Below are positions 1-64,000 of a stretch of 64,000 nucleotides of DNA, piece after piece. This stretch comes from an uncultured delta proteobacterium (GTDB lineage Bacteria > Desulfobacterota > Binatia > UBA9968): positions 64,001-128,000 of the forward strand of contig CAVXEP010000032.1 in assembly GCA_963760795.1 (NCBI GenBank), written 5' to 3'. The notes under the pieces are model-generated. The model was not told where the DNA came from. It saw nothing but the letters and a program-made list of their open reading frames with translations, and did not search any database. The stretch's first letter is position 1; each line of letters begins with the position of its first letter. The translations under genes and the position numbers were made by a program.

Positions 1-351
1 TCGGCATTTTCGGTCCGGCGCAGTTGGGCCGAGAAGAACCGGCCGGTGGTCGTGCGGTTCCTCAAGGCGGTGGTGCGCGCGAAGAAATGGTTCGAGCAAG
101 ATCGCAAGGCGGCGATCGAGTACCTGGCGAAGGAATTTCAACTGACGGCGGCACTGGCGGAAAAAGGTCTGGATTATTATCTTCAAGCTCCAGCCTGGCA
201 CCCTGAACTGGAGATCGAGATGGATGGCTTGAAAACCGTCGTCGATATCTACGCCGAGCAAAACAACTTGAAGGGGCCGACTCCCAATGCCGAGAAATAT
301 GTCGATCAGAGTTATCTGCGCCAGGCGTTGAAGGAGATCGGGCTGAGATGA
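1..351 (+). CDS. ABC transporter substrate-binding protein, NMT1/THI5/SsuA-like (C-terminal part, 5' truncated by window)
   Basis: Frame open from base 1; C-terminus 'VVRFLKAVVRAKKWF...EKYVDQSYLRQALKE' typical of SsuA/THI5-like binding proteins. Confidence 0.7.
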   Translation, partial: SAFSVRRSWAEKNRPVVVRFLKAVVRAKKWFEQDRKAAIEYLAKEFQLTAALAEKGLDYYLQAPAWHPELEIEMDGLKTVVDIYAEQNNLKGPTPNAEKYVDQSYLRQALKEIGLR

Positions 352-448
352 CGGGCTAATTTCTGGGTCCATGCAGTAGACCCGTAGTCATCATATCGAT
401 CAGAATTGATCAATCGTGTCTACCAGTATTCACGCCGGTAGATCGGTG

Positions 449-466
449 ACGGACAATTCACGGACA
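449..466 (+). repeat. Tandem ACGGACA x2 (period 11), putative integrase arm-type sites; inverted counterpart at 5216-5233
   Basis: acggaca-attc-acggaca here; tgtccgc-cttt-tgtccgt at 5216-5233. Confidence 0.4.
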
Positions 467-610
467 GGATGAAAAGAACATAATAAGATCAGTCCCTTTG
501 AATGGAATTACCAATCAAGCGTTCCGAACCCGATAACCGGGTTGAGAGCCGGATTGCGAGCGAGTACCATTGTCCTAAAGAAAAACTTAGTTTTGGGATT
601 CGTGGAGTAC

Positions 611-1804
611 ATGACATTTAATCTTCCTCTCTCTCAAATTGATGCGAGGATGCTCGAAAGCCTCATGACGGACAGTGTCCCGGAGGGGCGTCAATTGGAG
701 TACAAAGAGGCTCTTCCAGGAAACAGCGACGATGACAAGCGTGAATTTTTGAGCGATGTTACTTCTTTCGCAAACTCGGCGGGTGGTGATCTACTATTTG
801 GTCTCAAAGAACGACGCGAGGCGGGAAGGCCAACCGCTGAGATTGAGACGATTGCCGGACTTCCAGGACTGAACGTCGACGCTGAGCGCCTCCGATTCGA
901 AGCAATGATCCGCGACGGCATTGCCCCCAGGATGCCGCTGGTCAGTTTTCATAAAATCTCTCGAGATCCTGACCCTCCATGTCTTTTACTCCGGGTGCCG
1001 CGAAGTTGGGCAGGACTCCACATGGTAACCTACAAGAATTCCAGCAGGTTTTATTCCCGGACATCTGCGGGCAAATACCAACTTGATGTCCATGAGATCC
1101 GTGCAGGATTCGTAGCGGCCGAAATCGCAATAGAACGCCTTCGGCGTTTCAGGACGGAGCGAATCGCAAGGGCCCTCGATCTTGAGGCGCCAGTTGCCAT
1201 TGCGACTGGGCCGAAGCTGATCCTACATGCTCTCCCGATTAATATCCTAAATGAAGTGTGGCCTCGCGTCCTCACGATACAAGACCAAGTGAATGCGGGA
1301 GCCGTATCGATCATCGGTGGAACTTTCACATCGTGGAGGTTTAACCTAGACGGGTTTGTCGTACATACTCTTGTGCGCGATCTTAGTAGGCAGTGTTATA
1401 CGCAACTATTCCGAGACGGTGGGATTGAAGCGCTCAGCGGCACTGTGATCGCGAGAGACGAGCAGCGCAACGGTTTTTACGCATGGGGAATGGAAGCGCA
1501 AGTCATCGCGGCGCTCCAGAGGTATCAGAACTTCTGGCAGACGATTGGGGTAACGCCACCTATCCTCATAGGCTTAACCATATCTGGTGTTAATGGATGG
1601 AAGGTGCTGCAAAACCCGTATGGCTTCAGCGATTTGGACGAGGTGATCGACCGGGATGTCATATCGCCTCCCGACGTAGTGTTATCAGATTTCGCCAGTC
1701 CCCCGGATGTTGAACTCCGGCCACTATTCGACGTTGTCTGGAACGGCGGGGGCTGGCGCGGTTCCCCCAATTATAGAGATGGAAGATGGGTTCCGCCTTC
1801 CTGA
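611..1804 (+). CDS. AlbA_2 (Schlafen-like) domain protein
   Basis: ATG 611 after GGAG; N-terminal 'EGRQLEYKE...FLSDVTSFANSAGGDLLFGLKE' AlbA_2 signature; 'FYSRTSAGK' motif. Confidence 0.8.
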   Translation: MTFNLPLSQIDARMLESLMTDSVPEGRQLEYKEALPGNSDDDKREFLSDVTSFANSAGGDLLFGLKERREAGRPTAEIETIAGLPGLNVDAERLRFEAMIRDGIAPRMPLVSFHKISRDPDPPCLLLRVPRSWAGLHMVTYKNSSRFYSRTSAGKYQLDVHEIRAGFVAAEIAIERLRRFRTERIARALDLEAPVAIATGPKLILHALPINILNEVWPRVLTIQDQVNAGAVSIIGGTFTSWRFNLDGFVVHTLVRDLSRQCYTQLFRDGGIEALSGTVIARDEQRNGFYAWGMEAQVIAALQRYQNFWQTIGVTPPILIGLTISGVNGWKVLQNPYGFSDLDEVIDRDVISPPDVVLSDFASPPDVELRPLFDVVWNGGGWRGSPNYRDGRWVPPS

Positions 1805-2546
1805 ACTCATCGGCAACGTGGAGCAATTCGCTCGAGATTCTCAAAAGTTATTCGAAGAATTTTGTTCGTTGGTGACGGGGAGCCTGAGAGTACCCTTGGC
1901 GCCAGAACTAAATGCCGCCGGGTCAGGAATCGGCGCTCAATGCTCGGAATCCATTATGGAATATAGCTTTCTGAATGCCCTGCTTGATGCTTGTCCTTCT
2001 TTTGTCCGTGTACATGAAACAACAAGACCCAAGAAATACCGTTGACGGCAGCACTCAGGACTTTGTTTTTGTTGGGCTCTGGTGGCTATTTTAGGCTGTG
2101 GTTACGAACGATATTCGATTGACAATCAGCGGCGACAGAGGGCTCCTCTAGCTTGGTGAAGCCCAATCTCATATGGTGACGCGGTTGCCAGTTTTTAACC
2201 TAAGGAAATAGATATCGGAGTTTATGTATGGGGATATTTCGCATTGACCGTACAAAAGATGCTGTAATCTGAGCCTGCGAAAACTAGCCTTTTCCAGTTC
2301 ATCTATAGCGCGCCCAAATAAACGTCCTTGCGAAGCCGAGCACTATAGCGACTCATTCAAGCTTCTTGCTAGATGCTGGATAACCATCTTCAACATCAAA
2401 ATACTCGGGGGTCGGAGAGAGCACTTCTAAAATCGATTACGACCTCGTGCGGGTAAACTTTTTGATCGCCGAAAGGGGAGGGTTAACGGCGTCCCACCAG
2501 GTTTGTGTGTTTTCTACGCCGCTCGAACGATAGTCATTAGATTCTC

Positions 2547-3192
2547 ATGCCAGCCAAACTTAATTCTTCCTTAATTATGAAGGCCCTTGAACCATCGCCT
2601 TGGGATCGATCTGGGCAACGATGTTCGCTACCGCCTCTGTGCCTCACATCCGCTACACACAGAGCTTCAAGCGGTAATCGCCAAGGTCTGGTTAATTGGT
2701 CGACCGTATGCAGCAGCAATTGAGCGTCGCAAAAATAGGGAAACCAATGAAGCGAACGACGTCTTCTATGTGAAAACTGCGGCGCCGACCATCATGAATT
2801 CCAAAATCGATTGTTGGATTGCAATGGCACGACAGAAAAGTCCCGTTGGACCGAGTTCACTCACAGTGTCACTTAAGGTTCATCGTCGCACGACGGAACT
2901 CTTTAAAAGGATTAGTGAACAGGAAAAACGCGCTCTCGCATCAAAGTATCTCCACTTCCATGTGCCGCGAATGTTCTATATCTACGATAGTCGCGCGGTG
3001 ACGGCGATTAGCGCACTTTCCAACATAGTCGGCCGTGTCGGTAGGAATTCGTTTGAGGGCGATAACGAGTATCGGAAATTTGCCGAAAAGTGCGTCAGGC
3101 TTCAACAGCACGTTCAAGATCATTTCGGAGTGAGCCTGACGCCCCGTGAAATAGACAACTTGCTTCTAGAGATACATACAGCACGGGTTTAG
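2547..3192 (+). pseudogene. Hypothetical protein, frameshifted by a 4-bp GATC duplication
   Basis: ATG 2547 reads MPAKLNSSLIMKALEPSPWD; removing one GATC of GATCGATC (2604-2611) joins it to LGNDVRYRLC...AKVWLIGR.YAAAIERR...LASKYLHFH.P.MFYIYDSRA of the 2587-3192 ORF. Confidence 0.55.
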
Positions 3193-3623
3193 CCTGCACC
3201 TCTACCTCGGTAAAAAGCGCGTTGGCCAGTGGGTGCGAGCTCATGCGGAGGCGGGTTATCGCCGGTGGCGCGGCGCTCGATTCGTCGGAGGGCAAGGCCC
3301 GCTGCGAAATTCTTAACGGCTTCATCGTTGACAGACGCGGCGAGGCGCAGATCAGCACTGCCGATGCGCGATGAACTATGACTCTATCGCCAAGACACTC
3401 GCTTCGGTAAGATTAGGCCTTGCGCCGTTTGCGATGCAAGAGAGATGCAAAGCGATGTAGCGGCCTTGTTTCTACACGCCGGAAATTGGTCTGTATACGG
3501 GTGTAACCGCAGTAACTGCTACATGAAACTGTAGAGTTCAATTCAAACTAAAAGGAACGACAGGGAAGAAATTTCGCAGTAAACGTCTGAGCCGTCAAAA
3601 TGGCGACTTGACCCTAACGTACC

Positions 3624-4001
3624 TTATTCCAACTGCCCCATAGCGGTAACTTGATAAGTCACCCTATGGAGATGCCCGTCTGAATCTCTAATGCATACCC
3701 TACTTTGCAGGAATATAAGTCTGCCACCAATAGTTGTCCAGCGGCAATTATCCACTGCCCACCCCGCGTTGACGGCGTTGTTCTGATTAGAAATACTAGC
3801 CAACGAGACCACAGGGACAACTCCATCGATGCGTCTCCAACCAGGACCTATTATAAGAAAAAGGTCATCGCAACGCCAGGAGCCTCCGGTTCCTATGAAG
3901 TCGAAAACCGGATAGCCGGAGAGAAAGACGAGATCCCGACCGTCTGGGGTTTTTGTCCGCATCTCATGCGGAGTTTCAATGAAGCTAGGAAATATTGGCA
4001 T
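3624..4001 (-). CDS. Hypothetical beta-rich protein (125 aa)
   Basis: ATG with strong RBS (AAGGAGGGG); protein-like composition, 'LASISN...NAGWAVD...RDSDG..RVTY'. Confidence 0.65.
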   Translation of the reverse strand: MPIFPSFIETPHEMRTKTPDGRDLVFLSGYPVFDFIGTGGSWRCDDLFLIIGPGWRRIDGVVPVVSLASISNQNNAVNAGWAVDNCRWTTIGGRLIFLQSRVCIRDSDGHLHRVTYQVTAMGQLE

Positions 4002-4248
4002 AGCACCCCTCCTTGTGGATCATTAAACCGATTTCTATGCGCTTCAAATGCTATCTCGTTTTTCGCATCACTTCCGGAATTTCCCCCAAATGATAACGCC
4101 ACAAATTCGTCAGGCGTGGGAACCTTATTCTCCTTCCATTGTCGGACTGCGCAAGATTCCACAAAGGCCACTACTTAACCGATTGGCGGAGCTTCTATAT
4201 TCGGAAGAGGGGCCTCGGTTCCGGTATTGAACCCCTGATTGTACCCAG

Positions 4249-4373
4249 GTCATCTTCTTCCCGGCGTCGTCCAAGTCTCCACCGTCATCTCTCTTGCCGG
4301 GATTGTCCAAGTCTCCACCACTGCCACAATCTCTCCGCTCATCTCTCTTCCCGGTGTTGTCCAAGTCTCCACC
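4249..4373. repeat. Three imperfect ~36-bp direct repeats
   Basis: Core TCATCT(C)TCTT.CCGG...GTCCAAGTCTCCACC at ~4249-4283, 4284-4319 and 4337-4373. Confidence 0.85.
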
Positions 4374-4462
4374 TGGGGAATTTCTTCCATAACAGAAGAA
4401 GATTCCTCTCCCGATACACCGTTCTTTGCCCTGCTAAGAGGGTCGTCTTTTTTTCCTTGCAT
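4250..4462 (-). CDS. Small peptide with three VETWT(T/I)P(G/A)R repeats (70 aa; possibly longer if frameshifted)
   Basis: ATG 4462 preceded by AAGGTAGGTG; three ~36-bp repeat units. Confidence 0.45.
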   Translation of the reverse strand: MQGKKDDPLSRAKNGVSGEESSSVMEEIPQVETWTTPGREMSGEIVAVVETWTIPAREMTVETWTTPGRR

Positions 4463-4653
4463 AATTTATCACCTACCTTTTCAATATCTTCCATCTTTTC
4501 TCATGGTTTTTTAAGATATTCATTAGTTGGTTGTATTCCTACCACAGAGACCGCATTCTGTAAAACACGTTCAAACTTGGCTGCCGCGGTGGCGATGACG
4601 ACCGAAGGGACGGTAATGAGGATTCTCATGAGAACCCCCGCTGGGCGGTCACC

Positions 4654-4899
4654 TTAGTCCCCAAACACAATGAAGATAACGCTTACCGCGACGAAACCAA
4701 TAATGGCTAACGCGCAATATTTTATCGTCCGCAACGCTTCGACTCGGGCTGAAATGAAGGACGCGGACGGCAGGATCAGAGTCGTTCTGAATGCAGCCAG
4801 ACGTTGAAGCAGCAGCGGAACGGTTTCACTCGCTAGCGGAAGAACTGACCACCTGTGAGCAGATTTCGATGTTATCAGTGGTCTAGTCAAGCCACGCAA
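4654..4899 (-). CDS. Putative small membrane protein (possible cassette remnant)
   Basis: 81-aa ORF ending in hydrophobic helix 'CALAIIGFVAVSVIFIVF'; starts at the GTT end of the attC-like site. Confidence 0.25.
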   Translation of the reverse strand: MRGLTRPLITSKSAHRWSVLPLASETVPLLLQRLAAFRTTLILPSASFISARVEALRTIKYCALAIIGFVAVSVIFIVFGD

Positions 4900-4957
4900 C
4901 GGTTTGCCGCTGAGCTGCCGCGTTTTTCAGCGGTCGGCTCCATCGGCTGGTCTACGC
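4894..4957 (-). mobile_element. Degenerate integron attC-like site
   Basis: Minus strand gcgtagac-cagccgatggagccgaccgc-tgaaaaac-gcggcagctcagcggc-aaacc-GTTGCGT: imperfect hairpin with two extrahelical bases and a GTT end; R'' box degenerate. Confidence 0.5.
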
Positions 4958-5215
4958 TTAAATTGAACTGAATTTTCCGTTAATCTAATTCCTGGTTGTC
5001 CGTCTTCTGTCCGAGAACTGTTCCCGAAGAGACCCAAACAAACCCAACGATGGAAGCATTAAGCTGCAAATTTCATTGGGAATGGATGGGTCCATTCGGT
5101 CGCTGTTACGGCTTCTCTTCGATTCGTAATCAGTAGCTTTCCGGTTTGAATTCAGAGAAAAGACAGACTTGCACATGGCAGCATCGCACTCCTACACCCA
5201 CCCTTGGCGATCATC

Positions 5216-5233
5216 TGTCCGCCTTTTGTCCGT
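5216..5233 (-). repeat. Tandem TGTCCG(C/T) x2 (period 11), putative integrase arm-type sites
   Basis: Inverted match to 449-466; ~100 bp from the tRNA fragment. Confidence 0.4.
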
Positions 5234-5336
5234 GTACAAGTAACAATGAGCCCCAAGCACTGCCATCTAAGGCGGCGATTGGGGCTCGTTGTTGTAGGGC
5301 TTTGACGGCGGTCTCAGGGACTAGTCACGATTGATT

Positions 5337-5376
5337 TTTGAATGGCATTCAAGCGGTCGTCGGTTCGATTTCTGAC
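5337..5376 (+). pseudogene. Degenerate 3'-half fragment of tRNA-Ala(GGC), probable att-site remnant
   Basis: TTTGA-ATGGCAT-TCAAG anticodon arm (GGC), CGGTC variable loop, GTCGG-TTCGATT(T)-CTGAC T-arm; no D-arm, acceptor stem or CCA. Confidence 0.6.
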
Positions 5377-5599
5377 TTCGCGCGGAAATAGGCCCTTGAG
5401 ACGCTTGAGCTCTTTCAGTTGGACCGATGGCGCCAGATAGTCCACCCATTTCAAAACTGAAAATCTTCGTAGCGGCGCAGCCAGTTGGGCGTGCAGGCAG
5501 CCTAACGGAAAAATCAGTGACCTACTGAGTACCAGGTACTGTGAAAATGGTGAATGTGTTATAAGCGTCAATTGAATCTTGGGCCTGAGAGGAAACGGC

Positions 5600-6580
5600 A
5601 TGAACATCGACCTCCATTCGCATTTCTTTCCCGTCGAGGCGTTGCAGAATCCCGGCAAGTTCGAAAACCGCGCGCCGAAGCTTGTATTGAATGACGGCAA
5701 GCTGGCGGTGACATCGCAGATCGGATCTCGCCCTGGGTTGGGCGCGGGAGCTTACGATCCGCTGGCGCGGATCAAGGCGCTCGATCAAATGAAGATCGAC
5801 ATGCAGGCGATCTCGCCGTCGCCGATTTTACTTTTCTACTGGGAAGACGCCGCGGTGGCAGCGCATTTCTCGCGCCGGCAGAACGAAGCTATTCAAGATG
5901 TCGTCAAGAAGCATCCGGATCGGTTTATCGGCTTTGGCAGTGTGCCGCTCCAGAGTGTTCCCGAATCCATCGCCATCGCCAAGGAAGCCAAGAGCATGGG
6001 CCTCAAGGGGCTGGAGATCGGCAACGCGGTGGGGGACAAACCGCTCGACGATCCGAGCTTCGAGCCATTCTTTCAAGTAGCGCAGGAGTTGGAACTGCTC
6101 CTATTCGTCCACCCATTGGAGGGCGGGCTCGACGCCGACGATCCGCTGTCGCCGATTCTTGGCAATGTTTTGCAGTTTACCTTTCGCACCACGCTGATGG
6201 TCGAGCGCATGATTCTCAAAGGTATGTTCGAGAAGTATCCCAACCTGCGCTTATGTCTGTCGCATGGCGGCGGCTTGTTGGCTTTCAACATCTGGCGTTT
6301 GGATCACTCCTATGGTCTGCGCCGAGATTTGCAGAAACAGTTGCCGAAGAAACCATCGCAATATTTGCACCAGATGTACTTCGACACTATCGTTCACTCG
6401 GTAGCGGCTTTAGACTATCTCGTCCGAGTCGTCGGCGCCGACCGGGTAGTGATTGGCACCGACTATCCGATGGGGATGGGCGACTTCGATTCGGTGAATA
6501 AAGTCATGCAGCTCAATCTGACCGATCGCGAACGTGCGGACGTTCTCGGCGCTAACGCAAGAAATGCCTTGCAACTTTAA
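5600..6580 (+). CDS. Amidohydrolase family protein (Amidohydro_2, ACMSD/decarboxylase-like)
   Basis: 'IDLHSHF' HxH, 'LFVHP', 'SHGGG', 'IGTDYP' motifs; RBS GAGAGG. Confidence 0.88.
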   Translation: MNIDLHSHFFPVEALQNPGKFENRAPKLVLNDGKLAVTSQIGSRPGLGAGAYDPLARIKALDQMKIDMQAISPSPILLFYWEDAAVAAHFSRRQNEAIQDVVKKHPDRFIGFGSVPLQSVPESIAIAKEAKSMGLKGLEIGNAVGDKPLDDPSFEPFFQVAQELELLLFVHPLEGGLDADDPLSPILGNVLQFTFRTTLMVERMILKGMFEKYPNLRLCLSHGGGLLAFNIWRLDHSYGLRRDLQKQLPKKPSQYLHQMYFDTIVHSVAALDYLVRVVGADRVVIGTDYPMGMGDFDSVNKVMQLNLTDRERADVLGANARNALQL

Positions 6581-6661
6581 TAACTACGCGGTAATTCAAC
6601 CGGGCTTGGAGCCAACTGGGAAGCTATAGATGTTCCGGACGGCAACTCGTAGGGGGAAACC

Positions 6662-7657
6662 ATGCGAACGATCCTGGTTGGGATGTTAGCGATTTCTCTG
6701 AGCGGCTGCGCGGCCATGCGGCTGGGCGAGCCGACGGTGTCGATCTTGGTCGATCTCGATCCGGCGAGCGTCGAGCGCACGGTGATTGTCGAGAGCATCA
6801 CCGCGGATCGCAACGGCGTGCTTTATCTCGCCGATCGGGTGACCGGCAATATCCTCCGGGTCGATCCCAAGTCTCCGAAGGCGGTTGTCGTCGGACGGAT
6901 CGAGGCGCGGGAGATCAAGGGTAAAAACGCCAATGCCGATCCTGCGGGTATCGCGTTCAACTCCCAAGGGGACCTTTTCGTCGCCGTTGGGCCGTTCAGC
7001 GAAGTGGTGCGCATCCCCGCTGCGGAGCTAAACCCGGCGAAGCCGGGATTTTCGCGAACCTTCGCGACTGGGACGGCTGGCGCTAATGGCATCGCCTTTG
7101 ATCGCCAAGGAAATCTTTTCATCTCGGGCGGCGCCAGCGGCATCGTCTATCGTGTCGGTGCGGGTGGCGGCTCAGCTCAAGCGGCGGTGCAGATCGATAA
7201 ATTCACGCGCACGCTGCCGGACGGCAAGACCCAACAGGCGATTGTCGCCAACGGAGTTGAGTTCGATGCCAACGGCGTGCTGCATGTTACGGACACGGCG
7301 CGCGGCGCGGTTTGGCAAGTCGCCATCGGGCCGGACGGCAAAGGGGACAAGCCGGTGCTGTTGGCTCAAAGTCCGCTGCTCGAAGGGGCCGACGGTCTGG
7401 CTTTCGATCGCAGCGGCAAACTCTGGGTCGTGGCCAACGAGCGTAACGCCATCGTCACGGTTATGCCGGATGGGCAAGTCTCGCAGGTCGCCAAGAACGG
7501 CAGCCAGGGACCGTTGGAGTTCCCGTCGGCAATCGTTTTTGTTGGCGGCCGTGGATATATTTCCAACTTCGATACGCCGCGGCGCGATAACATGGACGCC
7601 AACGGCACTACCGCACGAGATGGCATTGGCGCCTCGATCGCTCAGGTCGCACCGTAA
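6662..7657 (+). CDS. SMP-30/gluconolactonase/LRE family beta-propeller lipoprotein
   Basis: Lipobox 'LSGC'; repeated 'ANGIAFD', 'ADGLAFD' blades. Confidence 0.82.
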   Translation: MRTILVGMLAISLSGCAAMRLGEPTVSILVDLDPASVERTVIVESITADRNGVLYLADRVTGNILRVDPKSPKAVVVGRIEAREIKGKNANADPAGIAFNSQGDLFVAVGPFSEVVRIPAAELNPAKPGFSRTFATGTAGANGIAFDRQGNLFISGGASGIVYRVGAGGGSAQAAVQIDKFTRTLPDGKTQQAIVANGVEFDANGVLHVTDTARGAVWQVAIGPDGKGDKPVLLAQSPLLEGADGLAFDRSGKLWVVANERNAIVTVMPDGQVSQVAKNGSQGPLEFPSAIVFVGGRGYISNFDTPRRDNMDANGTTARDGIGASIAQVAP

Positions 7658-7679
7658 GCATTGGCCAAAGTTATTTGAA

Positions 7680-7870
7680 ATTTTCGGATCACAAATTTCG
7701 AAGTACGAAAGAGGTCCCGCCGACCCAAACTCGAAACAAATTCAAATGACCAAAAAACTAAATGTTCCAAACAATCCTGATTCGGATTCCTGGTTTTGGA
7801 TCTTCCGTATTTTGGATTATTTTGGCCGCGTTTGTTTGGTATTTAGATATTCGGATTTCGGATTAATTTC
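7680..7870. repeat. AT-rich imperfect palindromic intergenic element
   Basis: AAATTTCGAAGTACGAAA..TCGAAACAAATTCAAATGACCAAAA mirrored by TTTGG..TTTGTTTGGTATTTAGATATTCGGATTTCGGATT (heptamer-like units). Confidence 0.55.
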
Positions 7871-7939
7871 GCAGGCGAATTGGCGCGGTAAATTTGTTGA
7901 AGTCGTTCGGTTCAACATTTCAAAGGTAAGAATCCAATC

Positions 7940-8716
7940 GTGTCGTTACTCACCATCGAAGGCGTCGGCAAGGAATACCGCGCGCGGGGCAAACAAGTGG
8001 TCGCCCTGGACGGTATCGATTTGAACATCGCCGAGGGGGAGTTTGTCACCATCGTCGGGCCGTCGGGTTGTGGAAAATCGACACTGCTCAATTTGATCGT
8101 CGGACTCATGCACGCGAGCCGCGGCAGCATCAGCTTTCGCGGCGCGCCCATCGACGGTATCTGCACGAAGATCGGCTACGTCACGCAAAAGGATAATCTA
8201 CTGCCCTGGCGCACTCTGGTGGCGAATGTCGAGATCGCTCTGGAAATCCGGGCGGTGGATGCGATGCAGCGCAGGAAGCTGGCGCGGGATTTCATCGAGC
8301 GCGTCGGCTTGGGCGGCTTCGAAGAGCACTACCCACACGAACTTTCCGGCGGCATGCGCCAGCGCGCCAATATTATCCGCACGCTGATTTACGATCCGGA
8401 ATTAATTCTGATGGATGAGCCGTTCGGCCCGCTCGACGCGCAGACCAGAATTGTTCTGCAAGATCAGCTTTTGCAGCTGTGGTCGGCGGCGAAAAAAACC
8501 ATCATCTTTATCACCCATGATTTGGTCGAAGCGATCACCCTGGCGGATCGCGTCGTGCTGATGTCGTCGCGCCCCGGCCGGATCAAATCCATCGAAGCGG
8601 TTAACATCGCCCGGCCACGCGATGTCTTTCAGATCCACCAGAGCCCAGAATTTCGCGCGGTCTACGAACGGCTCTGGCAGCAACTGCGTCCCGAGGTCAG
8701 TCTGGCGGTAGTCTAG
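7940..8716 (+). CDS. ABC transporter ATP-binding protein (NitT/TauB/SsuB family)
   Basis: Walker A GPSGCGKS, LSGGMRQR, MDEPFGPLD, FITHD. Confidence 0.92.
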   Translation: MSLLTIEGVGKEYRARGKQVVALDGIDLNIAEGEFVTIVGPSGCGKSTLLNLIVGLMHASRGSISFRGAPIDGICTKIGYVTQKDNLLPWRTLVANVEIALEIRAVDAMQRRKLARDFIERVGLGGFEEHYPHELSGGMRQRANIIRTLIYDPELILMDEPFGPLDAQTRIVLQDQLLQLWSAAKKTIIFITHDLVEAITLADRVVLMSSRPGRIKSIEAVNIARPRDVFQIHQSPEFRAVYERLWQQLRPEVSLAVV

Positions 8717-8731
8717 AAAGGAGACATTTTT

Positions 8732-9745
8732 ATGAGACGATTCGCTGTGATATTTCTCGCGGTTTTTGGTTTTGTCGCTTGGCTTTCTCTGCCAGCAAGC
8801 GCTCAGGCGCCGCGCAAGGTTAAAATGACCATTCCCGTGGTAGCGCACTCGATGACGCCCGTCTACGTCGCCCAAACGCGCGGCTTTTTTAGCGATGAGA
8901 AGCTGGAAATCGACATTACCTCCACCGGCGGTGGCGGCCCGGATATCCGCGCACTCATCGCCGGCGATGTCGAATTCAGTTTCACCACGGGAGATAACGT
9001 CATCTTGGCGCACCAGGAGGGCAAGCGACTTATTATGGTCATGAGCGGGCTGAACAAAGTTTTTATCAATTGGGCGATGCACAAAGAAACCGCCAAGGCG
9101 AAGGGCGTGACCGAATCGATGGCGCTGCCAGAAAAACTCAAGGCGCTCAAGGGGCTGACGGTGGGGGTGACCAATCCCGGCGCGCTGACCGCGCACTTGG
9201 CCGCCTTCGTGATTCGCAAGGCCGGCTACAATCCGCAACAGGATGTGCAGATCATCCCAGTCGGCGCCGGCCCGACCTGGCTCGCCGCACTGGAGAACAA
9301 GAAAGTCGATGTCGCCTTGACCGCGCCGCCGACGCCGGAGACCGCGATCAGCCGCGGATACGCGATCATGTTCATCAACAATGCCAAGGGCGAAGATCCG
9401 TCGATTCCGGAGTTTCTCATGGAAAATCTCGTGGCGCGCCCCGAGACAGTACAGAAAGAACCCGACCTGGTCAGACGCATGGTGCGCGCGCTGGTGCGTG
9501 CCAATCAATGGGCGCTCAAGAGCACCCCTGAACAGGTGGCCGACGCCTTGAAACCGTTCATGGCCAAGATCGATGCCGAGCTGCTGTTGTCTGGAGCTAG
9601 ATCGGTAATCCCGTCGCTCAGCCCGGACGGACGCACCAGCGAACGCAGTTTTCAGGTCACGCAAGATATCTTGGAGCAGGCCGGCATTCTGAAAAAGCGC
9701 TCGGCCTACGCCGAACTGGTCACCAACGAGTTCCTCGGCAAATGA
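8732..9745 (+). CDS. ABC transporter substrate-binding protein (NMT1/THI5-like)
   Basis: Signal peptide; 'YVAQTRGFFSDEKLEI', 'LKGLTVGVTNPG' motifs. Confidence 0.88.
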   Translation: MRRFAVIFLAVFGFVAWLSLPASAQAPRKVKMTIPVVAHSMTPVYVAQTRGFFSDEKLEIDITSTGGGGPDIRALIAGDVEFSFTTGDNVILAHQEGKRLIMVMSGLNKVFINWAMHKETAKAKGVTESMALPEKLKALKGLTVGVTNPGALTAHLAAFVIRKAGYNPQQDVQIIPVGAGPTWLAALENKKVDVALTAPPTPETAISRGYAIMFINNAKGEDPSIPEFLMENLVARPETVQKEPDLVRRMVRALVRANQWALKSTPEQVADALKPFMAKIDAELLLSGARSVIPSLSPDGRTSERSFQVTQDILEQAGILKKRSAYAELVTNEFLGK

Positions 9746-10527
9746 TCAGCCGCAGCCGCCTTTTGGTTTACCGTCTGATCTTCGGCGCTTTCCTATTAGG
9801 GTTCTGGGAGCTGAGCTCGGGGCGCTTGATCGATCCGTTCTGGGTGTCGAGTCCGTCGGCGGTGTTCAAATATCTCTACGGCGTGTTTGCCGACGGCTCG
9901 ATCTATGGTCACCTCGCGATCACGATGTATGAGACCTTCACGGGCTTTTTCATCGGATCGATTTTCGGTATCGGCATGGGCTTTGTCCTTGGGCGCCGTG
10001 AAATCTTGGCGGAAATTTTGGATCCCTACGTGGTCGCTTTCAATGGTATCCCGCGCATCGCCCTGGCGCCGCTGTTCATCATTTGGTTCGGCATCGGTCC
10101 AACCTCGAAGGTCATCCTGGTTATCAGCGTGGTGTTCTTTCTGACTTTCTTTAACACCTTCGCCGGTGTCAAAGGCGTCGACGCCGAACTCAAAAACATC
10201 TTGCGCATCATGGGCGCCAGCGAACGGCAGATCCTGATGAAAGTCACCCTGCCGGCGATCGTGCCGTGGATCACCACCGGCCTAAAGATCAGTCTACCCT
10301 ATGCCATCGTCGCCGCGGTGGTCGGCGAGTTCATCGCCGCGAGCAAAGGCTTGGGCTACCTGATCAACTACAATACCTCGCTGTTCTCCACCACCGGCGC
10401 GCTCGGCGGCATCTTCGTACTCGCGCTGGTCGTAGTCTTGTGCAATGAGGCGATCAGCCGAACCGAAGCCTATCTCCTGCGCTGGCGTCCGCGGGAAGAG
10501 AAAAGAAGCGAGGGGGAACTCTATTAG
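9742..10527 (+). CDS. ABC transporter permease (SsuC/TauC family)
   Basis: Multiple TM helices; 'IPRIALAPLFIIWFGIG', 'VVGEFIAASKGLG'. Confidence 0.92.
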   Translation: MISRSRLLVYRLIFGAFLLGFWELSSGRLIDPFWVSSPSAVFKYLYGVFADGSIYGHLAITMYETFTGFFIGSIFGIGMGFVLGRREILAEILDPYVVAFNGIPRIALAPLFIIWFGIGPTSKVILVISVVFFLTFFNTFAGVKGVDAELKNILRIMGASERQILMKVTLPAIVPWITTGLKISLPYAIVAAVVGEFIAASKGLGYLINYNTSLFSTTGALGGIFVLALVVVLCNEAISRTEAYLLRWRPREEKRSEGELY

Positions 10528-10532
10528 CGCTT

Positions 10533-10641
10533 GTAGGATCGGTTGAGTTCTGACCAAATCCATCGTCTTTGATTCGCTGCTACACGGGAAGCATACGATG
10601 AGCTTTAAGCGATGGGTATCGCTTTGCTCAACCCATCCTAC
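10533..10641. repeat. GTAG-family REP pair (REPIN-like)
   Basis: GTAGGATCGGTTGAG ... CTCAACCCATCCTAC inverted repeat (14/15) with inner CCATCG/CGATGG. Confidence 0.7.
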
Positions 10642-10700
10642 GTTCTCTGGGCGGTAACGCGGCGCGAGAGTTGCGCCTGTGAATCGGTCGAAAAAGGATT

Positions 10701-10770
10701 CACCGCAGAGGCGCTAAGTTCGCGGAGCTACTAAAGACTTTTTCTCTGTATCCTCTGCGCCTCTGCGGTG
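10701..10770. repeat. Palindromic intergenic repeat / possible bidirectional terminator
   Basis: Perfect 14-bp IR CACCGCAGAGGCGC / GCGCCTCTGCGGTG between convergent genes. Confidence 0.65.
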
Positions 10771-10789
10771 GGCAATCTTTCCCCATCAA

Positions 10790-11857
10790 CTAAAGCCCGT
10801 AGAGGCGTCTGGGATTATCATCCAAGATTTTTTGCGCGAACGACGCGCCGATCTTGCCGCCGTGCGCCAAGGTTTGGATCGCTTCGATGTCGTTGGAATA
10901 GTCGGCGTGGCCGTAGTCGGTGCCGACGGTGATGTGATCTTCGCCGACGCAGTCGACCACGTAGGCGAGGTCGTCGGTGGTTTGGCAGGCGACGTAGACA
11001 CGGTTGTCGCGTAGCACGGTCGCGGCGTCAATGGTGCGCTCCTTGGGCCGCGCCTGGGTGAGCACATGGCCGGCGTATTTGCGCTGGAACTCGCGTTCGG
11101 CTTGGGTGCGGATGACTAAATCGTTGACCGCATAGGGCAACCATTGCGACGTGCTCTCGACAAACGACCAGCGCAGCTTGGGAAACCTCGCCGGCACGCC
11201 TTGATAGATTAAATTATTAAACGCGCCCACCGATGGCAGCTTGAAGCGCGAGAAGACATCCTGGCCATATTGATCGTAGTAGTTAAAACTGCCAGTGCCG
11301 GCGTGGACGCAGATCGGCAGCTCGAGCCGTTCGGCTTCTTGGTAAATCGGAAATAGCGCGGGATCGGAAAGCAGCCATTCGCCCTCATGGCCGCGCATGA
11401 AGACGCCGCAGGCGCCGTGGGCTTTGGCGAAGTTGATTTCCTCGATCGCTTTGTCCATGGAACGTAGCGGCGGCAAAACAATCCAGCGCAGGCGATTGTT
11501 GCCGAGCTGCCAGATATGCGCGAGCCAGCGGTTGTAACCGCGATAGAGCGCCAGCTCGACCTCGGCGCGCGCCGTCACCGGCCGCAGGAACAGGGTCGGA
11601 TAGAGTACCTGGACATCGATCTTCAATGCGTCCATATGCGCCAGGCGGGCGGAGACATCGGTGAGGTCGCGAGCATCTTCCGGGACGTTCAGGCCGAGAT
11701 TGGAATTGGCAATGACCCGGTCGTCGACGCGCCAGAAGTGGATGCCATTTTTCTTCGAGACCAAGACTTCCGGCGTGAAGCGGCGCTCCTCTTCCAACAT
11801 GAAGTCCCAGGTCTGTTCTGTCTCGATGACATGGGCATCGGCGTCGATGATTGCCAT
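10790..11857 (-). CDS. Amidohydrolase family protein (Amidohydro_2)
   Basis: 'IDADAHV', 'DVQVLYPT', 'ICVHAG', 'GTDYGHAD'; RBS GAGGAGG. Confidence 0.88.
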   Translation of the reverse strand: MAIIDADAHVIETEQTWDFMLEEERRFTPEVLVSKKNGIHFWRVDDRVIANSNLGLNVPEDARDLTDVSARLAHMDALKIDVQVLYPTLFLRPVTARAEVELALYRGYNRWLAHIWQLGNNRLRWIVLPPLRSMDKAIEEINFAKAHGACGVFMRGHEGEWLLSDPALFPIYQEAERLELPICVHAGTGSFNYYDQYGQDVFSRFKLPSVGAFNNLIYQGVPARFPKLRWSFVESTSQWLPYAVNDLVIRTQAEREFQRKYAGHVLTQARPKERTIDAATVLRDNRVYVACQTTDDLAYVVDCVGEDHITVGTDYGHADYSNDIEAIQTLAHGGKIGASFAQKILDDNPRRLYGL

Positions 11858-11996
11858 GGCGATTTGCCTCCTCGTTCATTGTCGCTACGCTGAACAACAT
11901 GTAAAACCGCGGCAGCTACGCTGTCAAATGAAAGTTACTTTTGATTACTGGAGTCGTCGCGCGGTAGTTGGCAAAATAAGTCGGAGGTCTGCCCCT

Positions 11997-12107
11997 CGTC
12001 ATGCCGGTGAAAACCGGCATCCAGACCCATCATCCGCCTGGATACCGTTTTCCAACGGTATGACGGACGCAGTCCGTCACCTGGATTCCGCATGCGCGGG
12101 AATGACG
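11997..12107. repeat. Three GTCAT...ATCCAG-type short palindromic REP-like units
   Basis: cgtcatgccggtgaaaaccggcatccag (11997-12024), inverted units at 12038-12065 and 12081-12107. Confidence 0.7.
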
Positions 12108-12201
12108 GGGATAAGAGCCAACGCCCAGCGGGTGGCGCTTAGGTGGGAAATTCCCTAAGATTCCCTTTCCCCATGTAGGGGTTTAACGGAGGCATCGATT
12201 A

Positions 12202-14232
12202 ATGGTCAAAAAGATCCCCACCAAGCTCGAAACCCATGGCCAAGTGCGCGTGGACGATTATTACTGGCTGCGCGAACGGGACAATCCCGAAGTCATCCGC
12301 TACTTGAACGATGAGAACGCCATTGCCGCCAAGGCGATGGCGCATACTCGGGAATTTGAAAAAAAGCTTTTCGAAGAAATCAAAGGCCGGATCAAGCAGA
12401 CCGATTTGTCGGTGCCGTACCAACGCGACGACTATTTCTATTACACCCGCTTCGAGGCGGGTAAAGAGTATCCGATCTACTGCCGCAAGTTGGTTGCCCT
12501 CGATGCGCCTGAGCAAGTGATGCTCGATGGCAACGCTCTGGCCCAAGGCCATGAGTTTTTCTCCATCGGCGGCTCGGCGGTGAGTTCGGGTCAGGATCTG
12601 CTCGCTTACGCCACCGATACCCAGGGACGGCGGATTCACACGACCTATATCAAGAGCCTGACCGACGGCGCTGTGCTGCCGGATGTGATTGCCAACGTTA
12701 GTGAAAATCTTGCCTGGGGTAACGACAACCGGACGCTGTTCTATGGCAAACAGGACGAAACCACACTGCGCCAACATCAGATCTGGCGCCATATCGTCGG
12801 CACCGATCCGGCGGCCGACCAGCTAGTCTACCAAGAGGACGACGAGACTTTCGGCGTGTACATTTTCAAGACCAAGTCGAAGCGGTACTTATTGTTGGTG
12901 TCGGCGCAGACGATCACCCACGAATACCGTTATCTCGATGCCGACTATCCTGGCGGCGCATTCAAAATGTTTTTGCCGCGAGCGCGCGGCCATGAGTATC
13001 AGATCGATCATATCGCCGACCGCTTCCTCATCCGCACCAACGATCAGGCGAAGAACTTTCGCTTGATGGCGACGCCGGTGGCGCAGCCGGGACGCGAGTA
13101 TTGGCGCGAAATCATTCCCCACCGCGACGATGTTTACCTGGGCGATTTCGATCTGTTCAAAGACTATCTGGTTTTGGAAGAGCGGGCCGGCGGCCTGACG
13201 CAGATCCGCGTCGTGCCGTGGTCGGGCAGCGGCGCGCATTATTTGGAATTTGCCGAGCCAGCCTACCAGGCGCACCTCGGCGCCAATTTGGAATTCGACA
13301 CCAAGATCGTCCGTTTCGATTACACCTCGATGAAGACGCCGCAGTCGATTTACGACTACGACATGGACACGCGCCAGCGCAGATTATTAAAGCAAGAGGA
13401 AGTCCTGGGCGGTTTCAACGCCGATGACTATGTCACCGAGCGGCTCCATACCCGCGCTGCCGACGGCACCGAGATTCCGCTGTCGCTGCTCTATCGCAAA
13501 GGGCTGAAGAAAGACGGGCAGAATCCAACACTGCTGTACGGCTACGGATCCTACGGTGTGAGCATCGATGCCGCCTTCGCGTCGCCGCGCTTGAGTTTGG
13601 TCGATCGCGGTTTTGTTTTCGCCATCGCCCATATCCGCGGCGGCCAGGAGCTCGGCCGCCAATGGTACGACGATGGCAAGCTGCTGAAGAAGAAAAATAC
13701 CTTTAGCGATTTCGTCGCTTGCGCTGAGTTTTTGATTAGCGATCGCTTCACCAACTCGGAGAAACTGTTCGCCATGGGACGCAGCGCCGGTGGTTTATTG
13801 ATCGGCGCGGTGAGCAACTTACGCCCGGATTTATTCAAAGGTGTCGTCGCCGAGGTGCCGTTCGTCGACGTTGTCACCACCATGCTCGATGCGTCGATTC
13901 CATTGACCGCCGGCGAATATGACGAGTGGGGCGATCCCCACAAGAAAGTGTTTTACGACTACATGTTGTCCTACTCGCCCTACGACAACGTCGCGAGCAA
14001 AAACTATCCCGCCATGCTGATCACCGGTGGTTTGCATGACTCGCAAGTGCAATACTGGGAGCCGGCCAAGTGGGTGGCGAAACTGCGTGAGCTCAAGACC
14101 GATAATAATCCGGTTCTGCTGAAGACCAACATGGACGCCGGCCACGGCGGCGCCTCGGGACGTTTCCGCCGCCATCAGGAAACTGCGTTCAGCTATGTAT
14201 TTCTTTTGGATTTAGCGGGAATTCGCGAATAA
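12202..14232 (+). CDS. ptrB: Oligopeptidase B (S9A serine peptidase)
   Basis: 'DDYYWLR', 'LYGYGSYG', catalytic GRSAGG, 'DSQVQYWEPAKWVAKLR', 'AGHGGASGR'. Confidence 0.93.
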   Translation: MVKKIPTKLETHGQVRVDDYYWLRERDNPEVIRYLNDENAIAAKAMAHTREFEKKLFEEIKGRIKQTDLSVPYQRDDYFYYTRFEAGKEYPIYCRKLVALDAPEQVMLDGNALAQGHEFFSIGGSAVSSGQDLLAYATDTQGRRIHTTYIKSLTDGAVLPDVIANVSENLAWGNDNRTLFYGKQDETTLRQHQIWRHIVGTDPAADQLVYQEDDETFGVYIFKTKSKRYLLLVSAQTITHEYRYLDADYPGGAFKMFLPRARGHEYQIDHIADRFLIRTNDQAKNFRLMATPVAQPGREYWREIIPHRDDVYLGDFDLFKDYLVLEERAGGLTQIRVVPWSGSGAHYLEFAEPAYQAHLGANLEFDTKIVRFDYTSMKTPQSIYDYDMDTRQRRLLKQEEVLGGFNADDYVTERLHTRAADGTEIPLSLLYRKGLKKDGQNPTLLYGYGSYGVSIDAAFASPRLSLVDRGFVFAIAHIRGGQELGRQWYDDGKLLKKKNTFSDFVACAEFLISDRFTNSEKLFAMGRSAGGLLIGAVSNLRPDLFKGVVAEVPFVDVVTTMLDASIPLTAGEYDEWGDPHKKVFYDYMLSYSPYDNVASKNYPAMLITGGLHDSQVQYWEPAKWVAKLRELKTDNNPVLLKTNMDAGHGGASGRFRRHQETAFSYVFLLDLAGIRE

Positions 14233-14300
14233 ATCTGTCAATCTGCGGCAGGGCGGTATTAGAGTGGTCATTTCGCCGGAAGTGACTTCGGCTCCGCAGA

Positions 14301-14834
14301 TCACTTGTTCAACCAGTATCGCGAGAATTCTTGTAGGAACGTCAGCGTGGAAAAATCGCCCATGCGGTCAAGATAAACCTTGCCGTTCAAGTGATCGTAC
14401 TCATGTTGGATCACCCGAGCGTGGAAACCCTTGGCGATGAAGTCGAGTTTATGGCCATCGCGATCCAGCGCGGTGACGTGGATATGTTGGTAACGCGGCA
14501 CCTGGCCGCGCAGGTCGGGGATACTGAGGCAACCTTCCCAGTCTGCTTCCATCTCATCCGACATCGGCGTGATTTTCGGATTCACCAGGACAGTGAGCGG
14601 CACTTTGCCTTTATCGGGGTAGCGCGGGTTGTCGGCGACTTCGAGTACTGCGAGCTGTTTCGAGGTAAACACCTGATCCGCCGCCAAGCCGACGCCATCG
14701 TACTCTTTCATGGTCTCGATCATGTCGTCGATAAATCGCTGCATCGCCGCGCTCTTGAGTTCTTTGACGGAGATATTTTCCGTAACCTTGCGCAGCACCG
14801 GATGTCCCAAGCGCGTGACTTTGAGAATGGCCAT
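14301..14834 (-). CDS. def: Peptide deformylase
   Basis: GVGLAADQ, EGCLS, QHEYDHL motifs; start at MAILKV. Confidence 0.95.
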   Translation of the reverse strand: MAILKVTRLGHPVLRKVTENISVKELKSAAMQRFIDDMIETMKEYDGVGLAADQVFTSKQLAVLEVADNPRYPDKGKVPLTVLVNPKITPMSDEMEADWEGCLSIPDLRGQVPRYQHIHVTALDRDGHKLDFIAKGFHARVIQHEYDHLNGKVYLDRMGDFSTLTFLQEFSRYWLNK

Positions 14835-14960
14835 GGGGAGTGTTCTTAGCATAGCCGCGGAGCGGGAAAAAGAGCGGGAGCGGGGCGGTGCCGGGAAACC
14901 CAGTCGTAAGCGCGTGCGGCTCATCGGCGTAGTATCCAGTCAGGTGTTTTCGTCGTTATC

Positions 14961-14990
14961 TTGACATCGTAGACCTAACGAGTCTATATT
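14961..14990 (+). promoter_or_regulatory. Sigma70-type promoter of the suf operon with overlapping Rrf2/IscR-like operator
   Basis: TTGACA (14961-66), 18 bp, TATATT (14985-90); palindrome TAGAC-N7-GTCTA (14970-14986). Confidence 0.65.
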
Positions 14991-15035
14991 TAAAACGTGA
15001 AACGCGGCAGGGCCAAAAGCGAACGCAGTTCGTTG

Positions 15036-15488
15036 ATGAACGTCGGACGGCGGGTCGATTACGCGGTGCGGGCGTTGTCATTTCTGGCTGGGCAGCCGGC
15101 CGGGGCGATCGTCAGCCGAACCGAGATCGAGAAAAGCCAGGATATCCCATCCTTTTATCTATCCAAGATCATGAAGGATCTGGTCGCCGGCGGTTTGGTG
15201 CATTCGCACATTGGCTCCAAAGGTGGCTTCACTCTGGCCAAGATCGCCGGGGCGATTACTATTAAAGACATTTACGAGACCGTGGAGCGGCCGTTGGTGT
15301 TGATGGAGTGTCTCGAGCAGGGTGCGAACTATTGTTCCTACTGTGCCGTCTGCACGCAAAAATCGATCTGGGAAGAGGCGCAATCGGTACTCGCCAACTT
15401 TCTCGCCGGCGTGACCATCGCCGATATCGCCGACCGCCAAGGCTTGAAAGGGCGCATGCTCAAAGCAGCCATGCAAAAAGCTGTTTAG
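15036..15488 (+). CDS. Rrf2 family transcriptional regulator (IscR-like, Cys cluster)
   Basis: 'DYAVRAL', 'GSKGGFTLA', C-terminal 'ECLEQGANYCSYCAVC'. Confidence 0.9.
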   Translation: MNVGRRVDYAVRALSFLAGQPAGAIVSRTEIEKSQDIPSFYLSKIMKDLVAGGLVHSHIGSKGGFTLAKIAGAITIKDIYETVERPLVLMECLEQGANYCSYCAVCTQKSIWEEAQSVLANFLAGVTIADIADRQGLKGRMLKAAMQKAV

Positions 15489-15512
15489 CTATTAGATGAT
15501 TAAGGATAGTGA

Positions 15513-16271
15513 ATGTTAGATATCAAAAATCTCCGGGCCAAAGTCGGCGATAAGGAAATCTTGCGTGGCATCGATCTTCATGTCGGCGCCGGCGAAGTGC
15601 ACGCGATCATGGGACCCAATGGTTCGGGCAAAAGTACATTGGCTCATGTGCTCTCAGGGCGGGAAGCCTATGAAGTCACTGCCGGCACCGTGACCTATCA
15701 GGGGAAAGATTTATTGGCCATGGCGCCGGAGATCCGGGCGCGCGAAGGTATTTTCCTGGCGTTTCAATATCCCGTCGAAATTCCCGGCGTCTCGACGACC
15801 TATTTTCTCAAGGCGGCGCTCAACGCCGTGCGCAAGCATCGTGGCCTGGACGAACTCGACGCCATGGAGTTTCTCAGCTTGATCAAGGACAAGATGAATC
15901 TGGTGGAGATGAGTCAAACCCTGCTCAACCGGCCGCTCAACGAGGGTTTTTCCGGCGGCGAAAAGAAGCGCAATGAAATTTTACAAATGGCGGTACTCGA
16001 TCCGACGCTCGCGCTGCTCGATGAAACCGATTCGGGGTTGGATATCGATGCCCTGCGGGTCATCGCCGGCGGCGTCAATGCGCTGCGCAGCCCCAACCGC
16101 GCCATGATCGTGATCACCCACTATCAACGGCTGCTCGATTACATCGTGCCCGACTTCATTCATGTTCTGTACAACGGCCGGATCGTCAAGTCGGGCACCA
16201 AAGAACTCGCGCTAGAGTTGGAAAGCAAAGGTTACGATTGGCTCAAGGGTGAAGGTGCCGCGGCTCACTAG
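15513..16271 (+). CDS. sufC: Fe-S cluster assembly ATPase SufC
   Basis: GPNGSGKST, FQYPVEIPGV, GFSGGEKKRNEILQ, LDETDSGLDID. Confidence 0.96.
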   Translation: MLDIKNLRAKVGDKEILRGIDLHVGAGEVHAIMGPNGSGKSTLAHVLSGREAYEVTAGTVTYQGKDLLAMAPEIRAREGIFLAFQYPVEIPGVSTTYFLKAALNAVRKHRGLDELDAMEFLSLIKDKMNLVEMSQTLLNRPLNEGFSGGEKKRNEILQMAVLDPTLALLDETDSGLDIDALRVIAGGVNALRSPNRAMIVITHYQRLLDYIVPDFIHVLYNGRIVKSGTKELALELESKGYDWLKGEGAAAH

Positions 16272-16293
16272 AACCCGCGAAAGAGACTTGATA

Positions 16294-17613
16294 ATGCTCA
16301 GTGCTGAAAGCAAAGAACCTTATATCGCCGCCTTCAAGCAGCTGCGCGCGGGCGGAGCGCTGCGCGGACCGGCGTGGCTTGAACAGCTGCGCCAAGCTGG
16401 CATCGCAAGCTTTGAAGCGATGGGCTTTCCGACGCTCAAAAACGAAGACTGGAAGTATACCAACGTCGAGCCGATCGCCGCGCAGTCCTTCGCCCAGACC
16501 AACGGTGAAGCGAAATCGATTGTCGGCGCCGAAGTGTTTTCCCGGGCACTGATCGAAACCGACGCGCCGAGGCTAACGTTCGTCAATGGCGTTTACTCGG
16601 CGGCGCTGTCCAACACTTCAAGCCTGCCGCAGGGTTTGCGGCTTGGGCGGCTGGCAGAATTCATCGATCAGGGAGACACTGCCGTGGCCGCGCAGCTCGG
16701 ACAACTGGCGCGCGCAGAGCAGCAACATTTCGTTGCGCTTAACAGCGCTTTTCTCGGCGATGGCGCGGTGATTTCGTTGGCGCCGGGGTGTCGGCTTGAG
16801 CAGCCGATCTATTTGTTATTCGTTTGTACCGCTGGGACGCAGCCGGTGATTTCGCAGCCGCGGATTTTGCTTTTGCTCGGCGCCGGCAGCGAGGCGAAGA
16901 TCGTCGAGAGTTATTTAGGCGAAAGCGGAAAGGCTTATTTCTGCAACGCCGTCACCGAATTGGTCGGCGCTGAGGACGCCAGCGTCGAGCACTACCGTTT
17001 GCAGCAGGATAGCGACAAGGGTTTTCATGTCGGCACGCTGGCGGCGAGCTTGGCGCGGGGATGTCATCTGACCGCCCACGCGGTGACCTTGAGCGGCGCG
17101 CTGGTGCGCAACAATGTCCGCGTGCTGTTGAACGGCGCGGGGGCGGCGTGCGTGCTCAATGGACTTTATCTCGCCGATGGCAAGCAGCATGTCGACAACT
17201 ACACATTAATCGAGCATGTCAGCCCACGGGCGTCGAGCCTGGAATTGTACAAAGGGGTGCTCGGCGGCGCAGCCCACGGCGTCTTCAACGGCAAAATCAT
17301 CGTCCACAAAGATGCCCAGAAGTCCGACGCGCGCCAGACCAACAAGAATTTATTATTGTCGGACAGCGCGGTCATCGACACCAAACCGCAACTAGAAATT
17401 CATGCCGACGATGTCAAATGCAGCCATGGATCGACCATCGGCCAGCTCGATGCCGACGCGATATTTTATCTGCGCTCGCGCGGCTTGGATGTGGCGGCGG
17501 CGCGCAGCTTGTTGAGCTTTGCCTTTGCCAGCGACGTGGTGCGGCGGTTGGGCATCGACCACTTGCGCCAGCGTTTGGATGCGTACTTGGTCGGGCGATT
17601 CGGAGCGTGGTGA
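16294..17613 (+). CDS. sufD: Fe-S cluster assembly protein SufD
   Basis: 'EDWKYT', 'GVFNGKIIV..DAQKSDARQTNKNLLLS', 'KPQLEIHADDVKCSHGSTIG'. Confidence 0.93.
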   Translation: MLSAESKEPYIAAFKQLRAGGALRGPAWLEQLRQAGIASFEAMGFPTLKNEDWKYTNVEPIAAQSFAQTNGEAKSIVGAEVFSRALIETDAPRLTFVNGVYSAALSNTSSLPQGLRLGRLAEFIDQGDTAVAAQLGQLARAEQQHFVALNSAFLGDGAVISLAPGCRLEQPIYLLFVCTAGTQPVISQPRILLLLGAGSEAKIVESYLGESGKAYFCNAVTELVGAEDASVEHYRLQQDSDKGFHVGTLAASLARGCHLTAHAVTLSGALVRNNVRVLLNGAGAACVLNGLYLADGKQHVDNYTLIEHVSPRASSLELYKGVLGGAAHGVFNGKIIVHKDAQKSDARQTNKNLLLSDSAVIDTKPQLEIHADDVKCSHGSTIGQLDADAIFYLRSRGLDVAAARSLLSFAFASDVVRRLGIDHLRQRLDAYLVGRFGAW

Positions 17614-17620
17614 AGTTCCT

Positions 17621-18882
<1,262 letters not shown>

Positions 18883-18883
<1 letters not shown>

Positions 18884-19335
18884 TGTCGGAACTCGACGAT
18901 CTCTATCAAGAAGTCATCCTCGACCATAACAAGAGTCCGCGGAACTTTCGCGTCATGGCCGCGGCCAATCGCCAAGCAGAGGGTTACAATCCGCTGTGCG
19001 GCGATCAAGTCACGGTGTTTCTTCAGGTCGAAGACGGTGTGATCAAAGATATCAGCTTTCAAGGTTCGGGCTGCGCGATCTCCAAGGCTTCGGCGTCGAT
19101 GATGACCACTGAGCTGAAGGGTAAACCCGAAAGCGCGGCCTACGAACTGTTTGACAATGTCCATCACATGCTGACCGGCGAGCCGGATGGTGCAAGCGGC
19201 GCCGAGCGGTTGGGCAAGCTCGCGGTGCTCTCCGGTGTGTGCAAATTTCCCGCGCGGGTGAAATGCGCCAGTCTGGCCTGGCACACCGCAAACGCGGCGC
19301 TCAAAGGCGAAAATCAGCCGGCCAAGACCGAATGA
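18883..19335 (+). CDS. sufU: SUF system NifU-family protein SufU
   Basis: 'NPLCGD', 'GCAISKASAS', 'PARVKCA'. Confidence 0.93.
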
Positions 19336-19366
19336 ATTGAACGCATAACGAAATGAGGCCGCGATT

Positions 19367-19915
19367 ATGACAACTGACCAACCGATTATTCTTAAACGGG
19401 ATTGTCCGGCTGTGATGGTGCCAAGCGGCGAACCGCTGGCGCTTCACGCTGGTGGCAAGGTCTGGCTCACCCAAGCACTGGGCGGCGGCTACACAGTGAT
19501 GACCGATCACGGTTACACGGTGCGCGTCGACGGCCGCGATGGCGATGCTCTCGGCTTGTCAGAGGTGCAGTCGCCCAGGGTTGAAACGCCGGCAGCGTCG
19601 GGTTCAGTGCAGGATCGCGTCTGGGAACAATTGCGCTCCTGTTTCGATCCGGAAATCCCGGTCAATATCGTCGACTTGGGATTGATTTATGACTGCCAGG
19701 TCGAGGCGCTGCCCGGCGGCGGTCACAAAGCCACGATCCATTTTACTTTGACCGCCCAGGGCTGTGGCATGGGCGAGTTTCTCAAAGCCGATATCAAGCG
19801 CAAGTTGCTCGAAGTGAAGGATGTGCGCGAGGCGGCAGTCGAACTGGTCTGGGAGCCACAGTGGAACCAGAGCCGCATGTCGGTGCAAGCCAAACATCAA
19901 CTCGGTATTGAATAG
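19367..19915 (+). CDS. sufT: Long-form SufT Fe-S assembly protein (DUF59 domain)
   Basis: N-terminal 'TQALGGGYTV..RVDGRDGDALG' then 'FDPEIPVNIVDLGLIY..TLTAQGCGMG..LVWEPQW'. Confidence 0.85.
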   Translation: MTTDQPIILKRDCPAVMVPSGEPLALHAGGKVWLTQALGGGYTVMTDHGYTVRVDGRDGDALGLSEVQSPRVETPAASGSVQDRVWEQLRSCFDPEIPVNIVDLGLIYDCQVEALPGGGHKATIHFTLTAQGCGMGEFLKADIKRKLLEVKDVREAAVELVWEPQWNQSRMSVQAKHQLGIE

Positions 19916-19927
19916 CTAAGTGAAAAA

Positions 19928-20248
19928 ATGGAAAGCATCAATCAAACGATTATCGAAGCTGAAGTCATCGAGGCGCTGCGCACCATCTTTGACCCGGAGA
20001 TCCCGGTGAATGTTTACGAGCTTGGTTTGATCTACCTGGTCGAGGTCAGCGGCGAAGGGGCGGTGGCGATTCGCATGACGCTGACCTCGCCGCATTGTCC
20101 GGCAGTGCAGTCGATGCCGGCGGAAATCGAAGCTAAGGTGCGGACGATTTCGGGCGTCAGCGATGTCTCCATCGATTTGGTCTGGGATCCGCCTTGGGAT
20201 CAAAGTAAAATGTCCGAAGCCGCCCGGCTGCAGTTGGGAATGATGTAA
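19928..20248 (+). CDS. DUF59 / short SufT-like Fe-S assembly protein
   Basis: 'FDPEIPVNVYELGLIY', 'MTLTSPHCP', 'LVWDPPWDQSKMSEAARLQLG'. Confidence 0.88.
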   Translation: MESINQTIIEAEVIEALRTIFDPEIPVNVYELGLIYLVEVSGEGAVAIRMTLTSPHCPAVQSMPAEIEAKVRTISGVSDVSIDLVWDPPWDQSKMSEAARLQLGMM

Positions 20249-20313
20249 CGTCTTGGTGCGGTTTGGGACGGCCTGAGGAATAGACTTCTGACCCATTCAA
20301 GATTTCCACGACC

Positions 20314-20718
20314 ATGACGCCATTTGAGCAATTAGGCGGCGAAGTAAAACTTCGCGCCGTCATCGATACCTTCATCGACCGCGTGTTCGCCGATCGCATG
20401 ATCGGCTTTTTTTTCCGCAACGCCGACAAAGCGCGTATCAAAGAAATGGAATACCAACTCGCCGCTGGTTTTTTCGGTGCCCCGGTGGAATATCACGGCC
20501 GTCCTCTTGACCAGGTCCATGCCAAGCACCCGATCATGGGCGGGCACTTCGCCAGAAGGCGGCAGATTTTGCAAGAGACCATCGAGGCCCATGGCGTGCC
20601 AGAAGACATAAAAAAACTTTGGCTCGATCATACCGAGGCACTGCGTCGGCTAATCACTCCGGAAAGTGATTCGGGGTGCGACCCAATCGCTGCCCGGGAA
20701 CGTGTCAAAAGTGTCTAA
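20314..20718 (+). CDS. Group 1 truncated hemoglobin-like protein
   Basis: 'FEQLGGE....VIDTF.DRVFAD..I..FF', 'Y.GRPL..VH' 2/2 globin pattern. Confidence 0.8.
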   Translation: MTPFEQLGGEVKLRAVIDTFIDRVFADRMIGFFFRNADKARIKEMEYQLAAGFFGAPVEYHGRPLDQVHAKHPIMGGHFARRRQILQETIEAHGVPEDIKKLWLDHTEALRRLITPESDSGCDPIAARERVKSV

Positions 20719-20818
20719 CCCTGGAAGATTTTTGCATTTTCTCGCGCTGAACATTTGTCGACGCTAGAACCTTGTGCTACTAATAGTAGCGAGCGTCAGG
20801 TAGTCATCTAGGACTTGT

Positions 20819-21682
20819 GTGCGATTAGCCGAGCTTTACAACCAACCTAGCTTGACCCTATCGGTTGAGTTCTTTCCTCCAAAGACAGAAAAAGGCGAGG
20901 AAAACCTCTTCAGCGAAATCGAGCTGATCAAGAGGATAAACCCCGCCTTCTGTTCTGTTACGTACGGGGCGGGCGGAAGCACGCGCGAAAAAACCGTCGA
21001 TATCGTGGATACGATCCATTCCGGTTGCGGTTTCGATGTCATGTGCCACTTAACCGTGGTCGGCCAGTCGAAGGACGATGCTCGCGCTGTGCTCAGAAAA
21101 CTCAAAGAACATGGTATTGAAAATATCCTCGCTCTGGGCGGCGATCCACCCCAGGGCATGAACGACTGGCAGCCGCATCGGGACGGATTCCACCACGCCA
21201 TCGAATTGGTTCGCGAGGCGGTAGCGATGCGGTTTTTTGCCGTGGCGGTGGCGGGCTTTCCGGAAGTCCATCCCCGGGCGGTGAGCCGGGACGCTGATTT
21301 GCGCTTCCTCAAGGAGAAAGTCGACGCCGGTGCCGATGCCATCATCACCCAACTGTTTTTCGACAATCAGTATTTTTATCGCTTCAGCGACGATCTGCGA
21401 AAGCTTGGCGTTACCGTGCCGATCATTCCAGGAGTTTTACCGCTGCAATCGGCGCCGCAGGTGCGCCGTTTCACCGCGCTTTGCGGTTCGAAGATCCCAG
21501 CGAATCTGGAGACAGAACTGGGGAAAGTCGAGAACGATGACGACGCCGCGGTTGAACTGGGCATTGAATACGCCAGCCGGCAGTGCGAGGAATTGATTAA
21601 GTTTGGCGTGCCCGGGCTGCATTTTTACACGTTAAATAAGTCCTATTCGGTGTTGGCGATTCATCGCAATCTCGGTCTCTAA
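20819..21682 (+). CDS. metF: Methylenetetrahydrofolate reductase
   Basis: 'SVEFFPPKT', 'SVTYGAGGS', 'KEKVDAGAD..ITQLFFDN', 'HFYTLN'. Confidence 0.94.
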   Translation: MRLAELYNQPSLTLSVEFFPPKTEKGEENLFSEIELIKRINPAFCSVTYGAGGSTREKTVDIVDTIHSGCGFDVMCHLTVVGQSKDDARAVLRKLKEHGIENILALGGDPPQGMNDWQPHRDGFHHAIELVREAVAMRFFAVAVAGFPEVHPRAVSRDADLRFLKEKVDAGADAIITQLFFDNQYFYRFSDDLRKLGVTVPIIPGVLPLQSAPQVRRFTALCGSKIPANLETELGKVENDDDAAVELGIEYASRQCEELIKFGVPGLHFYTLNKSYSVLAIHRNLGL

Positions 21683-21746
21683 TTTTTTCCACTGCGGTCA
21701 GTTTTCAGTTATTCTTCCGCCGGCTCCGCCGGTCAACGAAAGCGTC

Positions 21747-23252
21747 ATGTCTGATAACCAACCCATTGTCGCCGCCGAAGAAAACGAGCAGGTCGAAGTC
21801 CGCAAGCAAAAGCTCGCCAAACTCCGCGAGGGCGGGCAGATCGTCTATCCCAACGATTTCAAACCGTCTCATTCCGTGGCGAACGTGTTTGCCGCAGCCG
21901 GTAGTTCGAGCGACGAAGAGCTGCATGGCAATCCGACGCAGGTCGCGGTGGCCGGCCGGATTATGGCGATCCGGCGCATGGGCAAAGCCTCATTCTTTCA
22001 CATTCAAGACCGGCGCGGCCGTCTGCAAGTTTACGCGCGTAAAGATAAGATCGGCGATGATGCCTACGGCTTGTTTCAGAGCTTCGACATCGGCGATCTG
22101 GTCGGTGTGTCGGGCCATCTGTTTCGCACCAAGACCAAGGAGCTGACTGTCGAGGCCGCTGGGTTGCGGTTGCTCACCAAGTGTCTGCGGCCGCTGCCTG
22201 AGAAATGGCATGGCCTCGCCGATGTCGAAGCGCGTTACCGCCAGCGTTACGTCGATCTGATGGTTAACCCCGAGGTCCGTGACGTGTTCGAAAAGCGCTC
22301 GCGCATCGTGCGCTTGATTCGGCGCTTTTTCGAAGAGCGCGACTTTCTCGAGGTCGAGACGCCGATGATGCAATCGATTCCCGGCGGCGCCGCGGCGAAA
22401 CCGTTTACGACTCATCACAACGCCCTCGATATGGAGTTGCATCTGCGGGTCGCGCCGGAACTTTTTCTCAAGCGGCTGCTGGTCGGCGGCTTCGAGCGGG
22501 TCTTCGAGCTTAACCGGAATTTTCGCAACGAAGGAATTTCGGTGCGCCATAATCCGGAATTCACCATGGTTGAGTTCTATCAAGCCTATGCGACCTTCGA
22601 GGATCTTATCCAATTGACCGAGGAGTTGTTTGGCGCCATTGCTCAAGATCTCGCCGGCGGTCTGCAGCTGGCGTATAACGGCGCCACCATCGACTTGACC
22701 CGGCCTTGGCGGCGTTTAACCATCCGCGACGCGGTGCTGGTTCATGGCGGCGCCGAGGAGAAAGACGTGGTGAGCTTGGCGTGCCTGCGAGCCTTCGCCA
22801 GAGAGCGCGGTTTGAAAATCGATCTCGATGTGTCTTACGGCAAGCTGTTGGTGGCGGTATTTGAAGAGGTCGCCGAAACGAAAATGATTCAGCCGACGTT
22901 TTTGACCGGCTTCCCCGTCGAAGTCTCGCCGCTGGCGCGCAAAAACGATTACGACCCGGCCATGGTCGATCGTTTCGAGCTTTACATTGGTGGCCGGGAA
23001 CTCGCTAACGCATTCTCGGAACTTAACGACCCGGCCGATCAGCGGCAACGCTTCCTCGAACAGATGCAGGCCCGCGCCGCAGGCGACGAGGAAGCCAATC
23101 CCATCGACGACGATTACGTTCGCGCCCTTGAATACGGTATGCCGCCGGCCGCCGGCGAAGGTATCGGCATCGACCGCTTAGTGATGTTGTTCACCGACTC
23201 TCCGTCCATCCGAGATGTTATTCTTTTCCCGCTATTGCGCCCGCACCGTTAA
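21747..23252 (+). CDS. lysS: Lysine--tRNA ligase (class II)
   Basis: 'RYRQRYVDL', 'NFRNEGIS.RHNPEFT', 'YGMPPAAGEGIGIDRL'. Confidence 0.97.
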   Translation: MSDNQPIVAAEENEQVEVRKQKLAKLREGGQIVYPNDFKPSHSVANVFAAAGSSSDEELHGNPTQVAVAGRIMAIRRMGKASFFHIQDRRGRLQVYARKDKIGDDAYGLFQSFDIGDLVGVSGHLFRTKTKELTVEAAGLRLLTKCLRPLPEKWHGLADVEARYRQRYVDLMVNPEVRDVFEKRSRIVRLIRRFFEERDFLEVETPMMQSIPGGAAAKPFTTHHNALDMELHLRVAPELFLKRLLVGGFERVFELNRNFRNEGISVRHNPEFTMVEFYQAYATFEDLIQLTEELFGAIAQDLAGGLQLAYNGATIDLTRPWRRLTIRDAVLVHGGAEEKDVVSLACLRAFARERGLKIDLDVSYGKLLVAVFEEVAETKMIQPTFLTGFPVEVSPLARKNDYDPAMVDRFELYIGGRELANAFSELNDPADQRQRFLEQMQARAAGDEEANPIDDDYVRALEYGMPPAAGEGIGIDRLVMLFTDSPSIRDVILFPLLRPHR

Positions 23253-23272
23253 GCTTCACGTCGATCCACCCG

Positions 23273-24520
23273 ATGCGCTACGAATTATTTATTGGCCTGC
23301 GTTATTTGCAGGCGCGCCGGCGCGAAACGTTTATCTCACTGATCACCCTGATCTCGATCTGCGGCGTCATGATCGGCGTCATGACGTTGAACGTCGTCAT
23401 GTCGGTGATGACCGGCTTCGAGGAAACCCTGCGCGACCGCTTGCTCGGCATCAACGCGCATATCGCCTTGGTTCGTTCCGGCGAGCCGATGAGGGATTAT
23501 GATAAACTAGCGCAGCTAATGAGTAAGGTGCCGGGTGTCGTGGCGGCGTCACCGACGATTTACGGCCAAGTGATGCTGACCGCGGGGCCGCGCGTTACCG
23601 GCGTGGTGGTTCGCGGCGTCGATCCCGATCGCGTCAATGGCGTGGTGAATCTCCAAAGTTTCATGCGCGAGGGCAGCCTTGACGGTCTCAAGCGCCAGCA
23701 CCCGATCCAGGTCGATGAGCGCACCGTAAGTTTGCCGGGGATCATTCTCGGCGAACGGCTCGCCAATCAGCTGGGTGTCTTTCGCGGCAGCGCGGTGCAG
23801 GTGGTGTCGCCGTTGGGCAGTCCCACCGCCATCGGGGTTATTCCCAAAGTGCGCCGTTTTGTCGTCAGCGGCATTCTCAAAAGCGGCATGAGCGAGATCG
23901 ATTCGACCTTGATTTTTATGAGCCTCACCGATGCCCAGAAGTTTTTTGAACTTGGCGATGGCGTGACGAATATTGAGATGCGCGTTCAAGATGTAAGCCG
24001 CTCGCGAGAAATTGCTGACCGGATACAGCTGCAGCTGGGATTCCCCTATTTCGCCGAGGATTGGACCCGCTTGTGGCCCAATCTGTTTTCCGCGCTGAAA
24101 TTGGAGAAGACGGTTTATTTTCTGGTCTTGCTGCTGATGGTCTTGATCGGCGCTTTCAATATCGTCTCAACCCTGGTCATGGTGGTCATGGAGAAGCGCA
24201 AGGATATTGCCATCCTCCGTTCCATGGGTGCCACCCAAAAGAGCATCCGTAAGATATTTTTACTGAAGGGCTGTTTGATCGGTGTGGTGGGAACGATTCT
24301 TGGCGTGGTCTTGGGTTATTTGGTCTGTATTCTGATTTCCAAGTATGAATTTCAATTGCCGGACGGCGTCTTCCTGATTCAAACGGTGCCGGTACGAATT
24401 TATTGGAGCAACTTTCTCCTGGTGGCTTTGGCGTCGTTTGTCGTTTGTTTGTTGGCGAGCCTCTATCCAGCGCGCCAGGCGGCCAAGCTCGACCCCGTGG
24501 AAATCATTCGTTATGAGTGA
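23273..24520 (+). CDS. lolE: Lipoprotein-releasing ABC transporter permease LolC/LolE
   Basis: 'FIGLRYL....FIS.I', 'SVMTGFE', 'KRKDIAILRSMGA', 'YPARQAAKLDP'. Confidence 0.9.
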   Translation: MRYELFIGLRYLQARRRETFISLITLISICGVMIGVMTLNVVMSVMTGFEETLRDRLLGINAHIALVRSGEPMRDYDKLAQLMSKVPGVVAASPTIYGQVMLTAGPRVTGVVVRGVDPDRVNGVVNLQSFMREGSLDGLKRQHPIQVDERTVSLPGIILGERLANQLGVFRGSAVQVVSPLGSPTAIGVIPKVRRFVVSGILKSGMSEIDSTLIFMSLTDAQKFFELGDGVTNIEMRVQDVSRSREIADRIQLQLGFPYFAEDWTRLWPNLFSALKLEKTVYFLVLLLMVLIGAFNIVSTLVMVVMEKRKDIAILRSMGATQKSIRKIFLLKGCLIGVVGTILGVVLGYLVCILISKYEFQLPDGVFLIQTVPVRIYWSNFLLVALASFVVCLLASLYPARQAAKLDPVEIIRYE

Positions 24521-25190
24521 ACTGCTGGCCGTGCGCGATTTGCGCAAGTCGTTCACCGAGGGCGCCACCGAGATTCATGTCTTACGCGGCGCCAATTTCG
24601 ATTTGGCCGAAGGCGAGCGCGTCGCGGTTGTCGGACAGTCGGGGGTCGGTAAGAGCACGCTGCTGCATATTCTCGGTACTCTCGACCGGCCGACCTCAGG
24701 GCAGATTCTTTTCCGTGGCAAAGAGCTGCCATTGAACGATGAGACTTCGCTGTGCCAGTTTCGCAATCGCCAGATCGGTTTCGTTTTTCAATTTCACTAT
24801 TTGTTGCCGGATTTCTCGGCGATTGAAAACGTCATGTTTCCGGCCCTGATACAAGGGATGGATGCGCCACAGGCGCGCAGCGAAGGCGAACGCTTGCTGG
24901 AAAGGGTCGGACTAAAAGACCGCATGAGCCATCGGCCGGGCAAGCTCTCCGGCGGTGAGCAGCAACGGGTCGCGGTCGCCAGGGCGGTGATTCTGCAGCC
25001 GAGTTTGGTGCTCGCCGACGAACCCACGGGGTCGTTGGATCTGCACATTGGCGAAGAAGTGCAAGAGCTGTTATTTCAGCTCAATCAGGAAAAGAATATC
25101 GCCCTGATCGTCGCCACCCATAACCGTGAGTTCGCCGCTAAGATCGGCCGGCGGGTCGAACTGCGCGACGGGCATTTGTTCGCAGGTTAG
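24513..25190 (+). CDS. lolD: Lipoprotein-releasing ABC transporter ATPase LolD
   Basis: GQSGVGKST, '[10 protein letters not shown]' LolD motif, LSGGEQQR. Confidence 0.92.
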
Positions 25191-25282
25191 TTTTCCGCCC
25201 AGAATCCTTTACAAAAATGGTTCGTTTTGCTAATAAATTGGAATCTTTGGCAACTTTGGAGAGCGAATTACCGAAGCCATCC

Positions 25283-27682
25283 ATGCCGCCGACCAAATTT
25301 CTCAGCAGCCTTTTAGTCTTCCTAACCGTCGCCGTCGCTATTTTGGGCGTCAGCGCCGGATTCGCTCAAGAGGGGACTCGGCTCAAAGACGTGCGCATCG
25401 GCGGCAATGTCCGGGTCGAGGAGGACGGCATCCGTTTGCACGTCAAGAGCCGGGCAGGCGATGCATTCAACGCTGCCGCGATCGAACAAGATGTCAAAGC
25501 GATTTTTCGCATGGGTTTCTTCGATGATGTGCAGGCCGAGTTGTCGCCTGACAATGTCCTGACGTACGCGGTTAAGGAAAAACCCTATGTCCGGGAAGTC
25601 CGCATCCAAGGCCAAGCGCAGGTGTCGCGAGACAAAATTGAGACCGCTCTCGGGGTGGCCCCGAGAACGATCTTGGACCGCAGTAAAGTATCGGAAGGTG
25701 TCGAAAAAGTTCGTAAGCTCTACACTGAGCAGGGCTATGTGAATGCCGCGGTGGACTTCGCGGTGTCCGCGGAGGCGAACAACCAAGTGGTCGTGGCGCT
25801 CGACATTATCGAAGGTAATCGGTTGCTCATCAAACGAATATCGTTTGAGGGCAATAAGGCGTTTTCCGAAAGCGAACTCAAGGGCTTGCTAGGGACGAAG
25901 GAGGAATGGATTTTTTCCTATTTCACCAATCGAGGTGTTCTCGATCGCGATATGTTGACCAACGACGTGGCGATTCTGTCGAATCATTTCAACGATAATG
26001 GCTACGTCGATAATAAGATCGACGAACCGATCATTGTCAGAGCGCGGGATGGTCTCGAAGTGATCTTCCGTGTCAATGAAGGCGCGCAATATCGCGTCGG
26101 CAAAGTGGAGATCGGTGGGGAATTAATCGACGACGGTCAGAAAATGCTCAAGTCGGTTAAGCTTACCACCGGACAAATCTTTCGCGGCAGTCGCTTGCGT
26201 GAAGATATCACGGCTCTAAACGAGACCTATGCTAACAAGGGATTCGCGTTCGTGCAGGTCGATCCGATTACCCAGGTCGACCCAGCGAAGAAGGTCGTCG
26301 ATGTCGCCCTGGTGATCGCCAAGGGGCCGCCAGTCTATTTCAACCGGGTGCTGGTCGCGGGAAACACCAAGACGCGCGACAAAGTTGTGCGCCGCGAATT
26401 GCTAGTCAATGAACAAGAGCTTTATTCCGGCGTTAAGATTACCCAAAGCCGCAATGCACTTCAGCGCACCGGCTATTTTGAAGATGTACAGCTAAACACG
26501 AAAAAGACCGACCAGTCGGATGCACTGGATCTCGTGGTCGATGTGAAGGAAGGGCCCACTGGAACCTTCCAGGTCGGCGCCGGGTATAGCAGCGGTGATG
26601 GTTTACTTTTCAACGCCAATGTTTCGGAAAAGAACTTCATGGGGCGGGGCCAGTCGCTGAGCGGTAATTTCAGCATCGGCTCGACCCGGCAAGATTTCAT
26701 CGTCAACGTGACGGACCCCTATTTCCTGGATTCTAAAGTATCGCTGGGGCTGGACGCGTTTAACACGACTCGCGAGTATGACGATTTCGATGAAAAGAAG
26801 TTGGGCTTCGGCGTCAATAGCAGCTACCCGCTCAAGAATTTTTCCTGGCCATTTTTTAATAAGTCAGCTAGTGCCAAGGGGTTAGGGTCCGACGCTAGCG
26901 CAAGCCAGCAAATTACCTTTTGGGATTTCATGCGCGGTGGCTTGTCTTATGCCTTCACCCGAGATGATATTACGCACGTAGAGGCGACCGCGTCTCCATC
27001 CATTAAGGAGGAACAGGGAGTCACTCTGACCAGTGCCGTCACCCCGAGCCTAATCTATGATAGCCGCGATCATTTCTTTGCACCGACAGCGGGCGCTAAA
27101 GTAGCTTTATCGCAGACGATGGCGGGCCTAGGTGGGGATAGTCGCTTTCTGAAAACCGATTTGACTGCCCGTTGGTATTACCAGTTATTTAAGGACCCGA
27201 ACTGGGGCGGCGCCTACGTCTTAGGACTTGGCGGGCAACTCGGATACGGTCTCGGCTATGCTGGGAACAGCAGCGGCAATGATTTGCCTTTGTTTGAGCG
27301 TTATTTCCTCGGCGGCATCAATTCGGTGCGTGGGTTCGAGGATAGAAGTTTGGGGCCGCGTGAGCCGTCCAGTTGCACTACCACGAATGGCGTAACGAAA
27401 TGTACCGGTACTGAGGTTGTCGGCGGCGACAGAGCAGCGGTGTTCAACGCCGAGATCGCATTCCCCGTCATGGAGCAATACGGGTTGCGGGGTGTGGCAT
27501 TTTTTGATGCGGGTAATTCTTTCAACTCGTTCAACTTCAGTGACCTGCGGAGCTCCGTTGGCGTCGGTGCCCGTTGGATGTCTCCTTTTGGTCCTTTGCG
27601 CGTCGATCTCGGTTTTGCCATCATCAAAAAATCTGTTGACGAGACCGCAGTGCTCGGCTTCTCCGTCGGCGCACAGCCGTAA
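25283..27682 (+). CDS. bamA: Outer membrane protein assembly factor BamA
   Basis: POTRA repeats, 'GNTKTRDKVVRRE', 'SVRGF', 'SPFGPLR'; start uncertain (25217 or 25283). Confidence 0.94.
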   Translation: MPPTKFLSSLLVFLTVAVAILGVSAGFAQEGTRLKDVRIGGNVRVEEDGIRLHVKSRAGDAFNAAAIEQDVKAIFRMGFFDDVQAELSPDNVLTYAVKEKPYVREVRIQGQAQVSRDKIETALGVAPRTILDRSKVSEGVEKVRKLYTEQGYVNAAVDFAVSAEANNQVVVALDIIEGNRLLIKRISFEGNKAFSESELKGLLGTKEEWIFSYFTNRGVLDRDMLTNDVAILSNHFNDNGYVDNKIDEPIIVRARDGLEVIFRVNEGAQYRVGKVEIGGELIDDGQKMLKSVKLTTGQIFRGSRLREDITALNETYANKGFAFVQVDPITQVDPAKKVVDVALVIAKGPPVYFNRVLVAGNTKTRDKVVRRELLVNEQELYSGVKITQSRNALQRTGYFEDVQLNTKKTDQSDALDLVVDVKEGPTGTFQVGAGYSSGDGLLFNANVSEKNFMGRGQSLSGNFSIGSTRQDFIVNVTDPYFLDSKVSLGLDAFNTTREYDDFDEKKLGFGVNSSYPLKNFSWPFFNKSASAKGLGSDASASQQITFWDFMRGGLSYAFTRDDITHVEATASPSIKEEQGVTLTSAVTPSLIYDSRDHFFAPTAGAKVALSQTMAGLGGDSRFLKTDLTARWYYQLFKDPNWGGAYVLGLGGQLGYGLGYAGNSSGNDLPLFERYFLGGINSVRGFEDRSLGPREPSSCTTTNGVTKCTGTEVVGGDRAAVFNAEIAFPVMEQYGLRGVAFFDAGNSFNSFNFSDLRSSVGVGARWMSPFGPLRVDLGFAIIKKSVDETAVLGFSVGAQP

Positions 27683-27725
27683 CCGTTTGCTTCTTTGCAA
27701 TCACAAAATTGACTGGAGGTTTTGA

Positions 27726-28235
27726 GTGAAATATTGGCTCGTGCTGGTACTAGTAGCGCTATCTTGGGTGCCGGGCTGGGCGCAGGATCGGATGAAAATA
27801 GGTTATATCGACGTACGACGCGTGGTCTCGGAGTCCGCCGCCGGAAAACGGGCGGGCGATCGTTTGCAGGTGCAGGTCAAAAAAGCCGAAGCGGATACGC
27901 TTAGAGAGCGGCAGGAGCTTGAGCGCATGCGCAACGATCTCGATAAGAAAGGGCCGTTGCTCAAAGAGGAGGAGCGGCGCAACCTCGAAAGCGATTTCCA
28001 AAAACGATCGGTCACGCTACAGCGCACCATGACCGATCTACAGCAGGAACTGCAGTTGAAAGAACGCGAAATGATGCAGGATATTCTCAAAGAGCTTGAA
28101 GGGGTGGTCACGGAGGTTGGTAAAGCCGAAAAGTTCACCCTGATTCTCGATCGTTCGCAGATTCTTTTCGCCGATCAAGCCGTCGATATCACCAGCAGAG
28201 TGATCGAGGCGTTCAATAGCCGGGCAAAAAAATAA
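27726..28235 (+). CDS. skp: Periplasmic chaperone Skp/OmpH
   Basis: Signal peptide, 'KIGYIDV', coiled coil, 'VDIT..VI'; follows bamA. Confidence 0.9.
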   Translation: MKYWLVLVLVALSWVPGWAQDRMKIGYIDVRRVVSESAAGKRAGDRLQVQVKKAEADTLRERQELERMRNDLDKKGPLLKEEERRNLESDFQKRSVTLQRTMTDLQQELQLKEREMMQDILKELEGVVTEVGKAEKFTLILDRSQILFADQAVDITSRVIEAFNSRAKK

Positions 28236-29282
28236 GTGTCCCTGGAGCGAACTTTAACGGCATTGGCGGCCATGGTCGGGGGCAATGTGGTCGGCGATGG
28301 TGACGTGGTCATTCGCCGAGTGGCACCGATCGATGAGGCGACGGCCGGTGAAATCACGTTTCTAACTAACCCCCGTTACGGTAAATACTTGGATCGCTGC
28401 CGCGCCAGCGCCGTGATCGTCGGCAACGGTACCGCAGCGGCGCTCGCCGGACGGTCGCCGGTGTCATTTCTCGAAGCCGCGGATCCCTACATCGCCTTCG
28501 CCAAGATTCTCCAGCTGTTTGCGCCGGCGCTTGCGCTGGCGCAAACTTGTAGTCCGCAGTCGAGTATCGATCCATCGTCGGTCATCGGCGCCGGAGTCAC
28601 GGTTTTCCCCCATGCGTTTGTCGGCGCACACGCCAAAGTCGGTGACAATTCCGTGCTCTATCCGGGTGTTTTTGTCGGTGCCGATGTCGAGATCGGCAGG
28701 GACTGCGTGCTTCATCCCAATGTCGCGGTCAGAGACGGTTGCCGCATCGGCGACCGTGTGATACTTCACGCCGGGGTGGTGATTGGCAGCGACGGCTTTG
28801 GCTATGCCGGCCGGGGCGAAAGTCGGGTGAAGATTCCACAAGTGGGCATTGTCGTGATCGAGGACGATGTCGAGATTGGCGCCAACACCACGGTCGATCG
28901 CGCAACTTTGGGTCAGACCGTGATTCAGCGCGGTGCCAAGATCGATAATCTCGTGCAGATCGCCCACAACGTAATTATCGGCGAACATTCGGTGGTGGCG
29001 GCGCAGGCCGGTATCGCCGGCAGCACTAAGGTCGGTAAGCATGTGACGATCGCCGGCCAGGTGGGCATCGTCAATCATGTGGAAATCGGCGACGGTGCGA
29101 TGATCGGTCCGCAGTCAGGCATTCCAAAGTCGGTGCCGCCTGGGGTGATTTTGTCCGGCGGTATCGCCGCGGCGCCGCACCATGAGTGGCTCAAAGTCAT
29201 GACCCTGTTGCCGCAACTGCCCAAGCTCTGGGCTTCGGTTCGCGCCATGGAACGGCAAATTTCCCAACTGCTACAAAGGTAG
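28236..29282 (+). CDS. lpxD: UDP-3-O-acylglucosamine N-acyltransferase
   Basis: Hexapeptide repeats, 'GSDGFGY', '[10 protein letters not shown]', '[11 protein letters not shown]'. Confidence 0.95.
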
Positions 29283-29291
29283 GGAACGCCA

Positions 29292-29735
29292 TTGCTTACA
29301 TTGGACGCTAAGGAAATCCTCAACTATTTGCCGCATCGATATCCGTTTCTCTTGGTCGACCGGATTGTTGAAATAGAGGGCGCGGAGCGCATCGTCGGCA
29401 TCAAAAACGTTTCATTCAACGAACCTTTTTTTCAGGGCCATTTCCCGGATCATCCGGTCATGCCGGGAGTGTTGATTTGTGAGGCGATGGCGCAGGTCGG
29501 CGCCATCTTCGCTCATAATACCCGCGGCGGCATGAATGATAAGCGGATTTTTATGCTGACCGGCCTCGATCAAGTCAAGTTCAAGCGTCCGGTGGTACCC
29601 GGCGATCAGTTGCGGATCGAGCTAACCTGCGAAAAGCGCCGTGGCGCCTATTGGAAAATGCAAGGTGTAGCCAGCGTGGATGGCAAGGTGGCGGCGCAAG
29701 CGCTGATCTCAGCCATGGAAGTTGCAATGGCGTAG
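29292..29735 (+). CDS. fabZ: 3-hydroxyacyl-ACP dehydratase
   Basis: 'LPHRYPFLLVDR', 'FFQGHFP..PVMPGVLICEAMAQ'. Confidence 0.96.
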   Translation: MLTLDAKEILNYLPHRYPFLLVDRIVEIEGAERIVGIKNVSFNEPFFQGHFPDHPVMPGVLICEAMAQVGAIFAHNTRGGMNDKRIFMLTGLDQVKFKRPVVPGDQLRIELTCEKRRGAYWKMQGVASVDGKVAAQALISAMEVAMA

Positions 29736-29749
29736 GGCGGTCGGCGCAA

Positions 29750-30526
29750 TTGGCTAAGATTCATTCCACCGCGGTTGTCGATCCGCATGCCGAGCTGGCG
29801 AGTGACGTTGAGATCGGTCCCTATGTCGTGGTTGGCGCTCATGTCAAAATCGGCGCAGCAACCCGGATTCAATCCCACGCAGTGATCGACGGGCTGACGA
29901 CGATTGGACGGGGTAACGTTATTTTCCCATTCGCCACCGTCGGGACGATTCCCCAGGATTTAAAGTACCGAGGCGAACCGAGCGAACTGGTTATCGGCAA
30001 CGACAACCAGATTCGCGAGTTCGCGTCGCTCAATCCCGGCACGGTCGGCGGCGGCATGATTACCCGGGTGGGGAACCATAACCTGCTCATGATGTACTGC
30101 CATATCGCCCATGATTGCATTGTCGGCAATCGTAATGTCATCGCCAATGGCGCCACCCTCGGCGGCCATGTGACGATCGAGGATAATGTCATTGTTGGCG
30201 GTTTGGTTGGAATCCATCAGTTTGTTCGCATCGGCAGCGGGGCGATTCTCGGCGCGGGCTCGATGGTTGCCAAAGATGTGCCGCCATTTTGCAATGCCAC
30301 CGGCGACCGCGCCAGATTGCATGGCCTCAACATCGAAGGGATGAAACGGCGCGGTTTTGACAAAGCGAAGATCGACGCGATCCACAAAGCCTACCGCATT
30401 GTCTTTCGTTCCAAACTCAAGATTCCCCCGGCCTTGGAGAAAATCCGCAGTGAGCTGCCGGCGCTACCGGAGATCGAGCAGTTCGCATCTTTTATTGCCG
30501 CTTCCGATCGCGGCGTGTGCCGTTAG
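29750..30526 (+). CDS. lpxA: Acyl-ACP--UDP-N-acetylglucosamine O-acyltransferase
   Basis: 'IHSTAVV', 'PQDLKY', 'HIAHDC', 'HQFVRIG'; TTG start. Confidence 0.95.
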   Translation: MAKIHSTAVVDPHAELASDVEIGPYVVVGAHVKIGAATRIQSHAVIDGLTTIGRGNVIFPFATVGTIPQDLKYRGEPSELVIGNDNQIREFASLNPGTVGGGMITRVGNHNLLMMYCHIAHDCIVGNRNVIANGATLGGHVTIEDNVIVGGLVGIHQFVRIGSGAILGAGSMVAKDVPPFCNATGDRARLHGLNIEGMKRRGFDKAKIDAIHKAYRIVFRSKLKIPPALEKIRSELPALPEIEQFASFIAASDRGVCR

Positions 30527-30532
30527 ACGCCG

Positions 30533-30783
30533 CCAGGAATATTCGTGGTGAAGCAGCGATCGAGGAGAAACCCTTCCGGAGCGAAGGCAAAGCAGCTCTG
30601 CCTTGATGAGGCAAGCGAAGCGATCTGCTGTGATACCACCTGTGAAATGGTCAAATCTCTTGCCAAGCGCCGACCATGACGGTGAAGCATTTGGCGCCTA
30701 TGCCTTGGCTCGACTTTTCAGCTGGGGTTCCAGCTCGATAGACACTCTGTCGATCGCTTGCCTGGGAGCATGAACAATCCAAA
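30533..30783 (+). ncRNA. Unknown structured repeat element, copy 1 (MITE-like or ncRNA); ends degenerate
   Basis: Colinear with 41694-41933 (roughly 75-80% identical by eye); no shared reading frame; conserved nested helices; strand not established. Confidence 0.55.
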
Positions 30784-30828
30784 CCGGCTTTTTCAACCGT
30801 GCCGCAGCTTCTTACCAATCCACAGCGA

Positions 30829-31644
30829 ATGAACAAGATCGGCAAGATCGGTTTAATTGCCGGTAACGGCAAGTTTCCAATGATCTTTGCCGAGGAAGCG
30901 AAGCGTCAGGGTTACTCGGTGGTGGCATTGGCGCACCGGGAGGAGACCGACGCGGCGCTGGAAAAACGCGTCGACGAGTTTACTTGGATCTATGTCGGCC
31001 AACTAGGGAAGATTATCAGGACTTTTCAGAAAGCCGGCGTGACCGAGGCGGTGATGGCCGGCGGCATTCGCAAGGTCAGACTGCTTGGCAACTTTCGCCC
31101 GGATCTGCGCGGCGCGCGGTTTCTCGCCAGGATTAAAAGCCGTGACGACGACGCGCTGTTGCGCGGTATCGCCGACGAACTGGCCAGCGACGGCATAAGG
31201 ATTATCGACTCGACTTTCTGTTTGTCGAGCATCATCCCACAAGAAGGAGTCCTGACCCGCCGGGCGCCCAATGCCGCGCAATGGCAAGACATTGCCATGG
31301 GCGTTCGTTTGGCGAAGGAAATTGGCCGTTTGGGAGTCGGCCAAACGGTCGTGATCAAGAATCAGGTGATCGTCGCGGTGGAAGCTGTGGAAGGCACCGA
31401 CGCGGCGATTCAACGGGGCGGCCTATTGGCCAAGTCCGGCTGTGTCGTGGTCAAGGTCAGCAAGCCGCAACAGGATTTGCGCTTCGACGTTCCGGCCGTC
31501 GGTGTCGAAACGATCAATGCGCTCAGCCAGGTCGGCGGCGCCGTGCTTGCCATTGAGGCGGGTAAGGCGATATTGATCGAGAAGGATGAATTGCTGCGTG
31601 TCGCAGACGCCTCCGGCGTCGCCGTCGTCGCCGTCGCCGCTTGA
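30829..31644 (+). CDS. lpxI: UDP-2,3-diacylglucosamine diphosphatase LpxI
   Basis: 'IGLIAGNG.FP', 'GQTVV....VAVEAVEGTD', 'KPQQDLRFDVPAVG'. Confidence 0.92.
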   Translation: MNKIGKIGLIAGNGKFPMIFAEEAKRQGYSVVALAHREETDAALEKRVDEFTWIYVGQLGKIIRTFQKAGVTEAVMAGGIRKVRLLGNFRPDLRGARFLARIKSRDDDALLRGIADELASDGIRIIDSTFCLSSIIPQEGVLTRRAPNAAQWQDIAMGVRLAKEIGRLGVGQTVVIKNQVIVAVEAVEGTDAAIQRGGLLAKSGCVVVKVSKPQQDLRFDVPAVGVETINALSQVGGAVLAIEAGKAILIEKDELLRVADASGVAVVAVAA

Positions 31645-31656
31645 GTAACCCTGAAA

Positions 31657-32616
31657 ATGTCGTTGGAAGTTTTACCAGTAGCGGTGGTCGGCGTCGGTTA
31701 TCTCGGCAAGTTCCACGCCGAAAAGTATGCGTCGTCGGAAAAGGCTGACCTCATCGGCGTGGTCGACATCGACGGCGACCGCGCCCGGGAGATCGGCCAG
31801 TCGGTGGGCGCACCGGCGTTTACCGACTATCATGAGCTGTTCGGCCGGATTCGCTGTGCCAGTATCGCCGTGCCGACGCGCTATCATCATCAAGTCGCCC
31901 GCGATTTTCTCGACGCCGGCATCGATGTGCTGGTGGAAAAACCTTTGACCGCGGATTTGACCGAGGCTCACGAGCTAGTTGCGCTGGCGGCGGCCAAGGG
32001 CGCCCTACTGCAGGTCGGCCATCTGGAACGGTTCAATCCGGCGATTCGCCGCCTCGAAGGCATCATCAAGGATCCGAAGTTCGTCGAATGCCACCGCTTG
32101 GCGCCGTTCATCGAGCGCGGCACGGATGTCGATGTGGTCTTGGATCTGATGATCCACGATATCGATGTAATCACCAGTTTGGTGCGCTCGCCGATCCTGC
32201 GGGTCGAGTCGGTGGGGGTGCCGGTGTTGACCGAAATGCCGGACATCGCCAATGCGCGGATTACCTTTGAGAACGGTTGCATCGCCAATGTCACCGCCAG
32301 CCGGGTGTCGATCAAGCGCGAACGCAAGGTGCGCTTTTTCCAACCGGACGCCTATATCTCCATCGACTACGATCAACGGCGTGCGCAGATCTATCATAAG
32401 CCTAAGCCGGGCGCTGGATGGCTCGATATCCGCGCCGAGAATATCGAGATCAAGGATGGCGATGCTCTCGCCGACGAGATCGATTCGTTCCTCGATTGCG
32501 CGCGCACGCGAACGCCGCCCTTGGTCGGCGGCACGGAAGCCTTACGGGCTTTGGAAATCGCCTGGACGATCAGCACTCAGCTGGCCAATCTTTCGACACA
32601 ACCTGCGCGTGGCTAA
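31657..32616 (+). CDS. Gfo/Idh/MocA oxidoreductase, GnnA-like UDP-GlcNAc 3-dehydrogenase
   Basis: 'VGVGYLGKFHA', 'VEKP', 'QVGHLERFNPA', 'DVVLDLMIHDID'; lies between lpxI and lpxB. Confidence 0.8.
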   Translation: MSLEVLPVAVVGVGYLGKFHAEKYASSEKADLIGVVDIDGDRAREIGQSVGAPAFTDYHELFGRIRCASIAVPTRYHHQVARDFLDAGIDVLVEKPLTADLTEAHELVALAAAKGALLQVGHLERFNPAIRRLEGIIKDPKFVECHRLAPFIERGTDVDVVLDLMIHDIDVITSLVRSPILRVESVGVPVLTEMPDIANARITFENGCIANVTASRVSIKRERKVRFFQPDAYISIDYDQRRAQIYHKPKPGAGWLDIRAENIEIKDGDALADEIDSFLDCARTRTPPLVGGTEALRALEIAWTISTQLANLSTQPARG

Positions 32617-33742
32617 GCAAACGAAGCAGGTCATGCTGGTGGTTGGCGAAGCATCCGGCGATGTTCACGGCGCTAAGCTGGTGCAAGCCCTGCATCGTCA
32701 GGATTCCCGGCTCAAGATCTTCGGTGTCGCCGGCGAACAGCTGCAGAAAACCGATTTCGAGGTGCTGTTTAACGTATCGAAACTAACCGGTATGGGGCTA
32801 GTGGAGCTCGCCGGCAACGTGAAAAATATTTGGCGGGCTTACCAATTGCTACGCGCCGCGCTCAAGCAGCGACGGCCCGACCTACTGATCCTCATCGATT
32901 TTCCCGACTTCAACCTCCGGCTGGCGCGAGTCGCGAAATCTTTGCGAATTCCCGTGCTCTATTACATCAGTCCGCAAATTTGGGCTTGGCGCCGGGGGCG
33001 GGTGCGCCAGATCGCCAAATCGGTCGACCGGATGGCAGTGGTATTTCCCTTTGAGGTGGACTTTTACCGGCGCCATGGCGTTGATGTGGAGTTTGTCGGC
33101 CATCCATTGTTAGAGACGGTCATCACGACTCGAAGCCGTGACACGGTGCTGGCGCATCATGGCCTCGATCCAACTCAAAAAACCGTGGCCCTGTTGCCCG
33201 GCAGCCGCCATGGCGAGGTCAGCCGCCATCTGCCGGTGATGCTTGCGGCCGCGCTGCAGATGCGCGCCAACGATAATGTTCAATTCTTTTGTCTGCGCGC
33301 GAGCACTATCGATGCTGGCGATTTGACGGCGATGATTGGCGATAGCAAGATTCCTGTCGTTGATCAGGATCGCTATGACGCGGTGCGGGCGGCCGACCTG
33401 GTTTGGACGGCGTCGGGCACGGCGACTCTCGAAACCGCGCTCCTGAGTCGGCCCATGGTGATCATCTACCGCGTGTCATGGCTGACTTATTGGATTGCCC
33501 GGCTCCTGGTCCGAGTGGACCATATCGGCATGGTCAATCTGCTTGCCGGAAAGCGTCTGGTGCCGGAGCTAATCCAGGGCGAGGTCAATCCGCAGCGCCT
33601 CATCGCCGAAAGCCGCCGATTGTTAACTGACGACATACTGCGCGCGGGCATCGTCGCAGAACTTACCCGGCTGCGCGAGCGGTTGGGCTCGCTGGGCGCC
33701 GCCGACCGTGTGGCGGCGATAGCAACCGGCATGATGGCGTGA
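32609..33742 (+). CDS. lpxB: Lipid-A-disaccharide synthase
   Basis: 'GEASGD', 'IDFPDFN', 'SPQIWAWR', 'LPGSR..EV', 'SGTATLE'. Confidence 0.95.
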   Translation: MAKQTKQVMLVVGEASGDVHGAKLVQALHRQDSRLKIFGVAGEQLQKTDFEVLFNVSKLTGMGLVELAGNVKNIWRAYQLLRAALKQRRPDLLILIDFPDFNLRLARVAKSLRIPVLYYISPQIWAWRRGRVRQIAKSVDRMAVVFPFEVDFYRRHGVDVEFVGHPLLETVITTRSRDTVLAHHGLDPTQKTVALLPGSRHGEVSRHLPVMLAAALQMRANDNVQFFCLRASTIDAGDLTAMIGDSKIPVVDQDRYDAVRAADLVWTASGTATLETALLSRPMVIIYRVSWLTYWIARLLVRVDHIGMVNLLAGKRLVPELIQGEVNPQRLIAESRRLLTDDILRAGIVAELTRLRERLGSLGAADRVAAIATGMMA

Positions 33743-35520
33743 AAAAAATCGAACGAATCAATTCAGTGAAAACCTACCGCCGTTTGTTGCAGTTCTTAAA
33801 GCCGTATATCTGGCCCTATTTCGTTTTGGCGATGATTTGTATGGTGGCGTTCGGCGCCACCGATGGTTCGATTCCATTTCTGGTACAGCCGATCATGGAC
33901 GATGTGTTCGGCAAGCGCGATCAAGCCATGCTGAACTTAATTCCTTTTCTGGTGATCGGTCTGTTCGCGTTTCGCGGCTTGATGAACTTTGGCCAAAGCT
34001 ATCTCACCGACTATGTCGGCCTGCGCATTATCAACGATGTGCGCAATGCCCTCAATCGCCACTTCCAATCGCTGTCGCTGTCGTTTTTCTACCGCCATCC
34101 CACCGGAACGCTGATCTCCCGGGTCAACAGCGACGTCGTCTTGCTGCGCTTCGCGATCACTGATGCGTTGGCGTCGTTTCTCAAAGATACCACGTCGCTG
34201 ATCGCTCTGGTCACGGTCGCGTTCCTCAAGGATTGGGTGCTCGCTTCGATCGCCTTTTTCGTATTTCCCGCTTCCGTGCTGCCGATCATCCGACTGAGCA
34301 GGAACATCAAAAAATTTACCAAGCGCGGGCAAGTGAGCACCGGTAGGCTCACCGTGCTGTTGCAAGAGAGCATTCAGGGCAACCGCATTGTCAAAGCTTT
34401 CGGCATGGAAGATTACGAAGACCGGCGCTTCATGGCGGAGAACTGGCGGCTCTTCAAAGATTCACTGCGCGCCAGCCGGATCAAGTCGATCGTTGCGCCG
34501 TCGATGGAGCTGTTGGCTTCGTTCGGCATTGGCGGCGTGGTTTGGTACGGCGGGTGGAGCGTTATCGGCGGCGGGCGCACGCAAGGCGAATTCTTTGCTT
34601 TCATGGCGGCGATGTTTTTGATGTATGCGCCTTTTAAAGGGCTGAGCCGCACTTACACGGCGGTCCATCAGGGACTTGCGGGCGCCGAACGAGTCTTCGA
34701 AATACTCGACGAGAAACCGGAGATTAGCGACAAGCCGGGAGCCCGACTTGCCAAACCGTTCGCGGGCAAAATCGATCTGCAAAATGTCAGCTTCGCCTAT
34801 GGCGAAACTCCGGTACTCAAAAATATCGATCTCACCGTCGACGCCGGCCAAATGGTCGCCTTGGTGGGCATGAGCGGCGTCGGTAAAAGCACCCTGGTCG
34901 ACTTGATTCCACGCTTTTACGACGTCAACTCCGGCCGGATTCTGGTCGACGGCGTGGATATTCGCGAGCTCACGGTGCAATCGCTGCGCGGGCAAATCGG
35001 CATCGTCACCCAGCACACTTTCTTGTTCAACGATAGCATCCGAAACAATATCGCCTACGGCGATCCCGAGCGCGATATGACGGCGATCATCGCAGCGGCC
35101 AAGGCGGCCCATGCCCATGAGTTCATCACCGCCATGCCTAACGGTTACGATTCGGAGATCGGTGAAATGGGCTTGCAGCTCTCCGGCGGCCAGCGCCAAC
35201 GCATCGCGATCGCGCGGGCGTTATTGAAAGATGCGCCGATCCTAATCCTTGACGAAGCGACTTCATCGCTGGATGCCGATTCCGAACGTTCGGTTCAGGA
35301 AGCGCTGGAAACTTTGATGAGCACGCGAACGACCATCGTGATCGCGCACCGGTTGTCGACGATTCGCAAGGCCGACCGGATCGTCGTCATGGTCGACGGC
35401 GCCATCGCTGAAGAAGGCACCCATGACGAGCTGTTGGCGCAGGATCGCGAGTACAGCCGGCTGTACTCGCTGCAATTACTCGAAAATCGCCAAGTGAACG
35501 AAATCGAATTGGTGCACTAG
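33739..35520 (+). CDS. msbA: Lipid A flippase ABC transporter MsbA
   Basis: Fused TMD+NBD, GMSGVGKS, LSGGQRQR, DEATSSLD; between lpxB and waaA/lpxK. Confidence 0.9.
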   Translation: MKKIERINSVKTYRRLLQFLKPYIWPYFVLAMICMVAFGATDGSIPFLVQPIMDDVFGKRDQAMLNLIPFLVIGLFAFRGLMNFGQSYLTDYVGLRIINDVRNALNRHFQSLSLSFFYRHPTGTLISRVNSDVVLLRFAITDALASFLKDTTSLIALVTVAFLKDWVLASIAFFVFPASVLPIIRLSRNIKKFTKRGQVSTGRLTVLLQESIQGNRIVKAFGMEDYEDRRFMAENWRLFKDSLRASRIKSIVAPSMELLASFGIGGVVWYGGWSVIGGGRTQGEFFAFMAAMFLMYAPFKGLSRTYTAVHQGLAGAERVFEILDEKPEISDKPGARLAKPFAGKIDLQNVSFAYGETPVLKNIDLTVDAGQMVALVGMSGVGKSTLVDLIPRFYDVNSGRILVDGVDIRELTVQSLRGQIGIVTQHTFLFNDSIRNNIAYGDPERDMTAIIAAAKAAHAHEFITAMPNGYDSEIGEMGLQLSGGQRQRIAIARALLKDAPILILDEATSSLDADSERSVQEALETLMSTRTTIVIAHRLSTIRKADRIVVMVDGAIAEEGTHDELLAQDREYSRLYSLQLLENRQVNEIELVH

Positions 35521-35535
35521 GAAGCCGGCTGACTG

Positions 35536-36831
35536 ATGTGGCTTCTTGGCTATAATATCCTTCTCACCCTGGTGTTTTTGCTAACCTTGCCGTTCACGCC
35601 ATTATTGCAATTTATCGGCAAACGATTCAGCGCGGGACTGGCACAGCGCTTGGGTTATTTTCCGCAAGCTCAGGTGCGGGCCATAGCGGCGTCCAGGCCG
35701 GTGTGGATTCATGCCTCGTCGGTAGGCGAAGTGGGTTCGGTCGACGCCCTGGTGCACGAGTTGAAAAATCGCCATCCCGAGCAGCGCATAGTGCTCTCGA
35801 CGTTCACCGCCACCGGTAATGAAACCGCGCAGAAGTTTGCCGGAGTCGATGCGGTTATTTATTTACCCTTGGATTTTTGGTGGACTGTCAGGCGTGCCTT
35901 GACCCAGTGGAACCCGTCATTGATGCTTTTTGTCGAGACCGAGATCTGGCCCAACTTGATGAGCGAATGCTTTCGCCGCGGCATCCCGACGGTTCTAGTA
36001 AGCGGCCGCTTGTCGGCACGGTCCTTTCCTCGCTACGAAAGATTCGGCGGTTTTTTTCGCCAAGTGCTGCGGCGGTTCGCCGCCATTGGCATGCAGACCC
36101 GCGAAGACGCGGCGCGGATCGTTAGACTTGGCGCCGATGCCAATAAAGTGTCGGTGGTCGGTAGTCTCAAATGGGCCGGAGCGGCGCCGCAGTCGTCGCG
36201 ATTCACCGATGTGCCGCGGCATGGCAAAAAACTTCTGATCGCCGGCAGCACCCATGCGGGCGAAGAGCAGGTGCTGCTAGCGAGTTTCGCCGCGCTGCGG
36301 CCACGCTTTCCCGAGCTGTCGATGGTCTTAGCACCGCGCCATCCCGAGCGGTTTGCCGAAGTTGAGGCGCTCTTGCGGGGTAGCGGCTTTAGCTGGTGCC
36401 GCCGGAGTGTCGCCGCGGATGATCGGTTATTTGAAAAGGACATTTTGCTTCTCGATACGGTCGGCGAGCTCAGTGAATTTTTTGCTGTGGGCGATGTCGC
36501 TTTTGTCGGCGGCAGTTTGGTCGATGTCGGCGGCCATAATATTCTCGAACCGGCGCGGTCTGGCAAAGCGATACTTTTCGGTCCCTACATGACCAATATG
36601 CAGGCCGTTGCCGAGGAGTTCAAAGCCCAAGGTGCCGCCGTCGAAGTCGCCAACGGTCATGCCTTGTCAGCCACGTTGGCGAACTTGTTATTGGACGATG
36701 CCAAGCGCATCGGCATGGGCCGCCTTGCCCTGGCGGCTTCGGCCAATGGTGACGCCGCGGTTCAACGTAACTACACCTTGGCGGCGCGCTATTTGTCAGA
36801 TTCGCTAGTTTCCGCGGCGCCAGTTGGATAG
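35536..36831 (+). CDS. waaA: Kdo transferase
   Basis: 'WIHASSVGE', 'ETEIWPN', 'AGSTH.GEE', 'PRHPER', 'GGHNILEP'. Confidence 0.95.
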   Translation: MWLLGYNILLTLVFLLTLPFTPLLQFIGKRFSAGLAQRLGYFPQAQVRAIAASRPVWIHASSVGEVGSVDALVHELKNRHPEQRIVLSTFTATGNETAQKFAGVDAVIYLPLDFWWTVRRALTQWNPSLMLFVETEIWPNLMSECFRRGIPTVLVSGRLSARSFPRYERFGGFFRQVLRRFAAIGMQTREDAARIVRLGADANKVSVVGSLKWAGAAPQSSRFTDVPRHGKKLLIAGSTHAGEEQVLLASFAALRPRFPELSMVLAPRHPERFAEVEALLRGSGFSWCRRSVAADDRLFEKDILLLDTVGELSEFFAVGDVAFVGGSLVDVGGHNILEPARSGKAILFGPYMTNMQAVAEEFKAQGAAVEVANGHALSATLANLLLDDAKRIGMGRLALAASANGDAAVQRNYTLAARYLSDSLVSAAPVG

Positions 36832-36860
36832 GATAAATGGAGCACTCGATTTAGCGTGCT

Positions 36861-37955
36861 ATGGCTAGTTTAACGGTGCGAGGGGTGTGGGAGCGGAGTG
36901 GTTTCGCTGGCAAGCTGCTGGGAAGCCTATTATGGCCGGCGTCGATGGGCTATTCCGTGGTCGCGCAACTGCGCAATGCCTTGTTTACTCGGGGATGGAT
37001 CAAGTCGGTTCGCTTGCCCAGGCCGGTGATCAGCATCGGCAACTTGACGGTCGGCGGCACTGGCAAGACGCCGACATGTCTTTGGCTCGCCGGTGAGTTG
37101 CGCCGCCAGGGCCTAAAAGTGGCGATCCTGAGCCGGGGATACCGGCGCAAGGAAACTCAGCCGGTGATCTTGCAACCGTGCAAACTGAGCGGTGACATGG
37201 CGGAGAACGAGGAGGAGCTGGCGCAGGCTGGCGACGAACCGTTGATGATGGCGCGGCTCTACAAGCAGACCGTGGGTGTCGGCAAGGACCGCGTGCAATC
37301 GGCGCATGAATTGTTGCGCCACGAAAATAATATAGATGCGTTTATCCTCGACGATGGCTTCCAGCATCGTCATATCAAACGCGATGTCGATCTAGTGCTG
37401 CTTGGCAACGACTGTTCCGGTGCCGTGCTGCCGGCGGGTCCGTTTCGCGAGCCGCAGCGCAACTTGCAACGTGGCGATTTTTGGCTGGTCACCGGGGCGG
37501 AGGCGCATTGGCGCCGTTACTTGCCGAGTGACCGTTCCAGCGCGGTTTTTACCGGTGCGTTGCAACCCTTGGATCTGATCACCTACGATGCCCGCCGCTG
37601 GAAGCGCTATCCGTTGACCGTGCTGCATCATAGCAAGATCCTGACGGTTGCAGGGATCGCCAATCCTCAAAACTTTTACCAGTCGATCCATGAGTGGGAA
37701 GGGCAAATCGTCCATACCTTGGAGTTTCCGGATCACCATGTTTACAGCGCCAAGGACTGGCAGGAGATTAGCAGGATGGCACGGTTGGTCGATTTGATCG
37801 TTACCACCGAGAAAGATATTCTCAAATTGATTGGATTTCCCTTCGCGCGCGATAAACTGCTGGCGCTCAGGGTTGGTATGGAGGTCGCCGGCGGCGATAA
37901 ACTGGTGTCGGCGCTGGCCGCCAGGATTCGTCAAGCGCGTTGCCGCGAACCATGA
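36861..37955 (+). CDS. lpxK: Tetraacyldisaccharide 4'-kinase
   Basis: 'GNLTVGGTGKTP', 'SRGY', 'GDEP', 'DDGFQH', 'FPDHH', 'TTEKD'. Confidence 0.95.
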   Translation: MASLTVRGVWERSGFAGKLLGSLLWPASMGYSVVAQLRNALFTRGWIKSVRLPRPVISIGNLTVGGTGKTPTCLWLAGELRRQGLKVAILSRGYRRKETQPVILQPCKLSGDMAENEEELAQAGDEPLMMARLYKQTVGVGKDRVQSAHELLRHENNIDAFILDDGFQHRHIKRDVDLVLLGNDCSGAVLPAGPFREPQRNLQRGDFWLVTGAEAHWRRYLPSDRSSAVFTGALQPLDLITYDARRWKRYPLTVLHHSKILTVAGIANPQNFYQSIHEWEGQIVHTLEFPDHHVYSAKDWQEISRMARLVDLIVTTEKDILKLIGFPFARDKLLALRVGMEVAGGDKLVSALAARIRQARCREP

Positions 37956-38545
37956 CACCGGCGAAACTCCAACCGGCGGTATTTCTCGACCGCGACGGCA
38001 CGTTAATTCGTGAAGTGGGCTATCTTTGCCGTCCGGATCAGATCGAACTGTTAGATGGCGTACCGGCGGCGATCCGCGCCTTGCGCGACGGCGGTTTTAA
38101 GACGGTGGTGGTGACCAACCAGTCCGCGGTGGCGCGCGGCTGGCTCAGCGAAGCGGGGTTAATGCAAATTCATCGGCTTCTTCTAGACAAACTGGCGCAG
38201 CAGGGAGCGCTGTTGGACGCGATCTATTATTGCCCGCATCATCCGAGCGAGGGCATCGACGGCTATCGGCTGGCCTGCGATTGCCGTAAACCCAAGCCAG
38301 GGATGATCCATCGTGCAGCCAACGATCTGGCCTTGGCGCCAAAGCGATCCTATATGGTGGGCGATCAGAATATCGATCGCGAGCTCGCCCTGCGGGTGGG
38401 GGCGACCCCTGTCTTAGTGCGCAGCAACGGGGAGCAGCTGCTGGTCGACGATGTTTCTCAAATAACGGTTTTTGACAACCTAAAATTAGCCGCCGACTGG
38501 ATCTTGGCGCGCCCTCAGGCGCCGATTGAGTATACTGATCTATGA
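37952..38545 (+). CDS. gmhB: D-glycero-D-manno-heptose 1,7-bisphosphate phosphatase
   Basis: 'FLDRDGTL', 'VTNQS', 'CPHHP..CDCRKPKPGM', 'MVGD'. Confidence 0.9.
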   Translation: MTPAKLQPAVFLDRDGTLIREVGYLCRPDQIELLDGVPAAIRALRDGGFKTVVVTNQSAVARGWLSEAGLMQIHRLLLDKLAQQGALLDAIYYCPHHPSEGIDGYRLACDCRKPKPGMIHRAANDLALAPKRSYMVGDQNIDRELALRVGATPVLVRSNGEQLLVDDVSQITVFDNLKLAADWILARPQAPIEYTDL

Positions 38546-39483
38546 AGTCTGTCGTTACCGGTGCTGCCGGATTTATCGGTTCCCATCTAGTTGAAAAGCT
38601 GCTCGGCGCTGGCCACGACGTGGTCGGTGTCGATAACTTTCTCGACAACTATCCACGCCATTTTAAAGAGAACAATCTGGCCGCCTTCCGCGACCACGCG
38701 AAATTTACCTTCGTCAACGAGGATCTCACGCGGACCGATCTCAAAGCTTTACTGCGCGACGTCGGCTATGTGTTTCATCTCGCCGGCCAGCCTGGCGTGC
38801 GCTCGAGCTGGGGCAGCGAGTTTTCGCGCTACACGGAGAACAATATCAGCGCCACGCAGCTGCTGCTCGAAGCAGCCAAGGATCTCAACCTCGGCAAATT
38901 CGTGTACGCCTCGACCTCATCGGTCTATGGCGATACCACCGATTTGCCAATGCGCGAAGATGGTTTAACGCGGCCGGTGTCACCCTACGGCGCCACCAAG
39001 TTGGCCGCCGAGCATCTTTGCCATCTTTACTGCAAAGCCTACGGCGTTCCCACCGTGGCACTGCGCTTCTTTACGGTTTACGGACCACGCCAGCGGCCCG
39101 ATATGTTTTTTCATATTTTCATGCGCGCGCTATTGAACGGCGATGACGTGCCGCTCTACGACGATGGCGAGCAGACCCGCGATTTTACGTTTTGTTCGGA
39201 CATCGTCGACGGACTGTTCGACGCAGCGCACTATGCCGCCCAGGGAGAAGTGTTCAATCTCGGCGGCGGCTCGCAAGTGAGCTTGCTCACGGCCATCGCC
39301 GTGGCGGAAAAGATCGCCGGGATCAAGGCCAAGCTCCAGCGCTTCGACCGCCAGCGCGGCGATGTCCGCCATACCAGCGCGCAGTTGGACCAAGCGCGCG
39401 AGAAATTGAACTATCGGCCGCAGGTCGGTTTGGCAGAGGGACTGAAACAAGAATGGCAGTGGATTCATTCACTGGGGAGGTAA
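38542..39483 (+). CDS. NAD-dependent nucleotide-sugar epimerase/dehydratase (UDP-glucuronate 4-epimerase-like)
   Basis: TGAAGFIG, 'HLAGQPGVR', YGATK, 'RFFTVYGPRQRPDM'. Confidence 0.88.
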   Translation: MKSVVTGAAGFIGSHLVEKLLGAGHDVVGVDNFLDNYPRHFKENNLAAFRDHAKFTFVNEDLTRTDLKALLRDVGYVFHLAGQPGVRSSWGSEFSRYTENNISATQLLLEAAKDLNLGKFVYASTSSVYGDTTDLPMREDGLTRPVSPYGATKLAAEHLCHLYCKAYGVPTVALRFFTVYGPRQRPDMFFHIFMRALLNGDDVPLYDDGEQTRDFTFCSDIVDGLFDAAHYAAQGEVFNLGGGSQVSLLTAIAVAEKIAGIKAKLQRFDRQRGDVRHTSAQLDQAREKLNYRPQVGLAEGLKQEWQWIHSLGR

Positions 39484-39486
39484 ACC

Positions 39487-40347
39487 ATGGGCGACTATAG
39501 CGAAGAGGACATCGGCAATATCGTTTCACTTGAACATGTCAACGTGCAGATCCCCGATCAGAGCCTGGCGACGTTATTCTATGTCGTGGGCTTGGGTTGC
39601 ACCCGCGATCCGTATCTCAACGTCGGCCTCAACAACATGTGGGCCAACATCGGCGAGCAGCAGTTTCACCTGCCGACGCGCAGTCCGCAGGTGATCGATG
39701 GTTATATCGGCCTGGTGGTGCCGCACTTGGAAGGTTTGGCGAAGCGTTTGGAAGCGGTCGCCGATGGGCTCAAGGGAACCCAGTTCGCTTATCGACAAGA
39801 CGGCGATCACATGATCGTTACTTGTCCCTGGGGCAATCGCTACCGTTGCCACGCCAGTCAAGCGGAGTTCGGCGATATGGCCTCGGGCATGCCTTATGTT
39901 GAGTTCGCAGTGCCGCGCGGCGCCATGGCGGGAATCTTGCGCTTCTACCAAACGGCATTGGGCGCGCCGACCGTGGTCGAGTCGGACGGCCAGGGTGAAT
40001 TTGGCAGGGTGAAGATCGGCCGGCATCAGTCGCTGTTGTTCCGCGAAACCGACCGGCCACTCAGAGCCTACGACGGTCACCATATCGCCATTTATGTGGC
40101 GAATTTTTCCAGTCCCTATGGGTTTTTGCAAAGCCGCGGCGGGATATCGGAAGATGTGCGTAACCACCAATTTCGCTTTAAAAATATCGTCGACCCCGTC
40201 GACGGCAGTGCCAAGTTCTCTCTAGAACATGAAGTGCGATCGCTGCGCCATCCGATGTATAACCGTTTCTTCGTCAATCGCGATGTCACTCAAAGCCAGC
40301 GCACTTACCGGCGCGGCTGGGATGCCTACACGCCGTATCTGCGCTAG
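39487..40347 (+). CDS. Hypothetical protein, probable VOC/glyoxalase-like fold
   Basis: Strong RBS; 'LEHVNV.IPDQ..A..FY..GLG', 'QFHLP', 'GHHIAIY', 'LEHEVRS'. Confidence 0.7.
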   Translation: MGDYSEEDIGNIVSLEHVNVQIPDQSLATLFYVVGLGCTRDPYLNVGLNNMWANIGEQQFHLPTRSPQVIDGYIGLVVPHLEGLAKRLEAVADGLKGTQFAYRQDGDHMIVTCPWGNRYRCHASQAEFGDMASGMPYVEFAVPRGAMAGILRFYQTALGAPTVVESDGQGEFGRVKIGRHQSLLFRETDRPLRAYDGHHIAIYVANFSSPYGFLQSRGGISEDVRNHQFRFKNIVDPVDGSAKFSLEHEVRSLRHPMYNRFFVNRDVTQSQRTYRRGWDAYTPYLR

Positions 40348-40396
40348 GCTCAGGTTCATTCGAGTGTGAATGCAAGCTAAATTGGAGGCTGTATCC

Positions 40397-40564
40397 ATGG
40401 CAATCAGTAAAGATCTGCTCGACATTCTCGCCTGTCCCAAATGCAAAGGGGACATCCATCTCAATGATCAAGGCGACGGGCTGGTTTGTCAGTCCTGCCG
40501 GCTGATGTACGCGATCAAAGACGATATTCCGGTGATGTTGATCGACGAGGCGGTGCCGGTCTAA
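40397..40564 (+). CDS. Trm112/YcaR family protein
   Basis: 'LLDILACPKCKG...L.C..C...Y.I.DDIPVMLIDEA'. Confidence 0.9.
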   Translation: MAISKDLLDILACPKCKGDIHLNDQGDGLVCQSCRLMYAIKDDIPVMLIDEAVPV

Positions 40565-40567
40565 AAA

Positions 40568-41683
40568 ATGCTCGCAGTGAATTGGGACAATGTGCTGGTT
40601 TTGCAGACGAGCTTTCTCGGCGACTTGGTGTTGACGTTGCCCTTGATCGCCGAAATCAGGAGCAGATTTCCGGTCAGAAAACTGTCGCTGATGTGCACCC
40701 CGCTCGGTCGAGAACTCTTGCAGGATCATCCGGCGATCGATGAGATCCTCGTCGACGATAAGAAAAGAACGCATCGCGGCTGGCGCGGTTTGACCGCGCA
40801 AGCGGCATTACTGCGGCAGCAACGGTTTACCGTAGCCCTGACGCCGCATAAGTCGGCGCGCAGCGCTTTCATGCTCTATCGAGCGAACATTCCGCAACGA
40901 ATCGGCTTTCGCCAGAGCAAGGGTTGGTTTTTCTTTCATCATTGCGCCGAGCGCGATCCCGCCCGTCATGATGTCGAGCGGAACTTATCGGTTTTGCAGC
41001 CCCTGGGGGTGCGTGTGCAAGATTGTGCTCGGGAGCTCGAGCTGCCGCCGCGCCGGCAAATCGACGATGCCGTCGCCGATAAACTGCGGCAACTCGGTGT
41101 CGTTGACGGCAAACCGGCCATCGGCGTAAATTCCGGCTCGATCTGGCCGACCAAGCGCTGGTGGCTGGAAGGGTTCGCCGAGTTCATTGGACTAGTAAAG
41201 GCAAAGCTCGATTGTCAGGTTTTACTTTTCGGCGCCCCGGAAGATGCCGATGGGGTCAAGCGATTGTTAGAGCGCAGCGGCGGCGCGGCGCTCGACCTTG
41301 CCGGCAAGTTCAGTTTGCGCGAGCTACCCGCCGCCATCGGGCGCTGCCAGGTTTTTGTCACCAACGACAGCGGCCCGATGCATATCGCCGTGGCACGCAA
41401 GGTGCCGACGGTGGCGCTATTCTGTGCGACCACGCCAGACCTGGGGTTCTATCCTTACAGCGGCAATGCCATCGTTATTCAGAAACAGCTCGGCTGCCGT
41501 CCCTGTACGTCCCATGGCGGCAGAAGGTGTCCGTTGGTGCACGAGAATTGCATTCGCCAGATTCGAGCTCAAACGGTTTTAGCGGCCGTGGAAAAACTTC
41601 TCGCTGGCCAGGCCAGCGGGAAATCACGAGCGCTTTCTGCCGGAATTTCTCACCGCTTAAATTTACTTCCATCGCCAGGTTAA
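40568..41683 (+). CDS. LPS heptosyltransferase (GT9, WaaF-like)
   Basis: 'TSFLGDLVL', 'GSIWPTKRW', 'TNDSGPMHIA', 'CRPC..HG...CP..H..C'. Confidence 0.88.
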   Translation: MLAVNWDNVLVLQTSFLGDLVLTLPLIAEIRSRFPVRKLSLMCTPLGRELLQDHPAIDEILVDDKKRTHRGWRGLTAQAALLRQQRFTVALTPHKSARSAFMLYRANIPQRIGFRQSKGWFFFHHCAERDPARHDVERNLSVLQPLGVRVQDCARELELPPRRQIDDAVADKLRQLGVVDGKPAIGVNSGSIWPTKRWWLEGFAEFIGLVKAKLDCQVLLFGAPEDADGVKRLLERSGGAALDLAGKFSLRELPAAIGRCQVFVTNDSGPMHIAVARKVPTVALFCATTPDLGFYPYSGNAIVIQKQLGCRPCTSHGGRRCPLVHENCIRQIRAQTVLAAVEKLLAGQASGKSRALSAGISHRLNLLPSPG

Positions 41684-41693
41684 CATCTGCTAG

Positions 41694-41933
41694 CCTGGAT
41701 TATTCGTGGTGCAGCCGCGATCGAGCCGAAACCCTACCGGAGCTAAGGCAAAGCGGGCTGCCTTGATGAGACAATGGGGCGATCTGCTGTGAAACCGCCT
41801 GTGAATAGGTCAAGCCGCTTGCCGAGTGCCGATCACGACGATGAAACATTTGGCGCCGATGCCTTCGCGCCTACAGGGTTCCACCTCGATCGACACTCTG
41901 TCGGCACTTTCCAGATAGCATGAATACTCCAGG
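41694..41933 (+). mobile_element. Unknown structured repeat element, copy 2: MITE-like with 15-bp TIRs and CTAG flanks
   Basis: ctag|CCTGGATTATTCGTG ... CATGAATACTCCAGG|ctag (TIR 13/15); internal nested helices; homologous to 30533-30783. Confidence 0.65.
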
Positions 41934-41952
41934 CTAGACTGTTCCCGCCGGT

Positions 41953-42721
41953 ATGTTTTCCGACAATATGATCTGGGGCGCGATACCTGAAGGTTTTCAA
42001 AAGTTGACCGACCCGCAGGGCAACCGCTTGGCGGTCAGGGCCGATCGCCAACGGGAAATTATGTTTTCTACTTGCTTGGATATCGAGAGTTACGGCACGG
42101 CGGCGGGCTTTTATGGGCGCGGCGACATGCGCTCTGTGCAACTGGCCGACGGCACCACTGCATTGTTCCGGCGCTATCGTCATGGCGGGATTTTGCGCTC
42201 GATTACCGGCAAGTGGTTTTTTTCCTGGCCACCCAGGCCATTTCGCGAGCTGACTATTACCGAAGAGTTGCGCCGCAGAGGTTTCCCGACGGTGGAGGTC
42301 TATGCCGCTTGTGTCGGAAAAATCGCCGGGCCGTTTTACCGCGGCTGGTTGGTGACCCGGCAACTGGAAGGCGCCCATGATCTTTGGGCTGCGCTGCAGA
42401 GCGGATTCTGCCAAAGCGTCGGCATTGAGGCCGTCTTGAAGGCGGTTGCGGCGTCGATTCGTCGGATGCATCGCGAGGGAGTGTATCATCGCGATCTCAA
42501 CCTCAAAAATATTTTGGTCCGTTCGACCACCGCGGGAGTGGAGAGTCATGTCATCGATTTCGATCAGGCGATTCTGGTCTTGGGGCAACTGCCCGCGCCG
42601 CTGGTCCAGAATAATCTCGCATCGCTTGTTAAGATCGATTGGCAAACTCGATCCGCAACGGCAATACTTCTCGCCAGCGGCCTGGTACGGCTTTCTAGAG
42701 TATTACAATGCCTCCGCCTAA
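41953..42721 (+). CDS. Kdo kinase-like protein (KdkA / LPS kinase family), apparent +1 frameshift near 42618
   Basis: 'YGRG', 'RRYRHGG', 'RPFREL', 'YHRDLNLKNIL', 'IDFD'; C-terminus 'HRLLRSIGKL...W..FLEYY' lies in the +1 frame ending 42721. Confidence 0.8.
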
Positions 42722-43695
42722 GATCGATGCCCAGCGTATCCTGCTGGTCCTGCATGGCTCGATCGGCGACGTGACCCGCGCCTTGCCGCTAGCCGGGTTG
42801 CTGCGCGCCGGTTACCCCAAGGCGTTTATTGCCTGGTCGGTGGAACCGGCGGCGGCGCCGCTGCTTGAAGGCAATTCGGCGATCGACGCAGTGATCCTGT
42901 TCGACCGGCGCCGCTGGTGGAAGAGCTTCGGCGCTTTTCTCAAACAAATTCGCCGGCCACAATTTCGATCTGGTGCTGGACTTGCAGCGCCATCTTAAGA
43001 GCGGTGTCATCAGCCGCTTCAGTGGTGCGCCGCACCGCTTGGGATTTCACCGTACTGATGCCAAGGAGGGCAATTGGCTGTTCAATAATTTGTTCATCGA
43101 ACCCTGCGGCAATAACATCGCCAAGCTCGATCATTACCTCAAGTTCACCGCATTTCTTGGGCTACCGCTCACGCCACTGCGCTGGGATTTCGCATTGACT
43201 GAGGCCGAAAGACATGCGGTTGATGGCCATCTCCAAGGCACCGAATCGCCATTCGCGGTTTTGTTTGTCGGCACTCGTTGGGAGAGCAAAAATTGGTTCG
43301 CCGATCAAATCGCCGCTTGCGCCAATCTGCTGCGGCGCGACCACCGGCTTGGAGTGGTTTTGCTTGGCGGTGCCAATGACCGGCAGTTAGCGGAGCAGTC
43401 TTTAGCGTTGTGCGAGCCGGGTGTCGTCAATCTGGCCGGTAGCACCTCGTTACGCGAGGCGATCGGGATCATCGCCAGGGCAAAAGTGGCGGTCGGACCC
43501 GACACCGGGCTGATGCATATCGCCGCGGCGCTGAGTGTCCCGGTGATCTCGTTATGGGGGGCAACCGAGCCGTTGAGAACTGGGCCCTACGGTTTCGCCA
43601 GCTTGGCGATCAAAGGCGAGGCCCCTTGCAGCCCATGCTATCGCAAGCACTGCCAAATTGGCCGGCAGTGTATGCGGTCGATTGGAACGGATTGA
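42708..43695 (+). CDS. LPS heptosyltransferase (GT9, WaaC-like), apparent +1 frameshift near 42955
   Basis: 'GSIGDV' N-terminus in frame 42708; 'FDLVLDLQ..LKS', 'WESKNW', 'GPDTGLMHIA', 'CSPCY...C' in frame 42973. Confidence 0.8.
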
Positions 43696-43753
43696 ACATA
43701 GCGGCAAGCTTAATTTAGTTTTCAACGGCGGTCAATGACGGATGTAGTACGAC

Positions 43754-44632
43754 ATGCCGAGTGCGGTTGACTACAGAGCCCTCAGGGCCGGTAGATGGGA
43801 CTTCTGGATGTTGAGGGACGCAGGAGACGTTCAGATGCTAGAGAGTCTCGCCGCCATCGTCGAGCGCCAGCCATATTCCAAACATCCGCAAACTCTGCCG
43901 TTCACTTGGCCGCCGGATACCGACCAGAGTCATTATTTCTTGAAAATTTTTCATCGCCGCCCTGGCGCGACGAAGGTTAAAGATCTGTTGCGCCCAACAA
44001 AGGCGCGCCGGTTCTGGCAACAGGGCTTGGCGCTCAATGCCGCCGGATTCTCTGTGCCGCTCACCGTCCTGTTTGGCGAAAGGCGTGGTTGGAGCTCAGC
44101 TGAGCGCTCCCTCGTGCTGACAGAAAAAATCGACGGTCAGCCCGCGCCAGTTTTCTTGTCCGGATTGACTTATTCCCTTGATAATTGCGCTCAGGTCAAA
44201 ATGAAACGCGGCGCTCTGGTGCGACTCGGCCAGATGGTGCGGCGTTTCCACGACCTGGGTTTCGTGCATGGCGATCTGGTAGCGACGAATATATTCATTT
44301 CGAATTGGAGTGCAGGTTCTCCGGATTTCTACCTCATGGATAACGATCGCACGCGGCTCTATCCGCCATGGCTGACCGGTAAGTTAAGGAAGCGCAACTT
44401 GGTGCAGCTCAACCGATTGCCGTTGGCGCATATTACCCTGCAAGATCGCCTGCGTTTCTTACACTCCTATCTCGGCGTGGTGAAGTTGACGAAGCGAGAT
44501 GGTCGGTTCGCCCGTTGGCTTGAGGCGCGCACTCGTCAGCGCCGTAACCAATGTGATGGCATAGATCCGAACGGAAGTTTCCGAAAGCTGATGTGCTGGG
44601 CTCCGGACACGACTAGCGCGCGAAACGGCTAA
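43754..44632 (+). CDS. LPS kinase (Kdo/WaaP/InaA family)
   Basis: 'YFLKIF', 'HGDLVATNI', 'MDNDRT', 'NLVQLN', 'DRLRFL..Y'. Confidence 0.8.
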   Translation: MPSAVDYRALRAGRWDFWMLRDAGDVQMLESLAAIVERQPYSKHPQTLPFTWPPDTDQSHYFLKIFHRRPGATKVKDLLRPTKARRFWQQGLALNAAGFSVPLTVLFGERRGWSSAERSLVLTEKIDGQPAPVFLSGLTYSLDNCAQVKMKRGALVRLGQMVRRFHDLGFVHGDLVATNIFISNWSAGSPDFYLMDNDRTRLYPPWLTGKLRKRNLVQLNRLPLAHITLQDRLRFLHSYLGVVKLTKRDGRFARWLEARTRQRRNQCDGIDPNGSFRKLMCWAPDTTSARNG

Positions 44633-44722
44633 ATATCGTGCCCAGGGCTGAACGATCATCGAACTACGGACTACCATAGGAGAATTAGAAAGTAACTTTA
44701 CATCGCTCCTGAGAGAAGGGAG

Positions 44723-45466
44723 TTGAGCAGCTGGAAAATGCCTAACAACGCTATTCTTGACGCAGTATCTTCAGCGTGGTCTGCGGAGGACCCGGTTGGA
44801 AAGAGAATGTTGGATTTGAGCTGCGGTGGCGGTGACACCGCCGAAATGTTGGCTCGGCTTGGCTATAAAGTAATTGCCACCGAATATTCTCCGCCGCCGG
44901 CAATGACGCCAGGAATCGAGCGAGTCGCTGGGGTTGATCTCAATGCGTTCTTGCCGTTTCGCACGGCAAGTTTTGACGCGGTAGATTTGGTCGAAGTGAT
45001 AGAGCATATCGAAAACCAGCCCCAACTGATTCGCGAACTGGCCAGGGTCCTCACTCCGGGCGGGGTAGTGCTCATCAGCACGCCCAACGTGCTTAATCTG
45101 ATGTCGCGAGTGCGTTTTTTGTTCACCGGTTTTTTGCGCGGCCGGGTTCGACCGGCGCACTATTCGAGCAAACCGGGTCAAGCTCCGAATATCTACTTGT
45201 TACATTTCTACGAGCTCTACTATCTGCTGTTTCATTATGGGTTCGAAGTTGCTGGACTTGCCAAAACTCGGGTAAAATTTGCCACGCGGCTTTTTATGAT
45301 AATATTTTGGCCATTCATGTGGCTTTTTAGTTTCATCACGGTGATTCGGGCCGAGAAAGACACTGTGCAGCGGCGCTACAATTGGCAGATCCTATCCTAC
45401 CTTTTTCATCCTGCGCTTTTGTTGTCGGACAATATCGTCGTTAAAGCCAGGAAAACTCAAGTTTGA
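44723..45466 (+). CDS. Class I SAM-dependent methyltransferase
   Basis: 'MLDLSCGGG', 'FDAV...EVIEH', 'RVLTPGG...ISTPN'. Confidence 0.85.
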   Translation: MSSWKMPNNAILDAVSSAWSAEDPVGKRMLDLSCGGGDTAEMLARLGYKVIATEYSPPPAMTPGIERVAGVDLNAFLPFRTASFDAVDLVEVIEHIENQPQLIRELARVLTPGGVVLISTPNVLNLMSRVRFLFTGFLRGRVRPAHYSSKPGQAPNIYLLHFYELYYLLFHYGFEVAGLAKTRVKFATRLFMIIFWPFMWLFSFITVIRAEKDTVQRRYNWQILSYLFHPALLLSDNIVVKARKTQV

Positions 45467-46617
45467 AAATTGCACTTGTGCATAAACGGCTTGATCTCAA
45501 TGGCGGCACCGAAAGGGATCTCTATCAGACTGCCGAGGGGTTGCGCGATCTCGGCCATCAAGTGCACTTATTTTGCAGTGAGTATGGCGTGGCGGCGCCG
45601 CGCGGCACAATCGGTCATACTATTCCAGTGGTACGATTGGGACGAACGTTGCGTTTGTGGAGCTTCGCTCTCCTCGCGCCGAGGATTATCAAGAATCATC
45701 AATGCGACGTTGTTGTGAGCTTTGGGCGCCTTTTGTCCCAGGATATCCTCCGCAGCGGCGGCGGTACTCATCGCGGCTTCCTGATGCGAATGGGGCAACA
45801 GCGGGGGGGTTGGCGGCGGCTGTGGCAAGGCCTGAGTCTCTATCACCAAAGTCTCTTGCGGATAGAGAAAAAACAGTTTTCCGACGGCCATTTCAAGAAG
45901 GTGATCGCGGTGTCCGATGAGGTCAGGTGCGATATCGAGTCGAACTACCAGGTCAATAAGGACAAAATCACGGTCCTCTACAATGGCGTCGACCAGCAGC
46001 GTTTTCATCCGTCTCGGCGCGCGAAGGTCGGCGATACCCTGCGCGCGCGCTGGAAAGTTCCCAACCAGGCGCAATTGGTTTTGTTTGTCGGCAGCGGATT
46101 TTCGCGCAAGGGATTGGACCGTCTCATCGCGATTTGGCATCGTCCACCATTGAGCCAGGCCTACTTGATGGTTGCTGGGAACGATGGGCGCATGGGCCAC
46201 TACCAAAATTGGGCCAAGTCGGTCGCCGGAGAGCGTATTCTCTTTGTCGGTCGCCAGGATGACATCGAGAACTATTACGCGATGGCGGATCTGGTTGCCT
46301 TGCCGGCATTGCAGGAGGCGTTCGGCAACGTCGTGCTCGAATCTCTGGCTTCCGGTGTGCCGGTGGTGGTCAGCCGGGAGGTTGGTGCCGGCGCCTTATT
46401 GACCGGCTGCTTGAGGCAAGGAATCGTCGAAGATGCCGGCGATGCTACGCAACTCGAGGCCCGGCTATCCAGGATGCTCGAACACTGTGTGAAGCCGGAG
46501 TTTCGCAATGCGGCACGACAGCTCGGTGAACAGTACTCGTGGAATGGCTATTTCCACCGCCTTGAAGCCATCCTCAACGACGTTTGTCATGGGCTGGCTG
46601 CCATCCGTGTATCCTAA
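45463..46617 (+). CDS. GT4 glycosyltransferase, WaaG-like
   Basis: 'GGTERD', 'LYNGVD', 'FVGSGFSRKG', 'EAFGNVVLESLASG'. Confidence 0.85.
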   Translation: MKIALVHKRLDLNGGTERDLYQTAEGLRDLGHQVHLFCSEYGVAAPRGTIGHTIPVVRLGRTLRLWSFALLAPRIIKNHQCDVVVSFGRLLSQDILRSGGGTHRGFLMRMGQQRGGWRRLWQGLSLYHQSLLRIEKKQFSDGHFKKVIAVSDEVRCDIESNYQVNKDKITVLYNGVDQQRFHPSRRAKVGDTLRARWKVPNQAQLVLFVGSGFSRKGLDRLIAIWHRPPLSQAYLMVAGNDGRMGHYQNWAKSVAGERILFVGRQDDIENYYAMADLVALPALQEAFGNVVLESLASGVPVVVSREVGAGALLTGCLRQGIVEDAGDATQLEARLSRMLEHCVKPEFRNAARQLGEQYSWNGYFHRLEAILNDVCHGLAAIRVS

Positions 46618-47473
46618 TTTTGTGTTACATCGCTCCGCGGGATGTAAGATTTGGTTCGAACCTAACTATGCCGATCCCGCGGTGCTGGCGCTGTTAAAAA
46701 ATCCCGATGGGCTTTTCGATCTTTCCGCCTGTGAAGTCATCAAAGACCAACGCAAGATCAAGGTGGCGAGGGTGGTGCTCGACCTTGGAGGCGCGAAGCG
46801 GTGTATTTATATCAAACGTTACAATGCGTTTTCGCTGCGCCATCGTTTAGTATCGATATTTACCCTATCGGGGGGGGTAAAGTCACTGCGCGGCGCGGCA
46901 ATCTTAATCCGTAACGGCATCGCAACGGCAAAACCGATCGCTGCCTTCGAAGAACGGATATGGGGCGCGGTCACCCGAAGTTTTTTTCTTTCGGAGGAGA
47001 TTCAAGGAGGCGTTACCGTGGACTCGCTGTGGCGAGAAACCCTGAGTTCTCAGTCGACTCCCGACGGGATCAGGAGTCGCCGTGCATTTTTGACGACCCT
47101 GGGCTCACTGTTTCACGCGCTGCACAGTCAGGGCGTCTACCATAACGACCTGAAGGACGCTAACATTCTCGCGGCACCAATGGCCGGGAGCGAGAGGATT
47201 GGCTTGTTTTTGCTCGATCTGGAGGGTGTGCGTCAGTATCGCGCCGTGTCGGAAAGCCGAAGAATCAAGAATTTGGTCCAACTGAATCGTACTCTCGGCA
47301 GGTATTTGCGCAACGTTCAAAAATTGCGCGTGCTGCGAGCCTATCTAGATCGAGATTCCGCCAGCCGGCAGTTACGGCGTCGGATCATCGACCAGGTGGT
47401 CCGAGAGTCGAAGCGCTTGGACGCCGTCAAGTTGCGACATGGGGTTGGCGCCCCGGCTTTACTAGGCAATTAG
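46607..47473 (+). CDS. LPS kinase (Kdo/WaaP/InaA family)
   Basis: 'IYIKRYN', 'YHNDLKDANIL', 'LDLEGV', 'KNLVQLN'; start uncertain (46589 or 46607). Confidence 0.8.
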   Translation: MYPNFVLHRSAGCKIWFEPNYADPAVLALLKNPDGLFDLSACEVIKDQRKIKVARVVLDLGGAKRCIYIKRYNAFSLRHRLVSIFTLSGGVKSLRGAAILIRNGIATAKPIAAFEERIWGAVTRSFFLSEEIQGGVTVDSLWRETLSSQSTPDGIRSRRAFLTTLGSLFHALHSQGVYHNDLKDANILAAPMAGSERIGLFLLDLEGVRQYRAVSESRRIKNLVQLNRTLGRYLRNVQKLRVLRAYLDRDSASRQLRRRIIDQVVRESKRLDAVKLRHGVGAPALLGN

Positions 47474-47487
47474 ATATCTGAAACGCC

Positions 47488-48264
47488 ATGGCACTTGCTC
47501 TGAACATGCCGAAAGTGATCGTGGTCATGCCGGCCTACAATGCGGCCAAGACTCTCCGCATTACCTACGACGCCATTCCTAAAGATGACGTGTACCAAGT
47601 GATTCTAGTCGACGATGGTAGCCGGGATGAGACGTTAAAAATCGCCAAAGAACTTAATTTGGAGGTGTTTGTTCACACCCGCAACTTTGGCTATGGCGGC
47701 AACCAGAAGACCTGTTATACCGAGGCCCTGAAGGCCGGCGCCGATATTGTCGTCATGCTTCATCCTGACTATCAATACGATCCGTCCTTGTTACCCAATG
47801 TGATCGCACCGATCAAGAAGGGTGACGCCGATGTAGTCCTCGGTTCGCGCTTGCTTGGCGGCGATGTGGTTAAACAAGGAATGCCCTGGTGGAAATACCT
47901 CGGTAATCGCTTCTTGACCGGTATTCAGAACCAAGTGCTCCATCAGACGCTTGCCGAGTATCACACCGGATACCGGGCTTTCTCCCGGCGCGTTTTGGAA
48001 GAAGTGCCGTTCCTGCTGAATTCGGACAACTTTGTTTTCGACCAGGAAATGTTGGTTCAAGCGGTTCATCTGGGGTTTCGCATCAAAGAGGTGCCCGTAC
48101 CGACGCGTTATTTTGCCGAAGCTTCGAGTGCTAGTTTTAGCGCCAGCGTGGTCTACGGTGTGAGCATTCTGGGCGTGCTTTTGCGGTATCTACTGCATCG
48201 CTCCTCTTGGATCGTGCAGAAACAATTCGAATGTTTTCCCGCCCGATATCGGAGGGCGGAGTGA
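47488..48264 (+). CDS. GT2 glycosyltransferase (DPM1-like, polyprenol-phosphate type)
   Basis: 'VMPAYNAA', 'VDDGS', 'NFGYGGNQK', 'HPDYQY', 'YHTGYRAF'. Confidence 0.88.
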   Translation: MALALNMPKVIVVMPAYNAAKTLRITYDAIPKDDVYQVILVDDGSRDETLKIAKELNLEVFVHTRNFGYGGNQKTCYTEALKAGADIVVMLHPDYQYDPSLLPNVIAPIKKGDADVVLGSRLLGGDVVKQGMPWWKYLGNRFLTGIQNQVLHQTLAEYHTGYRAFSRRVLEEVPFLLNSDNFVFDQEMLVQAVHLGFRIKEVPVPTRYFAEASSASFSASVVYGVSILGVLLRYLLHRSSWIVQKQFECFPARYRRAE

Positions 48265-48983
48265 GAGACGAGGCACAAACCCAAGAAATTACCTACCGGT
48301 TAAAATGTTTCAAATACAGCAGTCACTACTGGATATTGAAATTTTTGGATGATTTGCGACGCCCGCTAAGAATTTTGGACGTGGGAACCGCAGATGGATA
48401 CTTGGGGGCTGTCCTAAGGCAACGGGGGCATTACGTTGTCGGCGTTGAAAAAGACGAATTTTTGGCAAGGGGCGCCCAGCCGCATTATGCCAGGTTTTAT
48501 CTCGCCGATCTCGAAACCTTTGACTTCCCGTTCCAGGCGGAGTTCGATTTTATTATTTTCGCCGATGTCTTAGAACATTTGCGTGAACCCGAACTGGTCT
48601 TACGCCGTTCCCTGGGCTCACTAAATGCGCAGGGCCAGGTTATTGTTTCTGTTCCGAACGTTGCGAATTTATTGATTCGGATGATGCTGCTGTTCGGTAG
48701 ATTCGATTACCAAGATCGCGGCATTTTGGATCGTAGCCACCTGCGCTTTTACACTTTATCGAGTTTCAACGCGTTGTTACTCAAGGCCGCTTGTCGCGTT
48801 GTCGACGTCGTGCCGACGCCGTTGCCAGTGCAGTTGGTTCTCCCGTGGACGCAGAGTCCACTTGTTGCGCCACTGCACGAGATTCATTTCGCTATGGTAA
48901 GACTTTGGAAAACTTTACTTGCATATCAGTTTGTCGCCCGAGCCCTGCCTTACCCGGATCGACACGGCTTACGAGACTCTTAG
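48261..48983 (+). CDS. Class I SAM-dependent methyltransferase
   Basis: 'ILDVGTADG', 'FADVLEHL', 'SVPNVA', 'GILDRSHLRFYT'; GTGA coupling to upstream gene. Confidence 0.85.
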   Translation: MRDEAQTQEITYRLKCFKYSSHYWILKFLDDLRRPLRILDVGTADGYLGAVLRQRGHYVVGVEKDEFLARGAQPHYARFYLADLETFDFPFQAEFDFIIFADVLEHLREPELVLRRSLGSLNAQGQVIVSVPNVANLLIRMMLLFGRFDYQDRGILDRSHLRFYTLSSFNALLLKAACRVVDVVPTPLPVQLVLPWTQSPLVAPLHEIHFAMVRLWKTLLAYQFVARALPYPDRHGLRDS

Positions 48984-49116
48984 CACGGGTCCTTTGCGCC
49001 TTAGACCTTCCGTTCCGCAACCGCGGGAATCCGACAACACTCTTACTGCTTGCCTTGATTCTTGAGCGCTGCTGATGGCGAGAGTATTTTAGCTGACGGT
49101 GTAGGAATCAGAGGAA

Positions 49117-50046
49117 ATGAAACCCGGGTTCATAGTCGGGGTTCCAAGATCGGGAACCACGTTACTGATTAATCTTTTGGGGCAACATCCATTGATCGCA
49201 CCGCTCTATGAAACGCGGTTTTTAAGGAACTTGTTGGTGCTATGTCGGTCGGCTTCCTGGTACTATGGCAATACGCTCTCTCGGCGCATGGCCCGGGTCG
49301 CATGCGAGCCCCTTGTGCGTTCGTCCTTTCAAAGATCTTGTAATAGCTATGAGCGGAAGGCGGTTAGCTATAACATCATTCCAGAAGAAGGAAATGGCAT
49401 TAAGCAAAGTTATGAGTCATTTCCATTCGGTGAAAGTTATTGCATTCATTACCGTTTGGAAGAGTTAGTCAAGGAAACCCAAGATTGGTTAGCTCAATTG
49501 CGCATTGGGCGGGTACCACCCGAAGAGGTTTATAGCTCTGCAAGGCTGTACATTGACCGGCTTTTCGCAATTCATTGCGCACGTATGAATAAGCCCAATT
49601 GGATAAATAAGACTCCCGGCCTACTGACCTATCTAGACACTTTGCCAAAGCTTTTCCCGCACAGTAAGTGCATCCATATCGTTCGCGACGGCCGGGACGT
49701 CGCGGTTTCAAATTTATCGTTAGCGTGGGGGCCGAAGACGGTGCGGGCAGCTGCCCGTAGGTGGAAAAGGCTCATAATGGACGGCAGAAAAGCCGCCCGT
49801 GAATCCTCTATGGATTATCAGGAAATTCGCTACGAAGACGTCGTGCAGGACTCTCAACTGGTATTGAGGCAAGCGCTGCGATTTTTTGAACTTGAGGATA
49901 GTATTGTTTCGACGATGGTCGTTAGCAGTGGGCGCAAGGAAGCCTGGCGTGGCAAGTTGAACGCCGAAGATCGACGTGTCTTTGCTCAAGAAGCCGGCGA
50001 TCTTTTGATTGAATTTGGCTACGCGCATGACGATAGTTGGGTATAG
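49117..50046 (+). CDS. Sulfotransferase (PAPS-dependent, Sulfotransfer_3-like)
   Basis: 5'-PSB 'GVPRSGTTLL', 'NKTP', 3'-PB 'IVRDGRDVAVS', 'RYED'. Confidence 0.88.
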   Translation: MKPGFIVGVPRSGTTLLINLLGQHPLIAPLYETRFLRNLLVLCRSASWYYGNTLSRRMARVACEPLVRSSFQRSCNSYERKAVSYNIIPEEGNGIKQSYESFPFGESYCIHYRLEELVKETQDWLAQLRIGRVPPEEVYSSARLYIDRLFAIHCARMNKPNWINKTPGLLTYLDTLPKLFPHSKCIHIVRDGRDVAVSNLSLAWGPKTVRAAARRWKRLIMDGRKAARESSMDYQEIRYEDVVQDSQLVLRQALRFFELEDSIVSTMVVSSGRKEAWRGKLNAEDRRVFAQEAGDLLIEFGYAHDDSWV

Positions 50047-50174
50047 TCGCAGTCCGATGGACGATTTAAGCGTCCATGTTTGCGTGGATCGTCAAGGGTC
50101 AGGCAATTTCGCCAGTCTCCGGCGAACCGCATGTTTGAGATTGAACAGATCGGTCTCAAAGGGAGCAGGTGCGG

Positions 50175-50801
50175 ATGGATATTGATTGGACGCTGATCAA
50201 CCAAGCGAAAAATCTCGTCGAGCAGCAGATCCCGGAGCCGATTTTGAAAATCAAGATTGTGCCGGATTATCGAGATCCTTTGGTAAAATTTTTGCGCCCC
50301 CATATGCGGGTTCTTGATATCGGAGCTAATGATAGGGCTCTCAAGGCCTTCATTGAAAAACAATCCCACTTCTCGGTGGAGTACAAGAGTATGGATGTTG
50401 ATCGAAGCCATCAGCACGACTTCTATGATCTGGCGGCGATTCAAGGAGAGTATGACGCGATCAGCTGTTTCGAAGTCATAGAGCATATGCCGCCGGGACT
50501 AGGATTGGAGTTGCTCCGTCACGCGCATCGACTGCTCGTGCCAAATGGACGACTTTTCGTTTCAACCCCTAATGTTTATCATCCGATGTCATTCTGGTCC
50601 GACAGCACACATATTACTCCGTACCGTATTCGCCATTTAGCGGGATGGATGGCCAGCGCCGGATTTGTTAGGGTTTGGGGCTATCGCGTTTGCCGCATGA
50701 GTTTGCGAAAAAGGCTGCGGGCTTGGCGTTACCGGGGCTTGCTTCGTCTCTTGAATATAGATTTTGCCCCTGGCGTGGTTGTCATTGGAGAAAAAGCGTA
50801 A
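50175..50801 (+). CDS. Class I SAM-dependent methyltransferase
   Basis: 'VLDIGA', 'FEVIEHM', 'LVPNGRLFVSTPN', 'DSTH'. Confidence 0.8.
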   Translation: MDIDWTLINQAKNLVEQQIPEPILKIKIVPDYRDPLVKFLRPHMRVLDIGANDRALKAFIEKQSHFSVEYKSMDVDRSHQHDFYDLAAIQGEYDAISCFEVIEHMPPGLGLELLRHAHRLLVPNGRLFVSTPNVYHPMSFWSDSTHITPYRIRHLAGWMASAGFVRVWGYRVCRMSLRKRLRAWRYRGLLRLLNIDFAPGVVVIGEKA

Positions 50802-50967
50802 ATCCAGCGTTTGGTACTTGGTTGGCTGTTGCGCGATGCTGAGAGTAGGGCAGGTTGCCCGTGGGCGCCACGATAGATCACAGTTCGCAGGGGTCTGAGC
50901 AATCCATCGCGTCCTTCGCCAAATCGTCAGATTTGTTCCGGCCGTACGGAGTTATTGAGACTAAAGT

Positions 50968-51879
50968 GTGCTGACCTTCAGCCTGATTATCCCCACCTGT
51001 AACCGTAGCGGAAGCCTTCAGCGATTGTTGAAGACTATCGACGTGTTGGTGATGCCCGTCGCGTTTAACGGCGAAGTTATCGTAGTGGATAATGGCTCAG
51101 TGGATGACACCGCGAAGGTTCTCGCCGAGCGCTCAAAAGTCAGTCACGGCGTCCCGTTTTACGCGCTAACGGAAGAGCGTAAGGGTAAAGCCAGCGCGCT
51201 GAATCGCGGTCTCGCATCGGCGAAAGGCGACATCTTGCTGATCGTTGATGATGATGTGGTGGTGGATTCTCAACTCTTGGTTAAGCATATGGAAGCGCAT
51301 GAGGGTCAGGGCTTTGACGCGATTCAGGGCCGAATTCTACCCGGGGTAGATCCGGACGGGAATCATGCCGACCGATCACGGTTGCGTGAATACAATATCC
51401 CTTACATCGATTATGGGAAAAATATTCACGAAATCCGTGGATTAACCGGCACAAATATGTCCTTTACTCGGCAGGTCTTCGATAAGGTGGGATTGTTCGA
51501 CCCTCGGCTTGGACCGGGTGCGGCTGGGTTTAGCGAAGATACCGAATATTCAATCCGTATCCGCAATGCTGGATTTAAAATTGGTTACACGCCGGATGCC
51601 ATCGTTTACCATGAACTCAATCCCAACCGGTATGGTCGATCCTACAATAGAATGGTCGAATATCGAAAGGGATTGAGCCGAAGCATTTATCGGCACGATT
51701 CGATAGCTTTCCGGGTGATGCCGAATTTGGTGGCTAATTTCTTGCGCTATGGTTTGTATCGCATAGCCGGAAAATCTCAGAAAGCATATAAGACCGAAGG
51801 TCGGATCATGAAGTGTTGTGGCTACTTGATGGGCAAACTTCGTGGAGTCAGAGACCTGGATCGTCATAGCCAGGTTTAG
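50968..51879 (+). CDS. GT2 glycosyltransferase
   Basis: 'SLIIPTCNR', 'VDNGS', 'VDDD', 'GTNMSF', 'SEDTE'. Confidence 0.88.
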   Translation: MLTFSLIIPTCNRSGSLQRLLKTIDVLVMPVAFNGEVIVVDNGSVDDTAKVLAERSKVSHGVPFYALTEERKGKASALNRGLASAKGDILLIVDDDVVVDSQLLVKHMEAHEGQGFDAIQGRILPGVDPDGNHADRSRLREYNIPYIDYGKNIHEIRGLTGTNMSFTRQVFDKVGLFDPRLGPGAAGFSEDTEYSIRIRNAGFKIGYTPDAIVYHELNPNRYGRSYNRMVEYRKGLSRSIYRHDSIAFRVMPNLVANFLRYGLYRIAGKSQKAYKTEGRIMKCCGYLMGKLRGVRDLDRHSQV

Positions 51880-51891
51880 ACTATCAGTCGC

Positions 51892-52788
51892 ATGCTCCCG
51901 TCACCTAAAGTTTCGATGGTTATCGCGACTTATAATCGCGCGGAACTACTGCCTGCGACCATCGATAGCGCTCTGCAACAGGAATTTCAGGATTTTGAAC
52001 TTATCGTTGTCAATGACGGGTCGACGGATCACACGGAGAAATGTCTCGAACCCTATCGAGACCGTATCCGCTATTTATATCAAGACAATTCTGGTCCATC
52101 TGCGGCGCGCAATGCCGGGGTTAGGCTGGCTCGCGCCCGCTGGATCTCGATCCAAGACTCGGACGATTTATGTGCGCCGAATCACCTGACAACTCTGTAT
52201 CGTTATGTCGAAAATCATCCAGATTGCGGGATGGTCTTTGCCAACGGTGGCTATCTTGGCGGCCCCTCGCATAACCGAGAAACCATCATACCGTCAGACA
52301 AATCCCGGCGGTTGGCCAAGCAGGGTGTGAGTCTCACGGACCTGTTCGATAAAAGTCTCGTGCGGCTCCAGGCATCTTTGATTTCTAAAGCATGTTACGA
52401 CGATTTAGGAGGACATGACGAGAACCTCAGAATATCCATGGACTTGGACTTGACGTTTAGAATCTTTCATCGATATCCGGTGGCCTACCTCGACGAGGTG
52501 GTCTTTTATTACCGAAGACATTCCGGTAACACGAGCGGTAATCAGGAGCTGAGGTTGTCGGAGAATATTAGTGTCATAAGAAAACTCCTTGCTGACAATC
52601 CGCAAGCGGAAACGACTTTGGGCCAACAACGCGTAGCGTCACGCCTGGCCTACCGGTATTACCGCCTCGCGAAGGGTCTTTGGAAGAAAGGCCGACAATT
52701 AGAAGCCCAATCCGCCATTGACGAAGCCTCCCGCCTCTGTCCATGGTCGCTAAAGTATCGATTCTATCGATTACGATGGGGCGTCTGA
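51892..52788 (+). CDS. GT2 glycosyltransferase
   Basis: 'SMVIATYNR', 'NDGSTD', 'GPSAARNAG', 'DSDD'. Confidence 0.88.
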   Translation: MLPSPKVSMVIATYNRAELLPATIDSALQQEFQDFELIVVNDGSTDHTEKCLEPYRDRIRYLYQDNSGPSAARNAGVRLARARWISIQDSDDLCAPNHLTTLYRYVENHPDCGMVFANGGYLGGPSHNRETIIPSDKSRRLAKQGVSLTDLFDKSLVRLQASLISKACYDDLGGHDENLRISMDLDLTFRIFHRYPVAYLDEVVFYYRRHSGNTSGNQELRLSENISVIRKLLADNPQAETTLGQQRVASRLAYRYYRLAKGLWKKGRQLEAQSAIDEASRLCPWSLKYRFYRLRWGV

Positions 52789-52802
52789 AACAGAGCCGGA
52801 CT

Positions 52803-53708
52803 ATGGATTTTAGCATTGTCATCGCTACTTATGACCGTTGGGAATTGCTTCGCGGTTTGCTGAGCTCAATTCGTGAGCATTTTGATACGGCGGGTGTCGA
52901 ATACGAAGTGATTGTGGCGGATAACTCGCGAAACGACGAAATCTCGAAAAAAATCGAGCAGGTCGTCGAGGTTTTCCGCAGCTCCGGACGCGCCGAGTTT
53001 CGCACGGTCGAAGAGCCTCTCGCAGGCAAGTGTCGCGCCCAGAATGCGGCCATCAAATTGGCGCGAGGCGAGATTATCGCTTTCTTTGACGATGATGTCG
53101 TCGTCACTCCCGAATGGTTGAATGTGGCGGCCTATTTCTTCAAACACGAAACCTTCGATGTCATGCAGGGCCCGATCCTTGTGCCGCCGGAGATCGAACA
53201 TGATGAAAATTTCGTCCGTGCTCAGAGGAAGTTCAGAACAATAAATTTTGTTAAATATCCATCGGGCCTTAAAGAGATTAAAACTCTCACCGGCGCCAAT
53301 ATGGCGGTGCGCCGGCAATTGTTTTCGAAAATCGGTGTATTCAATGAGGAACTTGGTCCTGGCAGGTCGGGTATATCCGAGGACGTTGAGTTCGCCAAGC
53401 GTGTCCTCAAAGCCGGGGGGCGGATCGGTTACGAGCACCGTGCCGCGGTCTATCACATCGTTGACTGGAGCAGGTTGACGGAGGAGTTTTTTCGCGATCG
53501 CCACGAACAACAAGGGAGGAGCCGGCTTATATATAAAAAGCAGTCTTTGGCATCAATCGTACCCAACTTGATGCGTTCTGTTTGGACATTGGCTTGGTAT
53601 TCGATGATTGGTGATGTCCGAAACAAATATCGTGCTAAGGGACGATATTTTCATTATCGCGCCATGCTCGCTGAGAAAACCAAAACCAGCAGTCGCGTCC
53701 AGGTTTGA
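52803..53708 (+). CDS. GT2 glycosyltransferase (paralog of 50968-51879)
   Basis: 'SIVIATYDR', 'FDDD', 'GANMA', 'LGPG..G.SEDVE'. Confidence 0.88.
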   Translation: MDFSIVIATYDRWELLRGLLSSIREHFDTAGVEYEVIVADNSRNDEISKKIEQVVEVFRSSGRAEFRTVEEPLAGKCRAQNAAIKLARGEIIAFFDDDVVVTPEWLNVAAYFFKHETFDVMQGPILVPPEIEHDENFVRAQRKFRTINFVKYPSGLKEIKTLTGANMAVRRQLFSKIGVFNEELGPGRSGISEDVEFAKRVLKAGGRIGYEHRAAVYHIVDWSRLTEEFFRDRHEQQGRSRLIYKKQSLASIVPNLMRSVWTLAWYSMIGDVRNKYRAKGRYFHYRAMLAEKTKTSSRVQV

Positions 53709-54397
53709 GCCGTGACTCTGCTCAGAAGCGTCCTGCCGATCTCTTTGGCTTTTGGGACGCCGATTTTGCGTGCGGCGATATATGCCGCCCGTGTTGAAAG
53801 GGTTAGCGCTTTGAGACATTTGGCTTCGAAGGACGCTTTTCTCACCTTTCTAACGGCGGTGATGTTGTCGACGATGGTGATTTCTTGGAAACGATCCGAC
53901 CGAAAGACATTTTCCCAAAGCACGCGCTTGGGTCCATTTTTTCTAATCGTATCGTGCATCGCCAAAATTCCGCCTTCGACTAAATGCGGCTCCCACAATG
54001 AAAAGTCGAGCTTGGTCGGTTCGTACCGGTGGTCGCCGTCGATCCAAAGTAGGCGAATCGGCTTAGCCCAATGTTGCGCTGCCGCTTCCGAGGTCATGAC
54101 CATCGGGACAATCTGATTCTCGACACCCGCCTGTTTTATGTTCGCCAGGAACTCCGCTTCCGTGTCTTCCAGATACCCTTCTTCCGGCATTATCCGATGG
54201 GGATCGATTGCGTAGATTTTTTCCGCATGGACCTGTGCGGCGCCAAGCGCAAGGGCGACGGTGGATTTGCCTTTCCAGCTGCCGATTTCGACGATGACAC
54301 CTTTCTGGTCGTTGAATTGGCCTAGTCGATACAGGCAATCGACCTCATGCGCAGTCAGCATGCCGGGCAGTTTGTAAACACTCTCCAAGTTTATCAC
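53654..54397 (-). CDS. Class I SAM-dependent methyltransferase (Methyltransf_24-like)
   Basis: 'VEIGSWKGKST', 'AIDPH', 'WIDGDHRYE', 'GG..AMHD'. Confidence 0.85.
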   Translation of the reverse strand: MINLESVYKLPGMLTAHEVDCLYRLGQFNDQKGVIVEIGSWKGKSTVALALGAAQVHAEKIYAIDPHRIMPEEGYLEDTEAEFLANIKQAGVENQIVPMVMTSEAAAQHWAKPIRLLWIDGDHRYEPTKLDFSLWEPHLVEGGILAMHDTIRKNGPKRVLWENVFRSDRFQEITIVDNITAVRKVRKASFEAKCLKALTLSTRAAYIAARKIGVPKAKEIGRTLLSRVTAQTWTRLLVLVFSASMAR

Positions 54398-54471
54398 TGC
54401 GATACTCCTGGGCCATTTATAGCAAACCTGGCAGCCATAATGAAGAGAGTTTGAGGCAAAGCCTGAGTCTC

Positions 54472-55263
54472 ATGGCCCGATCACCAGCCTTTACCACTTC
54501 GGCAATTGTGGTTTGCTTCAACGAAGAAGAGCGGATCGAGGATTGTCTAAAGAGTCTCGTTTGGTGCGATGAGATTGTCGTCGTCGATGCGTTCAGTAGC
54601 GATCGTACGCCGCAGATCTGCCAGCGCTATACCCAACGATTTGTTCAGCGAAAATGGGCCGGCTACAGAGATCAAAAGGCCTACGCCCATTCCTTGGCGA
54701 CCATGGATTGGGTGTTATTGGTTGACTCCGATGAACGGGTGACCGACGAGCTGCAAAAGGAGATTGCCGAGAGCTTGATCCAGGATAACGGCGATTATTC
54801 GGGTTATGCGATTCCTCGCTTAGTGCGCTATCTTGACCGCTGGTGGTGGCGCGGCGGCTGGTATCCGGATTATGACGTGCGCTTGTTCCGCCGCGACCGG
54901 GCGACCTGGGGTGGGCTCGATCCCCATGAGAAAATCATCGTTGATGGCAAGGTGCGCCGGCTGCGACAGCCGTTGCATCACTTCTCCTATCGCAGCATCG
55001 ATGACCATATTCAAAGAATCAATCGTTTTACCTCGATCTCGTCGGCGGAGCTGAGAAAATCCGGCGGCCGGTGGCGGCTGAGCGATGCTTTGCTGCGGCC
55101 TGCGGTGCGGTTTTTTCGTTTGTACATTTTGAAGCGCGGGTTCATGGAAGGGTTCGCTGGTTTCTATGTGGCGCTGACGGCGGCGGTTTACGTATTCTTG
55201 AAGTATGCTAAATTGTGGGAACTTGAAATCAAGGAGAAACGTGACGACGAGCGGCGGCAGTGA
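54472..55263 (+). CDS. GT2 LPS core beta-1,4-glucosyltransferase (WaaE/KdtX/LgtF-like)
   Basis: 'NEE..I..CL.SL.WCDEIVVVD', 'DSDE', 'GWYPD..VRLF', 'HE', 'LKYAKL'. Confidence 0.87.
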   Translation: MARSPAFTTSAIVVCFNEEERIEDCLKSLVWCDEIVVVDAFSSDRTPQICQRYTQRFVQRKWAGYRDQKAYAHSLATMDWVLLVDSDERVTDELQKEIAESLIQDNGDYSGYAIPRLVRYLDRWWWRGGWYPDYDVRLFRRDRATWGGLDPHEKIIVDGKVRRLRQPLHHFSYRSIDDHIQRINRFTSISSAELRKSGGRWRLSDALLRPAVRFFRLYILKRGFMEGFAGFYVALTAAVYVFLKYAKLWELEIKEKRDDERRQ

Positions 55264-56356
55264 TGGCCGCAAGCTGCTGAAGATTCTGCACGTCGATCCG
55301 GAACGAAACTGGGGTGGCGGGGAGGCTCAAGTCTTCGGTCTGCTTTCTTACCTAGCGGCGCAGGGGCATCGTAACGATCTCTTGACTCATCCAGAAGGCC
55401 GCTTGTTCGCTGAAGCTGGCAAGTTAACGGTTGCCAGATTGCCATTGGTGGTTCGCAACGATTTGGATCTACGGGCGATCCCGAGGCTGCGGCGGCAGAT
55501 CGCTGCCGCCGGTTACGACGTGGTTCATCTCCACACCAAAAGAGCCCATGCGCTTTCGTTGTGGTTGCCGCGCGGCGGCCGGAGCCCGCAGTACCTCGTC
55601 ACCCGCCGGATGGATTATGCTGAGCGAAAAAATTGCTACACCCGCTGGCTTTATAACCGCCGTGTCGATGGCGTGGTGGCGATCTCGCAAACCATCGTCG
55701 AGCTGTTGGTCGATGCCGGGGTGGAGCGGCGCAAGATCCGGCTGATTCATAGCGGCATCGACCCCAGCCGGTTTGCCGCCGCGGCGTTGCCGCAGAATTC
55801 TCACACCGGGGTTGTGACCTTGGGGTGTCTCGCTGTTCTGGAAGAGCGCAAGGGGATCGAGTTCCTAATCGATGCGGCGGCGCGGTTGCAAGCTCAAGGA
55901 GTACTGCTTCATTGGCTGATCGGCGGGGACGGATCTCGACGCACAGCCTTGGAAAGTAAAGCGCACGCGCTTGGACTCGCCGAACGGGTAGAGTTCTTAG
56001 GCTTCGTTTCCAAGCCTGAGGTTTTTCTTCAGGATATCGATATTTTTGTCATGCCTTCTTTGTTCGAAGGCTTGGGTGTGGCGGCATTGGAAGCGATGGC
56101 TGCCGGCAAACCGATTGTTGCCACCAGAGTCGGCGGTTTGGCGGAGTCGGTGCAGGACGGACAGACGGGAATATTAGTCGCACCGCGCGACGGCAAGGCG
56201 ATCGCTGACGCCGTCGCCCGACTGATTAACGATCCGCCACTGGCGCAACGGATGGGACTGCAGGGACGGCAGCGGGCGCTCGAACACTTCACACTGGCGC
56301 AAATGGCGGCGCAGAACGAAGCGTATTACTACGAGTTATTAGGGACGGGAAATTAG
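55241..56356 (+). CDS. GT4 glycosyltransferase
   Basis: 'WGGGEAQ', 'IHSGID', 'ERKG', 'EGLGVAALEAMAAG'; start approximate. Confidence 0.87.
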   Translation: MTTSGGSDGRKLLKILHVDPERNWGGGEAQVFGLLSYLAAQGHRNDLLTHPEGRLFAEAGKLTVARLPLVVRNDLDLRAIPRLRRQIAAAGYDVVHLHTKRAHALSLWLPRGGRSPQYLVTRRMDYAERKNCYTRWLYNRRVDGVVAISQTIVELLVDAGVERRKIRLIHSGIDPSRFAAAALPQNSHTGVVTLGCLAVLEERKGIEFLIDAAARLQAQGVLLHWLIGGDGSRRTALESKAHALGLAERVEFLGFVSKPEVFLQDIDIFVMPSLFEGLGVAALEAMAAGKPIVATRVGGLAESVQDGQTGILVAPRDGKAIADAVARLINDPPLAQRMGLQGRQRALEHFTLAQMAAQNEAYYYELLGTGN

Positions 56357-56378
56357 CGGCAGTTTCCACTTTGTTTCG

Positions 56379-57363
56379 ATGACCAACCTTCTCGAGATTC
56401 TCGCAAGATTCAAAGGCGCGCACTTGTTGGTGGTGGGCGATCTGATGCTCGACCGCTTTGTTCTGGGCGATGTCGAACGATTGTCTCCGGAAGCGCCGGT
56501 GCCGGTGCTGCGGGTGGTATCTGAGGACCGGCGTCTCGGTGGCGCCGCGAACGTCGTCCATAACATTCGCTCACTTGGCGGCCGGGTAACCGCCTGCGGC
56601 ATTGTTGGCAATGACGACGCCGGTAAACGTATTCTCGGCATCCTGCGAGCACATCGGCGCCTCGACGGCTGGGGTCTTGACCGATCGCAAGTTTCAAACC
56701 ATTCAGAAGAGCCGAATTATCGCCAGCCCGCACCATCAACAGATTGTCCGGCTGGACCGGGAGAGCCGCGCTCCGATTCACGCTGCGACGTTGAAACGGC
56801 TGCGCGAGTTTATTCTCGATCGCGCCGCGCGTTGCGACGGCGTCTTGATCTCGGACTATGGGAAAGGGGTGGTGCACGCTGAGCTATTGGCGGCGCTCGC
56901 CGCTCGCATTGGTAAACGGAAAATTCTCTACGTGGTCGATCCCAAGAAGGAAAATTTTGCCCACTATCGTTACCCGACACTGATTACGCCCAATAAAATC
57001 GAAGCGGCAGATGCCGCGGCGATCGACATTCGCGATGACCGGACGTTGCTCGCCGCCGGGGCAAAATTACTGCGCCAATGGCGCGCCCAGGGCGTGCTGA
57101 TTACCCGCGGTGCGGAGGGCATGAGTTTGTTTCGGCCGCGCTGCCAGCCGCGGCATTTTCCCACCGCGCCGCGCGAGGTTTTCGAGGTGACCGGCGCCGG
57201 CGATACGGTGGTGGCGGTGTGCGGGTTGGTGCTGGCCTGCGGCGGCGACTTTGACGCCGCCGCGGTGATTGCCAATATGGCCGCCGGGTTTGTCGGTGAC
57301 GAGATCGGCACCGTGGCAGTGCCCTTCAAAAAGCTTAAACTGAAGATTGAGGAACTCTTATGA
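56379..57363 (+). CDS. rfaE1: D-glycero-beta-D-manno-heptose-7-phosphate kinase (HldE kinase domain), apparent +1 frameshift near 56648
   Basis: 'GDLMLD..RLSPEAPVPV..GGAANV' in frame 56379; 'SDYGKG', 'DPK', 'TPN..E', 'VTGAGDTV' in the +1 frame. Confidence 0.85.
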
Positions 57364-58220
57364 AAAGTATGACTGGATATGGCGAGGCGTCGCAGAATAT
57401 TCACGGCGCTCGAATCACCGTGCAGATTCGTAGCGTCAATCACCGCCACCTCGACCTGCAAGTGCGAACGCCGCGGGAGTATATGTCTTTCGAGGAAGAA
57501 ATCCGCAAGCTCCTACGCGAAAAGATTTCCCGCGGCCGCATCGATTTGTTCGTCAACCGCTATGTCGCCAAAGGGCAATCGCGCAAGCTCGAGATGGATG
57601 AGGCTTTGATCGGTCAATTCCTTTCCGGGGTCGCGCAGCTCAAGAAGAAATACAAACTTGGCGGCGAAGTCGATGTTGCGTTGGTTTCCAACATTCCCGA
57701 TGTCTTCCATGTGCGCGAGGTTGAGATCGACAGCAAGGGCGAACGCCAGGCGGTGCTCAAGGCGCTCAACGGGGCGCTCAAGAAGCTCGAACAGTCGCGC
57801 GAGCGTGAGGGGACGCATTTGCGCGCCGATATGGAGTCACAGATCGGCCATCTGCGGGAAATCGCCGGGGCGTTGGAAGCGCGTTCACTTGAGATCGGCG
57901 CACGTCAGTCCAAGGGCGGCTGGCCGGACGGACAGAATGGCGAGAGGGCGGAGCGAAATGGCCCGGAGCTTTCCACCGCCCTAGCGAAAGGTGACATCAA
58001 CGAGGAGTTGGTTCGTTTAAAAACCCATGTCGTAGGGTTGGCCAAAGTCGTGCGCGAACGTGAACCAGTGGGCAAAAAGGTCGACTTCATGCTCCAGGAG
58101 GTCAATCGCGAACTCAACACCATCACCTCCAAGGTACCCTATTTGCCGGTGACCCAGCTCATACTTCAAGGCAAGGAGCGGGTCGAGAAAATTCGTGAGC
58201 AAACTCAGAACATCGAATGA
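57360..58220 (+). CDS. yicC: YicC/YloC family endoribonuclease
   Basis: 'SMTGYG', 'RSVNHR', 'EELVRL', 'QEVNRELNT', 'EKIREQTQNIE'. Confidence 0.92.
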   Translation: MKSMTGYGEASQNIHGARITVQIRSVNHRHLDLQVRTPREYMSFEEEIRKLLREKISRGRIDLFVNRYVAKGQSRKLEMDEALIGQFLSGVAQLKKKYKLGGEVDVALVSNIPDVFHVREVEIDSKGERQAVLKALNGALKKLEQSREREGTHLRADMESQIGHLREIAGALEARSLEIGARQSKGGWPDGQNGERAERNGPELSTALAKGDINEELVRLKTHVVGLAKVVREREPVGKKVDFMLQEVNRELNTITSKVPYLPVTQLILQGKERVEKIREQTQNIE

Positions 58221-58900
58221 AACAGCGCGTACCTCAACTGGCTAAACGGCAGGGGATCATATTTATTCTTTCGGCGCCATCGGGAGCCGGCAAGACGACC
58301 CTCTATAACGGTCTGCGGAAAAGTTATCCGGATATCCAACTGTCGGTGTCCTGTACAACGCGCGGGCGACGCCGCGGTGAGGTGCCGGGACGAGACTATC
58401 GTTTCCTGAGCGAGGCTCGATTCGAGGCTTTGAAAAACCGCGGTGAGTTTGCCGAATGGGCTCAGGTGCATGACTATCGCTATGGCACACCACGAAAGCC
58501 CATCGACCGGGCGGTTATGGCCGGCCGCGACATTCTGCTCGATATCGATGTCCAAGGGGCGCGAAAGATCAAAATTGCCTACCCAGCGGCGGTGGCGGTG
58601 TTCGTGTTACCCCCCTCCCTGGCCGAATTAGCGCGCCGCTTGTCTATGCGCGGCACCGAGGACCGCCAAGTGATCCAGCGCCGCCTGGCCAATGCTAGAG
58701 GTGAAATCCAGCAGAGAATCCACTATGATTACTTTGTCGTCAATCACGATGTTGAGCAGGCGGTGCGCGTGCTTAGCGGGATCGTCGAAGCCGAACGAGC
58801 TAAAGTATCCAGGGTAACCGAGTGGCGCGTCGAACCGCTTCGCGCCATGCGCGGCGCGAGCAGCCATGAGCAAAGAAATCAAACTTCACGACCTGGTTGA
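58217..58900 (+). CDS. gmk: Guanylate kinase
   Basis: 'SAPSGAGKTT', 'SCTTR..R.GE', 'YGT', 'DIDVQGA'. Confidence 0.94.
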   Translation: MKQRVPQLAKRQGIIFILSAPSGAGKTTLYNGLRKSYPDIQLSVSCTTRGRRRGEVPGRDYRFLSEARFEALKNRGEFAEWAQVHDYRYGTPRKPIDRAVMAGRDILLDIDVQGARKIKIAYPAAVAVFVLPPSLAELARRLSMRGTEDRQVIQRRLANARGEIQQRIHYDYFVVNHDVEQAVRVLSGIVEAERAKVSRVTEWRVEPLRAMRGASSHEQRNQTSRPG

Positions 58901-61079
58901 AAAGGTCCAGGCTTACTTTCCAACCGCGGATATCGATCTCATCCGCAAAGCCCACGATTTCTCGGCCAAAGTCCACACCGGTCAAAAACGTTTGTCCGGC
59001 GAGCCTTATCTGATTCACCCCATAGCGGTTGCCGATATCATCGCCGATTTGAAGCTCGACGTGCCGAGCATCGTCGGAGCTTTGCTCCACGACACGGTCG
59101 AAGACACTCTGACGACATTGGATGAGATCAAGAGTTTGTTCGGCCGTGAGGTCGCCGAGCTGGTCGACGGCGTCACCAAGTTGAGCCGCACCAATTATAC
59201 CAGCCATGAGGAGAAGCAGGCGGAAAATTTTCGCAAGATGATTCTCGCCATGGGCAAGGATGTGCGGGTGATTCTCATCAAGCTCGCCGACCGGGTGCAC
59301 AACATGCGCACGCTCGATCATATGCCGGCCGACAAACAAATTCTCACGGCGCAGGAGACCATGGATATTTACGCGCCGCTGTCGCACCGCTTGGGCATCG
59401 CCTGGGTTAAAAGTGAGCTGGAAGACCTGGCGCTCAAGTATCTCCACCCGGAAGTTTACTATCAGCTCAAACGTAACGTCGCCAAGAAAAAAACCGACCG
59501 GGAAAAGTATATCGAAGAAGTGATCTCGATCATCGGCAAGAAGCTGGAAGCCGAAGGGATCGACGCTGAAGTGACCGGACGGCCCAAGCATTTTTACAGC
59601 ATCTATCAAAAGATGGAGAGCCAGAATCTGCTTTACGATCAGATTTACGATCTGGTCGCTTTTCGTATTTTGGTCGACACGCCGCGGGAATGTTATGAAA
59701 CCTTGGGCGTGGTCCATGCGCAGTGGAAACCGGTGCCGACGCGCTTCAAAGATTACATCGCTCTACCCAAGCCCAACATGTATCAGTCGCTCCACACCAC
59801 GGTGATCGGTCCCTACGGTGAGCGCATCGAGATCCAGATCCGCTCCCATGAGATGCACCGGGTCGCCGAGGAAGGCATCGCGGCGCATTGGCGCTACAAG
59901 GAAGGCGAGGCGTTCCAGGTGAGCGATATCCAGCGCTTCTCCTGGCTGCGCCAATTGCTCGAGTGGCAGGAGAACCTGCAGGACCCGCAGGAATTTCTCC
60001 ATAGTCTCAAAGAAGATCTCTTTGCTGCCGGCATGTATGTGTTCACGCCCAAGGGCGATCTATTACACTTTCTGCGCGGCTCCACCGTAGTCGATTTTGC
60101 CTACCGGATTCACACAGAGGTCGGCAACCGCTGTTCCGGTGCCCGCGTCAACGGCCAACTGGTATCGCTGAAATATATACTCCGCAGCGGCGACACGGTG
60201 GAAATCATCACCACACCGCAGCAAGTGCCGAGCCGCGATTGGCTCAAGTGGGTGAAGACGCCGCGGGCGAAATCGAAAATCCGTAATTGGCTCAAGACCC
60301 AGCAGTACGAACGCAGCGTGGTGCTGGGACGTGAGATCTTCGATAGCGACCTGCATCGCTATCGGTTGGACTACGCGCAGCTCAAACGGGAAGGCAAGAT
60401 CGACTGGTTGAGCCATGAGCTCGGCTTGAAGGATGAAGAAGCGTTGCTATCGTCCATCGGATATGGCCGGATCACCACGCGCCACGCCATCGTCAAACTG
60501 GTGCCGCCTGATAAACTGGACAGCGGCAGCAAAAAGGCCGGCGGCGCGCTGGAGTCGTTGTTCAAGCTCGTATCCAAGCAAAAGCGTAGCCTGGGGATTC
60601 GCGTCAAAGGCGTCGACGACGTACTGGTGCGATTCGCGCTTTGTTGTCATCCGTTGCCCGGCGAACATATCGTCGGATTTATTACCCGTGGGCGGGGTGT
60701 GACGATCCATACCGTCGGTTGCACGACTGTGTTGGAAAGCGATCCTCATCGCAAGATCGAAGTCGCCTGGGAGGAAAGCGGACAGCCGCCGCGGCCAGTC
60801 AAGATCGAAGTGACCTGCGTCGATCAACCCGGCTTGCTGGCGGCGATCAGTACGGCAATCACCAGCGCCGATGCCAATATCGCCCGCGCCCAGGTCAGGA
60901 CATTCACTAGCCAGCGGGCGGTCAACACCTTCGAGGTGATGATCAAGAGTTCGGAACACTTGAAGGAAGTGCTCCTGAATATTTCAAAAGTAAAAGGTGT
61001 TTACAAAGCGGTGCGCGGGCGTGGCCGGGCCGGCAGTGATATCGAGTCCGATGGCACGGTCAAGGAGGAGTTGCACTGA
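58866..61079 (+). CDS. Bifunctional (p)ppGpp synthetase/hydrolase (Rel/SpoT)
   Basis: Intact HD 'LLHDTVED', synthetase 'RFKDY..PKPNMYQSLHT', TGS, zinc-finger 'CC.P.PG' and ACT domains. Confidence 0.95.
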   Translation: MSKEIKLHDLVEKVQAYFPTADIDLIRKAHDFSAKVHTGQKRLSGEPYLIHPIAVADIIADLKLDVPSIVGALLHDTVEDTLTTLDEIKSLFGREVAELVDGVTKLSRTNYTSHEEKQAENFRKMILAMGKDVRVILIKLADRVHNMRTLDHMPADKQILTAQETMDIYAPLSHRLGIAWVKSELEDLALKYLHPEVYYQLKRNVAKKKTDREKYIEEVISIIGKKLEAEGIDAEVTGRPKHFYSIYQKMESQNLLYDQIYDLVAFRILVDTPRECYETLGVVHAQWKPVPTRFKDYIALPKPNMYQSLHTTVIGPYGERIEIQIRSHEMHRVAEEGIAAHWRYKEGEAFQVSDIQRFSWLRQLLEWQENLQDPQEFLHSLKEDLFAAGMYVFTPKGDLLHFLRGSTVVDFAYRIHTEVGNRCSGARVNGQLVSLKYILRSGDTVEIITTPQQVPSRDWLKWVKTPRAKSKIRNWLKTQQYERSVVLGREIFDSDLHRYRLDYAQLKREGKIDWLSHELGLKDEEALLSSIGYGRITTRHAIVKLVPPDKLDSGSKKAGGALESLFKLVSKQKRSLGIRVKGVDDVLVRFALCCHPLPGEHIVGFITRGRGVTIHTVGCTTVLESDPHRKIEVAWEESGQPPRPVKIEVTCVDQPGLLAAISTAITSADANIARAQVRTFTSQRAVNTFEVMIKSSEHLKEVLLNISKVKGVYKAVRGRGRAGSDIESDGTVKEELH

Positions 61080-61089
61080 AGACGAGTCG

Positions 61090-61281
61090 CTAGGCGACCT
61101 TCTGGACGCGGCCCGAATGGATGCAATCGGTGCATACCAGCAAGCGTTTGACTTGGTCGCCGAACTTACCCCGAACGGTTTTTAGGTTCGCCCCCCACGA
61201 GCGTTTGGTCTTGTTGTTGGCGTGACTGACGTTCATTCCGACCGAGCGGCCTTTGCCGCAAATTTTACAAATTCTAGCCAT
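61090..61281 (-). CDS. rpmB: 50S ribosomal protein L28
   Basis: '[10 protein letters not shown]....[16 protein letters not shown]...VCTDC'. Confidence 0.95.
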
Positions 61282-61753
61282 CTAAATTTCTTATCCTTTC
61301 AATTATCTCGGTTGTCGAAAATCCTTTTAAGTACGGTATCAGCGCGACGCGGCCGCCGGCCGCTTCGACGATATCGGCACCGATAATTTTATCGCTGCTC
61401 CAATCGCCGCCTTTGGCCAAAACTTGCGGCTTGATCGCCGCGATCAGCTGGTACGGATCTGGGTCGTCAAAAAGGATGACGTAGTCTACCATCTCCATGG
61501 CGGCGATCAACTCCACACGGTCGGTTTCCGGTAAAATCGGTCGTTGCGCCGACTTGATTGATTTAACCGATCGATCACTGTTGAGCGCGACGATGAGCAA
61601 ATCGCCGGCGGCTTTGGCTTGGCGCAGGGTGTGCACATGGCCGCGGTGCAGCAGATCGAAGCAGCCGTTGGTGAAAACCACCGTTTGACCTTTGGCGCGC
61701 GCCGCCGCCGCGATCGCCGCCAATTCGCCCAAGCTTTTTAATTTTTCCGGCAC
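61274..61753 (-). CDS. rfaE2: D-glycero-beta-D-manno-heptose 1-phosphate adenylyltransferase
   Basis: '[14 protein letters not shown]', 'LNSD.SV', 'KGGDW', 'STTEII'. Confidence 0.93.
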
Positions 61754-61911
61754 AGTCTTGGGGTAACATGATAAGTCATTGTTTTCAATTAAATTTCGCC
61801 GCGGCAGTGGACAGCGGCGTCTTGAATCGACGGGGGAATTTAGCTAAGGTCGTCGCAAGTTGGCTTCGGCCAAGTTAATGCTTCGGTGTCGAATTTAATT
61901 AGGAGGAAATA

Positions 61912-63348
61912 ATGGAATATCAGGATCTGCGAGACTGGATTCAGATCGCCGATGAAATGGGTGAACTCAAGACCCTCAAGGGTTGCGATTGGAATCTAGA
62001 AATCGGCGCGATTACTGAAATCGTCGCGCATAAAGAAGATGGACCTGCTGTCCTGTTCGAAGACATCATAGGCTATCCCAAGGGTTATCGGGTGCTATCC
62101 AATTCGTTGTCGTCGCGCAAACGTCTCGCCCTGACCCTAGGCCTGCCGGCCGGCGATACCAAGATGGATTTCGTCAAGATCTGGAAAGAGAACTACAAGA
62201 AGGTCAAACCGATCCCGCCCAAATTCGTCAAGAAGAGCGGGCTGTTCGACAATGTCTATCGCGACGGCGAGATCGACATGTTCAAGTTCCCGACGCCCAA
62301 GTGGCATGACAAAGACGGCGGCCGCTACATCGGCACCGGCAGCGTTGATATCACCCGCGATCCGGACGAGGGATGGGTCAACTACGGCACCTACCGCGTC
62401 ATGATTCATGACAAGGACAAGGTCGGATTTTACATTTCTCCCGGCAAGCATGGGCGCATTCAACGGGAAAAATATCAGGCCAGCGGCGCGCCCTTCAAAA
62501 TCGCGATGTCCTTCGGCCATGACCCGTTGACCTTCTTGGCCGGTAGCATCGAAGTGCCCTACGGCGTGCCGGAATACGAATTTATCGGCGGCATCCGCGG
62601 CGAACCTTTTGAAATGATCGAAGGCGAGTACTCCGGCTTGCCGATCCCAGCCAACTCCGAAATCGTCATCGAGGGCGACGTGCATTTCGACCAACCGAAG
62701 GTCGAAGGTCCCTTCGGCGAGTGGACCGGTTATTATGCCAGCGCCGAACGCGCCGAGCCCTGGGTCGAAGTGAAACGTTTGTATCATCGCAACGATCCGA
62801 TCATTCTCGGCTCCCCTCCGGGCCGTCCGCCCGCGGAATTGGGTTGGTACCGTTCCTATCTCCGTTCCGCATTGATCTGGGATGAGATGGAAAAAGCCGG
62901 CGTCCCTGACGTTAAAGGCGTATGGCTGACGGTCTCCGGCGGCAGCCGCTTGATGATGTGTGTATCGATCAAGCAGCGCTACCCTGGGCATGCCAAGCAG
63001 GCCGCAGTGATCGCCTCGCAATGTCACGCCGGTGCTTATCTCGGCCGTTTCGTGATCGTCGTCGACGATGACATCGATCCATCGAATACCGACGACATGA
63101 TCTGGGCGATGTCGAGCCGGTGCGAACCCGAGGCGGATATCGACATCCTGCGCCGTTGCTGGAGCGGACCGCTCGATCCGGTTATTCATCCGACCAAAAA
63201 GGGTTTCAACTCGCGGGCGATCATCGACGCCACCCGGCCCTATGAGTGGATTAAGGACTTTCCACCGGTCGCCGAGTCGCCCCGGGAAGTGCTCGACGCC
63301 ACCGCGAAAAAGTGGGGCGCCGAACTGTTCGGTAACGGCAAGAAGTAA
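61912..63348 (+). CDS. UbiD family (prenyl-FMN-dependent) decarboxylase
   Basis: 'DLRDWI', 'DGGRYIGT', 'GTYR', 'EGPFGEWTGYY', 'VVDDDID'; strong RBS AGGAGG. Confidence 0.92.
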   Translation: MEYQDLRDWIQIADEMGELKTLKGCDWNLEIGAITEIVAHKEDGPAVLFEDIIGYPKGYRVLSNSLSSRKRLALTLGLPAGDTKMDFVKIWKENYKKVKPIPPKFVKKSGLFDNVYRDGEIDMFKFPTPKWHDKDGGRYIGTGSVDITRDPDEGWVNYGTYRVMIHDKDKVGFYISPGKHGRIQREKYQASGAPFKIAMSFGHDPLTFLAGSIEVPYGVPEYEFIGGIRGEPFEMIEGEYSGLPIPANSEIVIEGDVHFDQPKVEGPFGEWTGYYASAERAEPWVEVKRLYHRNDPIILGSPPGRPPAELGWYRSYLRSALIWDEMEKAGVPDVKGVWLTVSGGSRLMMCVSIKQRYPGHAKQAAVIASQCHAGAYLGRFVIVVDDDIDPSNTDDMIWAMSSRCEPEADIDILRRCWSGPLDPVIHPTKKGFNSRAIIDATRPYEWIKDFPPVAESPREVLDATAKKWGAELFGNGKK

Positions 63349-63367
63349 AATAAGTTTCTTTACCGTG

Positions 63368-63407
63368 AAAAGGGCAAGCGGCTAAATGCCGGCTTGCCCT
63401 TTTTTTT
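63368..63407 (+). terminator. Rho-independent terminator (possibly bidirectional)
   Basis: AAAAGGGCAAGC..GCTTGCCC followed by T-run, 20 bp after the ubiD stop. Confidence 0.85.
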
Positions 63408-63745
63408 GCTGCAATTCTATCACTGACGCTGATTTCCGGCGCAGGTGATTGCATTTTACGTAGTGAGTGGAAAACGTGAAGATTCAAAATGTGGGCAGTG
63501 GCTAGCCCGGAGTATTCGCGGCAAAACTACGATCGAGGTGCAACCCTTCCGGAACGAAGGCAAGGCAGTTGTGCCTTGAAGATGCCAGCGGGGCGAGTTG
63601 CTTAACAGATCAGCAGCGAAAAGGTCAAACATCGTGCCGAGCGCCGAACCCAAAACGAAACATTCGCGCCGCTGCCTTCGTTCTTCCAGGGTCAGACCGC
63701 GATCGACAGTATCAAAATTTCCCATCGTAGCACGAATAATCCGGG

Positions 63746-64000
63746 CTAGGATGGCAACTCGATCACCACGGTGACCGGCTTGCCTTTTCTTATGACTTCG
63801 AGCTTGATCCGGGCGGGTGTCTGGAGCGATTGGATCATCGACTCAAGCTCGCCCGCTGAGCGCACCGGCTTGTCGTCGGCTTTGGTAATGATATCTCCGC
63901 GCTCGATACCCGCCTTAGCGGCAATGCTGCCGGGCGCCACTGTGGCGACCAGAACGCCATGCTGCTGCTGGCTTTCAAGCAGTTGAGCTAATTCAGCGGT
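63746..64000 (-). CDS. PDZ-domain protein C-terminus (HtrA/DegP-like PDZ), truncated by window
   Basis: 'GVLVATVAPGSIAAKAGIERGDII...V.S..EL...LEVIRKGK'; frame open to window end. Confidence 0.75.
   Translation of the reverse strand, partial: TAELAQLLESQQQHGVLVATVAPGSIAAKAGIERGDIITKADDKPVRSAGELESMIQSLQTPARIKLEVIRKGKPVTVVIELPS

Follow-up and report, generated by a model that had tools for sequence, protein, structure and literature searches.

Among the MITEs of bacteria are the Correia elements of Neisseria, which have been reported to be cut in mRNA or to stabilize mRNA segments, and ERIC. Insertion sequences (IS) of the IS1380 family have ends starting with CC and short direct repeats of 4-5 bp; elements of the IS630/Tc1-mariner type duplicate TA within CTAG, and those of the IS5 type produce a 4-bp YTAR duplication. 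The piggyBac elements of eukaryotes insert at TTAA and have CCC...GGG ends, and the EAR element of Bacillus eps operons is an Rfam family. MaeMITEa-h of Microcystis aeruginosa measure 176-429 bp in PMC2779907, and Table 2 of PMC3281130 lists IS1247, a member of the IS1380 family, with 1672 bp, inverted repeats of 16/13 bp and a direct repeat of 5 bp. IS1380 transposases form the outgroup of piggyBac in PMC10813416. In the IS1380 passages of PMC3281130, PMC4133298, PMC2779907, PMC3542288 and PMC10813416, IS1380 and MITEs figure as separate elements. A literature search, with supplements and ISfinder lying outside its scope, retrieved no description of an IS1380-derived MITE, and an earlier description is possible. 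It also found nothing linking IS1380 with CTAG and nothing relevant on transposable elements of Binatia.

Two spacers in a run of LPS genes from an uncultured soil lineage are very probably, judged from sequence comparison, copies of a ~250-bp non-coding, non-autonomous MITE that shares its terminal inverted repeats of 17-22 nt with a CTAG-targeting IS1380 subgroup, with the LPS copies as old passengers. The stretch of DNA analysed (the window, 64,000 nt) belongs to a genome of 6.58 Mb in 35 contigs with a completeness of 88.9% (G000). Copy A (30532..30789, + strand, start and end approximate) separates lpxA (29651..30526, +; Hexapep and Acetyltransf_11 in Pfam) from lpxI (30799..31644, +; LpxI_N and LpxI_C in Pfam). 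Copy B (41690..41937, +) lies between a heptosyltransferase-like gene of glycosyltransferase family 9 (GT9; 40568..41683, +) and a gene for a Kdo/WaaP-family LPS kinase (41953..42774, +), both assigned by Pfam. In pairwise alignment of the window stretches, copies A and B align end to end in the same orientation, with 79% identity by BLAST (E 1e-51) and 201 of 247 aligned positions identical in a global alignment, interrupted by several 1-nt indels and one of 8 nt. Copy B has the form CTAG-CCTGGATTATTCGTG ... CATGAATACTCCAGG-CTAG, with CTAG at 41690-41693 and 41934-41937 and terminal inverted repeats at 41694-41708 and 41919-41933, with 13 of the 15 nt in each arm able to pair. In copy A, the ends have degenerated (GCCGCCAGGAAT ... 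ATCCAAACCGG) and neither side has CTAG. An earlier note on this DNA had described two colinear spacers of like orientation, roughly 75-80% identical, and 15-bp terminal inverted repeats with CTAG on both sides of copy B; the alignments (79-81% identity) bear out both descriptions. Its statement that the element occurs twice has to be corrected, as a third full copy belonging to another subfamily and flanked by CTAG on both sides is present in the window (63502..63749, +). It occupies the gap between two converging genes, where a UbiD-like gene is followed first by a hairpin and T-run resembling a terminator (~63372-63407) and then by the element.

Genome-wide, G000 contains six full-length copies (nhmmer with a profile of copies A and B, E <= 9e-32) plus fragments. 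The four copies outside the LPS run adjoin solute-binding-protein genes, the UbiD-like gene and a gene without a Pfam match. Further fragments were located at C29:8786-8875 and C21:19053-19248, and a short form of 119 bp (L035, C29:129247-129365) retains both ends and has lost most of the interior.

From the fetched loci, 51 full-length copies were delimited, one of which (L012) stems from an unpublished genome (G004) and is not needed for any conclusion. These copies span 239-267 bp and follow the form flank-CTAG-CCCGGATTATTC ... GAATAATCCGGG-CTAG-flank, with terminal inverted repeats and a longer left-end consensus of CCCGGATTATTC(G/A)(C/T)GGT... CTAG is found on the left in 35/51, on the right in 30/51 and on both sides in 25/51 copies, and the flanking sequence outside CTAG is unrelated among the 51 copies. 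In an alignment of 43 copies, the arms consist of three inverted blocks, namely the end itself, GATCGAGG..AACCCT and GCGAAGGCA. The element resembles other bacterial MITEs, which are likewise small, non-coding, multi-copy and intergenic, have terminal inverted repeats and a target-site duplication, are often co-transcribed with their neighbours and can fold into a long hairpin; it differs from them in its IS1380-type ends and in its host, uncultured soil bacteria.

The longest stop-free frame falls into six different strand and frame combinations among the 43 copies, and none is conserved across them, in agreement with the earlier remark that copies A and B share no reading frame. Stop triplets are slightly scarce in the 43-copy alignment (17.6 on both strands versus 20.2 in mononucleotide shuffles), and a stop-free frame of at least 81 codons is present in 51% of the copies versus 19% of such shuffles. 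A coding function was considered and rejected, since these long frames differ in frame and strand among copies that are not independent of one another.

The element was detected by DNA search in 14 of 61 related genomes, with 11 of 30 genomes positive in the genus (g1) and 13 of 36 in the whole family (f1), and it was not found in the 24 genomes representing the order's two other families. Four genomes yielded at least 12 scored matches each. Allowing up to one mismatch, the 16-nt end occurs 56, 45, 24, 18 and 2 times in G007, G008, G023, G029 and G019, respectively, and a reversed 16-nt control has no occurrence in these five genomes. Two public records with a full or partial copy (L266 and L261) are Candidatus Binatia MAGs. 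In G023, a solo 16-nt end (CTAGCCCGGATTATTC; L049:377-392, contig C212) precedes by 16 nt the ATG of an ORF of 336 aa, which appears oxidoreductase-like from its translation only. Inspection of end spacings revealed no paired ends 600-3000 bp apart except at this site, where the far end is the solo remnant itself, which, like the sequence left between lpxA and lpxI in G022 (see below), has the look of a deletion footprint.

A clean empty site was identified for the G000 copy on contig C22, which has the structure CTAG-element-CTAG, whereas at the collinear site in G019 the same flanks enclose a lone tetranucleotide (CCAG) and the element is missing. Where CTAG borders the element at either end, a 4-bp duplication is the same in sequence as a TA duplication within CTAG; IS1380 parentage would favour the 4-bp duplication, given that IS1247 of this family is listed with a 5-bp direct repeat in PMC3281130. 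At the site of the third window copy, similarity to five relatives is confined to the upstream, UbiD-like flank, and the downstream flank is not conserved.

Of the 29 genomes containing the lpxA-lpxI locus, three have the element at this junction (G000, G003 and G019), and it was not detected in the other 26. The gap between the two genes, measured by tblastn ends, is at most 69 nt in 24 of 25 intact loci without the element. The spacer of G023 (L091, contig C77) is ~222 nt long with no match to the element. In G017, the lpxI homolog (L100/L101, C2:113495-114176) reads through stops at 52-58% identity, with three TGA and two TAG in frame in one match and two TGA and one TAA in the other, and may be a broken gene. 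G022, which is as close to G000 as are G003 and G019 (LpxI 93-94% identical over the aligned part), retains only a 7-nt footprint, CGCCAGG, joined to the right flank. This sequence is a lineage-specific variant of the left end, so the locus is not a clean empty site and is read here as a probable secondary deletion of copy A.

The GT9-kinase junction contains the complete element in two of 30 loci (G000 and G019). In G003, a degenerate remnant of 218-278 nt still ending in ATCCGGGCTAG occupies the site, and the G022 contig ends at this junction, which cuts the locus there. No element was detected in 26 of the 30 loci, whose corrected spacers range from -7 to 74 nt; in the element-free spacer of G013, CTAG occurs once at the corresponding position. 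The kinase gene of G019 beside the ortholog of copy B (L131, C30:487673-488352) aligns with the G000 protein in three pieces with overlapping ends, which look like frameshifts, either real or assembly errors. From this orthologous pattern of presence and absence, copies A and B appear to have inserted in the common ancestor of G000, G019, G003 and G022, after its split from G013, G021 and G002, and the C22 copy was inserted later than both. The survey of copy number, context and empty sites that had been proposed for the element has thus revealed many copies, unrelated CTAG sites and existing empty sites, the outcome that the note itself had named as refuting an LPS-specific role.

Copies A and B have diverged near-neutrally among these relatives. 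Between G000 and G019, 351 of 409 fourfold-degenerate sites in lpxA, lpxI and GT9 are identical (85.8%), compared with 230 of 257 positions in copy A (89.5%) and 214 of 246 aligned positions in copy B (87.0%). Between G000 and G003, identity amounts to 254 of 307 at fourfold-degenerate sites (82.7%) and 210 of 244 in copy A, with 27 gap columns. Taken together with the decay of the kinase-site copy in G003 and the loss of the lpxA-lpxI copy in G022, this near-neutral divergence gives no sign of host-level constraint.

The ends of the MITE are shared with autonomous IS1380-family elements. One such element (L151, 1627 bp) has the form CTAG-CCCGGATTATTCTCGGTG ... CACCGCGAATAATCCGGG-CTAG, and contains two ORFs with matches to PF13701 and to NF033539 ('IS1380 family transposase'), the latter at model positions 2-201 (156 bits) and 209-419 (148 bits). 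When the N-terminal half of the L151 transposase was used as a query, only G017 matched among 31 genus genomes. This genome encodes a 1657-bp IS with CTAG on both sides, the ends CCCTAATTATTCATGGTT / AACCATGAATAATCCGGG and an intact ORF of 445 aa, which could supply transposase in trans; its match to NF033539 reaches 384 bits, with 180 as the cut-off, and spans positions 2-419 of the 419 in the model. In G031, a member of the same bacterial family, an IS of 1596 bp shares the ends and the CTAG flanks of the G017 element, and its transposase is 79% identical to that of G017; G090, also of this family, encodes a more distant transposase within related ends and CTAG on both sides. The family-wide transposase tallies include two unpublished genomes (G035 and G065), on which nothing rests. 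Full-length IS1380-family elements sharing the MITE ends measure 1596-1738 bp; all start with CCC, and CTAG is present on both sides in 10 of the 11 with both ends in hand.

MITE copies match the ends of the G017, G031 and L151 elements with 100% identity over 17-22 nt, and no similarity was detected beyond the terminal ~22 nt by nhmmer --max or blastn-short, so that the MITE does not look like an internally deleted copy of these IS. The two kinds of element have in common these terminal nucleotides, ends starting with CC, a short flanking repeat (4 bp here) and the CTAG flanks. They differ in that the MITE is only ~250 bp long, encodes no transposase, resembles the IS nowhere but in the terminal ~22 nt and possesses two further inverted blocks in its arms, which the IS lack. 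REPIN/RAYT-type repeats were set aside as a candidate class, the ends being equal to IS1380 inverted repeats. Donor IS and passenger MITE were found together only in G031, which contains the IS plus three partial MITE-like matches; G017, the genome with the intact IS, had no MITE match in the 61-genome search.

An exact 16-mer scan of a collection of species genomes returned at least 120 loci. As chance alone, with all four bases equally frequent, would yield ~280 matches on the two strands of 596 Gb, single exact matches in many phyla were not counted as evidence. In 12 of the 120 loci listed, however, an IS1380-family transposase is encoded directly inside the exact 16-nt end, and these 12 belong, by record title, to Planctomycetota, Alpha- and Gammaproteobacteria and Blastocatellia. 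The 12-nt end CCCGGATTATTC is almost invariant, although the transposases share only 32-54% identity over aligned parts.

The suggestion in the earlier note that the element is a non-autonomous MITE of IS1380 type is therefore supported by its multi-copy, patchy spread, the presence of both CTAG flanks in 25 of 51 copies, the clean empty site and the identity of the ends. We propose that an IS1380-family DDE transposase supplied in trans would bind both ends and insert the element at a CTAG tetranucleotide, duplicating these 4 bp. Copies A and B are probably old insertions drifting at an approximately neutral rate, of which copy A has lost its ends, and the palindromic arms could fold into a long imperfect hairpin within the operon mRNA. 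The note was also correct that the window contains no transposase, and none with these ends was found elsewhere in G000 or in the four MITE-rich genomes (G007, G008, G023 and G029) either, all of them draft assemblies in which repeats break contigs. The family offers a tidy case, from uncultured soil bacteria, of a MITE derived from IS1380.

Beyond the MITE itself, the shared ends point to a subgroup of IS1380 that has CTAG, a palindromic tetranucleotide, as its insertion target and whose ends are strikingly conserved across phyla. This target choice may parallel the TTAA of the related eukaryotic piggyBac elements and could be of interest to research on how transposases choose their targets. 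Like piggyBac, the element has a palindromic tetranucleotide target that is duplicated and CCC...GGG ends, and it is linked to an IS1380-related DDE transposase; unlike piggyBac, it targets CTAG instead of TTAA and resides in prokaryotes. The sole loss seen here, in G022, left a footprint of 7 nt rather than being a precise excision.

Both LPS copies are located between co-directional genes, which makes it most likely that they are passively co-transcribed in the operon mRNA, as contigs from RNA libraries also hint for copy B. The window stretch occurs in soil metagenomes. Contigs of RNA library X16 bridge GT9 into copy B (41564-41755) and those of X15 bridge copy B into the kinase gene (41836-42018); the two are metatranscriptome libraries of one study, the contigs have a depth of 2-3, and DNA carry-over is possible. 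Stretches of the operon that RNA-library contigs leave uncovered were not counted either way. Copy B is covered continuously by a DNA contig, and among two DNA and two RNA-library contig sets none contains a joint that skips copy A or B. In X1, contigs end at either border of copy A, possibly just a consequence of the repeat. Promoter and terminator predictions on the + strand of copies A and B did not exceed those for shuffled sequence, and one weak terminator-like site at 41675-41698 is formed by the flank and the left end of copy B. Elsewhere in the window, at 35008-35441, contig depth is very high in all four runs (up to ~7500), and many loose ends fall at 35175-35220; a motif of an ABC-type ATPase gene, conserved widely enough to draw reads from many organisms, would account for this, the gene identity being a guess.

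No known RNA family was recognized in the element, as the earlier note had stated, with no Rfam match at the gathering score across the whole window and none at E <= 10 over 41600-42000, around copy B. Single-sequence folds are more stable than those of shuffled sequences on both strands (z of -4.2 for + and -3.95 for -), which is attributable to the inverted blocks in the arms. RNAalifold retained 11 pairs (-7.5 kcal/mol) for the 43 copies. When a consensus fold of 95 pairs was projected onto the same copies, 83.6% of cells were paired versus 82.8% in shuffles, so pairing appears to stem from the conserved inverted repeats and not from compensation. Cells with both sides changed number 68 versus 49.4 in shuffles (1 of 500 shuffles reaches 68), an excess that subfamily relatedness can yield; the largest compensatory case, GC to AU in 12 sequences, tracks one subfamily, and many consensus pairs are broken in 15-50% of the copies. 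Among copies between co-directional neighbours, ~15 are sense and 11 antisense, by a crude stop-to-stop ORF count that includes spurious ORFs.

Three-block arms of ~65 nt and a conserved core are features of the MITE that are absent from the parent IS. It is conceivable, if unlikely, that this is the first recognized MITE of a CTAG-specific, cross-phylum IS1380 subgroup in which arms and core constitute a selected module, for example a processed mRNA hairpin that tunes operons such as the LPS run.

We consider it improbable that the element is a MITE by origin whose LPS copies were co-opted as RNA-level modulators, the hairpin being cut or stabilizing mRNA segments, in which case expression of lpxA would be uncoupled from that of lpxI, and expression of GT9 from that of the kinase. 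Such a role would fit the sense orientation of both copies between co-directional genes, the retention of both insertions since before the split of G000 and G019, and the RNA-library contigs across the GT9-element and element-kinase borders of copy B, yet these contigs have the low depth and possible DNA carry-over described above. The single-sequence folds likewise beat shuffles, but they do so equally well on both strands, and pairing across copies hardly exceeds that of shuffles, with only 11 pairs kept by RNAalifold. Furthermore, the orthologous copies diverge at about the rate of fourfold-degenerate sites, the G003 kinase-site copy has decayed, G022 has lost the lpxA-lpxI copy, and the element is absent from the two junctions in 26 of 29 and 26 of 30 relatives, respectively.

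It is highly improbable that the MITE was moved by another CTAG-using transposase, of the IS630/Tc1-mariner or IS5 type, although a 4-bp and a 2-bp duplication would each account for CTAG-element-CTAG where one tetranucleotide marks the empty site. PF13358 (DDE_3) had no match in any of five genomes (G000, G007, G008, G023 and G029), whereas control genomes gave matches, and none of 16 PF01609/PF13701 loci in these five genomes has the end motif or similarity to the MITE. In addition, the exact-end loci listed include the 12 with an IS1380-family transposase inside, and all three IS that a protein search recovered in this bacterial family with both ends identified (G017, G031 and G090) are flanked by CTAG on both sides and share these ends or related ones.

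That the repeats are instead the conserved fold of a dedicated, structured cis-regulatory RNA of envelope/LPS operons, unrelated to transposition, is scarcely credible, since the two copies within one LPS gene run and the stop-poor sequence, well conserved across copies, are outweighed by four of six G000 copies adjoining unrelated genes, dozens of copies at unrelated CTAG sites in congeners, both orientations relative to co-directional neighbours (again by the crude count), LPS junctions that are mostly element-free, near-neutral drift, empty sites, ends identical to IS1380 inverted repeats, an Rfam search that stayed empty even at E <= 10 and covariation barely above shuffles. Neither the constant context nor the purifying selection expected of a cis-regulatory RNA was observed, and the cis-acting envelope-operon RNA put forward in the earlier note finds no support. 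The element shares with EAR a non-coding position between genes of a long envelope-polysaccharide operon; unlike EAR, it has no Rfam match, is not bound to such operons, is mobile and lacks covariation support. The two LPS spacers are ordinary mobile repeats and not a dedicated RNA switch of envelope genes, and in annotation they should be labelled as mobile-element remnants, not as an LPS riboswitch or processing element.

Family membership, copy number, target tetranucleotide, empty sites, identity with IS1380 ends and near-neutral divergence were observed directly for this MITE; mobilization in trans by the IS1380-family transposase and co-transcription are inferred. Copies in G007 are near-identical and several contigs of this genome begin inside a copy, and many near-identical copies account for contig breaks in the assemblies of some congeners. 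The exact 16-nt end is likewise located 36-55 nt from the contig start in L155, L159, L163, L168, L176, L186 and L193, which are MAGs of several phyla, a pattern expected if assemblies break inside a repeat with such an end.
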